From positions 1 through 29,865 of the IMG/VR virus record IMGVR_UViG_3300021958_000018: a stretch of DNA of 29,865 bases; one strand, 5' to 3'. The stretch's first letter is position 1, and every line of letters begins with the position of its first letter. Source of the stretch: a virus. A model generated the notes under the pieces. The model was not told the origin of the DNA, did no database searches, and saw only the letters and a list, made by a program, of their open reading frames with translations. The translations under genes were made by a program, and so were the position numbers. Below, piece after piece: positions 1 through 29,865 of this stretch.

Positions 1-127
1 TTGAGAAGTATGCTTCAAGGTCTTTAAGTGTGATTTCAGTAGTCATTTTGTCTTTCCGTTTTTATTTGTATGCTTCATTGCCTACACTTATATAATAACA
101 ACATATTTACACACTGTCAACATATTT
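1..127. repeat. Terminal overlap, left copy. It is identical to 29739..29865 and indicates a circularly closed or terminally redundant assembly with a unique length of 29738 bp.
   Basis: Direct comparison of both ends: ttgagaagtatgcttcaagg...acactgtcaacatattt is present at both termini. Confidence 0.95.
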
Positions 128-140
128 ACACAACTTTATT

Positions 141-190
141 CAAAAAAGATCAAAAGAGGATCGCAGCGTATCCCTCCAGCCGCGATCCTC
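141..190 (-). terminator. Candidate rho-independent terminator downstream of the SWIM-finger gene.
   Basis: Perfect 9-bp stem gaggatcgc (156..164) / gcgatcctc (182..190). On the minus strand it is followed by ttttgatcttttttg. The loop is long (17 nt). Confidence 0.55.
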
Positions 191-240
191 AAAAGAACAT
201 TGATCGGATTATCCCCGATCCAACCAAGACGTATAAAGTA

Positions 241-627
241 TCACATATTCATAATTTGGACAGCGATCTCTTTTGCCTGCGGTGGCTTCTCAAGTACAAG
301 AGCAAGGGCGATGATGTGCTTGCAATAGCCCCCTTTTCTATAGTGACGATAAAAGAAAGATTTACAAGAGCATGTTGCGCGCCCCTCGCTATTGATTGCA
401 ACGTCATAGCCCTCTTCACCCGCCTTTCCTACTGTGGCGTGAAATACATACTTCTGCATAATGCTGATATGCGCCTGAAGATAATGCTTTGTCTCAAGTT
501 CGATCACTTTGTTGATGTGCTCTTTGACTTTCTTTGGATTGTCAGTTGCAAGCAGGTCATAAATTTGATCAAAGAAGTAGTCAATGATTCCCTTGCTGGC
601 TTTCTTGAATATGTGTATTTTGTACAT
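241..627 (-). CDS. SWIM-type zinc-finger protein (128 aa).
   Basis: CSCKSFFYRHYRKGGYCKH matches the CxC-x(n)-CxH SWIM signature. I moved the start to the ATG at 627 because it is preceded by caacaacggaatcaac (the recurrent RBS of this genome) and lies clear of the upstream gene's stop at 698. Confidence 0.7.
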   Translation of the reverse strand: MYKIHIFKKASKGIIDYFFDQIYDLLATDNPKKVKEHINKVIELETKHYLQAHISIMQKYVFHATVGKAGEEGYDVAINSEGRATCSCKSFFYRHYRKGGYCKHIIALALVLEKPPQAKEIAVQIMNM

Positions 628-697
628 GTTGATTCCGTTGTTGCAGATTCTAGAATGTGGAAAAGGGGAGCGATTGCCCCCCTGCTTTGTTGGTTGA

Positions 698-1063
698 TTA
701 GAATGGAAGTGCGTTTTGATCAGCGATTTCTGCATAGTGTTCAATTTCAAGATATATTTCAATTTCTTCTAAATCTCTAAGATCCTCGTCTTGGCAATAT
801 GTCCACTCTTCTAATTGATCTTCGTCTCTTGCGGTCAGGCGATCTTTCGATTCGATTTCGTCAATAATGTCCGTTTGAATAAAGCCTCTAACTTCTGCTA
901 ATTTCTTGTTGTGCTCTTTTCGTATTGGTTCAAGTCTTGCTTTGATTAAAGCCTCGATTTCTTGTTGCAGTTTTTCCAATTCGCTTTCGATTGCGTTTGC
1001 AGTTTGACTAACTTCTTTCATCATTGCTTTGAATTGATTTTTTGACTCTTTGCATATTTTCAT
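698..1063 (-). CDS. Acidic coiled-coil protein of unknown function (121 aa).
   Basis: The ORF follows a promoter-leader cassette with the RBS caacaacaacggaaagaca before the ATG. The sequence is heptad-like and rich in E, L and K. Confidence 0.6.
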   Translation of the reverse strand: MKICKESKNQFKAMMKEVSQTANAIESELEKLQQEIEALIKARLEPIRKEHNKKLAEVRGFIQTDIIDEIESKDRLTARDEDQLEEWTYCQDEDLRDLEEIEIYLEIEHYAEIADQNALPF

Positions 1064-1105
1064 TGTCTTTCCGTTGTTGTTGTATGCTTCATTGCTTACT
1101 CTTTT

Positions 1106-1137
1106 ATTATATACACATATTTACATACTATCTACAA
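1106..1137 (-). promoter_or_regulatory. Promoter-leader cassette copy B (degenerate).
   Basis: Minus strand reads TTGTAG...TATAAT with non-optimal spacing (17-20 nt depending on the hexamer chosen). It is followed by the conserved leader agcaatgaagcatacaacaacaacggaaag and contains an ACATATTTAC box at 1115..1124. Confidence 0.5.
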
Positions 1138-1203
1138 CTTTACACAAAATAGTTTATATTTTTCTGTGTAAATCAATCAGCACTTGATTTGTAGCCGATA
1201 GAA

Positions 1204-1446
1204 TCAACTATCTCTCAGGATCGCCCTGCTTGCATTGCTGTACAGGATCTCTTCTTCGCAGTCTGTTAACTGGCTCAATGCTTTGAGCAAAAAGACAAAA
1301 TATGCAGTCTTTGGAATAGACTTGCCGCGTATCCAGTTGCGTACATCCTTTCTAGATACGCCCGCCCGATCGGCTAATTGCTCGATCGTTATATCGTTGC
1401 GATTCATGATTGAAAGAAGCCACTTGCTAAAATTCGTTGTGTTCAT
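1204..1446 (-). CDS. XRE/Cro-type helix-turn-helix transcriptional regulator (80 aa).
   Basis: ITIEQLADRAGVSRKDVRNWIRGKSIP is a typical HTH_3 pattern. The gene starts 8 nt after the TerL stop. Confidence 0.75.
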   Translation of the reverse strand: MNTTNFSKWLLSIMNRNDITIEQLADRAGVSRKDVRNWIRGKSIPKTAYFVFLLKALSQLTDCEEEILYSNASRAILRDS

Positions 1447-1453
1447 TGTATCC

Positions 1454-2926
1454 TCATTGATGCATTTGCCAGCGCTTCAGAAAGGCGATCTCATATCGCA
1501 GAGCGTCAAGGGCGTGATCGTTTGATTTGTGAGGTCTGTCGCCTTTCTCACTCTTTGCCCATCTGTACAGCCTGAACTCTTTGATCAGTGCCTTGCAGTT
1601 GTCATGAATCACAAGATGGGGCTTGCCTGCTGCGTCAAGTGCAAGGCGCTCTTTTACCCAGTTGATTGTCTCAACTACTCCGAGATGTTTCGGGGCTGGA
1701 TGATTGTTGATCCCGCACTCTCTTTGTAGCGTGATCCGCCCGTCTCTTGATTCAGGATCGGCAACTGTCCATCTGTATTCCTCTTTGTATCGCCTTTGTA
1801 TGTTGTTCAAGGCGCGCCCATTTTCGAGGCTTGTCTTTTCAGTTTGATAGTATTCTCTGTACACGTGTAGCACGTCCTCTCTTTCATCATGAGCAAAGAA
1901 CAGACATGCAAAAGGATTGCGCACGCCGAAGTCGATCGCCCTGTCGCGTGGCCAGTGTGCAGGCGGTTCAAAAGACTCAACGATATGCACATTTCGATCA
2001 AACTCAGGATATACAATGCCCTGTTGATTTGTGAATTCTCCAAAGAGGCGCGATCGCTGGCTGGCTTCGCTCATGTGTGCAATAGCCTTGCGCATTTTGA
2101 CACTTGACACATAAGGATTGTCTAGCCCGCTGATCGTGTATGTGCCGTAGCCTGTCTGCGGATTCTCGATAAATACATCATGTACCCAAGTGATCCCCTT
2201 GAGCGGGGTCATTGTGCAGATCACTTTTCCTTTGTGATCAATACATCGAAGCATAGATTCATCAAAGATCGGCTTTGGGTGCTCTTCGTCAAGCACTACA
2301 AGAGACACCGCGCCCCCTTGAAATTTCTCTCTTCCTGACTCTGCTGACATGCTGAGAATCTTGCCGCCGTTAGGTAGAAGTGCATGTGCGCGATCTTGTG
2401 CTTTCCATCTGACAAACTTTGTGCCAATAGGACAATACTTTTCGATCTTTGGGCGTAGATATGTCAGTGCATCCCCATAAGAGAGCGCCGACACCCATAC
2501 TTCGCTTGGCTCCTTTGGCAAAAGATCAAGCGGGATCTGATTCAGTGCAGCCCATTCTTTTACCCACCAGCAATTAGAGCCAGCAGCAAAAGCAACAGGG
2601 ATCATGCCTGCGCCGCTTTCTGTCTTGCCGCTTCTATTCCCTCCACTCAGTAGAAACGCCTCAGAATGTCGCAAGGCGTGTACAATCCCCTCTCTTTGGC
2701 TTGTGCGCTTCTCTGTGATGTTGCAACGCTTACAGGTGTATAGCCCATTGCCTACAAACACCATAGGAGCGCCGCAACCCCGTTCTCTATCTGACTTACT
2801 GGCTAGCCCATCCCATCTATGGCAGTGTGGCGTCCACAGGCGGGCAAGGGCAAGCGGGTACTCTTTGGAGATTGTTTCAAGTTTATTGCTGACTTGAAGA
2901 TACTTGATCAGATTCCGTTTATCCAT
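1454..2926 (-). CDS. terL: Terminase large subunit (490 aa).
   Basis: Walker A GGNRSGKT, Walker B LVVLDEE, and C-terminal nuclease-type acidic motifs (DPESRDG, DHALDALRY). A Cys/His cluster lies near the N-terminus. Confidence 0.9.
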   Translation of the reverse strand: MDKRNLIKYLQVSNKLETISKEYPLALARLWTPHCHRWDGLASKSDRERGCGAPMVFVGNGLYTCKRCNITEKRTSQREGIVHALRHSEAFLLSGGNRSGKTESGAGMIPVAFAAGSNCWWVKEWAALNQIPLDLLPKEPSEVWVSALSYGDALTYLRPKIEKYCPIGTKFVRWKAQDRAHALLPNGGKILSMSAESGREKFQGGAVSLVVLDEEHPKPIFDESMLRCIDHKGKVICTMTPLKGITWVHDVFIENPQTGYGTYTISGLDNPYVSSVKMRKAIAHMSEASQRSRLFGEFTNQQGIVYPEFDRNVHIVESFEPPAHWPRDRAIDFGVRNPFACLFFAHDEREDVLHVYREYYQTEKTSLENGRALNNIQRRYKEEYRWTVADPESRDGRITLQRECGINNHPAPKHLGVVETINWVKERLALDAAGKPHLVIHDNCKALIKEFRLYRWAKSEKGDRPHKSNDHALDALRYEIAFLKRWQMHQ

Positions 2927-3027
2927 ACGGGGATAGTATCACATTTCATAAACTCTTGACACAAAAAGAGGAAGCCAGCAAGCCGACTCCCTCTAGAACT
3001 TTCAAACAAATCTTACAGGAAAAAAAT

Positions 3028-3198
3028 CTATCTCAGGTCTATGAGTGATCCTTGAATATACTCAGCAATAGAGCCACAGGGATACACAAGCCTTGTATGA
3101 TGATGTATTCTAACATATTGCAGCGCGTTGACAACATCTTGAAAGATTTGCTCTTGCCAGCCGTTGCCTTGTCCATTGTTGATCAGAAGTCTATACAT
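3028..3198 (-). CDS. Small ORF (56 aa) below the track cutoff, hypothetical.
   Basis: My own translation: MYRLLINNGQGNGWQEQIFQDVVNALQYVRIHHHTRLVYPCGSIAEYIQGSLIDLR. Its ATG overlaps the upstream stop (ATGTATAG). Confidence 0.3.
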   Translation of the reverse strand: MYRLLINNGQGNGWQEQIFQDVVNALQYVRIHHHTRLVYPCGSIAEYIQGSLIDLR

Positions 3199-3385
3199 TG
3201 CGCCCCCCTGCCATTTTGATCAACGCGTGCTCGATTGTATTGGCTACACTTTCAAGCGTGCCTCTAATCTGTGTTGCGCCTGTCTTGTGCTTGATTAGGA
3301 TATGCTCGCCCTGCGCTTGCACTGAGATGATGTTGAATACATTGAAGTAAACAGGCATCCCGTATCGATCTGTAAATTTGATCAT
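3191..3385 (-). CDS. Small protein, paralog 3 of a tandem trio (64 aa).
   Basis: Start reassigned to the ATG at 3385, which overlaps the stop of paralog 2 as ATGA. MIKFTDRYGMPVYFNVFNIISVQAQGE aligns with the other two paralogs. Confidence 0.55.
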   Translation of the reverse strand: MIKFTDRYGMPVYFNVFNIISVQAQGEHILIKHKTGATQIRGTLESVANTIEHALIKMAGGRNV

Positions 3386-3561
3386 TGAGCACCCCCGATC
3401 GACTTGATTTTCATGATCAACTCTTCCCACTTGTCAGCGCTTCGAATCACCGCCCCGCACTCAAGGAAGATCAGCACAAAAGTTTCTCGATCTTCCATAT
3501 GTGTAATATGTGCAAGATTCAACAATACGCGCTTGTCATTTGAGTCTTTGATAATAATCAT
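3382..3561 (-). CDS. Small protein, paralog 2 of a tandem trio (59 aa, not in the ORF track).
   Basis: My own translation: MIIIKDSNDKRVLLNLAHITHMEDRETFVLIFLECGAVIRSADKWEELIMKIKSIGGAQ. There are ATGA overlaps at both ends, and AAGGAG lies 9 nt upstream. Confidence 0.5.
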   Translation of the reverse strand: MIIIKDSNDKRVLLNLAHITHMEDRETFVLIFLECGAVIRSADKWEELIMKIKSIGGAQ

Positions 3562-3875
3562 TGTTGTTGCTCCTTATTGAATTGTAATACTTTGATTCTT
3601 TGTTCTGCTGTCTTACTGGCTTGCCTTTTATTGTCAAAGGCATGAAAGTCGACGCCTGCACGCTTGATCACATCAAGAAGATCGATCATGCTACCCTCAA
3701 CAATGAAAGAGCGCGCATTGTGCAGAGTTCGAACTTTACAAACTGAATCCGCGGAGGGCTTGCCTTGTGCTTCAATAGATACAATGTGATCCACGTTGAT
3801 CAATACTGAGCCAGTACGCACGATCTTGTCTTGCTCATTGATTCCCATAATGTTCAATCCGATAAATTTGTTCAT
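3558..3875 (-). CDS. Small protein, paralog 1 of a tandem trio (105 aa).
   Basis: A strong SD (AAGGAGG) precedes the ATG at 3875. GSVLINVDHIVSIEAQGK aligns with paralogs 2 and 3. Confidence 0.65.
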   Translation of the reverse strand: MNKFIGLNIMGINEQDKIVRTGSVLINVDHIVSIEAQGKPSADSVCKVRTLHNARSFIVEGSMIDLLDVIKRAGVDFHAFDNKRQASKTAEQRIKVLQFNKEQQQ

Positions 3876-3884
3876 GTCGCCTCC

Positions 3885-4178
3885 TTAGTCTCTTTCTGCG
3901 TTGATCTTTTGTGTATAGATGATGTATGCGCCGATTGCGTTTGCTTCAGGGTGCAAGCATTTTGCCAGTCTCCAAAGATAATGCACGGCTGGATATACGA
4001 GCCCGCCTTTCCACTTGTTGATCGATGAACTTGAAGTTTTGCACGCTGCTGCAATCTCTTTCACTGTCAGATCGGATACTGCGATCTCCGCACTGATGAG
4101 ATCAGCAAATGCGCCCTCTTTGCGTAGACGGACTACAGTGCGCCCCCAGTCTTTGATCTGTTGTCTTTCTTCTGTCAT
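3885..4178 (-). CDS. XRE-like helix-turn-helix protein (97 aa).
   Basis: LTVKEIAAACKTSSSSINKWKGGLVYP. Start moved to the ATG at 4178, which is preceded by acaacggagtcaaa. Confidence 0.6.
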   Translation of the reverse strand: MTEERQQIKDWGRTVVRLRKEGAFADLISAEIAVSDLTVKEIAAACKTSSSSINKWKGGLVYPAVHYLWRLAKCLHPEANAIGAYIIYTQKINAERD

Positions 4179-4192
4179 TTTGACTCCGTTGT

Positions 4193-4214
4193 AAAAGGGC
4201 GACAATAGCCGCCC
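4193..4214 (-). terminator. Weak hairpin, possibly an attenuator.
   Basis: Minus strand reads gggcg-gctattgt-cgccc followed by tttt. The stem is only 5 bp. Confidence 0.3.
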
Positions 4215-4232
4215 CGTGTTGATTGTGATTGA

Positions 4233-4487
4233 TTAGATTTTTTCTACTACTGACCAAGATCCTGCGCTTGTGTCGATTCCAGTTTGTGAAAGAAGATCAA
4301 GCACCATGTAAGGATTCTTTTTGATGTTCTTCTTTGTGAACTTCTTTGCGTCTGTGTATTGCTTTGTCTTGCTATTCCAAAAGCCACGCACTCGATTGAT
4401 TGTGCTGCTATCGGCTACATTTTCGCCATTGACTGAGACAAAGAAAGTATTGTATTCGTTAACTGTGATTTCTACTATGTTGAACAT
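4233..4487 (-). CDS. Hypothetical small protein (84 aa), first gene after promoter cassette C.
   Basis: The ATG at 4487 is preceded by aacaacggagcacaaa. No motif recognised. Confidence 0.6.
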   Translation of the reverse strand: MFNIVEITVNEYNTFFVSVNGENVADSSTINRVRGFWNSKTKQYTDAKKFTKKNIKKNPYMVLDLLSQTGIDTSAGSWSVVEKI

Positions 4488-4518
4488 TTTGTGCTCCGTT
4501 GTTGCTATGTACATTCTT

Positions 4519-4547
4519 AATATATCAACATATTTACAGACTGTCTA
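4519..4547 (-). promoter_or_regulatory. Promoter-leader cassette copy C.
   Basis: Minus strand reads TAGACA-N17-TATATT. ACATATTTAC-type boxes lie at 4528..4537 and 4547..4556. Confidence 0.6.
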
Positions 4548-4590
4548 CATATTTATACACTTTTGCACAAAATAAATTTACAGGCGATCT

Positions 4591-5025
4591 TCACTCTTCG
4601 TCGAGGTCTATGATCGGCGGCGCTATCTGTGCCATGCTCTGACTGACTTGCTCTGCTTCTTGTAGTAGTTGTGTAACGCTCATATTCTCAGGCGTGATTG
4701 CAATCTGTACTTGTGGCTCATCACGTTGCCCCCAGCCGCTCTTTTTCTCAAGCCACCACTGAGCAGCGCGCACGTCTCCCTCTTTCACTGCTCTGTGTAC
4801 GATTCCCATTGCCATAATGTCAGGACGTGCCTCAGCCTGTCGAAATTCCAAAACAAAATCATGATAGATCCCCTTGTTCGCTTGCTCGCCTCGTTTGATC
4901 CAGTTCATAAGCGTGACTAAAGTTATCCCTGCATGTTTGGCGGCTAGAGACTTCGAACCACCCACAGAGATCACTTGCAAGACTTCGCGCCGTGCTTTGT
5001 CAGTCAGTTTGCTTTTCCTGCCCAT
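4591..5025 (-). CDS. HTH protein resembling terminase small subunits (144 aa).
   Basis: The N-terminal GRKSKLTDKARREVLQVISVGGSKSLAAKHAGITLVTLMNWIKRG and a later AAQWWLEKK pattern resemble TerS-type proteins as I recall them. The gene is not adjacent to terL. Confidence 0.5.
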   Translation of the reverse strand: MGRKSKLTDKARREVLQVISVGGSKSLAAKHAGITLVTLMNWIKRGEQANKGIYHDFVLEFRQAEARPDIMAMGIVHRAVKEGDVRAAQWWLEKKSGWGQRDEPQVQIAITPENMSVTQLLQEAEQVSQSMAQIAPPIIDLDEE

Positions 5026-6667
5026 TGAGCACCTCTTGTATTCTTTCTGCTTTTGCCCAGTTCACACGCCCCTGTATGATTGGATAATAGTCTTCAGTCA
5101 TCTCACAACCTACAGCATTGAAGCCCTCAAGGATTGCACTTACAGCCGTTGTGCCACTGCCTAGAAACGGATCGAGCACTGTGCCGCCTTGTGGAGTCAG
5201 CAAGCGACAAAGCCAGCGCATTAACTTGATCGGCTTTACAGTTGGATGAAAGTTTTTAACGTGTTCAGCAGTGCGACCTGCGCCCGCTCTTGGGGATTTC
5301 AAGCCGTCCGATCCCTCTTTGCGTTGTGTTGCTTCTGCGCCTGTCTTGCCTGTCAAATGATCAAGCCCTGCCTCTTTCTCTGATCGTTGTGGCTTCTTGC
5401 ATTGATAGACGTTTGCAGGCCAGCGCCCATGCTTTGGATCATAAAAATATTCGTTTCTTAATGTTCCATCAGAAAAGCCCGAGACTGCATGCCCTCGACT
5501 TTGACTCGCTGATTTCTGCTCCGCTTTCAACTCGCTAGTATCTCCAAAATGACACTCATCCCCATAAGCAAAACGACCAGCATCTATATTGATCCCACCT
5601 GTACCCCATTTCAAGACATTCTCTGCAATACTTGAGCAGTCAGAATCTATTGGCTTTCTTGCAAGCACTGCGGGCTCTTGTGCTGGCTTGAGTGCAGTGC
5701 CCCAGCCTTGCCATTGTTGCGCTTGTGGGCTTGCGGGTGTTATTATATTGAAATCACCTGCATAAGTGCCAAAGACATTTTCTCCAATCTTGCCGCGATC
5801 TTTGCCGATCACTTTACGCTGATCAGATACTCCCAACTTTGAATCAATCGCTTTTGATATATCCAAACTTTTCGGAAATCCGCTTGTATATATCCAACTG
5901 ATCATGTCTCGAACTTCAAAGCCCGCTTCAGCAATAGCAACGCCCATCGGAAAGACAGTGCGAGATCCTGAAAATGCTACAAGATGCCCCCCGTGCTTCA
6001 ATACTCGCAAGCACTCTGACCACAGTTCGACAGAATACGCTATCCCTGTACTATCCCATGACTTGCCCATGAATCCGAGTTCATAGGGTGGATCGGTTAC
6101 GATTGAGTCTATGCTGTTGTCGGGTAACTCTTTCAGCATGTCGAGGCAGTTGCCCTTTAACAATCTGAAATCTAGATCAGATTCTACGTGCGGCGGTTCG
6201 ATTGCGTCTTGTGGCTCTCCGTCTCCAAATGGATTATCATCGTCTAGCCCGTCGAGCAGATCGTCAAGTTCGTGCTCTTCAAATCCTAGCACGCTCAAAT
6301 CTTCGCCTTGTTCTTTCAATCCAGTAAGAAGTTGAGACAGTTGATCAGTATTCCAGTCGGCTTTTTCTCCCAGTTTGTTATCGGCAATCATGAGCAACTC
6401 AGCATCCACAGGCGATAAATCAACATAGACAACGGGCACAGTTTCAAGCCCAATCTTTTGCGCTGCTTTGAATCTCGTATGACCTGCAAGGATCGTCCCG
6501 TCCTTATTGGCAATGATCGGGCTAGTGAATCCGAATCTTTTGATACTGTTCGCAATGCCATCAACTGCATGATCGTTGTGTCTTGGATTCTTGTGGTGAG
6601 GATGCAACTTGCCGATCCGCACAAACTCGCCCACTTTCTGCTCTTCTGTTGCTTCTTTGTCTGTCAT
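5000..6667 (-). CDS. ParB-like N-terminal domain fused to a beta-class N6-adenine/N4-cytosine DNA methyltransferase (555 aa).
   Basis: ParB-type KNPRHNDHAVDGIANSIKRFGFTSPII...GHTRFKAA. Catalytic SIVTDPPYE (DPPY). C-terminal AdoMet motif VLDPFLGSGTT. Confidence 0.9.
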   Translation of the reverse strand: MTDKEATEEQKVGEFVRIGKLHPHHKNPRHNDHAVDGIANSIKRFGFTSPIIANKDGTILAGHTRFKAAQKIGLETVPVVYVDLSPVDAELLMIADNKLGEKADWNTDQLSQLLTGLKEQGEDLSVLGFEEHELDDLLDGLDDDNPFGDGEPQDAIEPPHVESDLDFRLLKGNCLDMLKELPDNSIDSIVTDPPYELGFMGKSWDSTGIAYSVELWSECLRVLKHGGHLVAFSGSRTVFPMGVAIAEAGFEVRDMISWIYTSGFPKSLDISKAIDSKLGVSDQRKVIGKDRGKIGENVFGTYAGDFNIITPASPQAQQWQGWGTALKPAQEPAVLARKPIDSDCSSIAENVLKWGTGGINIDAGRFAYGDECHFGDTSELKAEQKSASQSRGHAVSGFSDGTLRNEYFYDPKHGRWPANVYQCKKPQRSEKEAGLDHLTGKTGAEATQRKEGSDGLKSPRAGAGRTAEHVKNFHPTVKPIKLMRWLCRLLTPQGGTVLDPFLGSGTTAVSAILEGFNAVGCEMTEDYYPIIQGRVNWAKAERIQEVLNGQEKQTD

Positions 6668-6861
6668 TTTCTGATTCCCTTGTATTCTTTCTTGATTGCA
6701 TCCCTGACTATTCTGCTTTTGCTCTTGCCTGTATATTCGTGTATTGTCTTGAGTTGCTTGATGCTCTCAGGTGTCATTGATAGGCAGACGTTTTTTGCTT
6801 TGACTGTAGCGCCGTGACAATCACACGGATCGCACTCACAGGCTGGACAAGGCTTGCTCAT
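6664..6861 (-). CDS. Ribbon-helix-helix (CopG-like) protein with an N-terminal Cys cluster (65 aa).
   Basis: LSMTPESIKQLKTIHEYTGKSKSRIVRDAIKKEY fits a strand-helix-helix pattern. The N-terminus reads CPACECDPCDCH. ATGA overlaps at both ends. Confidence 0.6.
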   Translation of the reverse strand: MSKPCPACECDPCDCHGATVKAKNVCLSMTPESIKQLKTIHEYTGKSKSRIVRDAIKKEYKGIRK

Positions 6862-7109
6862 TTTGTCACCAAGTACAAACGATCGGCAATATGTCGAGCG
6901 ATCACTTTCTGACAGTATACGGCGGGATCTTCGTTGTGGGCTACGGTTGCCAAGATGCTGATCTGTTGCATTTGTACTGGGGTGAGTTTGATGCTCAGTA
7001 GGTTGTCATTGTTTATGTGCTCAAGAGGCTCAAATCGCTCTGCTGTGGCTTCTTTTGTGCTCTCTCTGTCTGTCTTACTGATTTCTTTTGTTTTCTTCTT
7101 AGGTGGCAT
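6858..7109 (-). CDS. Probable ribbon-helix-helix protein with a basic N-terminal tail (83 aa).
   Basis: LSIKLTPVQMQQISILATVAHNEDPAVYCQKVIARHI has an RHH-like pattern. Confidence 0.5.
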   Translation of the reverse strand: MPPKKKTKEISKTDRESTKEATAERFEPLEHINNDNLLSIKLTPVQMQQISILATVAHNEDPAVYCQKVIARHIADRLYLVTK

Positions 7110-7117
7110 TTGTACTC

Positions 7118-7150
7118 CAAATAGAAAAGGGGAATCATTGCGATTCCCCT
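7118..7150 (-). terminator. Hairpin with a T-tract after the C5-methyltransferase gene. It is also a candidate operator.
   Basis: Perfect 9-bp stem aggggaatc (7128..7136) / gattcccct (7142..7150) with a 5-nt loop. The minus strand continues tttctatttgg. Confidence 0.6.
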
Positions 7151-7151
7151 C

Positions 7152-7180
7152 ACTATATAGAACTATTGTATCACTGTCAA
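7152..7180 (-). promoter_or_regulatory. Sigma70-type promoter for the RHH-RHH-methyltransferase-TerS-like operon.
   Basis: Minus strand reads TTGACA (7180..7175)-N17-TATAGT (7157..7152). The palindrome begins immediately downstream of the -10. Confidence 0.6.
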
Positions 7181-7992
7181 TCTATCAGATCGTCAATCAA
7201 TCCACTCTGTACAATCTTACGCCCTATCCATTCAGAGGCTTGCGGTACTATGGCATTTCCTAGTGCTTTCAATCGCTCTTTTCTGATTCTGTTGTGCTGG
7301 GTGCTGTCCATCCCTGTGGGAATCCCATCATCCACTCGACAAATCGCGGATTCAACACCAATCCCTCTCCAATCGCCTGCTCTTTTTCTATTCCATAGTG
7401 TTGGCATGCTTTGACGCCCACGCACATTCTCATATCTTTTATCTCCTCTCTCCTCCATTGACTCAGATACTTTGGTTCGCTTCCCGGCAGTCGCGCTGTT
7501 GGGGTAGGCAACACAAAACCAGCGCGCTCTGTGGTGCGGTGCTCCGAAATCTGATCCACTGCGTACAACTGTCCATTCACAATCATACCCGATTTCGGCA
7601 AGCGATCCAACAACATCGCATCCGCCCACTGAAAGGACATTTGCAACATTTTCCAAGCATACAATTCTTGGTCGAAGTTGGCTAATAATTCGGTGCATTT
7701 CCCACCAAAGACTCGATTTTTCACTGTCATGTATTCCCCTTTGTTTTCCTGCTACTGATATGTCTTGGCAAGGGAATCCCCCACACAAGAGATCGATTGG
7801 TTGTAGGTTGTGAGCGCCGACTGTACACACATCATCGAAGATCGTTGCCTCAGGCCAGTGCTTTTTCAAGATGCTTTGACAAAATGTATTCTGTTCAACT
7901 TGCCAAATTGCCTTACTGTTTGGAATGGCGCGCGAAAGCCCTAACTCGAACCCGCCGATCCCTGCGAAAAGTGATCCAATTTTTACTGTCAT
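7177..7992 (-). CDS. DNA (cytosine-5)-methyltransferase, short form (271 aa).
   Basis: Ordered motifs: I LFAGIGGF, IV GGFPCQDIS, VI CLENV, VIII GAPHHRARWF, X LGNAIVPQ. Confidence 0.85.
   Translation of the reverse strand: MTVKIGSLFAGIGGFELGLSRAIPNSKAIWQVEQNTFCQSILKKHWPEATIFDDVCTVGAHNLQPIDLLCGGFPCQDISVAGKQRGIHDSEKSSLWWEMHRIISQLRPRIVCLENVANVLSVGGCDVVGSLAEIGYDCEWTVVRSGSDFGAPHHRARWFCVAYPNSATAGKRTKVSESMEERGDKRYENVRGRQSMPTLWNRKRAGDWRGIGVESAICRVDDGIPTGMDSTQHNRIRKERLKALGNAIVPQASEWIGRKIVQSGLIDDLID
7269..7730 (-). CDS. Nested same-strand ORF in a shifted frame inside the C5-methyltransferase gene (153 codons). Coding status unresolved.
   Basis: The ORF is open for 153 codons. Its ATG is preceded by AAAGGGGA. 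The translation contains LPKSGMIVNGQLY, LPTPTA and LNPRFVEWMMGFPQGWT. Confidence 0.3.
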   Translation of the reverse strand: MTVKNRVFGGKCTELLANFDQELYAWKMLQMSFQWADAMLLDRLPKSGMIVNGQLYAVDQISEHRTTERAGFVLPTPTARLPGSEPKYLSQWRREEIKDMRMCVGVKACQHYGIEKEQAIGEGLVLNPRFVEWMMGFPQGWTAPSTTESEKSD

Positions 7993-8852
7993 TTTTTACG
8001 AATCCCCATCGCCTCGCTCAAAGATTGCGGCGGTACATAGTTGATCCCATGATCGTCAATCTTTGCTCTGAGCCGTCGATCTTTGCTTTTGCGTTGATCT
8101 GCTTTGTCACCTCGAAGCCGTGCACGCGTGTTCTCGTATTCGTCTTTGATGTGTGGAGGCATCTTGAATCCATAACGGTCGCAAGTCCATTGCCCGAATA
8201 CACTCGTATATATTGGATGATCCCAGCAAGGGGCGATCTGTCCGTCTTCGTCTATTTGGATGATCTGATCGTCGATCTTCTTTTGCCAGTGGTGTTGACT
8301 TTGCTCCTGAGCAGGCACAATGCGATCTGTATTTGCGTCATAGAATGAAACGTGAATTTCTGCAAAATTGTCTTGTTTGCGCATCCACTCAACGATCTCT
8401 GTATAGGGTGCATGAGTGCTCTTTGCTGCCAGTTCACAATCACACGATCCTTTGTAGTGCGCTTCGGCTTTTTTCTGCAATGATTGACGGAAGCCGTAAA
8501 AGTAAATCTCTCGGAAGCCGCCCTCTTTGCCCTCTTCGTCTGTTCGACAGTGCTGGCAGTAGGTTTCATTGATCGGGATTGTGTGCCAGTGCGTTTTGAA
8601 ATCGTTGCGCTGGGTTGTCATATAGTGAACGATCTGCTTGATAGTTGGCAGCCATTCGAGCTCATTGATCAAGTAGTCTTGAAATGCTTGCTTGAGATAG
8701 TTCTCAGGTACGTTGCGGAACTTCTTTGCGTAGAGTCCGTATTGCCCTTTGATCCAAAAGTGATTGCGCTTGAAGTGATCGGCTAGGTTTGAGAGGAATC
8801 GAAAAATGATCTGTCCTCTGTAACTGGTGACATAGTCAGGGAAGTTTGTCAT
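7989..8852 (-). CDS. Hypothetical protein with Cys clusters (287 aa). A replication-associated role is only a guess.
   Basis: CQHCR and CDCE clusters, and a basic C-terminus. The RBS aacaacggagcaaatagcc precedes the ATG. ATGA overlap with the methyltransferase start. Confidence 0.7.
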   Translation of the reverse strand: MTNFPDYVTSYRGQIIFRFLSNLADHFKRNHFWIKGQYGLYAKKFRNVPENYLKQAFQDYLINELEWLPTIKQIVHYMTTQRNDFKTHWHTIPINETYCQHCRTDEEGKEGGFREIYFYGFRQSLQKKAEAHYKGSCDCELAAKSTHAPYTEIVEWMRKQDNFAEIHVSFYDANTDRIVPAQEQSQHHWQKKIDDQIIQIDEDGQIAPCWDHPIYTSVFGQWTCDRYGFKMPPHIKDEYENTRARLRGDKADQRKSKDRRLRAKIDDHGINYVPPQSLSEAMGIRKK

Positions 8853-8854
8853 GG

Positions 8855-9049
8855 CTATTTGCTCCGTTGTTGTTTTGCCAGCCTTAAAAGACGGCGGGCG
8901 GTGTTGTATGAAAGTTTGTTATCTTTTGCGTATTTTGTCAAGTTGATCTTTTGTCTTCTCAACAGCATCAAGTAAAGTCTTGAGTAGTGCCATACAGCCT
9001 CTTGATCTTCGTCTAGGAGGCTGATCGGCATCTTGATATAAAGATCCAC
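8855..9049 (-). CDS. Small basic protein with a possible HTH (64 aa). Start uncertain (GTG at 9049 or ATG at 9031).
   Basis: LTKYAKDNKLSYNTARRLLRLAK. Confidence 0.45.
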   Translation of the reverse strand: MDLYIKMPISLLDEDQEAVWHYSRLYLMLLRRQKINLTKYAKDNKLSYNTARRLLRLAKQQRSK

Positions 9050-9264
9050 TATTGCACGCGCTGAGCATCGTATTTAATGCAACGATCAAAAGTGCAGAAG
9101 AAGATCACAACTGAATACATGTGCAGTCCACACTGTGAAAGCACATACCAACGCTCGGGCTTGAATCTGTGGTCTTGATCTTGTGGGATGCTTGAAAACA
9201 TACCGAGGAAGCGCTCAAAGGCGATAGCGCGCCAGTGTGCATTGATTGAGGGGATTGTGTGCAT
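9049..9264 (-). CDS. Hypothetical protein (71 aa).
   Basis: The ATG at 9264 is preceded by aacaacggagcaatc. Confidence 0.5.
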   Translation of the reverse strand: MHTIPSINAHWRAIAFERFLGMFSSIPQDQDHRFKPERWYVLSQCGLHMYSVVIFFCTFDRCIKYDAQRVQ

Positions 9265-9278
9265 GATTGCTCCGTTGT

Positions 9279-9464
9279 TTATTGCGCCCAGCATACTTCT
9301 GAGCATACTTCTAAAATTTCGCCATTGTCATTTTTTACTACAAGCCAGTACGAATGAATCTCCAAAACTTCTCCGCAGTCTTCGATCCCATCTTTCCAGC
9401 CTACTGTATCGCCGATTGAAACTGTAAATCTTTCACCGTATACATTTCTGATTTCTTTTGTCAT
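9279..9464 (-). CDS. Hypothetical protein (61 aa), first gene after promoter cassette D.
   Basis: The ATG at 9464 is preceded by caacaacaacggagcacaaa. Confidence 0.55.
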   Translation of the reverse strand: MTKEIRNVYGERFTVSIGDTVGWKDGIEDCGEVLEIHSYWLVVKNDNGEILEVCSEVCWAQ

Positions 9465-9494
9465 TTTGTGCTCCGTTGTTGTTGTGTATACATA

Positions 9495-9524
9495 TTTGTA
9501 ACATGTAAATATGTACACTGTCAA
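9495..9524 (-). promoter_or_regulatory. Promoter-leader cassette copy D.
   Basis: Consensus TTGACA (9524..9519) but only a weak -10 (TACAAA or TTACAA). ACATATTT boxes are arranged here as an inverted pair (9490..9499 and 9505..9514). Confidence 0.5.
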
Positions 9525-9686
9525 CATATTTCCACAGAATAGACAGAAAAAAGAGAAAGAGAGATAGATAGAAGCCAGTACGATCCCACGGCTAGGGGGA
9601 TTATAGACAAGCGATCTTCATTTGCTTTTTTGGTTTCTTCTATATAATTTGGAGCATCTCACTTTCTTTCTTTCTGACTAACTGCC

Positions 9687-9724
9687 TAATTATATATTTG
9701 TAATTATGATTATTATTATTATGT
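9687..9724. repeat. AT-rich tract with a short ATT microsatellite.
   Basis: taattatatatttgtaattatgattattattattatg. Confidence 0.8.
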
Positions 9725-9763
9725 CATGCTATCCCCCTGTATTCATTGCACTTTTTGCCTTTG

Positions 9764-9818
9764 TTTGTGTGCTGTTTGTGTGCTGTTTGTGGGATACTTG
9801 TGGGCAATTTGTGGGCTC
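9764..9818. repeat. Iteron array 1: five TTTGTG-core repeats at exact 11-bp spacing.
   Basis: Cores start at 9764, 9775, 9786, 9797 (CTTGTG) and 9808. Confidence 0.9.
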
Positions 9819-9860
9819 AAAAAAATAAGTGCAATGATTTCAAGTACTTAGAGACGCAAA

Positions 9861-9917
9861 TTTGTGTGCTGTTTGTGGTCAGTTTGTGGGCAATTTGTGA
9901 TCGATTTGTGTTTTGTC
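9861..9917. repeat. Iteron array 2: five TTTGTG-core repeats at exact 11-bp spacing, plus a TTTGTC.
   Basis: Cores start at 9861, 9872, 9883, 9894 and 9905. The array starts 97 bp after array 1. Confidence 0.9.
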
Positions 9918-9994
9918 GATTTTCTGCAATGATTCTGTGCATTTACTGCGCGCTATCGTTATATTTTGGTTACACTCACAACAACGGAGGATTC

Positions 9995-10276
9995 ATGTCT
10001 CAAGGTTCAGTACTCACTGACTACATTTACAAGCATTGCAAGAGTCGGCGCGCGTTCTGTGCTGATATTGGCTTCAGAGAAAGCACTGTCGCCAACTGGT
10101 GCAATGACAACACGCCGATCCCACTGCACAAGATTGCGATCATGGCTGAGTTTTTCGAAGAAATGACACAAGAACCGCCGCATGTTTTCATTTTTCGTCT
10201 AGTCATGCAAGAGGCGACAGTATCCAAAGTGATCAGCACATATCAGCGGAGTAAATATGAAATACGTAGTAATTGA
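9995..10276 (+). CDS. XRE/Cro-type HTH regulator (93 aa).
   Basis: RRAFCADIGFRESTVANWCNDNTPIP. The ATG at 9995 is preceded by acaacaacggaggattc. The longer track ORF starting at 9746 runs through the iterons. Confidence 0.7.
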   Translation: MSQGSVLTDYIYKHCKSRRAFCADIGFRESTVANWCNDNTPIPLHKIAIMAEFFEEMTQEPPHVFIFRLVMQEATVSKVISTYQRSKYEIRSN

Positions 10277-10844
10277 CACAGAAACAACGGGACTCGATCA
10301 CAAAGAGCATGAATTGCTATCTTTGGGCGCAATCGTCATGATTGACAATGTCATAACAGAGCGCATTGAAGTCAAGATCACGCCTCGAAAGATTGATCAG
10401 GCAGATCCACAGGCTTTGAGAATCAACGGTTACACGCCGTACAGGTGGAAGCATTCGATCGATGGGAAATACGCTTGCAACATTATCAAGCATTTTCTTT
10501 TGAGCCATCAAGACGGCATCCTCGTCGGTCACAATGTGAATTTCGATATACGATTTTTGAAGGCGTTTGCATCCGAGTACAATGAACAATTCAGAATCCC
10601 CACCCCATACATTGATACAAGAGATGTTTGCAGGGTCAATCTTGCCCCATATGGCTGTTCTAGCATGTCACTCGACAATATATGCGCCTTTCTTGGTTGG
10701 AAGCGTAGAAAAGCCCACACGGCGCTTTCTGACTGTGAGGATTGCATCAAGATTCTGCGTTGCATGTGCCCGCCGTCTCCCAAGTTTATCGCGTATCTTC
10801 ATATTAGAGGGGCGATCGCACGCCTCAAAGGATTGCTATCATGA
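10257..10844 (+). CDS. DnaQ-like DEDDh 3'-5' exonuclease (195 aa).
   Basis: ExoI VVIDTETTGLD, ExoII LVGHNVNFDIRFL, ExoIII HTALSDCED. Confidence 0.85.
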   Translation: MKYVVIDTETTGLDHKEHELLSLGAIVMIDNVITERIEVKITPRKIDQADPQALRINGYTPYRWKHSIDGKYACNIIKHFLLSHQDGILVGHNVNFDIRFLKAFASEYNEQFRIPTPYIDTRDVCRVNLAPYGCSSMSLDNICAFLGWKRRKAHTALSDCEDCIKILRCMCPPSPKFIAYLHIRGAIARLKGLLS

Positions 10845-11242
10845 GCAGCATCAACAGAGTAACGAGCCGATCCAGCGTGTCGGCTATCGGTTCGAGTTTC
10901 GACACAGGTAAGCGCATCGACATTGACATGCAGATGTTTCCACCGTCTCAACACTTCGAGGGCTATCTGTCTTTGATTGTTTTGCAACTGTCGAACATCA
11001 ACGCAGCAACAAAAATCACTATGCGATTCACACGCGATCAGGCTGGCGACGAAATGATCATAACTGACACAGAAAGCGATCTGTATAGTGGAATCACAAC
11101 AGCCACAAAAGGATCGGCGATCTTCGCCTTGAATAGTTTTGTAAAAGTCGATAGGGCCGGCGATCTGTTTGTATTTCTGAAAACAGACACAGGCACAGTT
11201 GATCTAGATTATGTCGAAATGACATATCAAGGGGATCGATAA
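10841..11242 (+). CDS. Hypothetical protein (133 aa).
   Basis: ATGA overlap with the exonuclease stop. No motif recognised. Confidence 0.6.
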   Translation: MSSINRVTSRSSVSAIGSSFDTGKRIDIDMQMFPPSQHFEGYLSLIVLQLSNINAATKITMRFTRDQAGDEMIITDTESDLYSGITTATKGSAIFALNSFVKVDRAGDLFVFLKTDTGTVDLDYVEMTYQGDR

Positions 11243-11538
11243 TGCCAGTAGTTCAAATCATACAAGACTCAGGCGGTACAACTCCCAGCGGCGGGGGCGG
11301 TGGCTCTGTCTCACTGACTACAGAAAATTTATCAAGTCAAGTCAACGGCTCAAATACAAACTTCTCAACGTCCGATCAGTTTGTCGAAGATTCGATTCAA
11401 GTGTTCTACAATGGTGTATTGCAGATTCAAGGCGGGCTTGACGATTATACAGAAGACACTGACAAACGCGGGATCACTTTTGCGCTTGCTCCTGAGACTG
11501 GCAGCAAAGTTGTTGTAATCTATTCAGAATCCACATAA
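11242..11538 (+). CDS. Small protein with a Gly linker and a fibre-like beta domain (98 aa).
   Basis: SIQVFYNGVLQ...DDYTED...ITFALAPETGSKVVVIY resembles the C-terminal FVVTVNGLVVEY...NYTFDNG...VVFGANLDNGDRVCVRA of the tail fibre. Confidence 0.6.
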   Translation: MPVVQIIQDSGGTTPSGGGGGSVSLTTENLSSQVNGSNTNFSTSDQFVEDSIQVFYNGVLQIQGGLDDYTEDTDKRGITFALAPETGSKVVVIYSEST

Positions 11539-11543
11539 TAAAA

Positions 11544-11574
11544 GAAGCCCCTCGCAGGGGATGCAAGGGGCTTC
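11544..11574. terminator. Bidirectional hairpin between convergent genes.
   Basis: gaagcccct (11544..11552) / aggggcttc (11566..11574). An alternative inner pairing cccct/agggg is possible. Confidence 0.6.
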
Positions 11575-11598
11575 AAGGGTGTGAGGTAATCTGAGAGA

Positions 11599-13053
11599 TT
11601 ATGCAGGATTGTTCACAAGAGCGCGGACACATACGCGATCGCCGTTGTCCAAGTTTGCGCCAAATACAACGCGTCCAACATCGCCCACGCCGCCATTGTC
11701 AAACGTGTAATTGTCTTTTGCGTCAGGTGTTGCTTTGTATTCAACTACAAGACCATTCACTGTAACTACAAAAGACTCAGCAAGATCAAGATCAAGACCG
11801 CCCTGCAAAGAAAATGCTAGAGTTGAGCCATCAGCATCGAAAGCACTGAAAATGCCGACAATGTCAAGTTTTTCAGTAGTTACTGAATCGTCTGAAATTT
11901 TTGCGGTTGTGATTGCATTGTCCAACAATTTTGATCCAGCAATAGATCCAGCAAGTTGCGCATTTGTGATCGTTCCTACAAGGCTAGAAGTAGGATAGTT
12001 TGTAGCGTCTGACAAGTCAAATGCTGGAGTGGCATCACTGCCACCGAGAGACAAAGACACGCCACCGAATGAAACGGAAGAATTTGCAAGTTTTGCATTT
12101 GTCACAACTGAGTCGGCAATCTTTGCAGAAGCATCGATCGCACCGTCAGCGATCTCTGTTGCGGTTACTCCGTCTTCAGCGATAGACAAGCCGCCTGCGC
12201 CAAGTGCCAAGGCAGATCCGTCAAGATTTATTGCTAATCCGTCAACATTAACAATAAGCCCTGAATCAGTATCAAGATCGATCGTCAAGTCAGAAACAGC
12301 AGCAGAGCCGTTGAAACTGGTCATTGAGATACCATTGCCAGCGCTCAAAGAGTTGAGATTGCTACCCAAAGACACGCCTGAGATCGTGCTGTTTGACAAT
12401 TTTGCATTTGCGATTGAGCCAGCAAGCATTGCATTTGTAACGCCAGCAGCATCGATCTTCAAGCCTGAAGCAGATACAGCCAAGCCTGAAGCAGTATCAA
12501 GATCGACAGATACAGTTGAGCCTGCGATATCGATACCGTTGCCGCCGTCCAACTGTCCAGCACCTGTGAACTGTACGAAAAGAACATTGTCAGTGCCGAT
12601 CGTTACGTCACCATCGTTTGAGCATACATAACCAGTATCGGCGTTTGCAGTTCCCTCTTGTACGAATACAGCAGCGCCCGAAAACTCGTCTGATTCGTTC
12701 ATATCAGCGGCACGCTCCCAAGAGCCAGCCTTGCACAAGTAAATGCCGTTTTCTGTTTGGTCAGTTTGCGACTTGACCAATACACGATCATCAGCAACAA
12801 CTGCGATCCCGTCGATCGTCTGAGTGCCTGACAGTGTGATATTGCCAGTAGTAGCAACGCGAACTGAATCTTTCCAGTGCAATCCCTGAGCAATAGAATC
12901 GACGTATGTTTTTGTAGCAGCGTCCGATCCGTTCGATGGGGCGGCAACTTGAAGCACTGCGCTTGTAAAGTCAAAAGTTCCAGTCGATAAATCTAATTTG
13001 TTGACGTCTACTGCCGCATCTGCGATCTGACGTCCCGTAATTTGTACAGCCAT
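11599..13053 (-). CDS. Tail fibre protein (484 aa).
   Basis: Repeated VTNAxLAGSIAxxKL-type units, an Ala/Ser/Gly-rich composition, and its position at the end of the tail module. Confidence 0.75.
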   Translation of the reverse strand: MAVQITGRQIADAAVDVNKLDLSTGTFDFTSAVLQVAAPSNGSDAATKTYVDSIAQGLHWKDSVRVATTGNITLSGTQTIDGIAVVADDRVLVKSQTDQTENGIYLCKAGSWERAADMNESDEFSGAAVFVQEGTANADTGYVCSNDGDVTIGTDNVLFVQFTGAGQLDGGNGIDIAGSTVSVDLDTASGLAVSASGLKIDAAGVTNAMLAGSIANAKLSNSTISGVSLGSNLNSLSAGNGISMTSFNGSAAVSDLTIDLDTDSGLIVNVDGLAINLDGSALALGAGGLSIAEDGVTATEIADGAIDASAKIADSVVTNAKLANSSVSFGGVSLSLGGSDATPAFDLSDATNYPTSSLVGTITNAQLAGSIAGSKLLDNAITTAKISDDSVTTEKLDIVGIFSAFDADGSTLAFSLQGGLDLDLAESFVVTVNGLVVEYKATPDAKDNYTFDNGGVGDVGRVVFGANLDNGDRVCVRALVNNPA

Positions 13054-13152
13054 GTTTTTATATCCTCATGAGTTGATTTGTGAGCATTGTGCTCGGTTAG
13101 ATTGTATACGCCTCAAAGACGTTTTACATTTTTGAAATAGGAAAGGGATTGC

Positions 13153-13473
13153 CTAGCCGACTCTGACAAATCGAGCCTTGATCTCTTCTACAATTTTGTT
13201 GATTGATTCAAGTTTCTGCTCAAGCAATGACATTCTTTTGTCGAGATCGTTGATTTCTTTGACGATCTCGCCCCGCATTGCATCTTCGCGCGCTTGCAAG
13301 TCTTTGATCACTGAATCATAGCGATCGCGCAATTCTTTCTCTCTGTTCTCTTGCTTGACTTCTCGATCGTCGGCTCGTTTCTGTTGCTCTCTGTTTTGCC
13401 ACCAAAGAAACGCGGCAAAAGCAGCATTTGCACCGCCATTCATTAAAATATGAAATACGTCTTGTTCAGGCAT
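13153..13473 (-). CDS. Membrane-anchored coiled-coil protein, candidate holin or spanin-like lysis factor (106 aa).
   Basis: Hydrophobic ILMNGGANAAFAAFLWW followed by a charged coiled coil. Its ATG lies 1 nt after the stop of the hydrolase gene. Confidence 0.45.
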   Translation of the reverse strand: MPEQDVFHILMNGGANAAFAAFLWWQNREQQKRADDREVKQENREKELRDRYDSVIKDLQAREDAMRGEIVKEINDLDKRMSLLEQKLESINKIVEEIKARFVRVG

Positions 13474-13474
13474 C

Positions 13475-14068
13475 TCACTCTCCGAGTAGCAGGGTGTAAG
13501 AGAATCGATCGCAGCCTGTATGTTCAATTTGCAACTTGCACAAGGCTAGAAAATGATCAAACTCGTCGGGATCGGCTATAACTTGACAGCCTGCACTGTA
13601 GCGATCAACTTGCTGACTTTCTCTCTGGCTGCTTGCTCTGTGTATATTGATTCCGAAGTAGCCCGATTGTTCATTGTGCCCGTGATCGTGCTCTGTGTCG
13701 CCGTCTCGATCTCGCCATACTGACACCTCGCCCCCGCGTTGCACTAGTGCCTCATATCGCCCTTGATGCAATCCGAGCATGTACACGCCTCTGTATTGTC
13801 GATTGTGTACAAGAATAGCAGTTCCCCGATCGCTGGCGTTCTCAAGCCAGTATTTGCCCGCGTCTGTTGTGCATTTGTACGCGTGCCACTGCCAAACACC
13901 ACGCTCCAAAAAACACAAGTGTATCCAATCATCAAACTTGTTCACTTCGCCTTGTGGGTTGCGCTCGCCTATTATGTTCATATCGTATTCAGTAGACTCA
14001 AATACAACAAAGCCCGCATCTTTTGCACGCTGTAAAATACTGGGATATCCCTCAAACTCTATTCTCAT
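13475..14068 (-). CDS. Putative peptidoglycan hydrolase/endolysin with a YkuD-like His...SxGC motif (197 aa).
   Basis: NIHRASSQRESQQVDRYSAGCQV resembles the L,D-transpeptidase-fold catalytic signature. ATGA overlap with the upstream tail gene. Confidence 0.5.
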   Translation of the reverse strand: MRIEFEGYPSILQRAKDAGFVVFESTEYDMNIIGERNPQGEVNKFDDWIHLCFLERGVWQWHAYKCTTDAGKYWLENASDRGTAILVHNRQYRGVYMLGLHQGRYEALVQRGGEVSVWRDRDGDTEHDHGHNEQSGYFGINIHRASSQRESQQVDRYSAGCQVIADPDEFDHFLALCKLQIEHTGCDRFSYTLLLGE

Positions 14069-15600
14069 GATAAAACGCCTATATTCAAATTGACTGTACT
14101 TTGAGACGGATTCCAACGCACTCCCAAGATCATCGCTCTTCGATTGCTGTAAGTGTAGCCTGTGCCCTCTCTGAGTCCATATATGTATTTACTCGATATT
14201 TCGACAATGTCGCCAGCCGTCAATAAGCAATGCTTTTCTGTTACTGTCAATGTCAACTCTTCAAAAGGCTCGGCATCCCATCGACGCATTCGAGTCAAAT
14301 CTGCATTTGCTTGTGTGGGCTGTATAGGGCTGTCAACACGATAGATCAGACTGTGATCGCGCGTGATTTCAAGCGCCGCGGGCAGTAGTGGAATAGAGTT
14401 GCCCGAAAAGACTACATTTTGATATTGGCTTGTGATGCTGTTGTATGTTCTGATTACGCTCCTGCTATACGTTGCCGACTGTGATGGGCTATACAGTGTA
14501 TGAGAGTCGATGCTGATGATGTCGCGATCTGTGATATGATCGGCTACTGTGAACCAACTGGCTTGATTTGGATTCTGACAAACGCGCCAAGATAGCGCAT
14601 TTTGTCGCCATACTGGAAACATGCCCATAGACAAGACGGCATCAAGAAAAGTGCCAATATTGCCCGATTCTGACAAAAGCAATTCGATCTCATGTGTTCC
14701 TGTCGACGTTGCCCACGCTTGCGCATAATATGTATTCAATGATTGAGCATCGAAAAGATTGGGATTGAAATTGACACCGAGCGCCCAAGAGGCAGGATAA
14801 TCGTCGAAAGTCCCTTGTGTTCCGTTGCCTGTGCTCATGACAAGACGCGCAAAAACTTGATCAGGTCGCCCTCGAAGCCTTACAAGACTCGTTACAGTGT
14901 CTCCTGTGTGCAAATGATCATGCGCTGCTGTGCTTGGATAATTGCCAGTACTGGAAATAGTCAGATAGCCAGCGGGGGCTGTTGTTGTTGTCTTGCTTGA
15001 CCATGTCCAATAATCAGTATCGCCGTGTGTTGCATCTTCTACAAAGATCATGCCGTCTTGACCTGTCATTTTTTCAAATGCCGTTATATCGTCAAGGTAC
15101 AATTTTGGATCGCTCGAAAAGTTAAAAGATGCCGTTGTGCTCGCAGTCTTGCCAGCATTGTACCAAAATTCAGATTCATTTGCATTTTGTGTAAGTCTTG
15201 CCTGCATCATCGTCAAAAAGTCGACAAATTCCAAACGCCATACACCTCGACCGCCTACAACATTTCGCAACTGCCCGATACAAACGCGATTGCGCACGCC
15301 ATCTCTGACCATGATCAATTCGGCAACTGCGCCCCGCCTGAATGAAGAGTTTAGCACAGGGCGAAGATCGCCCGCTATTGTGATAGTGAAGCCGCCAAAG
15401 TTTACGCTCCATCTTTGAGGCGTGATCTGTACACTGTCGATCGTTACATCTGCACTGGCAAGTGCGATCTCCGTGCCCTCGTTGATGTAATCGCCTTGAC
15501 TCAATCTATAATCGTTTGAGGGCGGTAGAAACTTCAATACATAGGAGAGAACTTTTGTGCTCTTGTCTAGGCTGTCAATAAACTGCTGTGACCACGCCAT
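14065..15600 (-). CDS. Tail tip / Tal-like minor tail protein (511 aa).
   Basis: Called from position: second gene after the tape measure. No catalytic motif recognised. Confidence 0.55.
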   Translation of the reverse strand: MAWSQQFIDSLDKSTKVLSYVLKFLPPSNDYRLSQGDYINEGTEIALASADVTIDSVQITPQRWSVNFGGFTITIAGDLRPVLNSSFRRGAVAELIMVRDGVRNRVCIGQLRNVVGGRGVWRLEFVDFLTMMQARLTQNANESEFWYNAGKTASTTASFNFSSDPKLYLDDITAFEKMTGQDGMIFVEDATHGDTDYWTWSSKTTTTAPAGYLTISSTGNYPSTAAHDHLHTGDTVTSLVRLRGRPDQVFARLVMSTGNGTQGTFDDYPASWALGVNFNPNLFDAQSLNTYYAQAWATSTGTHEIELLLSESGNIGTFLDAVLSMGMFPVWRQNALSWRVCQNPNQASWFTVADHITDRDIISIDSHTLYSPSQSATYSRSVIRTYNSITSQYQNVVFSGNSIPLLPAALEITRDHSLIYRVDSPIQPTQANADLTRMRRWDAEPFEELTLTVTEKHCLLTAGDIVEISSKYIYGLREGTGYTYSNRRAMILGVRWNPSQSTVNLNIGVLS

Positions 15601-15602
15601 AA

Positions 15603-16481
15603 CTATTCACCGATCTCGGTTGGGATTTCGTTTTGTCCTCTGAAACTGTCTTGAAACATGCCAGCGGCAAAGCCCGATCGACGGCTTCCAAGAGCGTCAA
15701 GTGTCAAGCCAGCACCCTGTAAGCCCTCGCTGTTTTTACTGGCAAGAGATCGCCCTGCTGATATGCCTGATTCTCCGAGCGTGTCAGGGTGAGCGGCGTA
15801 CAATGTACGATAATCAACAACAAGACGAATAGACAGACTGAACAAGCGCCCGCCCTCGTTTGTGATTATGCTCTGTCCAATATCGCTCTGTGGCCTCTTC
15901 AATACTGGATAAAATCTATAATGTCGAAGAAATGCGGGCTGATTGTATTGAAACTTGATTCTATCAAGAGTATCTATTGTGCCACCCTGCGCCGTTACAG
16001 TTGAGGCTGTTTTGATCTCGATCATTTCTTGGATCATTGCTGGGCTTTGAGTCTCGATTGTGCAATAGTCGCCAACTGCTGGCAGTGCAGAAATCCCGAC
16101 GAAGTTTGTAAAAGGATTGCCGTACAGGTTGATTGACTTGCTTGTGTTGTTCAATGTGCCCCTTATTGGATAGCAGAATGCTTTTGCACTGTCAGCAGCA
16201 AAAGACACAGAGAAGCCCCGATCGAGGTGGTTTTGTAGCGCATGAAACTTGATTGCTGTACTTTCCCCCCCAATCATCCGATCGCGCTGGATTGTCACGA
16301 TCTCCTGTGTACGTCCTACTGATCTTTGAATAGAGCCAGCAAGAGAGACAGCGTCAACAGCCTCGACGGATATATCAGAGAACATTTCTCCAAGTGCTTC
16401 GCCTAGATCGATCGTCTCAAGTGTCGCCCCGTTTTGCGCGCCATATGGCTCAGGTGTGTAGTAAAATTTTGCGTTGCCCAT
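15603..16481 (-). CDS. Distal tail (Dit-like) protein (292 aa).
   Basis: It lies immediately downstream of the tape measure, with a TAATG overlap. Confidence 0.55.
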   Translation of the reverse strand: MGNAKFYYTPEPYGAQNGATLETIDLGEALGEMFSDISVEAVDAVSLAGSIQRSVGRTQEIVTIQRDRMIGGESTAIKFHALQNHLDRGFSVSFAADSAKAFCYPIRGTLNNTSKSINLYGNPFTNFVGISALPAVGDYCTIETQSPAMIQEMIEIKTASTVTAQGGTIDTLDRIKFQYNQPAFLRHYRFYPVLKRPQSDIGQSIITNEGGRLFSLSIRLVVDYRTLYAAHPDTLGESGISAGRSLASKNSEGLQGAGLTLDALGSRRSGFAAGMFQDSFRGQNEIPTEIGE

Positions 16482-18607
16482 TATCGACCCCCGAAAAGAT
16501 TGCTTGAAGATGTGCCGAATTGATTATTGAATCTGATCTCTATTTGTCGCACAAGGGCGTCCACTGCATTGCGATCGACTACTGCGCTATTTATGTTTAC
16601 AGTCATGCCGCCCCCTGTTGCGCCGTTCAACTGTCGATCAACTTGTTGAGGACGTTGACCACTTTGAGGCACTACAAACTCGCCTCTGTGTAGCATTGCA
16701 AGCCCGTCCTGCATCCCTGTAAAGCGGATGCCGCCTTGTGCCTTTGGAATGAATCGCCCGCCGCTCATGAAAGATGCCGATTGATTTGGATCAAGAAAAC
16801 GCCTAAAAGCCTCGCGCGCTCCTGATTGTCCGCTGTTGCCGTCAGGATCTCGATCTCTGAATGAAAAGAGATCAGAAAAGGCATCTTTGATGATTTTTAT
16901 CAAGTTGATAATCAGCAGTTGAAATCCATCCGTCAAAGCCTCAAGCACTCCAAAAGCAAGCAAGGGGATCAACTCTAGAAAGATTGTGGGAAGTTGCGCC
17001 AGCCCTTGCTTTATTGCCTCGACTTGTGCTTGTATTGCCTCCCTCTTTTCTTCGGGTGTTGTCTGTCCTATTTGTTCGACTATTCCCAATAACTGCCCCG
17101 CGACAGGTGCAACAAGCGACAAGATAGAAGATGCGTCAAGGGATACGAGCGCCTCAAATTTTGCAACTTGATCTTGTATTTCATCTGCTCTGTCTTTTGC
17201 AGCCCTTTCTTCTGCTCTTGCGGCTTCTTTCTCTCTTCTCTCTCTCTCTTTTTTATCACTTTCTGCCTTTCGTTGTGCGCGCTCGGCTTCTTTATTGGCT
17301 AGTTGTTGCTGTTTGTCGATCTCGGCTTGCAATTGCTGATCGCGTATTTTGCCCAGTTCAACAAGGGCGGCGTTTGCTGTCTCAACGTCTCCTGTCGCAT
17401 CCAACAATCGAAATAGATTCTCTGCCTGCTTTTCATAGGTTGCATTGATCTGCTCTTCTACTGTCAACTGACTGAATACAGCACCCTCAAGCACCTTTTG
17501 CAATTCAGCCTGTGCGCGTTGCACTTCTTTCTGTTGTTGCTCTCTTTGCCGTTGCTCTTCTGCCTCTTGTCGAAGCCTTGCCGATCTTGCCTTTTCTGCC
17601 GCCGATCTCTTTCTGTCTTGCTCTGCAATCTGTGCTTGTTGCAAGAGTATCTCTTCATAGGCTTTTTGCTGTCTTTCAATCTCGAATCTTTGCGCCTGTG
17701 CATCTTGAAGACGCTGCTGATCAACTCTTTGCGCGTCCGTCAATGTATCGAGATTTCTTTGCAATCCCTTTTCTCTGTCTGTTGATTCTTCAAACTGTTG
17801 AGGCTGCCCAGCAATGCGCGCGGACAATGGCTGGGCTATTGCGCGTTGTTCTTTGAGCAATCCGATCTCAGTTCTCAACAATTTGATCTGTTCATTGCGC
17901 GCGCTGATCGTCTCTTCAAGTGCCGTCTTTTGCTCTTGCTGTGCCTCTTTTGCATTTTGCCCAAACTCTTGCGCTGTTGCACTGGCTGCCTTTTGATCTG
18001 CTTCAAACTGTGTAATTTGTCCCGTCAACAGTTGCAGATTGATTCGAGCCTGATCGACCTCTTGATAGTATGAAATCAAAGAATCAGCGGCGCTCTGTGC
18101 TGCTTTTGTTTGTTGCTCGATCGTCTTGTTTGTCCGCTCTGTGATTTCGGCAAGTTCTTCCTCTCTTTTCTTTGCCTCTTCTGCTTCTCTTTGAATCTCG
18201 AAGATCGCCGCCCCAGCCGCAACGGCTACAATGGCAGTGACAGCGAAAGCGGGATTCAAGAATCCTGTAAGACCACGCCCCAAAGCCTCGACAACAGAAG
18301 CACCATCTGAGATAGTAAAGAATAGAGAGCCAAGGGCAGGCGACAAAGCCGAAGCCCCTTGCCCAAGATCGGCAAAAGCACCATCAAGATCGCGTCCTGC
18401 TCTTCTCAACTGTCTTGCTTTGCCCGTTGTCGCCTTTGCTTGTGTCTCGACTTTTCGCAATCCTTGCACAGCCTGCGCGCTGCTGTTTTCAAGGCGCTCA
18501 AAGGATTGACTTGCATCTTTTGCTTCTTTGCCAGTTTGATCAAGAGCCTGCTGAGCGCCCTTTGCATCGACTTTCAAAACATATTGAACGATTGTATCTT
18601 GTGCCAT
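16481..18607 (-). CDS. Tape measure protein (708 aa).
   Basis: Long Q/E/A/K-rich coiled coil with hydrophobic segments (AFAVTAIVAVAAGAAIF). Position after the chaperone genes. Confidence 0.9.
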   Translation of the reverse strand: MAQDTIVQYVLKVDAKGAQQALDQTGKEAKDASQSFERLENSSAQAVQGLRKVETQAKATTGKARQLRRAGRDLDGAFADLGQGASALSPALGSLFFTISDGASVVEALGRGLTGFLNPAFAVTAIVAVAAGAAIFEIQREAEEAKKREEELAEITERTNKTIEQQTKAAQSAADSLISYYQEVDQARINLQLLTGQITQFEADQKAASATAQEFGQNAKEAQQEQKTALEETISARNEQIKLLRTEIGLLKEQRAIAQPLSARIAGQPQQFEESTDREKGLQRNLDTLTDAQRVDQQRLQDAQAQRFEIERQQKAYEEILLQQAQIAEQDRKRSAAEKARSARLRQEAEEQRQREQQQKEVQRAQAELQKVLEGAVFSQLTVEEQINATYEKQAENLFRLLDATGDVETANAALVELGKIRDQQLQAEIDKQQQLANKEAERAQRKAESDKKERERREKEAARAEERAAKDRADEIQDQVAKFEALVSLDASSILSLVAPVAGQLLGIVEQIGQTTPEEKREAIQAQVEAIKQGLAQLPTIFLELIPLLAFGVLEALTDGFQLLIINLIKIIKDAFSDLFSFRDRDPDGNSGQSGAREAFRRFLDPNQSASFMSGGRFIPKAQGGIRFTGMQDGLAMLHRGEFVVPQSGQRPQQVDRQLNGATGGGMTVNINSAVVDRNAVDALVRQIEIRFNNQFGTSSSNLFGGR

Positions 18608-18670
18608 GTTTCAACCTCTCTATGGGGCTATGATAGCCGATTTCATAGAGTATAGCATTGCAAGCCCTTT

Positions 18671-19027
18671 CTAATATTTTGTGGGCTTGTGTACTATCTG
18701 ACTGACTGGCTTGTCAATCTTTTGAGCAATACATTCACAAAATGCTTGATACACTTCGTCGATGCGTTGATCTTCGAGGCGTTTCTCTGCATGCTTGTAT
18801 TCGTCTATTGCTCTCAATCCGTCGATCAGCACATAGTCAAGAGGCTTGTTTGTCACTCTTGCAATACACTCACAGAAGACGATAAAAAAGCGCATATTTG
18901 GCAAGCAGTGCCCGCGCCTCCACTTGGAGATATTGCCATCTGAGAAGCCCCCCATTTTATCAAGTTCTTTGTGCATCAATCCTGACTCTTTGATTTGAGC
19001 CTCTACCCAGTACGCAAATGAATACAT
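18671..19027 (-). CDS. XRE-like HTH protein embedded in the tail module (118 aa).
   Basis: GGFSDGNISKWRRGHCLP, plus an internal duplicated FCECIA(R/Q)...KP motif. Confidence 0.6.
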   Translation of the reverse strand: MYSFAYWVEAQIKESGLMHKELDKMGGFSDGNISKWRRGHCLPNMRFFIVFCECIARVTNKPLDYVLIDGLRAIDEYKHAEKRLEDQRIDEVYQAFCECIAQKIDKPVSQIVHKPTKY

Positions 19028-19029
19028 AT

Positions 19030-19302
19030 TCACCCCAGTATATCAATAAGATCAGTCAGTGAGACAGATGGTTGTACGCCCGTCTTTTTGTATCGCTTCA
19101 ATAGTCGATTCATGCGCGCGCCCCTGTGTTTTATACACTTAAGGCACAGCATCAAGTCGAACCAGTCCAATTTGGCGATCTCACTTGGTAGCGTGCCATA
19201 TGTACGCGCGATGATGTCGAGAATATGAAAATACTCTTCTTGATCAGCGAAAAGTTGACAGCCGTTTGACTGCCTCTCCTTGACCCTTGAGAGCCTTATC
19301 AA
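19030..19302 (-). CDS. gpT-like ORF, probably expressed as a frameshift extension of the chaperone.
   Basis: It has no ATG or SD of its own. It overlaps the 3' end of 19244..19750 in the +1 frame, and that frame is open from 19377 downward. Confidence 0.4.
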   Translation of the reverse strand: MIRLSRVKERQSNGCQLFADQEEYFHILDIIARTYGTLPSEIAKLDWFDLMLCLKCIKHRGARMNRLLKRYKKTGVQPSVSLTDLIDILG

Positions 19303-19750
19303 GGATTGCTGATCGATCTTCTTTTGACAGCATACCGATCCACAACAGATTGCGCTCAGGGTTCTGCTCTTGCTGTGTCAGTACAATCTGCACGCGCTCC
19401 CACTGTTGATCGTCGCCTGCTCTCTTGGCTTGTGTCAGACATTGCGCAATCAATTGATCTTGACTCTGTGCAATCCTTTCCATTTGCTCAGGTCGAATCT
19501 TTGATAACATCTGATATGCCTGATCGATCACTTCATCATCTGGATCGTCTTGTAGTTGCTTGCTCATCTTTTGAAACTGGCTGATCTCGCCATTGCTTGC
19601 AAGCCCTTGAAGCAAGAGAGAATTTGCAAGGCTTGCCTTTTCAATCTCAGCGGGTGACAGGATGCGCCCCTTAACGAGTAACTGACCTCCAAAGATTGCG
19701 ATCTCAAACTCACTGGCTTGCTGTACTTCTTTCAAAAAATCTTTCAACAT
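19244..19750 (-). CDS. Tail assembly chaperone (gpG-like) (168 aa).
   Basis: Position between the tail tube and tape measure, an acidic helical protein, and an overlapping downstream ORF. Confidence 0.55.
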   Translation of the reverse strand: MLKDFLKEVQQASEFEIAIFGGQLLVKGRILSPAEIEKASLANSLLLQGLASNGEISQFQKMSKQLQDDPDDEVIDQAYQMLSKIRPEQMERIAQSQDQLIAQCLTQAKRAGDDQQWERVQIVLTQQEQNPERNLLWIGMLSKEDRSAILDKALKGQGEAVKRLSTFR

Positions 19751-19843
19751 GATCGATCTCCGTTGTGCGTTGATAGTATCGACATTTTAACGGATCGAGG
19801 ATCGTGTGACTTGTACTTTTTTCATTTATTTTGTGTACATATG

Positions 19844-19872
19844 TTGACAGTATGTAAATATGTTGATACTAT
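19844..19872 (+). promoter_or_regulatory. Promoter-leader cassette copy E, the only plus-strand copy.
   Basis: TTGACA (19844..19849)-N17-TACTAT (19867..19872), followed by the leader aagaatgtaggcaatgaagccacaaaacaacaacggagcacgaa and then the ATG. Confidence 0.7.
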
Positions 19873-19916
19873 AAGAATGTAGGCAATGAAGCCACAAAAC
19901 AACAACGGAGCACGAA

Positions 19917-20348
19917 ATGCGTGAGATTCAAATACTAGATATGGTCAAATGGCTAAAATACTACTGTCACAACCAGAGTATGACAGATGCACAATACAAA
20001 TCTGTTGCGCGTCACATACTCAATATGCCTACAGAGGCGCGCAAACATTTTATGGTTACACTGTCAAACACATCAGATGCTGCAGGTCACGATGAACTGT
20101 CAAACACTTATGGTGTTTTTCAAACAGACACAAAATACGAACAAACTTTCGGCAAGAATCGCACAACTAAAATTTGGGTAGTTATCAAACGTGAGGGCAA
20201 CAGGATTTTGATTCGCGACTGTGACTATACAGTACATGTCAAAACTGTCTGCGTCTGTGATGAAACAAACACAGAATACATTGATTTTGAAACGGGTCGA
20301 CTGTCTGCAAAACATATCAACATCACAGTATGGGGGGTTTGGGAATGA
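19917..20348 (+). CDS. Hypothetical protein (143 aa), antisense insertion in the tail operon.
   Basis: It has its own consensus promoter and RBS. No motif recognised. Confidence 0.65.
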   Translation: MREIQILDMVKWLKYYCHNQSMTDAQYKSVARHILNMPTEARKHFMVTLSNTSDAAGHDELSNTYGVFQTDTKYEQTFGKNRTTKIWVVIKREGNRILIRDCDYTVHVKTVCVCDETNTEYIDFETGRLSAKHINITVWGVWE

Positions 20349-20470
20349 ACAAAGAACAATCAAAGCAACTAGGGCAAGCGATCGGCTTTTCACTCTGTGG
20401 CATTATGGCAATCTTGACAGCACACGCCCTCTTGAGAGCAATGGCAAGCACAGCACATCTATTTCTATAA
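20345..20470 (+). CDS. Small single-pass membrane peptide (41 aa, not in the ORF track).
   Basis: My own translation: MNKEQSKQLGQAIGFSLCGIMAILTAHALLRAMASTAHLFL. ATGA overlap with the upstream stop. Confidence 0.4.
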   Translation: MNKEQSKQLGQAIGFSLCGIMAILTAHALLRAMASTAHLFL

Positions 20471-20517
20471 ACACAAAAGCCTATGCCCCCAAACAACGGA
20501 AAAACAAGGGCATAGGC
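20465..20517 (-). terminator. Hairpin with a T-rich tail downstream of the tail tube gene.
   Basis: Perfect 10-bp stem gcctatgccc (20479..20488) / gggcataggc (20508..20517) with a 19-nt loop. The minus strand continues ttttgtgtttat. Confidence 0.55.
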
Positions 20518-20577
20518 AAAATGTATATGTCTAGAATACAAAGGGAGTCTAACAGGCTTCCTTTTCTGCGTCAAGGA

Positions 20578-21552
20578 TTATGCACCGCCATAGATTCCAT
20601 TTGCAGACGCGTTCTTGATCTCGATAGTCAATCCAGCGTTTGAACTGCTTGCATAGCCTCTGATCGTGAATGTACGCTCAACACGCCCGAAAGCAGTTAT
20701 GTTGTCATTGTAGTCTTCGATCGTTGCGGAATCAAGAGAAATCTTGAAGTGGTGATCTGCCTCTGCTGATCTTGTAAACTGGATCGATACGTCGCCCGCA
20801 TTGCCGTCAAGACTGTCATTGTACAGGCTATTATCTGTTACATCACAAGTGATTGACATTGTGACTTCGCGCACGTCTGTAGCAACTGGCTCGCCTGTCA
20901 GTTTTGAGCCGAGCAAGTTGCGCCGATCAAGTTTGTTGTCCATTGACAATTCAAAAGAACGAATGTCAAGGGAAGCAACAGAAAGAGATCCGCCCAAAGT
21001 AAGCGATCCCGCTTCGTAGTGATACACTTGATCATAGGCTGGAAATGCTGGCACAATGTTTGTTGTACGCGTTGCGCCATCTTTACCGATCAAGTCAAAT
21101 GAGCAAGTCATTTCTGCGCCAGCCTCAGCGCTGATCGTCATTGTGCTGACTTTCATGCCTGTGAATCGTTCCATACTGTCAGCAAGATTTGTGCCGCGTT
21201 GAAAGTCGATTGTCAGACTCGGCTGATCTGCCGCGGGTGTATATGTGTGAGTATACGGCGCTGATCCTGTTGTGCTGGTCAAGTTGCCAAGTGCTGCCTT
21301 GATCAACATGCCGATCCCATCATAGAACGCGGGGATCTCAATAGTTCCGCCCGCTTGACGGAATCCCTCAAAAGTGCCAGACAAGACGCCGCTTGCGGGT
21401 ACTGATAAATGTGTTCTGCGCTCTCTTTCTTGAGTTACTTGAATAGTGCCGCTGATCAGTTTTACATCTTCTGTTGTAGTAGTTTGAGCAGTGCCCCAAG
21501 TGGACTCCTCGCCTATACGAAGAAAAGAATTTTGTGCGAATAAGATGCCCAT
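20578..21552 (-). CDS. Major tail tube protein (324 aa).
   Basis: Position upstream of the chaperone pair, a strong AGGAG SD, a beta-rich sequence, and a terminator after it. Confidence 0.65.
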   Translation of the reverse strand: MGILFAQNSFLRIGEESTWGTAQTTTTEDVKLISGTIQVTQERERRTHLSVPASGVLSGTFEGFRQAGGTIEIPAFYDGIGMLIKAALGNLTSTTGSAPYTHTYTPAADQPSLTIDFQRGTNLADSMERFTGMKVSTMTISAEAGAEMTCSFDLIGKDGATRTTNIVPAFPAYDQVYHYEAGSLTLGGSLSVASLDIRSFELSMDNKLDRRNLLGSKLTGEPVATDVREVTMSITCDVTDNSLYNDSLDGNAGDVSIQFTRSAEADHHFKISLDSATIEDYNDNITAFGRVERTFTIRGYASSSNAGLTIEIKNASANGIYGGA

Positions 21553-21560
21553 GATTGCTC

Positions 21561-22322
21561 CTATGGTAATAAGTCGATCACTCTAAGAATAGCACGCATT
21601 TCCAAGAGTTGTCCGAGTGTAGTATATACTTGAATTGCTATAGCGAAATCTGATCCACTGTCGCCCGCCTGAAAAGATGCCCTGACAAACCCGTTGCCGA
21701 TCCTTGTAGCTCGTATGTCATAGCGCGCGCTTGAATCTGTGCCGCTGCTGTCGTATGATTTGACATCAACATACTCGATACCCTCTTGATCGTTGCGTTC
21801 ATTGTAGGGTGATAGTCTTTTGGCAAAGTTGCGATTGATCAAAAAGAATACATGCACTTCGTCAGTTGAGGCTTTGATAAATGACTGTACAGGGGCATCT
21901 AGCGCGCTCTGACTGGCTGGCTGACTTACTACCCTTGAATGTGGCGCTGAGAGCATGATGTAGCCCGTCTTTGGGCTGTCAATAGTTACAGATGTGCTTT
22001 GATCTGCTGTCTCGTCAGGTTGGAAATAATAGACATACGCAACGCAAAAAGAATCGTCATTCTTGATCGTCAACGCGTCGATCTGTAGAGTCAAGGTGCG
22101 CGTGCTGTAGTTCGCTCCCGACTTTCTTGCAAAGTTTGCAAGATTGCCCTCTGAATCCGTTACAACGACATCCTTGAAATCGGATCGTATATTGTCCCAA
22201 AAATCGTCCCAGTCAGTAGGCACTTGAAACTCTACATCAATGGTACCGCTTACACCTGTGCCACCTGTTGCGTCGATTCCTACGATCTGCCGTCTTCTGT
22301 ATTCTGCATCATACCACGTCAT
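21561..22322 (-). CDS. Structural-module protein of unknown role (253 aa).
   Basis: The N-terminal pattern YRRRQIV...FWDNIRSDFKDVVVTDSEGN...VYYF is reminiscent of DUF2341-type beta-sandwich domains. This is from recollection only. Confidence 0.5.
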   Translation of the reverse strand: MTWYDAEYRRRQIVGIDATGGTGVSGTIDVEFQVPTDWDDFWDNIRSDFKDVVVTDSEGNLANFARKSGANYSTRTLTLQIDALTIKNDDSFCVAYVYYFQPDETADQSTSVTIDSPKTGYIMLSAPHSRVVSQPASQSALDAPVQSFIKASTDEVHVFFLINRNFAKRLSPYNERNDQEGIEYVDVKSYDSSGTDSSARYDIRATRIGNGFVRASFQAGDSGSDFAIAIQVYTTLGQLLEMRAILRVIDLLP

Positions 22323-22325
22323 TGA

Positions 22326-22793
22326 TCACACTCCTGTCCTACTCTGAAATGTTACAGTGACCTCAATATAACCGATTGCAATGCCATCCAATCCGAATCT
22401 GTCGCCCTCGATTGCTGTAAAGTTACAGATCACATTGTCGATCGTTCTCGTGGTGTCAGGATTTGCAAGCCCCAAGAATCGATCGTCAGTGATTGCTTTT
22501 ATAATGTCGCTTGTCAAGTTCAAGACATTTTTTGTCCGATCTGACACATCCGAGCCACCACAAAAGCAATAGATTTCAAATCTTCCATTCATTCGATAAG
22601 ATGCAAGATTCAATCCCTGCTCTGTTGTGTAGTCAATGAATGATACAGACGCGTAAGGCGTTCTCGGAGGATCGAGCAATGCACCCAAAACAACACTATT
22701 GCGCATATCAAGACCACTGTAACCAGCAGAAAAGTCTTGCGCCGTCTTCGTCTGTAACGCTTCCAATACTCTGTAAATCGTTGCATTTGCCAT
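22326..22793 (-). CDS. Tail completion / terminator-like protein (155 aa).
   Basis: Position only. Confidence 0.45.
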   Translation of the reverse strand: MANATIYRVLEALQTKTAQDFSAGYSGLDMRNSVVLGALLDPPRTPYASVSFIDYTTEQGLNLASYRMNGRFEIYCFCGGSDVSDRTKNVLNLTSDIIKAITDDRFLGLANPDTTRTIDNVICNFTAIEGDRFGLDGIAIGYIEVTVTFQSRTGV

Positions 22794-22794
22794 T

Positions 22795-23175
22795 TCAGTC
22801 CCTGATCAGTGCTGTTTTGAGCAGGTCTTGCAATTTGGGCTTGATCTCTTCTTGCTGTGCTTCAACGCTACGAGCCAAGAAAAGACGAGGCTTGATGTAA
22901 CGCGTACCGAACTCAATAAAGCGCGCATATTCCAATTCAGCGCCTCCAAACTGCCCACCTGCTTGCAATATAGCTGTGGGCTTGCCGTCTACTACTGCAT
23001 AGCGCCCTGCAATACTCTGACGCAATCGCCCTGTTTGATTGTTGAACCGTGAAAATGTGATCTGCTTTGAGCGCGCTTCCATTTGCAACGCTGCGATCTT
23101 CAATCTTTTCTCTAATTGATTCAGCAGCCGAGTCTTTGCCCCTCTCATTTGTGGCGACAGTTGATCGATCTCCAT
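22795..23175 (-). CDS. HK97 gp10-like head-tail joining protein (126 aa).
   Basis: TGRLRQSI and FIEFGT patterns, plus position. Confidence 0.6.
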   Translation of the reverse strand: MEIDQLSPQMRGAKTRLLNQLEKRLKIAALQMEARSKQITFSRFNNQTGRLRQSIAGRYAVVDGKPTAILQAGGQFGGAELEYARFIEFGTRYIKPRLFLARSVEAQQEEIKPKLQDLLKTALIRD

Positions 23176-23184
23176 TGTGCCCCC

Positions 23185-23793
23185 TTAAATGATTACAACA
23201 GAGTTGCGATAGGGGTACAAGATTTCTTTAACTTCGGGCGGGATCGTATTCGGTAGAAATGATGTTGTCGCCTGTCTGACTGTGCTGCTCTTTTTTCCTT
23301 GGCTGCTCTTTGCTCTGTGCAACTGGCTTGCATACACACAAACAGCATGCACTAGATCTCTGTGATACAAAGTAAAGCCAAAAGTGCCGATCACTCTATT
23401 TGCTCTGTAGCCCTTTGTAAATCCTACAGTGCTTGTATCGGGTTTGATGATCAACAGCCCGCGCTGCTTGTCGATCTCGTATTCGTCGCTGTTTACTTCT
23501 GTATCCGCTGTATATTTTCTTTCTGGATCGGCGTGTACGCTTGTGATCGTTACAACGGGATTCAATGGCAACTGTAAAACGCTGATATCATCGATCCAGT
23601 ATGAATCAATGTACAGCGTGTAGGTTGTGACGGCTAGAGTTGGAGTATTGCTAGAATCAGGCGCAGGAAAGCCGAGCCAGCGCGCAATGACTGACTCGAC
23701 TCTATCCAGCAGATTCGAAAGTTCTGTATCGCTCCCTGTGCCTGTGACTTCAGGCAAATACTCCTTTAGTATATCGGTAGTAACGAGAGCCAT
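23185..23793 (-). CDS. gp6-like head-tail connector protein (202 aa).
   Basis: The N-terminal TDILKEYLPEV...ELSNLLDRVESVIARWLG pattern is typical of this family. Confidence 0.6.
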   Translation of the reverse strand: MALVTTDILKEYLPEVTGTGSDTELSNLLDRVESVIARWLGFPAPDSSNTPTLAVTTYTLYIDSYWIDDISVLQLPLNPVVTITSVHADPERKYTADTEVNSDEYEIDKQRGLLIIKPDTSTVGFTKGYRANRVIGTFGFTLYHRDLVHAVCVYASQLHRAKSSQGKKSSTVRQATTSFLPNTIPPEVKEILYPYRNSVVII

Positions 23794-23819
23794 ACACTTT
23801 CAACCTTTATTCTAGTTAG

Positions 23820-24206
23820 TTAGTAAGAACGTGCTTGGCGCAACTGCAAACAAACGCATGCATTTGTTGCTTTTCCACTGGCTGCTTTTACAACTTTGAT
23901 GATCAATGCTTCTCCAGCGTCGAAAACGGCTTTGTCTTCGTTGCCTTGAGCGATCATATCTTCAGAAGTATTGGCAGTCAATGCGCCCTCTTGTGCGGTC
24001 TGTGTAGCCCACTCGAAAAGGGTTGCAGTTTGATCGTTGCCCAAAACTTGAAAAGTTGCATAGTTTGCAGCATCAGCAGCAACGCCAGCGAAATCGACAA
24101 CTTTTGCGCCTACAACTTCCATACGCTCATGAAAGCAGATTACAACATTGTCAGCAGTTCCCGCGGCAGTTTCAAGCCGTACATATTCAGGATAATAATA
24201 AGACAT
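23820..24206 (-). CDS. Head-associated hypothetical protein (128 aa), possibly a decoration protein.
   Basis: It lies immediately after the capsid gene with a strong AGGAG SD. Confidence 0.55.
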   Translation of the reverse strand: MSYYYPEYVRLETAAGTADNVVICFHERMEVVGAKVVDFAGVAADAANYATFQVLGNDQTATLFEWATQTAQEGALTANTSEDMIAQGNEDKAVFDAGEALIIKVVKAASGKATNACVCLQLRQARSY

Positions 24207-24226
24207 AATAAATTTCTCCTATAAAC

Positions 24227-24244
24227 GGGGGGATTGCTCCCCCC
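24227..24244 (-). terminator. G6/C6 hairpin after the capsid gene (attenuator or terminator).
   Basis: gggggg-attgct-cccccc. There is no clear U-tract. Confidence 0.4.
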
Positions 24245-24253
24245 TGTCAATGA

Positions 24254-25690
24254 TTACAGATTGAAGCCGAAAGCAACATTTTTAACGTCTGAAGCGTCAA
24301 GGCTATCGAAAGTCAAGCGCTCTGTAGCAACCATGTTGAAAGCGCCGCTCTTGATGTCTTGCTCTTGCTGGATTTGGATCCCGCGTCGTGCAAAGATGTT
24401 CCAAGAGTCGCGAGATACGCAAAGCATCCCAGTTGTTGCGCCTGTGCCAGTGTACAATCCAGTAGTAGCAAGATCGTCAGACATGAAACGAGATACAACG
24501 ATCGGCATCCCGAAGATCGATCCGATTTGTCCAGTCAAGATTGAGGCTTGAGGACCGAACTTGTCAAGAGTAATCACTTGCTCAAGTCCCAGCAAGTTCT
24601 CATACAATGCCTCAGGAGACACGATCAAAACTTTGTCAGAAGCAGCATACTCGCCCAACTTGCTGATCAATTCGAGCATCTTTGCAGCGTCGAAAGAGTT
24701 GATATCAAGAGTAGTGCTCTTGTCATAAGCAGCAGCACGCAATCCAGTCCACAAGCGGCGATGATCATTTGAGCCACCTAAGCCACTAGCGCCCCAGCGT
24801 TCGCGGATGTTCCAAGAGGCGATCGCATCTTGGTGAGTAGCAGCAGAATCACCATTGATCAAAGCATCTTCTACAGCGTCACGCATATCTTTTGCGATCA
24901 TGCGTTGCATTGCTGGCAACAACAAAACAGCAGAGTCTTCAATCAATTCTTCGTCAAGGATGTAACGAGTTGACAAGCCTTTTGCAGTGATCTGAGCCTG
25001 TCCCATTGATACAGTAGAAACTGGATACAAAGCAGGATTGTCGCTTGTTACAGTTCCTTTGATGTATGGACGCCCGCCGCGATTGATGCGAGGCGCAAGC
25101 ATTGTGTTTGAAGTCATTTGAACTTCAGAGAACAATGAACGCACTACAGTTGGAACTTGATATTCCATGTGCAACTGTGCCAAGAATTGATCTTCAATCA
25201 ATTCAGCACCAACGCCAGCACCGTCGAAGTTTGCTTTTGAAACTTGAGCAGCGATTGCACGAGGTGCAACAGCCAAATGTCGAGCAATAGCCAGATCCAT
25301 CTTTGGGGTGCTCTTGTCGCCCACAAGCATATTTTTGACCATCATGCGATCATTTGCAAGTCGCTTCATTTCGACATGCCAGTTAGAAAGATTCTCGTCA
25401 GTGTCGAGCAATCCAGCCTCTGTCACAATCTGAGTGCCTTGTGCAGTCTTGACTTTAGTCTTTCCAGCAGTCCAGCGGATCGATCCGTCTTCGCCTACAA
25501 ACTTTTTAAGTTCTGAATCTGTGCCAGTGATCTCGACAGAGTCAGCACGATAAACAGATTCTTCCATGAGTCTGTGGGCTTCTTTCAAAGACTTTACTTG
25601 TTGCTCGATGTTTGCAACTTTCTCGTCTTGGTTGTTTCTCAGGGAGCGTAATTCCCCCATGATTTGCTTTACTGCATCAATGTTTGACAT
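24254..25690 (-). CDS. Major capsid protein, HK97-like, with an N-terminal coiled-coil delta/scaffold region (478 aa).
   Basis: Position after the protease, an N-terminal heptad region, and the LDEELIEDSAV...AKDMRDAVEDALINGD pattern. Confidence 0.85.
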   Translation of the reverse strand: MSNIDAVKQIMGELRSLRNNQDEKVANIEQQVKSLKEAHRLMEESVYRADSVEITGTDSELKKFVGEDGSIRWTAGKTKVKTAQGTQIVTEAGLLDTDENLSNWHVEMKRLANDRMMVKNMLVGDKSTPKMDLAIARHLAVAPRAIAAQVSKANFDGAGVGAELIEDQFLAQLHMEYQVPTVVRSLFSEVQMTSNTMLAPRINRGGRPYIKGTVTSDNPALYPVSTVSMGQAQITAKGLSTRYILDEELIEDSAVLLLPAMQRMIAKDMRDAVEDALINGDSAATHQDAIASWNIRERWGASGLGGSNDHRRLWTGLRAAAYDKSTTLDINSFDAAKMLELISKLGEYAASDKVLIVSPEALYENLLGLEQVITLDKFGPQASILTGQIGSIFGMPIVVSRFMSDDLATTGLYTGTGATTGMLCVSRDSWNIFARRGIQIQQEQDIKSGAFNMVATERLTFDSLDASDVKNVAFGFNL

Positions 25691-25705
25691 AAAAACTCCC
25701 TATGT

Positions 25706-26470
25706 CTATTGGTTAAAACTTTTCAATTCAGCAAGTAAGTCGGCAAGAGTAGCGCCCTTTTCTTCTTCGCTCTCTTCTTCGTCTTGCATTTTATCTTCTT
25801 CGTCATCGTGCTCGGCTTTTTCTTCTTCGTCATGCCCGCCCTTTTCTTCTTCGTCTTTGTAGCCCTCTTCGACTTCTTCGACTTCTTCCATTTCAGAATG
25901 GGCAGCAAACTCTACAAGATAATTGCCGTTTTCTAACTCTTGCACCGATACAATGTGCTTATTGATGATCAAGGATCTTGCAACGTCTGCAAGTCCGATC
26001 TCTCTTGTGAAATTCTTGCTCAAAGTAGCCTCGTTATTTGCGGGTATTGTTACGATAGAGATTTCTAGAAGTTCAGATTTGGCAAAGTACGATCCTGACT
26101 TTCCATAATAAGGATGATCAGCAGGCAAAGAACTACGAGCGATAGTTTTGCTGGGTTGGAATCCGACAGAAACAGCATTGATATAGCCGCCTCGCACTTT
26201 TTGCTCAATTGTTTTAGCCATTTCATCATTTTGATCAAACTCCACTTCCAGCATCAGTTGCTCATTTTCGACGTAGGCTTTGCCTTTGCCGATCGGCATC
26301 TGTGTAGGATTGTGATTGAATAGCACAACAGGGTTGCGATTGTATGCAGACAAATCCCAACCCTTTTGATCTACAATGTCGCCATATCTGTCAGGGTTGG
26401 CTGTAGACGCTACAAACTTGATCGGCTTGTCTTGTTCTATTTGCTTTGTTTGGAAACTCTTAAAACGCAT
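25706..26470 (-). CDS. Prohead serine protease (HK97/S78 family) with a polyacidic C-terminal extension (254 aa).
   Basis: FVASTANPDRYGDIV, VLFNHN and AVSVGF motifs. Start moved to the ATG at 26470, which is preceded by GAGGAG. Confidence 0.8.
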   Translation of the reverse strand: MRFKSFQTKQIEQDKPIKFVASTANPDRYGDIVDQKGWDLSAYNRNPVVLFNHNPTQMPIGKGKAYVENEQLMLEVEFDQNDEMAKTIEQKVRGGYINAVSVGFQPSKTIARSSLPADHPYYGKSGSYFAKSELLEISIVTIPANNEATLSKNFTREIGLADVARSLIINKHIVSVQELENGNYLVEFAAHSEMEEVEEVEEGYKDEEEKGGHDEEEKAEHDDEEDKMQDEEESEEEKGATLADLLAELKSFNQ

Positions 26471-26520
26471 TTGTGCTCCTCTCAGATATGATATAGCATA
26501 CAGGATCAACTGTCATGTGA

Positions 26521-26928
26521 TTATTTGCGCTCTCTGTATTTCTCGTAGCACTCTTCTTTGTTTTCAAGAAACGATTCACAATGATTGATAATGATCTTCG
26601 AGTTCGATACATTCGAGATTTCTTCGCATTCTGCGCCGCTTGTTTTCGCTTCTACACCGCGCTGCATAACTCGGCAATACATTTCCCTGCAAAGTAAATC
26701 CCCGTTTTCTTTGATGTATTCAGCGCTACAAGGTTCTACGAGCAGATCAAGATTTGTGAGTTGCTTGGCAACGTCTGACACAGGATCGACAGGCTCAATG
26801 ATGATCGGGGCAACTGGCTGGCTGGCTGGCTTGTCTTTTGTTATTGCCATTGTGCCCAAAGTTCCTACGGCAACGCCACAGATCGCAATCACTGCATAGA
26901 TAGTAAGCATATTATTTTCCTTTTGCAT
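26521..26928 (-). CDS. N-terminally membrane-anchored Cys-rich protein (135 aa).
   Basis: Hydrophobic LTIYAVIAICGVAVGTLGTMAI, a Pro-rich linker, and then 6 Cys in about 70 aa. Confidence 0.6.
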   Translation of the reverse strand: MQKENNMLTIYAVIAICGVAVGTLGTMAITKDKPASQPVAPIIIEPVDPVSDVAKQLTNLDLLVEPCSAEYIKENGDLLCREMYCRVMQRGVEAKTSGAECEEISNVSNSKIIINHCESFLENKEECYEKYRERK

Positions 26929-26932
26929 TGTG

Positions 26933-29449
26933 TTACTCTTCGACTATTGGCGCAATAGTACATCGACAGTTGATGTCCATTGAAGCCACGCCAAAAGAGG
27001 CGGGCGCTTGTGCTCTGTATCCGTCGATCTCAAACTGATCTGCAACTGGGATCGGCTCGGCATCGTCTAGGGCTGCATGTTCTTCTCTTACTTTATCGTC
27101 ACGGCTAGAGATCCACTCTTTGAGAACTTTGACATTTTCTTGCTCTTCAAATAGTTGATACGCCTCATTTGTTGCCGTGTTGATCGCCTTTGTGGTTTCT
27201 GTCTGTGCTATTCGTTGCGCTCTTTTTTCGCTGAAAGTTGTTGCTTGTCGGATGCTCTCTGAAATGTCGCGATTGCTCAACCCTTGTTCAATGCCAGCGC
27301 GCACTAGCCGCTTGATCTGCTTTTCGTTTGTGTTGTTGATCTGTCTTGCGAACTGCAATATTTGACGCTCCATTATTTTGCGCTCTCCAAACAACAGATC
27401 GATCGGTCGGCTTCTATTCGTCAAGTTGTACAGTTCCGTTACAGTGTCATTGCCTGTCAACATATAGACGGATCGAAATGCACGTCCGATCACTTTGCCG
27501 ATCTGCTCAATCTCAAGAGCACGCCCCAAGATCGTTGCGTAGTCAATCGCCTTGCTTTCTCGTTGATCAATGATTGCCTGTGCGAGTATTGCCGCCCGTC
27601 TTGAATAGCGATCGGCAGCATCCAGCAAATATATCTCTGTAGCGCGTTGCATTGTACGCTCAGCGGGCAATACACTCTTTTTAAGCCATTGCGCCCAGTA
27701 TACGTCCTTTTGCGCCTTTGTCATGCTTCTTTGTAGCGATCTCTTTTCTGTCAGTCGCTTCTTTTCGTCGCTGATCACTTTTCTCATGTGTGACAAGCCA
27801 CGCGATCCGACAACTAGCCATTTTATTTGAGCAACAACGCCAGCCAGTCTGAAATCTTTGAGGTGACGAGCCGCCCAAGCCTCTCGAAGCCTGATCGCTT
27901 TCTCTTCTGTCTCAGTTTCTGCAATGCTACTGCTACGCTCTGCAATGGGCTTGAGTCTGTTGTATTGTTTATTGCCGAGTACATTGCCACCGCGATCCCA
28001 TATCTCAGACCAGTTATCTTTGAGATCTTGTGCTTCGTCATGTGGGAATCGTTCAAATTGTGAATTTCTCAGCGCAACCTGTTGATCTTCGCCGTCTTCA
28101 GGGAAGTTTGTCGGATCTTTGTCGCCTACACTGCCCCGCATTTCGAGCGAGTCAATCTTTTTTTTTTCGTCCTCTTTGGCGCGTTGTACAAGTTGCGTCA
28201 ATGCTTGCTCTATTGCTTCGTCTTGCTGGCTGGCTGGCTCTTCTTTATCTGTTGATCCAAAAGGGGAATCCTTTAAGCCCTCATAAGCATATGCCTCTGA
28301 GGCGCTCATGCCCGATTCAATATGTATTCTGATTCTTTCAAGTTTCTCAGATCGAATAAACTGCAACGCGTCAACATTTGAAAAGTCAATCTGTACATAG
28401 AAAGCAGGATCGAACATTTGTGCAATACGGGTCATGAATTGCTCAAGTTTGCGCGCCCGCTTCTCTTGAATCTCCCAGTATGTGATCGTCGCCTGTCTTG
28501 CTGTTGCATAATTGGCATCAGGCAAGCCCAGCACAGTAGACGGCACGCCACAGACTGCACTGATGTTTTCTCGTACCATGATGCGCAATGATTGCATTTC
28601 GAGATCGCGCGGGGATAGGTTGAGCGTTTCAACTTTGATCTGTCCACTGAGCGCCATTGCGCCCCCGTGCTCTGTCATTTGTTTGTAGGCTTGCATGATC
28701 TCTTGTCTTCTACGTCGATCCCATATATCAGCGGGATCAATAGGCGACAAAAGAACGTCAGGGCGCCCTTGCTTGCTTACACTGCTTGCCATGCGTTGCG
28801 CGTTGATGTCGGCTGTAATCTCTTCGTTCAGTGCTTCAACAATGCCTGAGCCGTACAACTCGCCCGCGCTCTGATTGTCCCATGAGGCATTTCGAATATG
28901 TATGACACGCTCAGGCGCATAGACGACAGAAGATCCGCCGTCTGTGTATTCGTAGCCCTTGACCATTTTGACAGGATCTGGAATGATGCGCACGTTCTCA
29001 GGGTGCAATCTGTATAAACTTGTCGGCTTGTTGAGATCGCCTACAATCAAAGTATAGCAATTGCCCGTCATCATCAGATCGACGATAAACTGCTCTCTGA
29101 ATAAATAGCCGTCCGTAATGCTTGACGGTTGACGGAATAGATCAAGCACTTCGTGATCATCGATCTCTGTTTGCTGCTCCCCTTGCCCTCTCAGCAACTT
29201 GATCGGCAGGCTTGCAATGTCTTGACTGGCACGCGTTACACAGGCGTGTGTGTAAGCATGCTTGCCAAATACAGCCATAGATTGACGAGGGGAGAAAATA
29301 GGGGCAACGCCGTTGCCAGTGCTCCAAGATGCGCCGTGCTCAGGTGCTTCAGGATTCTCTTCAACTTGCCCAAAGGCTCTAGCAATAAAAGAGGGTACAT
29401 ATCGAGCCAGCCAGCCAGTTTTTGCGGGTACTTGTTTATTTTGTGGCAT
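26933..29449 (-). CDS. Portal protein fused to a Mu gpF / SPP1 gp7-like head morphogenesis domain (838 aa).
   Basis: The N-terminal half is portal-like. The C-terminus carries RIAQTETTKAINTATNEAY and WISSRDDKVREEHAALDD...NCRC. Start moved to the ATG at 29449, which is preceded by AGGAG (the track used a TTG at 29473). Confidence 0.85.
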   Translation of the reverse strand: MPQNKQVPAKTGWLARYVPSFIARAFGQVEENPEAPEHGASWSTGNGVAPIFSPRQSMAVFGKHAYTHACVTRASQDIASLPIKLLRGQGEQQTEIDDHEVLDLFRQPSSITDGYLFREQFIVDLMMTGNCYTLIVGDLNKPTSLYRLHPENVRIIPDPVKMVKGYEYTDGGSSVVYAPERVIHIRNASWDNQSAGELYGSGIVEALNEEITADINAQRMASSVSKQGRPDVLLSPIDPADIWDRRRRQEIMQAYKQMTEHGGAMALSGQIKVETLNLSPRDLEMQSLRIMVRENISAVCGVPSTVLGLPDANYATARQATITYWEIQEKRARKLEQFMTRIAQMFDPAFYVQIDFSNVDALQFIRSEKLERIRIHIESGMSASEAYAYEGLKDSPFGSTDKEEPASQQDEAIEQALTQLVQRAKEDEKKKIDSLEMRGSVGDKDPTNFPEDGEDQQVALRNSQFERFPHDEAQDLKDNWSEIWDRGGNVLGNKQYNRLKPIAERSSSIAETETEEKAIRLREAWAARHLKDFRLAGVVAQIKWLVVGSRGLSHMRKVISDEKKRLTEKRSLQRSMTKAQKDVYWAQWLKKSVLPAERTMQRATEIYLLDAADRYSRRAAILAQAIIDQRESKAIDYATILGRALEIEQIGKVIGRAFRSVYMLTGNDTVTELYNLTNRSRPIDLLFGERKIMERQILQFARQINNTNEKQIKRLVRAGIEQGLSNRDISESIRQATTFSEKRAQRIAQTETTKAINTATNEAYQLFEEQENVKVLKEWISSRDDKVREEHAALDDAEPIPVADQFEIDGYRAQAPASFGVASMDINCRCTIAPIVEE
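28157..28163 (-). other. Candidate -1 programmed frameshift heptamer A_AAA_AAG within an A10 run.
   Basis: The sense strand reads gag gac gaa aaa aaa aag att gac. The -1 frame reads GAT TGA immediately afterwards. Confidence 0.5.
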
Positions 29450-29515
29450 GTGATCTCCTGTCAATACTGGCAATATATCAGAAAATGAAGACTATTGACA
29501 CGGCGATCGATTTCT

Positions 29516-29546
29516 AAAACTAGAAAGAGCGACCGAAGCCGCTCTT
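29516..29546 (-). terminator. Hairpin between the first late gene and the portal gene (attenuator).
   Basis: Minus strand reads aagagcg-gcttcggt-cgctctt followed by tctagtttt. Confidence 0.4.
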
Positions 29547-29568
29547 GTGTGTTGCTGTGTCTTGTTGA

Positions 29569-29784
29569 TTATACAGGGGCAATCATCTTGAGCCAAGGGT
29601 GCTTTGCTACGATCTCTTTGATTTTTGCAGTGTACTTTGCTTTGTATACTTCTCCGTTAGGTGTGTTCAACAAAGTTACGATTGCTTCAAGTTGCGCCTC
29701 TGCAAGTTTTTCCTCTTCTGTCTTGTTTGTTTCGTCTTTTGAGAAGTATGCTTCAAGGTCTTTAAGTGTGATTTCAGTAGTCAT
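29569..29784 (-). CDS. Hypothetical protein (71 aa), first gene of the structural operon.
   Basis: It follows promoter-leader cassette A, with the RBS aaacggaaagacaaa before the ATG. Confidence 0.6.
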   Translation of the reverse strand: MTTEITLKDLEAYFSKDETNKTEEEKLAEAQLEAIVTLLNTPNGEVYKAKYTAKIKEIVAKHPWLKMIAPV

Positions 29785-29865
29785 TTTGTCTTTCCGTTTT
29801 TATTTGTATGCTTCATTGCCTACACTTATATAATAACAACATATTTACACACTGTCAACATATTT
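29739..29865. repeat. Terminal overlap, right copy (identical to 1..127).
   Basis: Same as the left copy. Bases 1..46 therefore duplicate the 5' end of the 29569..29784 gene. Confidence 0.95.
29830..29858 (-). promoter_or_regulatory. Promoter-leader cassette copy A (the same locus as 92..120 in the overlap).
   Basis: Minus strand reads TTGACA-N17-TATTAT. Two exact ACATATTTAC boxes lie at 101..110 and 120..129. Confidence 0.7.

Follow-up and report, generated by a model that had tools for sequence, protein, structure and literature searches.

The locus at positions 7177..7992 of the window (the whole analysed stretch of 29,865 nucleotides from the virus record IMGVR_UViG_3300021958_000018) very likely encodes a two-polypeptide C5-cytosine DNA methyltransferase of the M.EcoHK31I type, as judged from sequence comparison and analogy with the known enzyme, with the gene for a small subunit, beta (frame B), nested in the gene for a large subunit, alpha (frame A). 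In the proposed enzyme, alpha would supply the large domain for AdoMet binding and catalysis, with motifs I-VIII, together with the motif-X helix at the C-terminus; an unstructured linker of ~50 residues, its sequence dictated by the beta frame, would join the two. Beta, with its own ATG and a Shine-Dalgarno-like sequence inside alpha, would be translated independently and would contribute motif IX, which is missing from alpha, and most likely the target-recognising small domain, in which the LPKSGM..NG..Y and LPTPTA modules are candidate specificity elements. The two chains would then be expected to assemble into the active enzyme. The coordinates of all features are given in Table 1.

Table 1. 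Features of the putative two-chain methyltransferase locus in the window.
Feature	Position	Strand	Description
alpha gene (frame A)	7177..7992	minus	271 aa; C5-cytosine DNA methyltransferase large domain for catalysis, carrying motifs I-VIII plus X
beta gene (frame B)	7269..7730	minus	153 aa, +1 relative to alpha; proposed small subunit with conserved recognition-type modules and motif IX
Shine-Dalgarno-like AAAGGGGA	7735..7742	minus	within alpha codons K-Q-R-G; read from the sequence, putative function
alpha motif I, FAGIGGF	7948..7968	minus	AdoMet binding; near-invariant in two alignments (A1, A4)
alpha motif IV, GGFPCQDIS	7756..7782	minus	catalytic Cys75; P74, C75 and Q76 invariant in alignments
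alpha motifs VI (CLENV) to VIII (GAPHHRARWF)	7516..7659	minus	same bases as the beta N-terminal half (WKMLQ...LPKSGMIVNGQLY...)
alpha linker between motifs VIII and X	7330..7488	minus	residues 169-221; unconstrained, predicted disordered; beta is the constrained frame here
beta LPKSGMIVNGQLY	7563-7601	minus	+1 reading of alpha LAEIGYDCEW
beta LPTPTA module	7494..7511	minus	+1 reading of CVAYPNSA; candidate target-recognition element
beta motif IX, LNPRFVEWMMGFPQGWT	7305..7355	minus	+1 reading of VESAICRVDDGIPTGMD; overlaps alpha ...ICRVDDGIPTGMD
alpha motif X, LGNAIVPQ	7240..7263	minus	alpha residues 244-251; G245 and N246 invariant in 61 homologues

Both open reading frames had been noticed in a preliminary description of the DNA, which listed the five motifs of frame A and a 153-codon frame B shifted by one nucleotide but left the strand unstated. 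The frame A motifs were read again from the sequence, both frames were located on the minus strand, and the phase was confirmed by arithmetic (7992-7730 = 262 = 1 mod 3), which places frame B exactly one nucleotide downstream of frame A in phase; its ORF lies wholly inside the alpha ORF. The ATG of beta (7730-7728) is preceded at a distance of 5 nt by AAAGGGGA, as had been described, and purine-rich equivalents were found upstream of the beta start in four relatives of the same type (L002, L012, L017, L034). Equally, the three beta motifs proposed as shifted versions of alpha motifs were verified in the +1 frame. The alpha and beta ORFs start with ATGACAGTAAAAATT and ATGACAGTGAAAAAT, respectively, the similarity already pointed out; their near-identical first 8 nucleotides and shared MTVK were considered as a signal of duplication but judged a coincidence, because the beta proteins of relatives begin with MEKN, MKTS or MAKN. 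Motif X of alpha starts just past the beta stop codon (TGA, 7271-7269). The neighbouring ORFs (7989..8852, 6858..7109 and 6664..6861) gave no Pfam match, 7989..8852 gave no PHROG match, and 7 kb of the window, compared with GenBank phages by megablast, remained without a match.

Judged by profile and structure comparisons, alpha is a bona fide C5-methyltransferase core and, by itself, an incomplete member of PF00145 and TIGR00675. It matched Pfam PF00145 over aa 4-173 (E=4e-43, 148 bits, cutoff 22), TIGR00675 dcm (E=2e-36, 126 bits, cutoff 100.65) and, end to end, phrog_363 (E=3e-70). Its AF2 model was matched to the large domain of M.HhaI over ~170 columns (E=4e-14), and motifs I, IV (PCQ, with the catalytic Cys), VI (ENV) and VIII (RxR) followed one another in this order along a single chain. 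In the stretch from motif VIII to motif X, by contrast, neither motif IX nor a folded target-recognition domain was found in the alpha chain by pLDDT, alignments or motif reading: residues 169-221 had a pLDDT of <50 in the AF2 model, and the spacer was hypervariable and rich in gaps among relatives. The spacer looks unstructured and unconstrained, which argues against a target-recognition domain in alpha.

Significant matches were found for the 153-aa translation of frame B, namely to phrog_1008 (E=2e-16), labelled 'DNA methyltransferase' in PHROGs, and to 69 homologues at 29-100% identity; homologues at 29-80% identity covered 90-100% of its length. Cluster representatives of the beta family numbered 16,091 with a cutoff of E<=1e-10 and 32,976 when it was relaxed to E<=1e-3. 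L74, P75, T76 and P77 of the LPTPTA module were near-invariant, the PTPTA module was present in 0-4 copies among relatives, and LNPRFVEWMMGFPQGWT was the best-conserved part of the overlap. From its sequence, the C-terminus of beta is assigned to C5-methyltransferase motif IX, the one canonical motif that alpha lacks. This assignment draws on two alignments that are weak alone but agree and are correctly placed. In the natural variant L088, motif IX is in frame with alpha and could be aligned to M.HhaI 270-318 (motifs IX and X) without gaps and colinearly, with a score of 6 bits when taken alone. In hhalign, the sole match between the beta profile and the C-terminal half of M.HhaI was motif IX, at a probability of 3.6%.

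It is unlikely that beta, although a real protein, acts outside the methyltransferase, for example as an independent anti-defence or regulatory protein. Such a role would be in keeping with the outcome of the family and structural searches, which gave no Pfam or NCBIfam model for beta and no structural link between beta and alpha: AF2 of beta alone gave a pLDDT of 60 with an unstructured N-terminal half, Foldseek with this model gave no match, and the beta profile retrieved only chance matches among PDB sequences (glycolipid transfer protein, E about 0.01). A hand-joined peptide of motifs IX and X also gave no match in the PDB, the peptide being too short. Given its low confidence and the lack of a Foldseek match, the beta model neither supports nor opposes a small-domain fold, so that the assignment of beta as the small domain draws on motif IX and on elimination. 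Against a separate function, the canonical motif missing from alpha lies in beta just ahead of motif X of alpha, L088 carries this motif in frame with alpha, M.EcoHK31I provides a precedent, and in the loci examined beta-like proteins were found only over alpha-like genes. No Pfam domain was detected in the beta-like proteins checked, and all those whose loci were inspected corresponded to the same hidden +1 ORF. The preliminary description had ascribed the beta motifs to a different subgroup of phage C5-methyltransferases, as parts of the C-terminal half. This idea of a monomeric 'long-type' subgroup was dropped, because no in-frame fusion with PF00145 was found among the 120 best profile matches or in 10 long representatives.

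Alpha and beta were both shown to be under purifying selection on the same bases. In the B region of the window gene, the +1 frame contained 0 stop codons, as against 5.5 predicted by synonymous shuffling of A, and the +2 frame contained 11. Over 88 loci, 0 stops were counted in the +1 frame (about 429 expected) and 910 in the +2 frame (875 expected), the +1 value being zero partly by construction because the regions were chosen inside open segments. The more informative measure is the extent of the open frame: 85 of the 88 loci were open over nearly the whole B profile, compared with ~3 expected by chance. Against a profile of relatives whose top BLAST HSP marked them as distant, beta scored 133 bits, as opposed to 52 +/- 11 bits for synonymous recodings of A (maximum 78, 300 trials), and in the reciprocal recoding the overlapped part of alpha scored 131 against 51 +/- 11 bits. 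The loss was localised to the segments of motifs V-VIII and IX: alpha-synonymous recoding of 7516..7659 took 47 bits off the beta score, the observed value being attained in 0 of 200 recodings, and synonymous recoding at motif IX cost 37 bits. Synonymous third-position differences of alpha among five syntenic relatives amounted to 0.37 and 0.32 outside the overlap and to 0.21 (7516..7659), 0.06 (linker) and 0.09 (motif IX) inside it, an excess of synonymous constraint in frame A. The stretch 7516..7659, with catalytic motifs in one frame and the beta N-terminal half in the other, is thus truly dual-coding.

These data bear on the proposal that frame B is an untranslated by-product of the constraint on alpha motifs, or a decaying frameshift relic, which is scarcely credible. 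About 40-50 bits of the beta profile score are indeed forced by the protein sequence of alpha, so that part of the conservation in the N-terminal half of beta is a by-product, and the genome contains further long alternative-frame ORFs, as remarked in the preliminary description. However, the observed beta score lies ~7 standard deviations above the alpha-synonymous recodings, and the number of open loci far exceeds the chance value. In the middle segment, moreover, beta is better conserved than alpha (amino-acid divergence of 0.40 against 0.66 for alpha residues 173-212), the synonymous sites of alpha hardly vary (0.06), and indels up to entire PTPTA modules leave both frames intact. The arrangement is also held from marine phages of 47% GC to a high-GC prophage-like contig. 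Of the options raised at the outset, chance was accordingly rejected, and the overprinted gene was borne out by the open +1 frame, the recoding results and the reduced synonymous variation.

A single chain produced through two programmed frameshifts, in which frame A would be read as far as motif VIII, frame B entered by a +1 shift to give the recognition region and motif IX, and frame A regained by a -1 shift for motif X, is very improbable. Joining motif IX of beta to motif X of alpha does give the canonical order at a spacing close to the canonical one (GFP and GNA 22 residues apart, compared with 19 in M.HhaI and L088), and the rare variants L088, L167 and L187 contain parts of both frames fused. 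The part of the frameshift option in the preliminary description that placed EWMMGFPQGWT beside LKALGNAIVPQ stood, because these are motifs IX and X, while decoding by two compensating shifts was left unsupported. Beta has its own start, with an in-frame start codon upstream of the profile match in most relatives and, in the window, Shine-Dalgarno-like purines ahead of it, and its N-terminal half, upstream of any shift point, is under selection (47 bits; 0.21 against 0.32-0.37). The linker would never be translated in such a chain, yet frame A contained 0 stops in this unconstrained region compared with 145 expected (55 loci). In addition, the WFCVAY strand of motif VIII shares its bases with LPTPTA and would be lost if the shift came soon enough for LPTPTA to be included, no slippery heptamer was seen on inspection by eye, and the beta tail past GWT varied between 2 and about 14 residues among relatives. 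M.EcoHK31I, finally, consists biochemically of two chains according to PMC2836561. As history only, it is plausible that paired frameshifts in a monomeric ancestor gave rise to the nested pair and that overprinting came afterwards.

The nested arrangement is very widespread and almost never annotated. A beta-like +1 reading inside an A-like gene was present in all 80 viral loci retrieved with alpha alone, and in 77 of these a single uninterrupted beta ORF covered most of the profile; the same nesting was found in 91 of the 94 cellular loci with a beta match, which were fetched by a degenerate motif-IX DNA pattern, and the ranking of loci by tblastn to full-length alpha carries a slight bias toward intact alpha frames. 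Nesting was also seen in GenBank phages of Sulfitobacter, Microbacterium, Porphyromonas, Nodularia and Acinetobacter. Plasmids of Leptospira, Nostoc, Bacillus and Acinetobacter carried relatives as well, scored as matches irrespective of reading frames. Cultured strains that are candidate carriers of a prophage with the pair include Bacillus halotolerans ATCC 25096 (L146), Virgibacillus salarius JCM 12946 (L121), Scopulibacillus darangshiensis DSM 19377 (L142), Odoribacter laneus YIT 12061 (L164) and Pseudovibrio japonicus KCTC 12861 (L170). In the GenBank phage records examined, alpha alone was annotated; certain metagenome gene callers retain beta and lose alpha. A more far-reaching reading, in which the nested beta is an obligatory and ancient part of a huge phage/prophage C5-methyltransferase clade and carries recognition in its PTPTA units, is put forward tentatively, as a possibility somewhat short of probable. 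Such a clade, grouped at 50% identity, may comprise no fewer than 16,000 clusters from many bacterial phyla and some archaeal MAGs, its PTPTA units may be duplicable or swappable, and several hundred bases including the catalytic motifs VI-VIII may be dual-coding and kept across phyla. Among the long same-strand gene overlaps known, this pair may then rank with the most widespread, and annotation may consistently overlook it or call it wrongly.

In this clade, a short phage 'DNA cytosine methyltransferase' is probably only half of an enzyme, and specificity predictions, expression constructs and methylome interpretation from alpha alone would fail. Two functional proteins on the same bases, catalytic motifs included, offer a case for the origin and persistence of overlapping genes. 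Should specificity reside in swappable modules of beta, the protein would provide a compact route to retarget a methyltransferase.

The nested alpha/beta layout itself is already known from M.EcoHK31I of E. coli HK31, so that the breadth and the annotation gap are what is new; the preliminary description had made no link to this enzyme. According to PMC2836561 and PMC3404938, which describe the work of Lee, Kam and Shaw (1995) and Fung et al. (2006), M.EcoHK31I is a two-polypeptide C5-methyltransferase that requires both chains, with beta encoded entirely within alpha in another frame. The likeness concerns gene architecture and motif layout as set by these published descriptions; blastn of the window gene against 5,426 E. 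coli genomes gave no match. The same motif split was found here, with motifs I-VIII and X on alpha and motif IX, through weak alignments, on beta. The N-terminal residues of M.EcoHK31I beta are progressively dispensable in the published accounts, which fits the variable beta starts observed here. In these accounts the target-recognition domain is placed in alpha, in contrast to the present locus, where the alpha spacer between motifs VIII and X is disordered and the conserved modules lie in beta. M.EcoHK31I further belongs, as methylase, to a type II restriction-modification system (YGGCCR), whereas the window gene belongs to a phage of about 30 kb in which a ParB-N6/N4 methylase is the closest gene with an annotation and no recognisable nuclease adjoins. 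With no recognisable nuclease partner, the enzyme would be expected to methylate phage DNA against host restriction.

M.AquI of Agmenellum quadruplicatum (Karreman and de Waard 1990, cited in PMC3404938) is likewise a C5-methyltransferase that naturally consists of two subunits, the split falling in the variable region. PMC3404938 places motifs IX and X on its small subunit; in the window, motif X is on alpha and beta is fully nested. In the monomers M.HhaI and M.HaeIII (PDB 1MHT, 1DCT), the small domain, which holds the target-recognition domain and motif IX, is inserted in frame after motif VIII and before motif X, whereas here its proposed counterpart is a separate chain in another frame. 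Alpha superposes on the large domain of M.HhaI, and the C-terminus of beta corresponds, through weak alignments, to its motif IX. A gene embedded wholly in the +1 frame of another, with products that form one functional complex, is known from the Rz/Rz1 spanin of phage lambda. Its proteins and function are unrelated, and the Rz1 overlap is without catalytic motifs conserved across phyla. The Bacillus phage C5-methyltransferases SPR, phi3T and rho11s are multispecific single polypeptides with tandem target-recognising modules, to which the repeated PTPTA modules of beta relatives, as putative specificity units, may be compared.

Three readings of the open reading frame nested in the C5-methyltransferase gene (hereafter beta and alpha, respectively; see the table) had been offered in the preliminary description: an overprinted gene, a relic of or decoding by compensating frameshifts, and chance. 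Separate database searches, openness of beta in homologues and synonymous suppression in alpha had been named as checks. The alpha motif set, the extent and one-nucleotide shift of beta and the upstream AAAGGGGA are all present in the sequence, and each beta motif quoted was confirmed as the +1 reading of the alpha motif named.

Features of the window at and around the nested methyltransferase genes
Feature	Position	Strand	Details
Alpha (frame A)	7177..7992	minus	271 aa; FAGIGGF, GGFPCQDIS, CLENV, GAPHHRARWF, LGNAIVPQ, read from sequence
Beta (frame B)	7269..7730	minus	153 aa; phase one base downstream of alpha
Beta start ATG	7730-7728	minus	preceded by AAAGGGGA (7742-7735)
Beta stop TGA	7271-7269	minus	three alpha-frame codons ahead of motif X (first residue 7263)
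Gene upstream of alpha	7989..8852		287 aa; no family match
ATGA overlap	7989-7992		alpha ATG with stop of upstream gene
ParB_N + N6_N4_Mtase fusion	5000..6667	minus	555 aa; ParB-N6/N4 methylase, second, unrelated methyltransferase; two small genes downstream of alpha
Antisense ORF	7797-8348	plus	183 aa; opposite coding genes
Antisense ORF	12029-12631	plus	200 aa; opposite coding genes

Alpha was matched by phrog_363 from end to end, by TIGR00675 and by Pfam DNA_methylase, the last over residues 4-173 only (E=4e-43). Its AF2 model (61 homologues) was confident at residues 1-168 and ~230-263, with pLDDT below 50 at residues 169-221, and superposed on ~170 residues of the monomeric C5-methyltransferase M.HhaI, corresponding to the large domain. 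Alignments of alpha are hypervariable and gap-rich between motif VIII and 'RVDDGIP'. Because the Pfam match stops at residue 173 and the segment that follows is both poorly modelled and hypervariable, alpha consists of the catalytic core of a C5-methyltransferase and motif X, without a folded target-recognition insert and without motif IX. Beta had no match in Pfam or NCBIfam and was matched by phrog_1008 'DNA methyltransferase' (E=2e-16), which represents the beta family, since beta proteins of other loci span its positions 27-282. A word-indexed search yielded 69 beta homologues (104-259 aa, identity 29-100%), most spanning 90-100% of beta and none containing a Pfam domain. A profile of diverse members retrieved 783 further proteins, and 1.84 billion cluster representatives, searched exhaustively with an HMM, gave 32,976 matches at E<=1e-3, of which 16,091 reached E<=1e-10; ten long representatives lacked any Pfam domain. 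Judged by these matches, beta belongs to a real protein family.

Two contigs, L001 (marine, phage-like) and L004 (high-GC, prophage-like), carry the beta homologue as a +1 ORF within a full alpha-type gene. Searching GenBank phages with beta (tblastn) gave 18 records, with the hosts Sulfitobacter, Microbacterium, Porphyromonas, Nodularia, Microcystis and Acinetobacter; in five inspected records with an annotated methyltransferase CDS, the match lay 1 mod 3 off that CDS and the beta ORF was unannotated. Plasmids of Leptospira, Nostoc, Bacillus and Acinetobacter also matched beta under 'DNA cytosine methyltransferase', a result that concerns the match itself. For a sample unbiased toward beta, the 80 best viral loci were fetched with alpha alone (33-56% identity). 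All 80 contained a beta-profile match in the +1 frame (E 1e-11 to 1e-67), which formed one uninterrupted ORF over most of the profile in 77; the exceptions were L084 (beta split by one stop), L087 (short beta, 111 aa) and L088 (motif IX in the alpha frame). For a sample unbiased toward alpha, species-representative genomes were scanned for degenerate DNA of EWMMGFP, and beta occupied the +1 frame of an alpha-like ORF in 91 of the 94 loci with a beta-profile match. By record titles, these loci include representatives of Saccharibacteria, Clostridia, Bacillus and its relatives, Bacteroidota, Proteobacteria, cyanobacteria, lineages of actinobacteria and acidobacteria, and an archaeal MAG.

Chance does not account for the nested frame, as an open +1 frame was observed in 85 of 88 loci, with ~3 expected. 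In these loci (17,553 codons), 0 stops were observed in the +1 frame vs 429 predicted by synonymous shuffling of alpha, a zero that is partly by construction because the counted regions were delimited within open segments; the +2 frame contained 910 stops vs 875 expected. Scored with a profile built from 72 relatives picked as distant, the window's beta reached 133 bits, and 52 +/- 11 (maximum 78) once alpha was synonymously recoded; the overlapped part of alpha scored 131 bits, and 51 +/- 11 once beta was recoded. The beta loss amounted to 47 bits across alpha motifs V-VIII and 37 bits across motif IX; the variable middle contributed none of it. A comparison of five syntenic relatives, namely the window plus L092-L095, gave synonymous third-position differences in alpha of 0.37 and 0.32 in the N- and C-terminal flanks outside the overlap, vs 0.21 in motifs V-VIII, 0.06 in the middle and 0.09 in the motif IX segment inside it, which is the suppression looked for. 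Amino-acid divergence in the overlap middle was 0.66 for alpha vs 0.40 for beta, and alpha contained 0 stops there in 55 loci vs 145 expected. Both frames are maintained; the constrained frame is alpha upstream, beta in the middle and both at motif IX/'RVDDGIP'. That beta is a by-product or relic is excluded, being contradicted by the stop counts, the recoding scores and the synonymous-site data on both frames. Decoding of a single chain by a double frameshift is disfavoured, as the N-terminal half of beta is under selection, most loci have an in-frame start ahead of beta, alpha is held open across its linker and LPTPTA overlaps the motif VIII strand. The overprinted gene is borne out by the family hits, the nesting in relatives and the selection on both frames.

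The C-terminal LNPRFVEWMMGFPQGWT of beta matches C5-methyltransferase motif IX. In L088 (segments 1498-2547 and 1805-2338), the +1 ORF retains only the PTPTA part, and motif IX lies in frame with alpha, followed by motif X, aligning without gaps to M.HhaI 270-318 (KTRKLHPRECARVMGYPDSY...GNSVV). When the beta profile was compared with the C-terminal half of M.HhaI (hhalign; its sequence agrees with the parts shown in the L088 alignment), the motif IX segment was the sole match, with a weak score. Upstream of motif IX, beta carries near-invariant LP.SG..NG and LPTP modules, with 0-4 PTP copies per relative (133-350 aa). Whole inserted modules distinguish beta proteins, e.g. SDPDKHSTGGLHRLIVKGAKYSAGDH followed by another LPTPTA (P0044, P0049, L001 4001-4528, L012, L016), and all insertions in aligned relatives keep both frames; the pattern is like that of the recognition domains repeated in tandem in multispecific phage methyltransferases. 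AF2 gave a poor model of beta alone, and a Foldseek search with it was empty. With its motif IX and modules, beta supplies what alpha lacks, and it probably forms the whole small recognition domain. A function of beta unrelated to methylation is unlikely, because motif IX lies in beta and beta turned up only together with alpha.

A precedent is the E. coli enzyme M.EcoHK31I, whose alpha (motifs I-VIII, X and a predicted recognition domain) and beta (motif IX) chains associate obligatorily; removal of the beta start by an alpha-silent mutation lowers activity, and internal Met codons can stand in (PMC2836561, PMC3404938). The window gene shares this architecture, as judged from the published description of the prototype. 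In many relatives (L004, L006, L023, L024, L037 and others), the beta start is displaced upstream by ~25-60 codons, to an ATG arising from the conserved [Y/H]-D-D codons of alpha, so that alpha GGFPCQDIS is read as 'SPAR/KTSA'; the window's start lies past the alpha PCQ motif. This variability fits the dispensable beta N-terminus reported for M.EcoHK31I. The best explanation, which we consider highly probable, is that the locus encodes an alpha/beta C5-methyltransferase with the beta gene nested in alpha. An origin by paired frameshifts from a monomeric ancestor is plausible, and rare variants show that frame boundaries can move: besides L088, two loci, L167 and L187, have beta-like sequence in frame with the N-terminal part of alpha (segments 1597-2295 and 4616-5302 on the minus strand; reverse-complement numbering), and L161 has it in the +2 frame. 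Each of these variants, as well as L084 and L087, might represent an evolutionary intermediate, a pseudogene or an assembly error.

A literature search around EcoHK31I found no paper describing the wider family; family scale, dual-coding evidence and an annotation gap are added here to the known architecture. Annotation of the pair is uneven: metagenome gene callers retained beta and left the alpha ends uncalled (L001 3742-4608, L004 3841-4863, L094 889-1692), and alpha alone is annotated in the GenBank phage records MT584811, MW073100, BK068113, KU230356 and OQ471969.

At ~29.9 kb, the window amounts to practically an entire phage contig, with terminase, portal, head and tail genes and a DEDDh exonuclease; no nuclease partner was recognised. 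The ParB_N + N6_N4_Mtase fusion lies two small genes downstream of alpha, and the same neighbours are seen again in L092 and L095, both close relatives. Alpha is identical to P0174, encoded on a 29,879-base contig, and its homologues P0174-P0272 sit on contigs 29.1-30.3 kb long, several of them not from Tara samples but some so derived, which points to a group of uncultured phages having ~30-kb genomes; megablast with 7 kb of the window matched no GenBank phage. The ATGA overlap of alpha with the upstream gene suggests translational coupling. Nothing points to the two long antisense ORFs of the table being genes. The 20-nt motif IX/'VDDGIP' dual-coding stretch was also found inside CRISPR spacers of a Methanothrix sp. 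MAG (OY762912.1; L149 4521-4540 and 4884-4903, two spacers in one array of 25 identical 34-nt repeat cores, conserved to ~37 nt, spacing ~72 nt) and an Acidimicrobiia MAG (OZ242000.1; L115 4725-4744, 13 repeats with a 35-nt conserved core, spacing ~72 nt). Hosts seem to aim at the best conserved part of such methyltransferase genes.

Follow-up and report, generated by a model that had tools for sequence, protein, structure and literature searches.

A conserved A10 run between the portal and MuF halves of a phage gene is a probable programmed slippage site

In the window, which is the whole stretch of 29,865 nucleotides that was analysed, a gene on the minus strand joins a portal protein to a MuF-type protein in a single reading frame, and a run of ten adenines (A10) lies between the two halves. 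The locus raises the question of whether this run is an ordinary part of a linker or a site at which one gene gives two products. The run is probably a programmed slippage site, through which one gene would yield two virion proteins with a common N-terminus. The first-pass annotation had proposed that slippage here gives a portal-only protein and a portal-MuF fusion, and this core claim is supported by the conservation of the run, by related lineages in which the two halves are split between frames, and by stop codons in the -1 frame. The gene comprises the following parts.

26933..29473, minus strand: portal-linker-C-module (MuF) fusion ORF, from the ORF list, stop codon included
28364..29248, minus strand: HK97-family portal domain (Pfam PF04860), residues 76-370 in the 846-aa numbering
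28112..28258, minus strand: interdomain linker with the A-run, residues 398-446 of the 838-aa protein
26936..28111, minus strand: C-terminal module, residues 447-838
26954..27322, minus strand: Mu F / SPP1 gp7-like domain at the end of the C-module, Phage_Mu_F (PF04233), residues 718-840

The fusion ORF encodes 846 aa from a TTG start at 29473 or 838 aa from an ATG start at 29449, and the 838-aa protein has an identical database entry, P0001. The earlier description of the 838-aa ORF as a portal joined to a Mu gpF/SPP1 gp7-like domain is borne out by both Pfam matches: Phage_portal at 1e-44 (153.5 bits against a curated cut-off of 39.1) and Phage_Mu_F at 9e-18 (65.5 bits against 29.6). A match to PHROG 2662, 'portal protein', covers both halves of the fusion. 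In a PDB profile search the portal half matches the GTA, HK97, and T5 portals, and the stand-alone portals matched are 393-431 aa long. Its AlphaFold2 model resembles the same three portals with target TM-scores of 0.56-0.66, and Foldseek gives E = 5e-14 at a target TM-score of 0.66. The profile above its cut-off and the portal fold place this half in the HK97 portal family. The C-module begins with a conserved helical region at the motif G-S-V-G-D-x-D-P-T-N-F-P. The linker has AlphaFold2 pLDDT values below 50 at residues 398-412 and 425-446, with KKK at 429-431, and is probably flexible. The A-run is placed in this low-confidence linker, directly after the complete portal fold.

The run and its surroundings contain the following features.

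28158..28167, minus strand: A10 homopolymer, slippage-prone tract (T10 on the plus strand)
28157..28163, minus strand: A_AAA_AAG heptamer in zero-frame register, inside and at the end of A10
28152..28154, minus strand: TGA stop in the -1 frame, one codon (GAT), 3 nt, past the run
28126..28128, minus strand: TAG stop in the +1 frame, 10 codons (29 nt) past the run
28171..28174, minus strand: GAGG, 7 nt upstream of the heptamer
28151..28147 and 28139..28135, minus strand: CTCGC and GCGGG, the proposed stem arms

The minus strand at 28174..28151 reads GAG GAC GAA AAA AAA AAG ATT GAC, in the longer context GCC AAA GAG GAC GAA AAA AAA AAG ATT GAC TCG CTC GAA ATG CGG GGC, and the translation around the run is AKEDEKKKIDSLEMRG. 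The zero-frame codons across the run are GAA (28168-28166), AAA, AAA, and AAG (28159-28157). The -1 frame offers a defined alternative product, since its stop lies 3 nt after the run: read from the ATG at 29449, this product has 432 aa and ends in KKKD. Transcripts that lack one A or carry two additional ones would have their product ended by the +1-frame TAG. The sequence agrees with what had been noted on a first reading, namely an A10 with A_AAA_AAG in the zero frame, GAT TGA after a -1 slip with a product of about 432 aa ending in KKKD, and termination of the +1 frame within 12 codons, where the TAG is found after 10.

The A10 is the sole homopolymer of at least 8 bases in the window, in which T-runs of length 6 occur 13 times, T-runs of length 7-9 are absent, and length 10 occurs once. 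From base composition, 0.14-0.20 T runs of at least 10 are expected in the window, and 0.01-0.05 such runs of A. Taken alone the A10 is only mildly unusual, and its weight comes from conservation in relatives.

The comparison set comprises 105 distinct relative junctions, down to about 40% amino-acid identity, from a large family of uncultured marine phages. Junctions were located with two HMMs built from alignment A1; regular-expression anchors (YEG..., TNFP) were dropped because they missed about 45% of the loci. An uninterrupted A9-A13 is present in the linker between portal and C-module in 79 of the 105 junctions, a strongly positive outcome of the check for conservation in related fused portals suggested in the first-pass annotation. 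In about 20 of the 105, mostly at or below 45% identity, the fusion is kept with no A run of at least 9. The slippage device is not universal among the relatives.

Linkers contain 87 runs in 65.8 kb, against 16 A or T runs of at least 9 in 597.5 kb of flanks, which makes the linker about 50-fold denser, although related sequences are non-independent samples and such enrichment statistics overstate significance. The linker runs are always A and never T, G, or C. Their lengths are A7 in 5, A8 in 7, A9 in 35, A10 in 47, A11 in 4, and A13 in 1, while the remaining 237 kb of the same genes has A7 in 33, A8 in 17, A9 in 1, A10 in 3, and A11 in 1. The step at length 9 in the linker coincides with the run length that is selected against in bacteria, and also with the A9 of Thermus dnaX (PMC1088944).

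Elsewhere in the gene the Lys codons are near-neutral (55% AAA, 45% AAG). KKK is written as pure A in 78 of 95 cases inside the linker versus 5 of 31 outside. The amino-acid context varies among EKKK, QKKN, MKKKI, SKKKD, and PKKKI, and the run is retained across these residue changes, reaching into codons for Glu, Gln, Asn, Ile, and Ser. The flanking codons, the codon register (0, 1, or 2), and the 3' base also vary, the last being G in 50, T in 25, and C in 12 of the 87 runs. With its presence in 79 of 105 junctions, the KKK bias, and the enrichment in the linker, the run is maintained in the relatives by selection, against synonymous drift. It is evidently kept at the nucleotide level and not as a by-product of a Lys motif. 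Its length is the same in 124 of 124 locus pairs with flanks at least 85% identical, across independent assemblies.

No close relative was found among cultured phages. A megablast search with the gene against 50,697 phage records gave no matches, and tblastn with the portal-MuF, TerL, and MCP proteins against cultured phages gave only matches below 30% identity, the best one to portal-MuF having partial coverage. A host search of 185,579 genomes found only MAG-binned phage-like contigs (in Puniceispirillales and Verrucomicrobiales bins), and therefore gives no trustworthy host assignment.

The positions of stop codons after the run are biased towards one frame. A -1-frame stop lies within 5 nt past the run in 45 of 76 in-frame runs (59%, versus 15% background), or in 28 of 56 when counted by distinct contexts. 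Stops in the +1 frame show no such enrichment (12% versus 10% background).

In six lineages (L038, L040, L046, L064, L067, and L131), with 11 distinct junctions, the portal and the C-module lie in different frames. The offset is -1 in all of them, always at an A9 or A10 run. In L046 the base before the run and the first two A's of the run form a TAA that closes the downstream frame, so the shift must fall inside the run. Reading in the -1 frame at the 11 split junctions leads into an ORF of at least about 1,200 nt, and this ORF is under purifying selection, with synonymous to non-synonymous codon differences of 94:16, 76:11, 83:16, 85:15, and 45:15; ORF pairs of unequal length were left out of this comparison because of indel misalignment. 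An in-frame start codon before the conserved domain is absent in five of the six lineages, the exception being L064, with an ATG 59 nt after the run, before the domain start that the HMM places at 179 nt. Identical split forms are found in as many as six independent assemblies, and the lineages have diverged by 8-10% in nucleotides while retaining both run length and downstream purifying selection. The split lineages are predicted to need a slip at the run to join portal and C-module. Since the run is conserved as 9-11 A's and some phages need a slip, it is very likely a programmed slippage site.

Explanations without slippage in expression account for parts of this pattern. In one there is no recoding at all: the run would belong to a flexible, Lys-rich linker whose codon context is rich in A, and the split relatives would be assembly errors or pseudogenes. 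Linkers are often rich in Lys and Glu, AAA is slightly preferred as Lys codon (55%), and one A10 per 30 kb is only mildly improbable. However, the preference for pure-A KKK is confined to the linker, which leads to rejection of the codon-bias explanation; the run is kept while its residues change, and its enrichment is strand-specific. Sequencing or assembly error was rejected for the split lineages since their states are reproducible across assemblies, and the pseudogene reading was rejected because of the synonymous excess downstream and the lack, in five of six lineages, of a start before the conserved domain. An explanation without recoding is therefore very improbable. Phase variation at the DNA level, in which replication slippage at a contingency locus would leave some genomes encoding the fusion and others the split form, is slightly less so, though still quite unlikely. 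It would fit the different run lengths (A9, A10, A11, A13) and frame states among lineages, and homopolymers this long are mutable. Against it, none of the 124 pairs with flanks at least 85% identical, from independent metagenomes, differs in run length, a result at the consensus level that leaves room for minority variants, and the out-of-frame lineages hold their run length and downstream selection over the divergence given above. Antisense transcription could also be stopped by an intrinsic terminator with the plus-strand T10 as its U-tract, and the T10 is preceded by the complement of the proposed short stem. A scan for terminators detects none at T10, the stem consists of 5 pairs, one of them G-T, and is separated from the T tract by an 8-nt spacer, and the frame switches and the enrichment of -1 stops would be left unexplained; this reading is effectively refuted.

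Slippage at the A10 during expression, the preferred reading, would work as follows, given the anatomy, conservation, frame relations, and downstream selection that are observed. Faithful expression would give the 838-aa portal-linker-MuF fusion, so that the C-module would be made only without a slip. A slip equivalent to -1 would lead to the stop at GAT TGA and to the 432-aa protein, which is as large as an ordinary stand-alone portal. Two routes could produce it: the host RNA polymerase could add one A on the T10 template, or the ribosome could shift by -1 on A_AAA_AAG. Transcripts with one A fewer would likewise end within 10 codons. In the related split phages the arrangement would be the mirror image, with the portal alone as the templated product and a slip needed for the fusion.

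The two routes differ in what they require around the run. The first-pass annotation had framed the site on E. coli dnaX, with a GAGG 7 nt upstream and a short stem (CUCGC...GCGGG) downstream; the heptamer and its register stand, and the accessory elements do not find support. The GAGG is present in the window but is not conserved, as relatives at 83% identity read GAAGAC and other close relatives GAAACTC and similar, and it is probably not a stimulator. The stem arms are present, but the fold of the window's 55 nt downstream of the run (-10.0 kcal/mol) is not significant against dinucleotide shuffles (z = +0.40), and folding around the run in 58 distinct junctions shows no conserved structure (mean z of -0.46 downstream and +0.02 upstream). 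An Rfam scan of the region found no match to a frameshift element and only chance-level snoRNA matches (E >3). Of the elements of an E. coli dnaX-type site, the heptamer is thus present, while an upstream SD-like stimulator and a downstream stem-loop or pseudoknot are not found.

The conserved feature is a homopolymer of at least 9 in any register and with any 3' base, which appears to point more to transcriptional slippage. Run lengths of at least 9 together with the lack of a conserved SD-like element or structure favour the same route, and the A10 inside the coding sequence exceeds the threshold of about 9 nt (PMC1088944). No large candidate ORF for a phage RNA polymerase was found in the window, and a scan of ten large ORFs gave no match to such an enzyme; the gene is therefore probably transcribed by the host polymerase. 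The main mechanism is probably transcriptional slippage by the host RNA polymerase, in the style of Thermus dnaX and mxiE, with a possible contribution from -1 shifts of the ribosome on that run.

A purely ribosomal frameshift of the E. coli dnaX type, in which tRNA-Lys pairs would slip on A_AAA_AAG of a faithful A10 mRNA and then meet GAT TGA, is possible but rather unlikely. Every run of at least 9 contains an in-register A_AAA_AAN heptamer and all offsets are -1, so ribosomal frameshifting explains the same data. The correct register of the heptamer in the window, its immediate -1 stop, the need for exactly -1 in 11 of 11 out-of-frame junctions, the enrichment of -1 stops and not of +1 stops, and G as the commonest 3' base (50 of 87) all fit this explanation. 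The L007 junction, which reads A AAA AAG AGT GAC and so matches the shift site of E. coli dnaX, is also counted in its favour. Apart from the unconserved upstream element, the lack of significant or conserved downstream structure, and the absence of an Rfam match, linker runs shorter than 9 are rare (A7 5 and A8 7 versus 86 for A9-A11) even though 7 suffices for the heptamer, and 37 of the 87 runs have T or C as their 3' base.

Transcriptional slippage at the A10 would have consequences for the head of the virion. DNA passes into and out of the capsid at the portal, a unique vertex of 12-fold symmetry. The likely purpose, which is speculative, is that the level of slipping fixes the proportion of plain and MuF-carrying subunits among the 12 of the portal ring; the internal head-protein module of about 45 kDa would then be brought into the capsid by some of the subunits and not by all. 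This would explain how a low-copy internal head protein is loaded in marine phages of about 30 kb without a separate gene, and it raises the structural question of how a dodecamer fits a subset of subunits with a 45-kDa extension. More tentatively, the poly-A tract may be a dial by which the stoichiometry of a mixed portal ring is tuned. How many of the 12 subunits covalently tether a MuF-type internal protein would then depend, in each lineage, on the length of the tract (A9, A10, or A11), on its frame state (fusion or portal as the default product), and on where among the interdomain linkers it lies, and the symmetry of the portal vertex would be broken by recoding, not by a separate binding protein. 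If true, this possibility would be a loading route for ejection or pilot proteins undescribed for tailed phages. For annotation, gene callers will wrongly render the split lineages as a truncated portal and an orphan ORF. The family also provides a natural A9/A10/A11 series, in-frame and out-of-frame, for the study of homopolymer slippage.

Recoding in a portal gene is apparently undescribed as far as the searched literature shows: searches for portal with slippage or frameshift gave no earlier report and only portal-MuF fusions, and the term 'portal' is absent from the available parts of a 2016 recoding review (PMC5009743), PMC3711429, and PMC10885494. In Microbacterium phages of clusters EA3/5/8 and EB, the portal and a minor capsid protein of the MuF-like kind are one gene (PMC7302621). 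These fusions have no reported slippage site or second product and are unrelated in sequence to the portal-MuF gene described here.

Frameshifting in E. coli dnaX depends on an SD-like sequence upstream and on a strong stem-loop downstream. The portal-MuF run shares with it the heptamer, the register, termination one codon after the shift, and the scheme of one long and one truncated product, but has no conserved or significant SD-like sequence or stem-loop. Frameshifts in phage structural genes are known from the tail assembly chaperone G/GT, T7 10A/10B, and the major head protein of phage A2 (PMC7302621, PMC10885494, PMC3711429). In these systems, as proposed here, a late structural gene is recoded to give two N-coterminal proteins in a fixed ratio for assembly. 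In contrast, it is the ribosome that shifts in these tail or capsid genes, at heptamers, and the shift extends the protein. In Shigella mxiE and in IS elements, overlapping ORFs are joined by slippage at a run (PMC1088944), and the six split lineages resemble them in that their two overlapping ORFs would be joined only by one extra base at A9 or A10. The window itself differs from these in being in-frame, and the genes are structural, not regulatory or for transposition.

The closest parallel to the proposed mechanism is the dnaX gene of Thermus thermophilus, in which transcriptional slippage on A9 gives tau and gamma with about 50% short product (PMC1088944). Both have a sense-strand A run of at least 9 in a coding region at a domain boundary, and in both the long product is the one that the templated length encodes, while transcripts of other lengths would run into a nearby stop and give a shorter protein with the same N-terminus. 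Slippage in Thermus dnaX requires no RNA stimulator. That gene is a cellular replicase gene in which slippage has been demonstrated experimentally, whereas in the portal-MuF gene, a virion gene, slippage is inferred. In place of the single A9 of Thermus dnaX, the window has A10, and its relatives have A9-A13 with varying frame state.

The portal-MuF fusion gene of the window carries a run of ten adenines (A10) in the linker between its portal domain and its C-terminal part (C-module).

26933..29473, minus strand: portal-MuF fusion ORF, 846 aa from TTG, 838 aa from ATG
Residues 76-370 of this ORF: Pfam Phage_portal, 153.5 bits
Residues 718-840 of this ORF: Pfam Phage_Mu_F, 65.5 bits
28158-28167, minus strand: A10 (T10 on the plus strand), read from the sequence
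28163..28157, minus strand: A_AAA_AAG heptamer in zero-frame register, within the A10 tract region, read from the sequence
28154..28152, minus strand: -1 frame stop TGA, preceded by GAT, read from the sequence
28128..28126, minus strand: +1 frame stop TAG, 10 codons on, read from the sequence

From 28174 to 28151, the minus-strand sequence is GAG GAC GAA AAA AAA AAG ATT GAC and encodes E-D-E-K-K-K-I-D. A -1 shift gives a 432-aa product ending in KKKD (counted from the ATG at 29449). The heptamer register, the immediate -1 stop with its short product, and +1 termination within 12 codons were claimed in the first-pass annotation and agree with the sequence. Both halves of the ORF are spanned by one PHROG annotated 'portal protein'. 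The run is the sole homopolymer of at least 8 bases in the 29,865-nt window, where composition predicts about 0.2; taken alone, this rarity is suggestive, not decisive.

A PDB profile search aligned stand-alone HK97-family portals of 393-431 aa to residues 66-365. The AlphaFold2 model of the fusion (mean pLDDT 80.5) comprises a confident portal fold, a low-confidence linker (residues 398-446, with KKK at 429-431) and a confident C-module (residues 447-838). Foldseek matches the model to GTA, HK97 and T5 portals (E = 5e-14, target TM-scores 0.56-0.66). The lengths of the PDB portals and the confident fold ahead of the linker suggest that the predicted 432-aa product would be a complete portal. 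In established portal structures the crown at the C-terminus points into the capsid, and the C-module of the fusion would thus lie inside the head.

The window covers nearly all of a 29,879-nt contig from an uncultured phage, and also encodes DNA methyltransferases, tail genes and a protease-like gene.

1454-2926: large terminase
5000-6667 and 7177-7992, minus strand: DNA methyltransferase genes (PHROG matches); one of the two also has a fused ParB-like nuclease domain
24254-25690: HK97-like capsid protein
25706-26509, minus strand: protease-like ORF adjoining the 135-aa ORF, with a very acidic tail (EEVEEVEEGYKDEEEKGGHDEEEK...), called from position and sequence only
26521-26928, minus strand: 135-aa ORF between the portal-MuF and capsid genes; it has a hydrophobic helix at its N-terminus, and its tail is rich in Cys

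The 96-kb metagenome contig FUFK010041055.1 (related loci L107, L108 and L115) has three gene copies exactly 28,892 nt apart and is a concatemeric assembly of a ~28.9 kb genome. This spacing indicates that genomes of ~29-30 kb are complete, and supports the window being a complete genome. Searches of phage records found no close cultured phage, and the host search gave MAG-binned contigs only.

Database relatives of the fusion protein number more than 120, nearly all of them portal-MuF fusions of 820-1,076 aa. From IMG/VR and metagenomes, 170 related loci were taken, and two HMMs served as anchors, one for the portal domain end and one for the conserved C-module start (motif GSVGD-DPTNFP). Both anchors are present in 140 loci, with 105 distinct junction sequences. 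An uninterrupted A run of at least 9 lies between the anchors in 79 of these 105, which are not phylogenetically independent samples; the conservation in related fused portals that the first-pass annotation proposed to check is thus found. The fusion is kept without any long run in about 20 of the 105, mostly distant ones. The linkers hold 87 runs of at least 9 in 65.8 kb, and the flanks 15 such A runs and one T9 in 597.5 kb, a ~50-fold enrichment confined to the sense strand. Linker run lengths are A7 (5), A8 (7), A9 (35), A10 (47), A11 (4) and A13 (1), and those in the remaining 237 kb of the same genes are A7 (33), A8 (17), A9 (1), A10 (3) and A11 (1).

Among relatives, the residues encoded across the run vary (among them EKKK, QKKN, MKKKI, QKKKL, SKKKD and PKKKI), the codon register is 0, 1 or 2, and the 3' base of the 87 linker runs is most often G (50 runs), otherwise T (25) or C (12). 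Lys codons outside the linker are 55% AAA and 45% AAG, and KKK tripeptides are pure A in 78 of 95 cases inside the linker versus 5 of 31 outside. This excess indicates selection on the nucleotide run, and the codon-usage control rules out a Lys motif as its cause.

A -1 stop lies within 5 nt of 45 of the 76 in-frame runs (28 of 56 distinct contexts) versus 15% of random positions in the same genes, and within 15 nt of 87% versus 36%. Stops in the +1 frame show no enrichment at 5 nt (12% versus 10%). Within the window's clade, the run is followed by ATT, AAT, AGT or ACT, a codon that is always T-final and always precedes GAY, which preserves TGA in the -1 frame. The stop distribution thus indicates that the selected frame is -1, equivalent to one added A in the mRNA.

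The portal and C-module lie in different frames in 11 distinct junctions of six lineages (L038/45/47/130; L040/121; L046; L064/66/151; L067/68/69/72/152/156; L131). All of them are offset by -1, with an A9 or A10 in every switch window, and the portal-frame stop lies 6-32 nt past the run. In L046, the TAA that closes the downstream frame consists of the base before the run and the run's first two A's, and the portal frame stops 27 nt past the run, which places the shift within or just after the run. Where a locus extends to the stop of the downstream ORF, that ORF is open for at least ~1,200 nt; in L069 the contig ends first. No in-frame ATG, GTG or TTG lies ahead of the conserved domain in five of the lineages; the exception, L064, has an ATG 59 nt past the run, and the domain detected by the HMM starts after it, at 179 nt. 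Assembly errors are ruled out by recurrence of one split state in up to six independent assemblies and by run lengths identical in all 124 locus pairs with flanks at least 85% identical. Pseudogenes are ruled out by the synonymous excess in downstream ORFs of diverged members (synonymous to non-synonymous codon differences 94:16, 76:11, 83:16, 85:15 and 45:15). Judged from these frames, the C-module of split lineages must be translated via a -1-equivalent event at the run.

The run sits elsewhere in some lineages: at other interdomain positions, inside a ~110-aa inserted domain, or ~370 nt into the C-module. The inserted domain (ELAKIGNM...RSGKHDTDLLPKDHPM; weak Pfam DUF5824 match) is absent from the window and lies between portal and run in many relatives (proteins P0002, P0004, P0012 etc.; loci L006-L009, L023, L030, L031); in some lineages it contains the run, at an L-K-K-K-A-x-D-H motif. 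The C-module site, an A10/A11 whose position corresponds to EKKRLTEK of the window, occurs at L063 3948, L076 5443, L123 1455 and L163 2492, with a linker run in L063 and none in the other three. The slippery tract seems to shift from one interdomain position to another. Two A9/A10 runs share one linker in L107 (3218-3268, two A10 runs 31 nt apart), L058/L061, L129/L133, L135 and L137/L138, which would permit more than one truncation point, or slips that compensate each other. L172 (28-kb contig, Verrucomicrobiales MAG bin) has a second A10 at 4665-4674, inside the conserved C-module, which shifts the remainder of the module to the +1 frame (NIKKKSS, then a stop); A9 would give NIKKNHPEIW as in relatives. 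This single case could be an error, a slippage-rescued mutation or a further programmed site. In L077, L082 and L159 (around L077 5000-5200), the portal ORF appears to end directly after a MuF NCRC motif, and a short spacer with an A8 separates it from the 'TNFP' module, which starts as its own gene (MITKQEITNFP): the same parts in a different domain order.

The first-pass annotation also noted a GAGG upstream of the heptamer and a possible downstream stem, and neither is supported as a stimulator. GAGG is not present in relatives at 83% identity. The window's 55 nt downstream of the run fold with z = +0.40, and 58 distinct junctions have mean z of -0.46 (55 nt downstream) and +0.02 (55 nt upstream). 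Rfam has no match at the region, and no terminator-like site was found at the T10 on the plus strand. Transcriptional slippage fits the step at 9, the indifference to register and 3' base and the absence of stimulators; Baranov et al. (PMC1088944) report that A/T runs are selected against from 9 nt. The slip is therefore somewhat more likely than not to be mainly transcriptional. The window has no large ORF that is a candidate for a phage RNA polymerase, and none of 10 large ORFs scanned matched one. Every run also holds an in-register A_AAA_AAN heptamer, so ribosomal -1 shifting may act as well and add to transcriptional slippage; a mainly ribosomal slip is rather unlikely. By whichever route, slippage as first proposed is well supported by the conservation, the split lineages and the -1 stops, and the run is very probably a functional recoding site. 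For the fixed portal-to-fusion ratio also proposed, we infer a stoichiometric rationale, in that a mixed dodecamer would limit how many MuF modules are carried.

Portal-MuF fusions have been described from Microbacterium phages (PMC7302621). The searched literature yielded no report of portal-gene recoding, and 'portal' is absent from the accessible text of the 2016 recoding review, the GeneTack survey and the PRFect paper. The site would thus be a case of programmed homopolymer slippage with two N-coterminal products, a device known from other genes, in an apparently unreported location, a portal gene. In Thermus dnaX, A9 gives ~50% short product, and in mxiE and IS elements the long product depends on the slip (PMC1088944). 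Both arrangements, the in-frame Thermus dnaX type and the mxiE/IS type, are found within this phage family.
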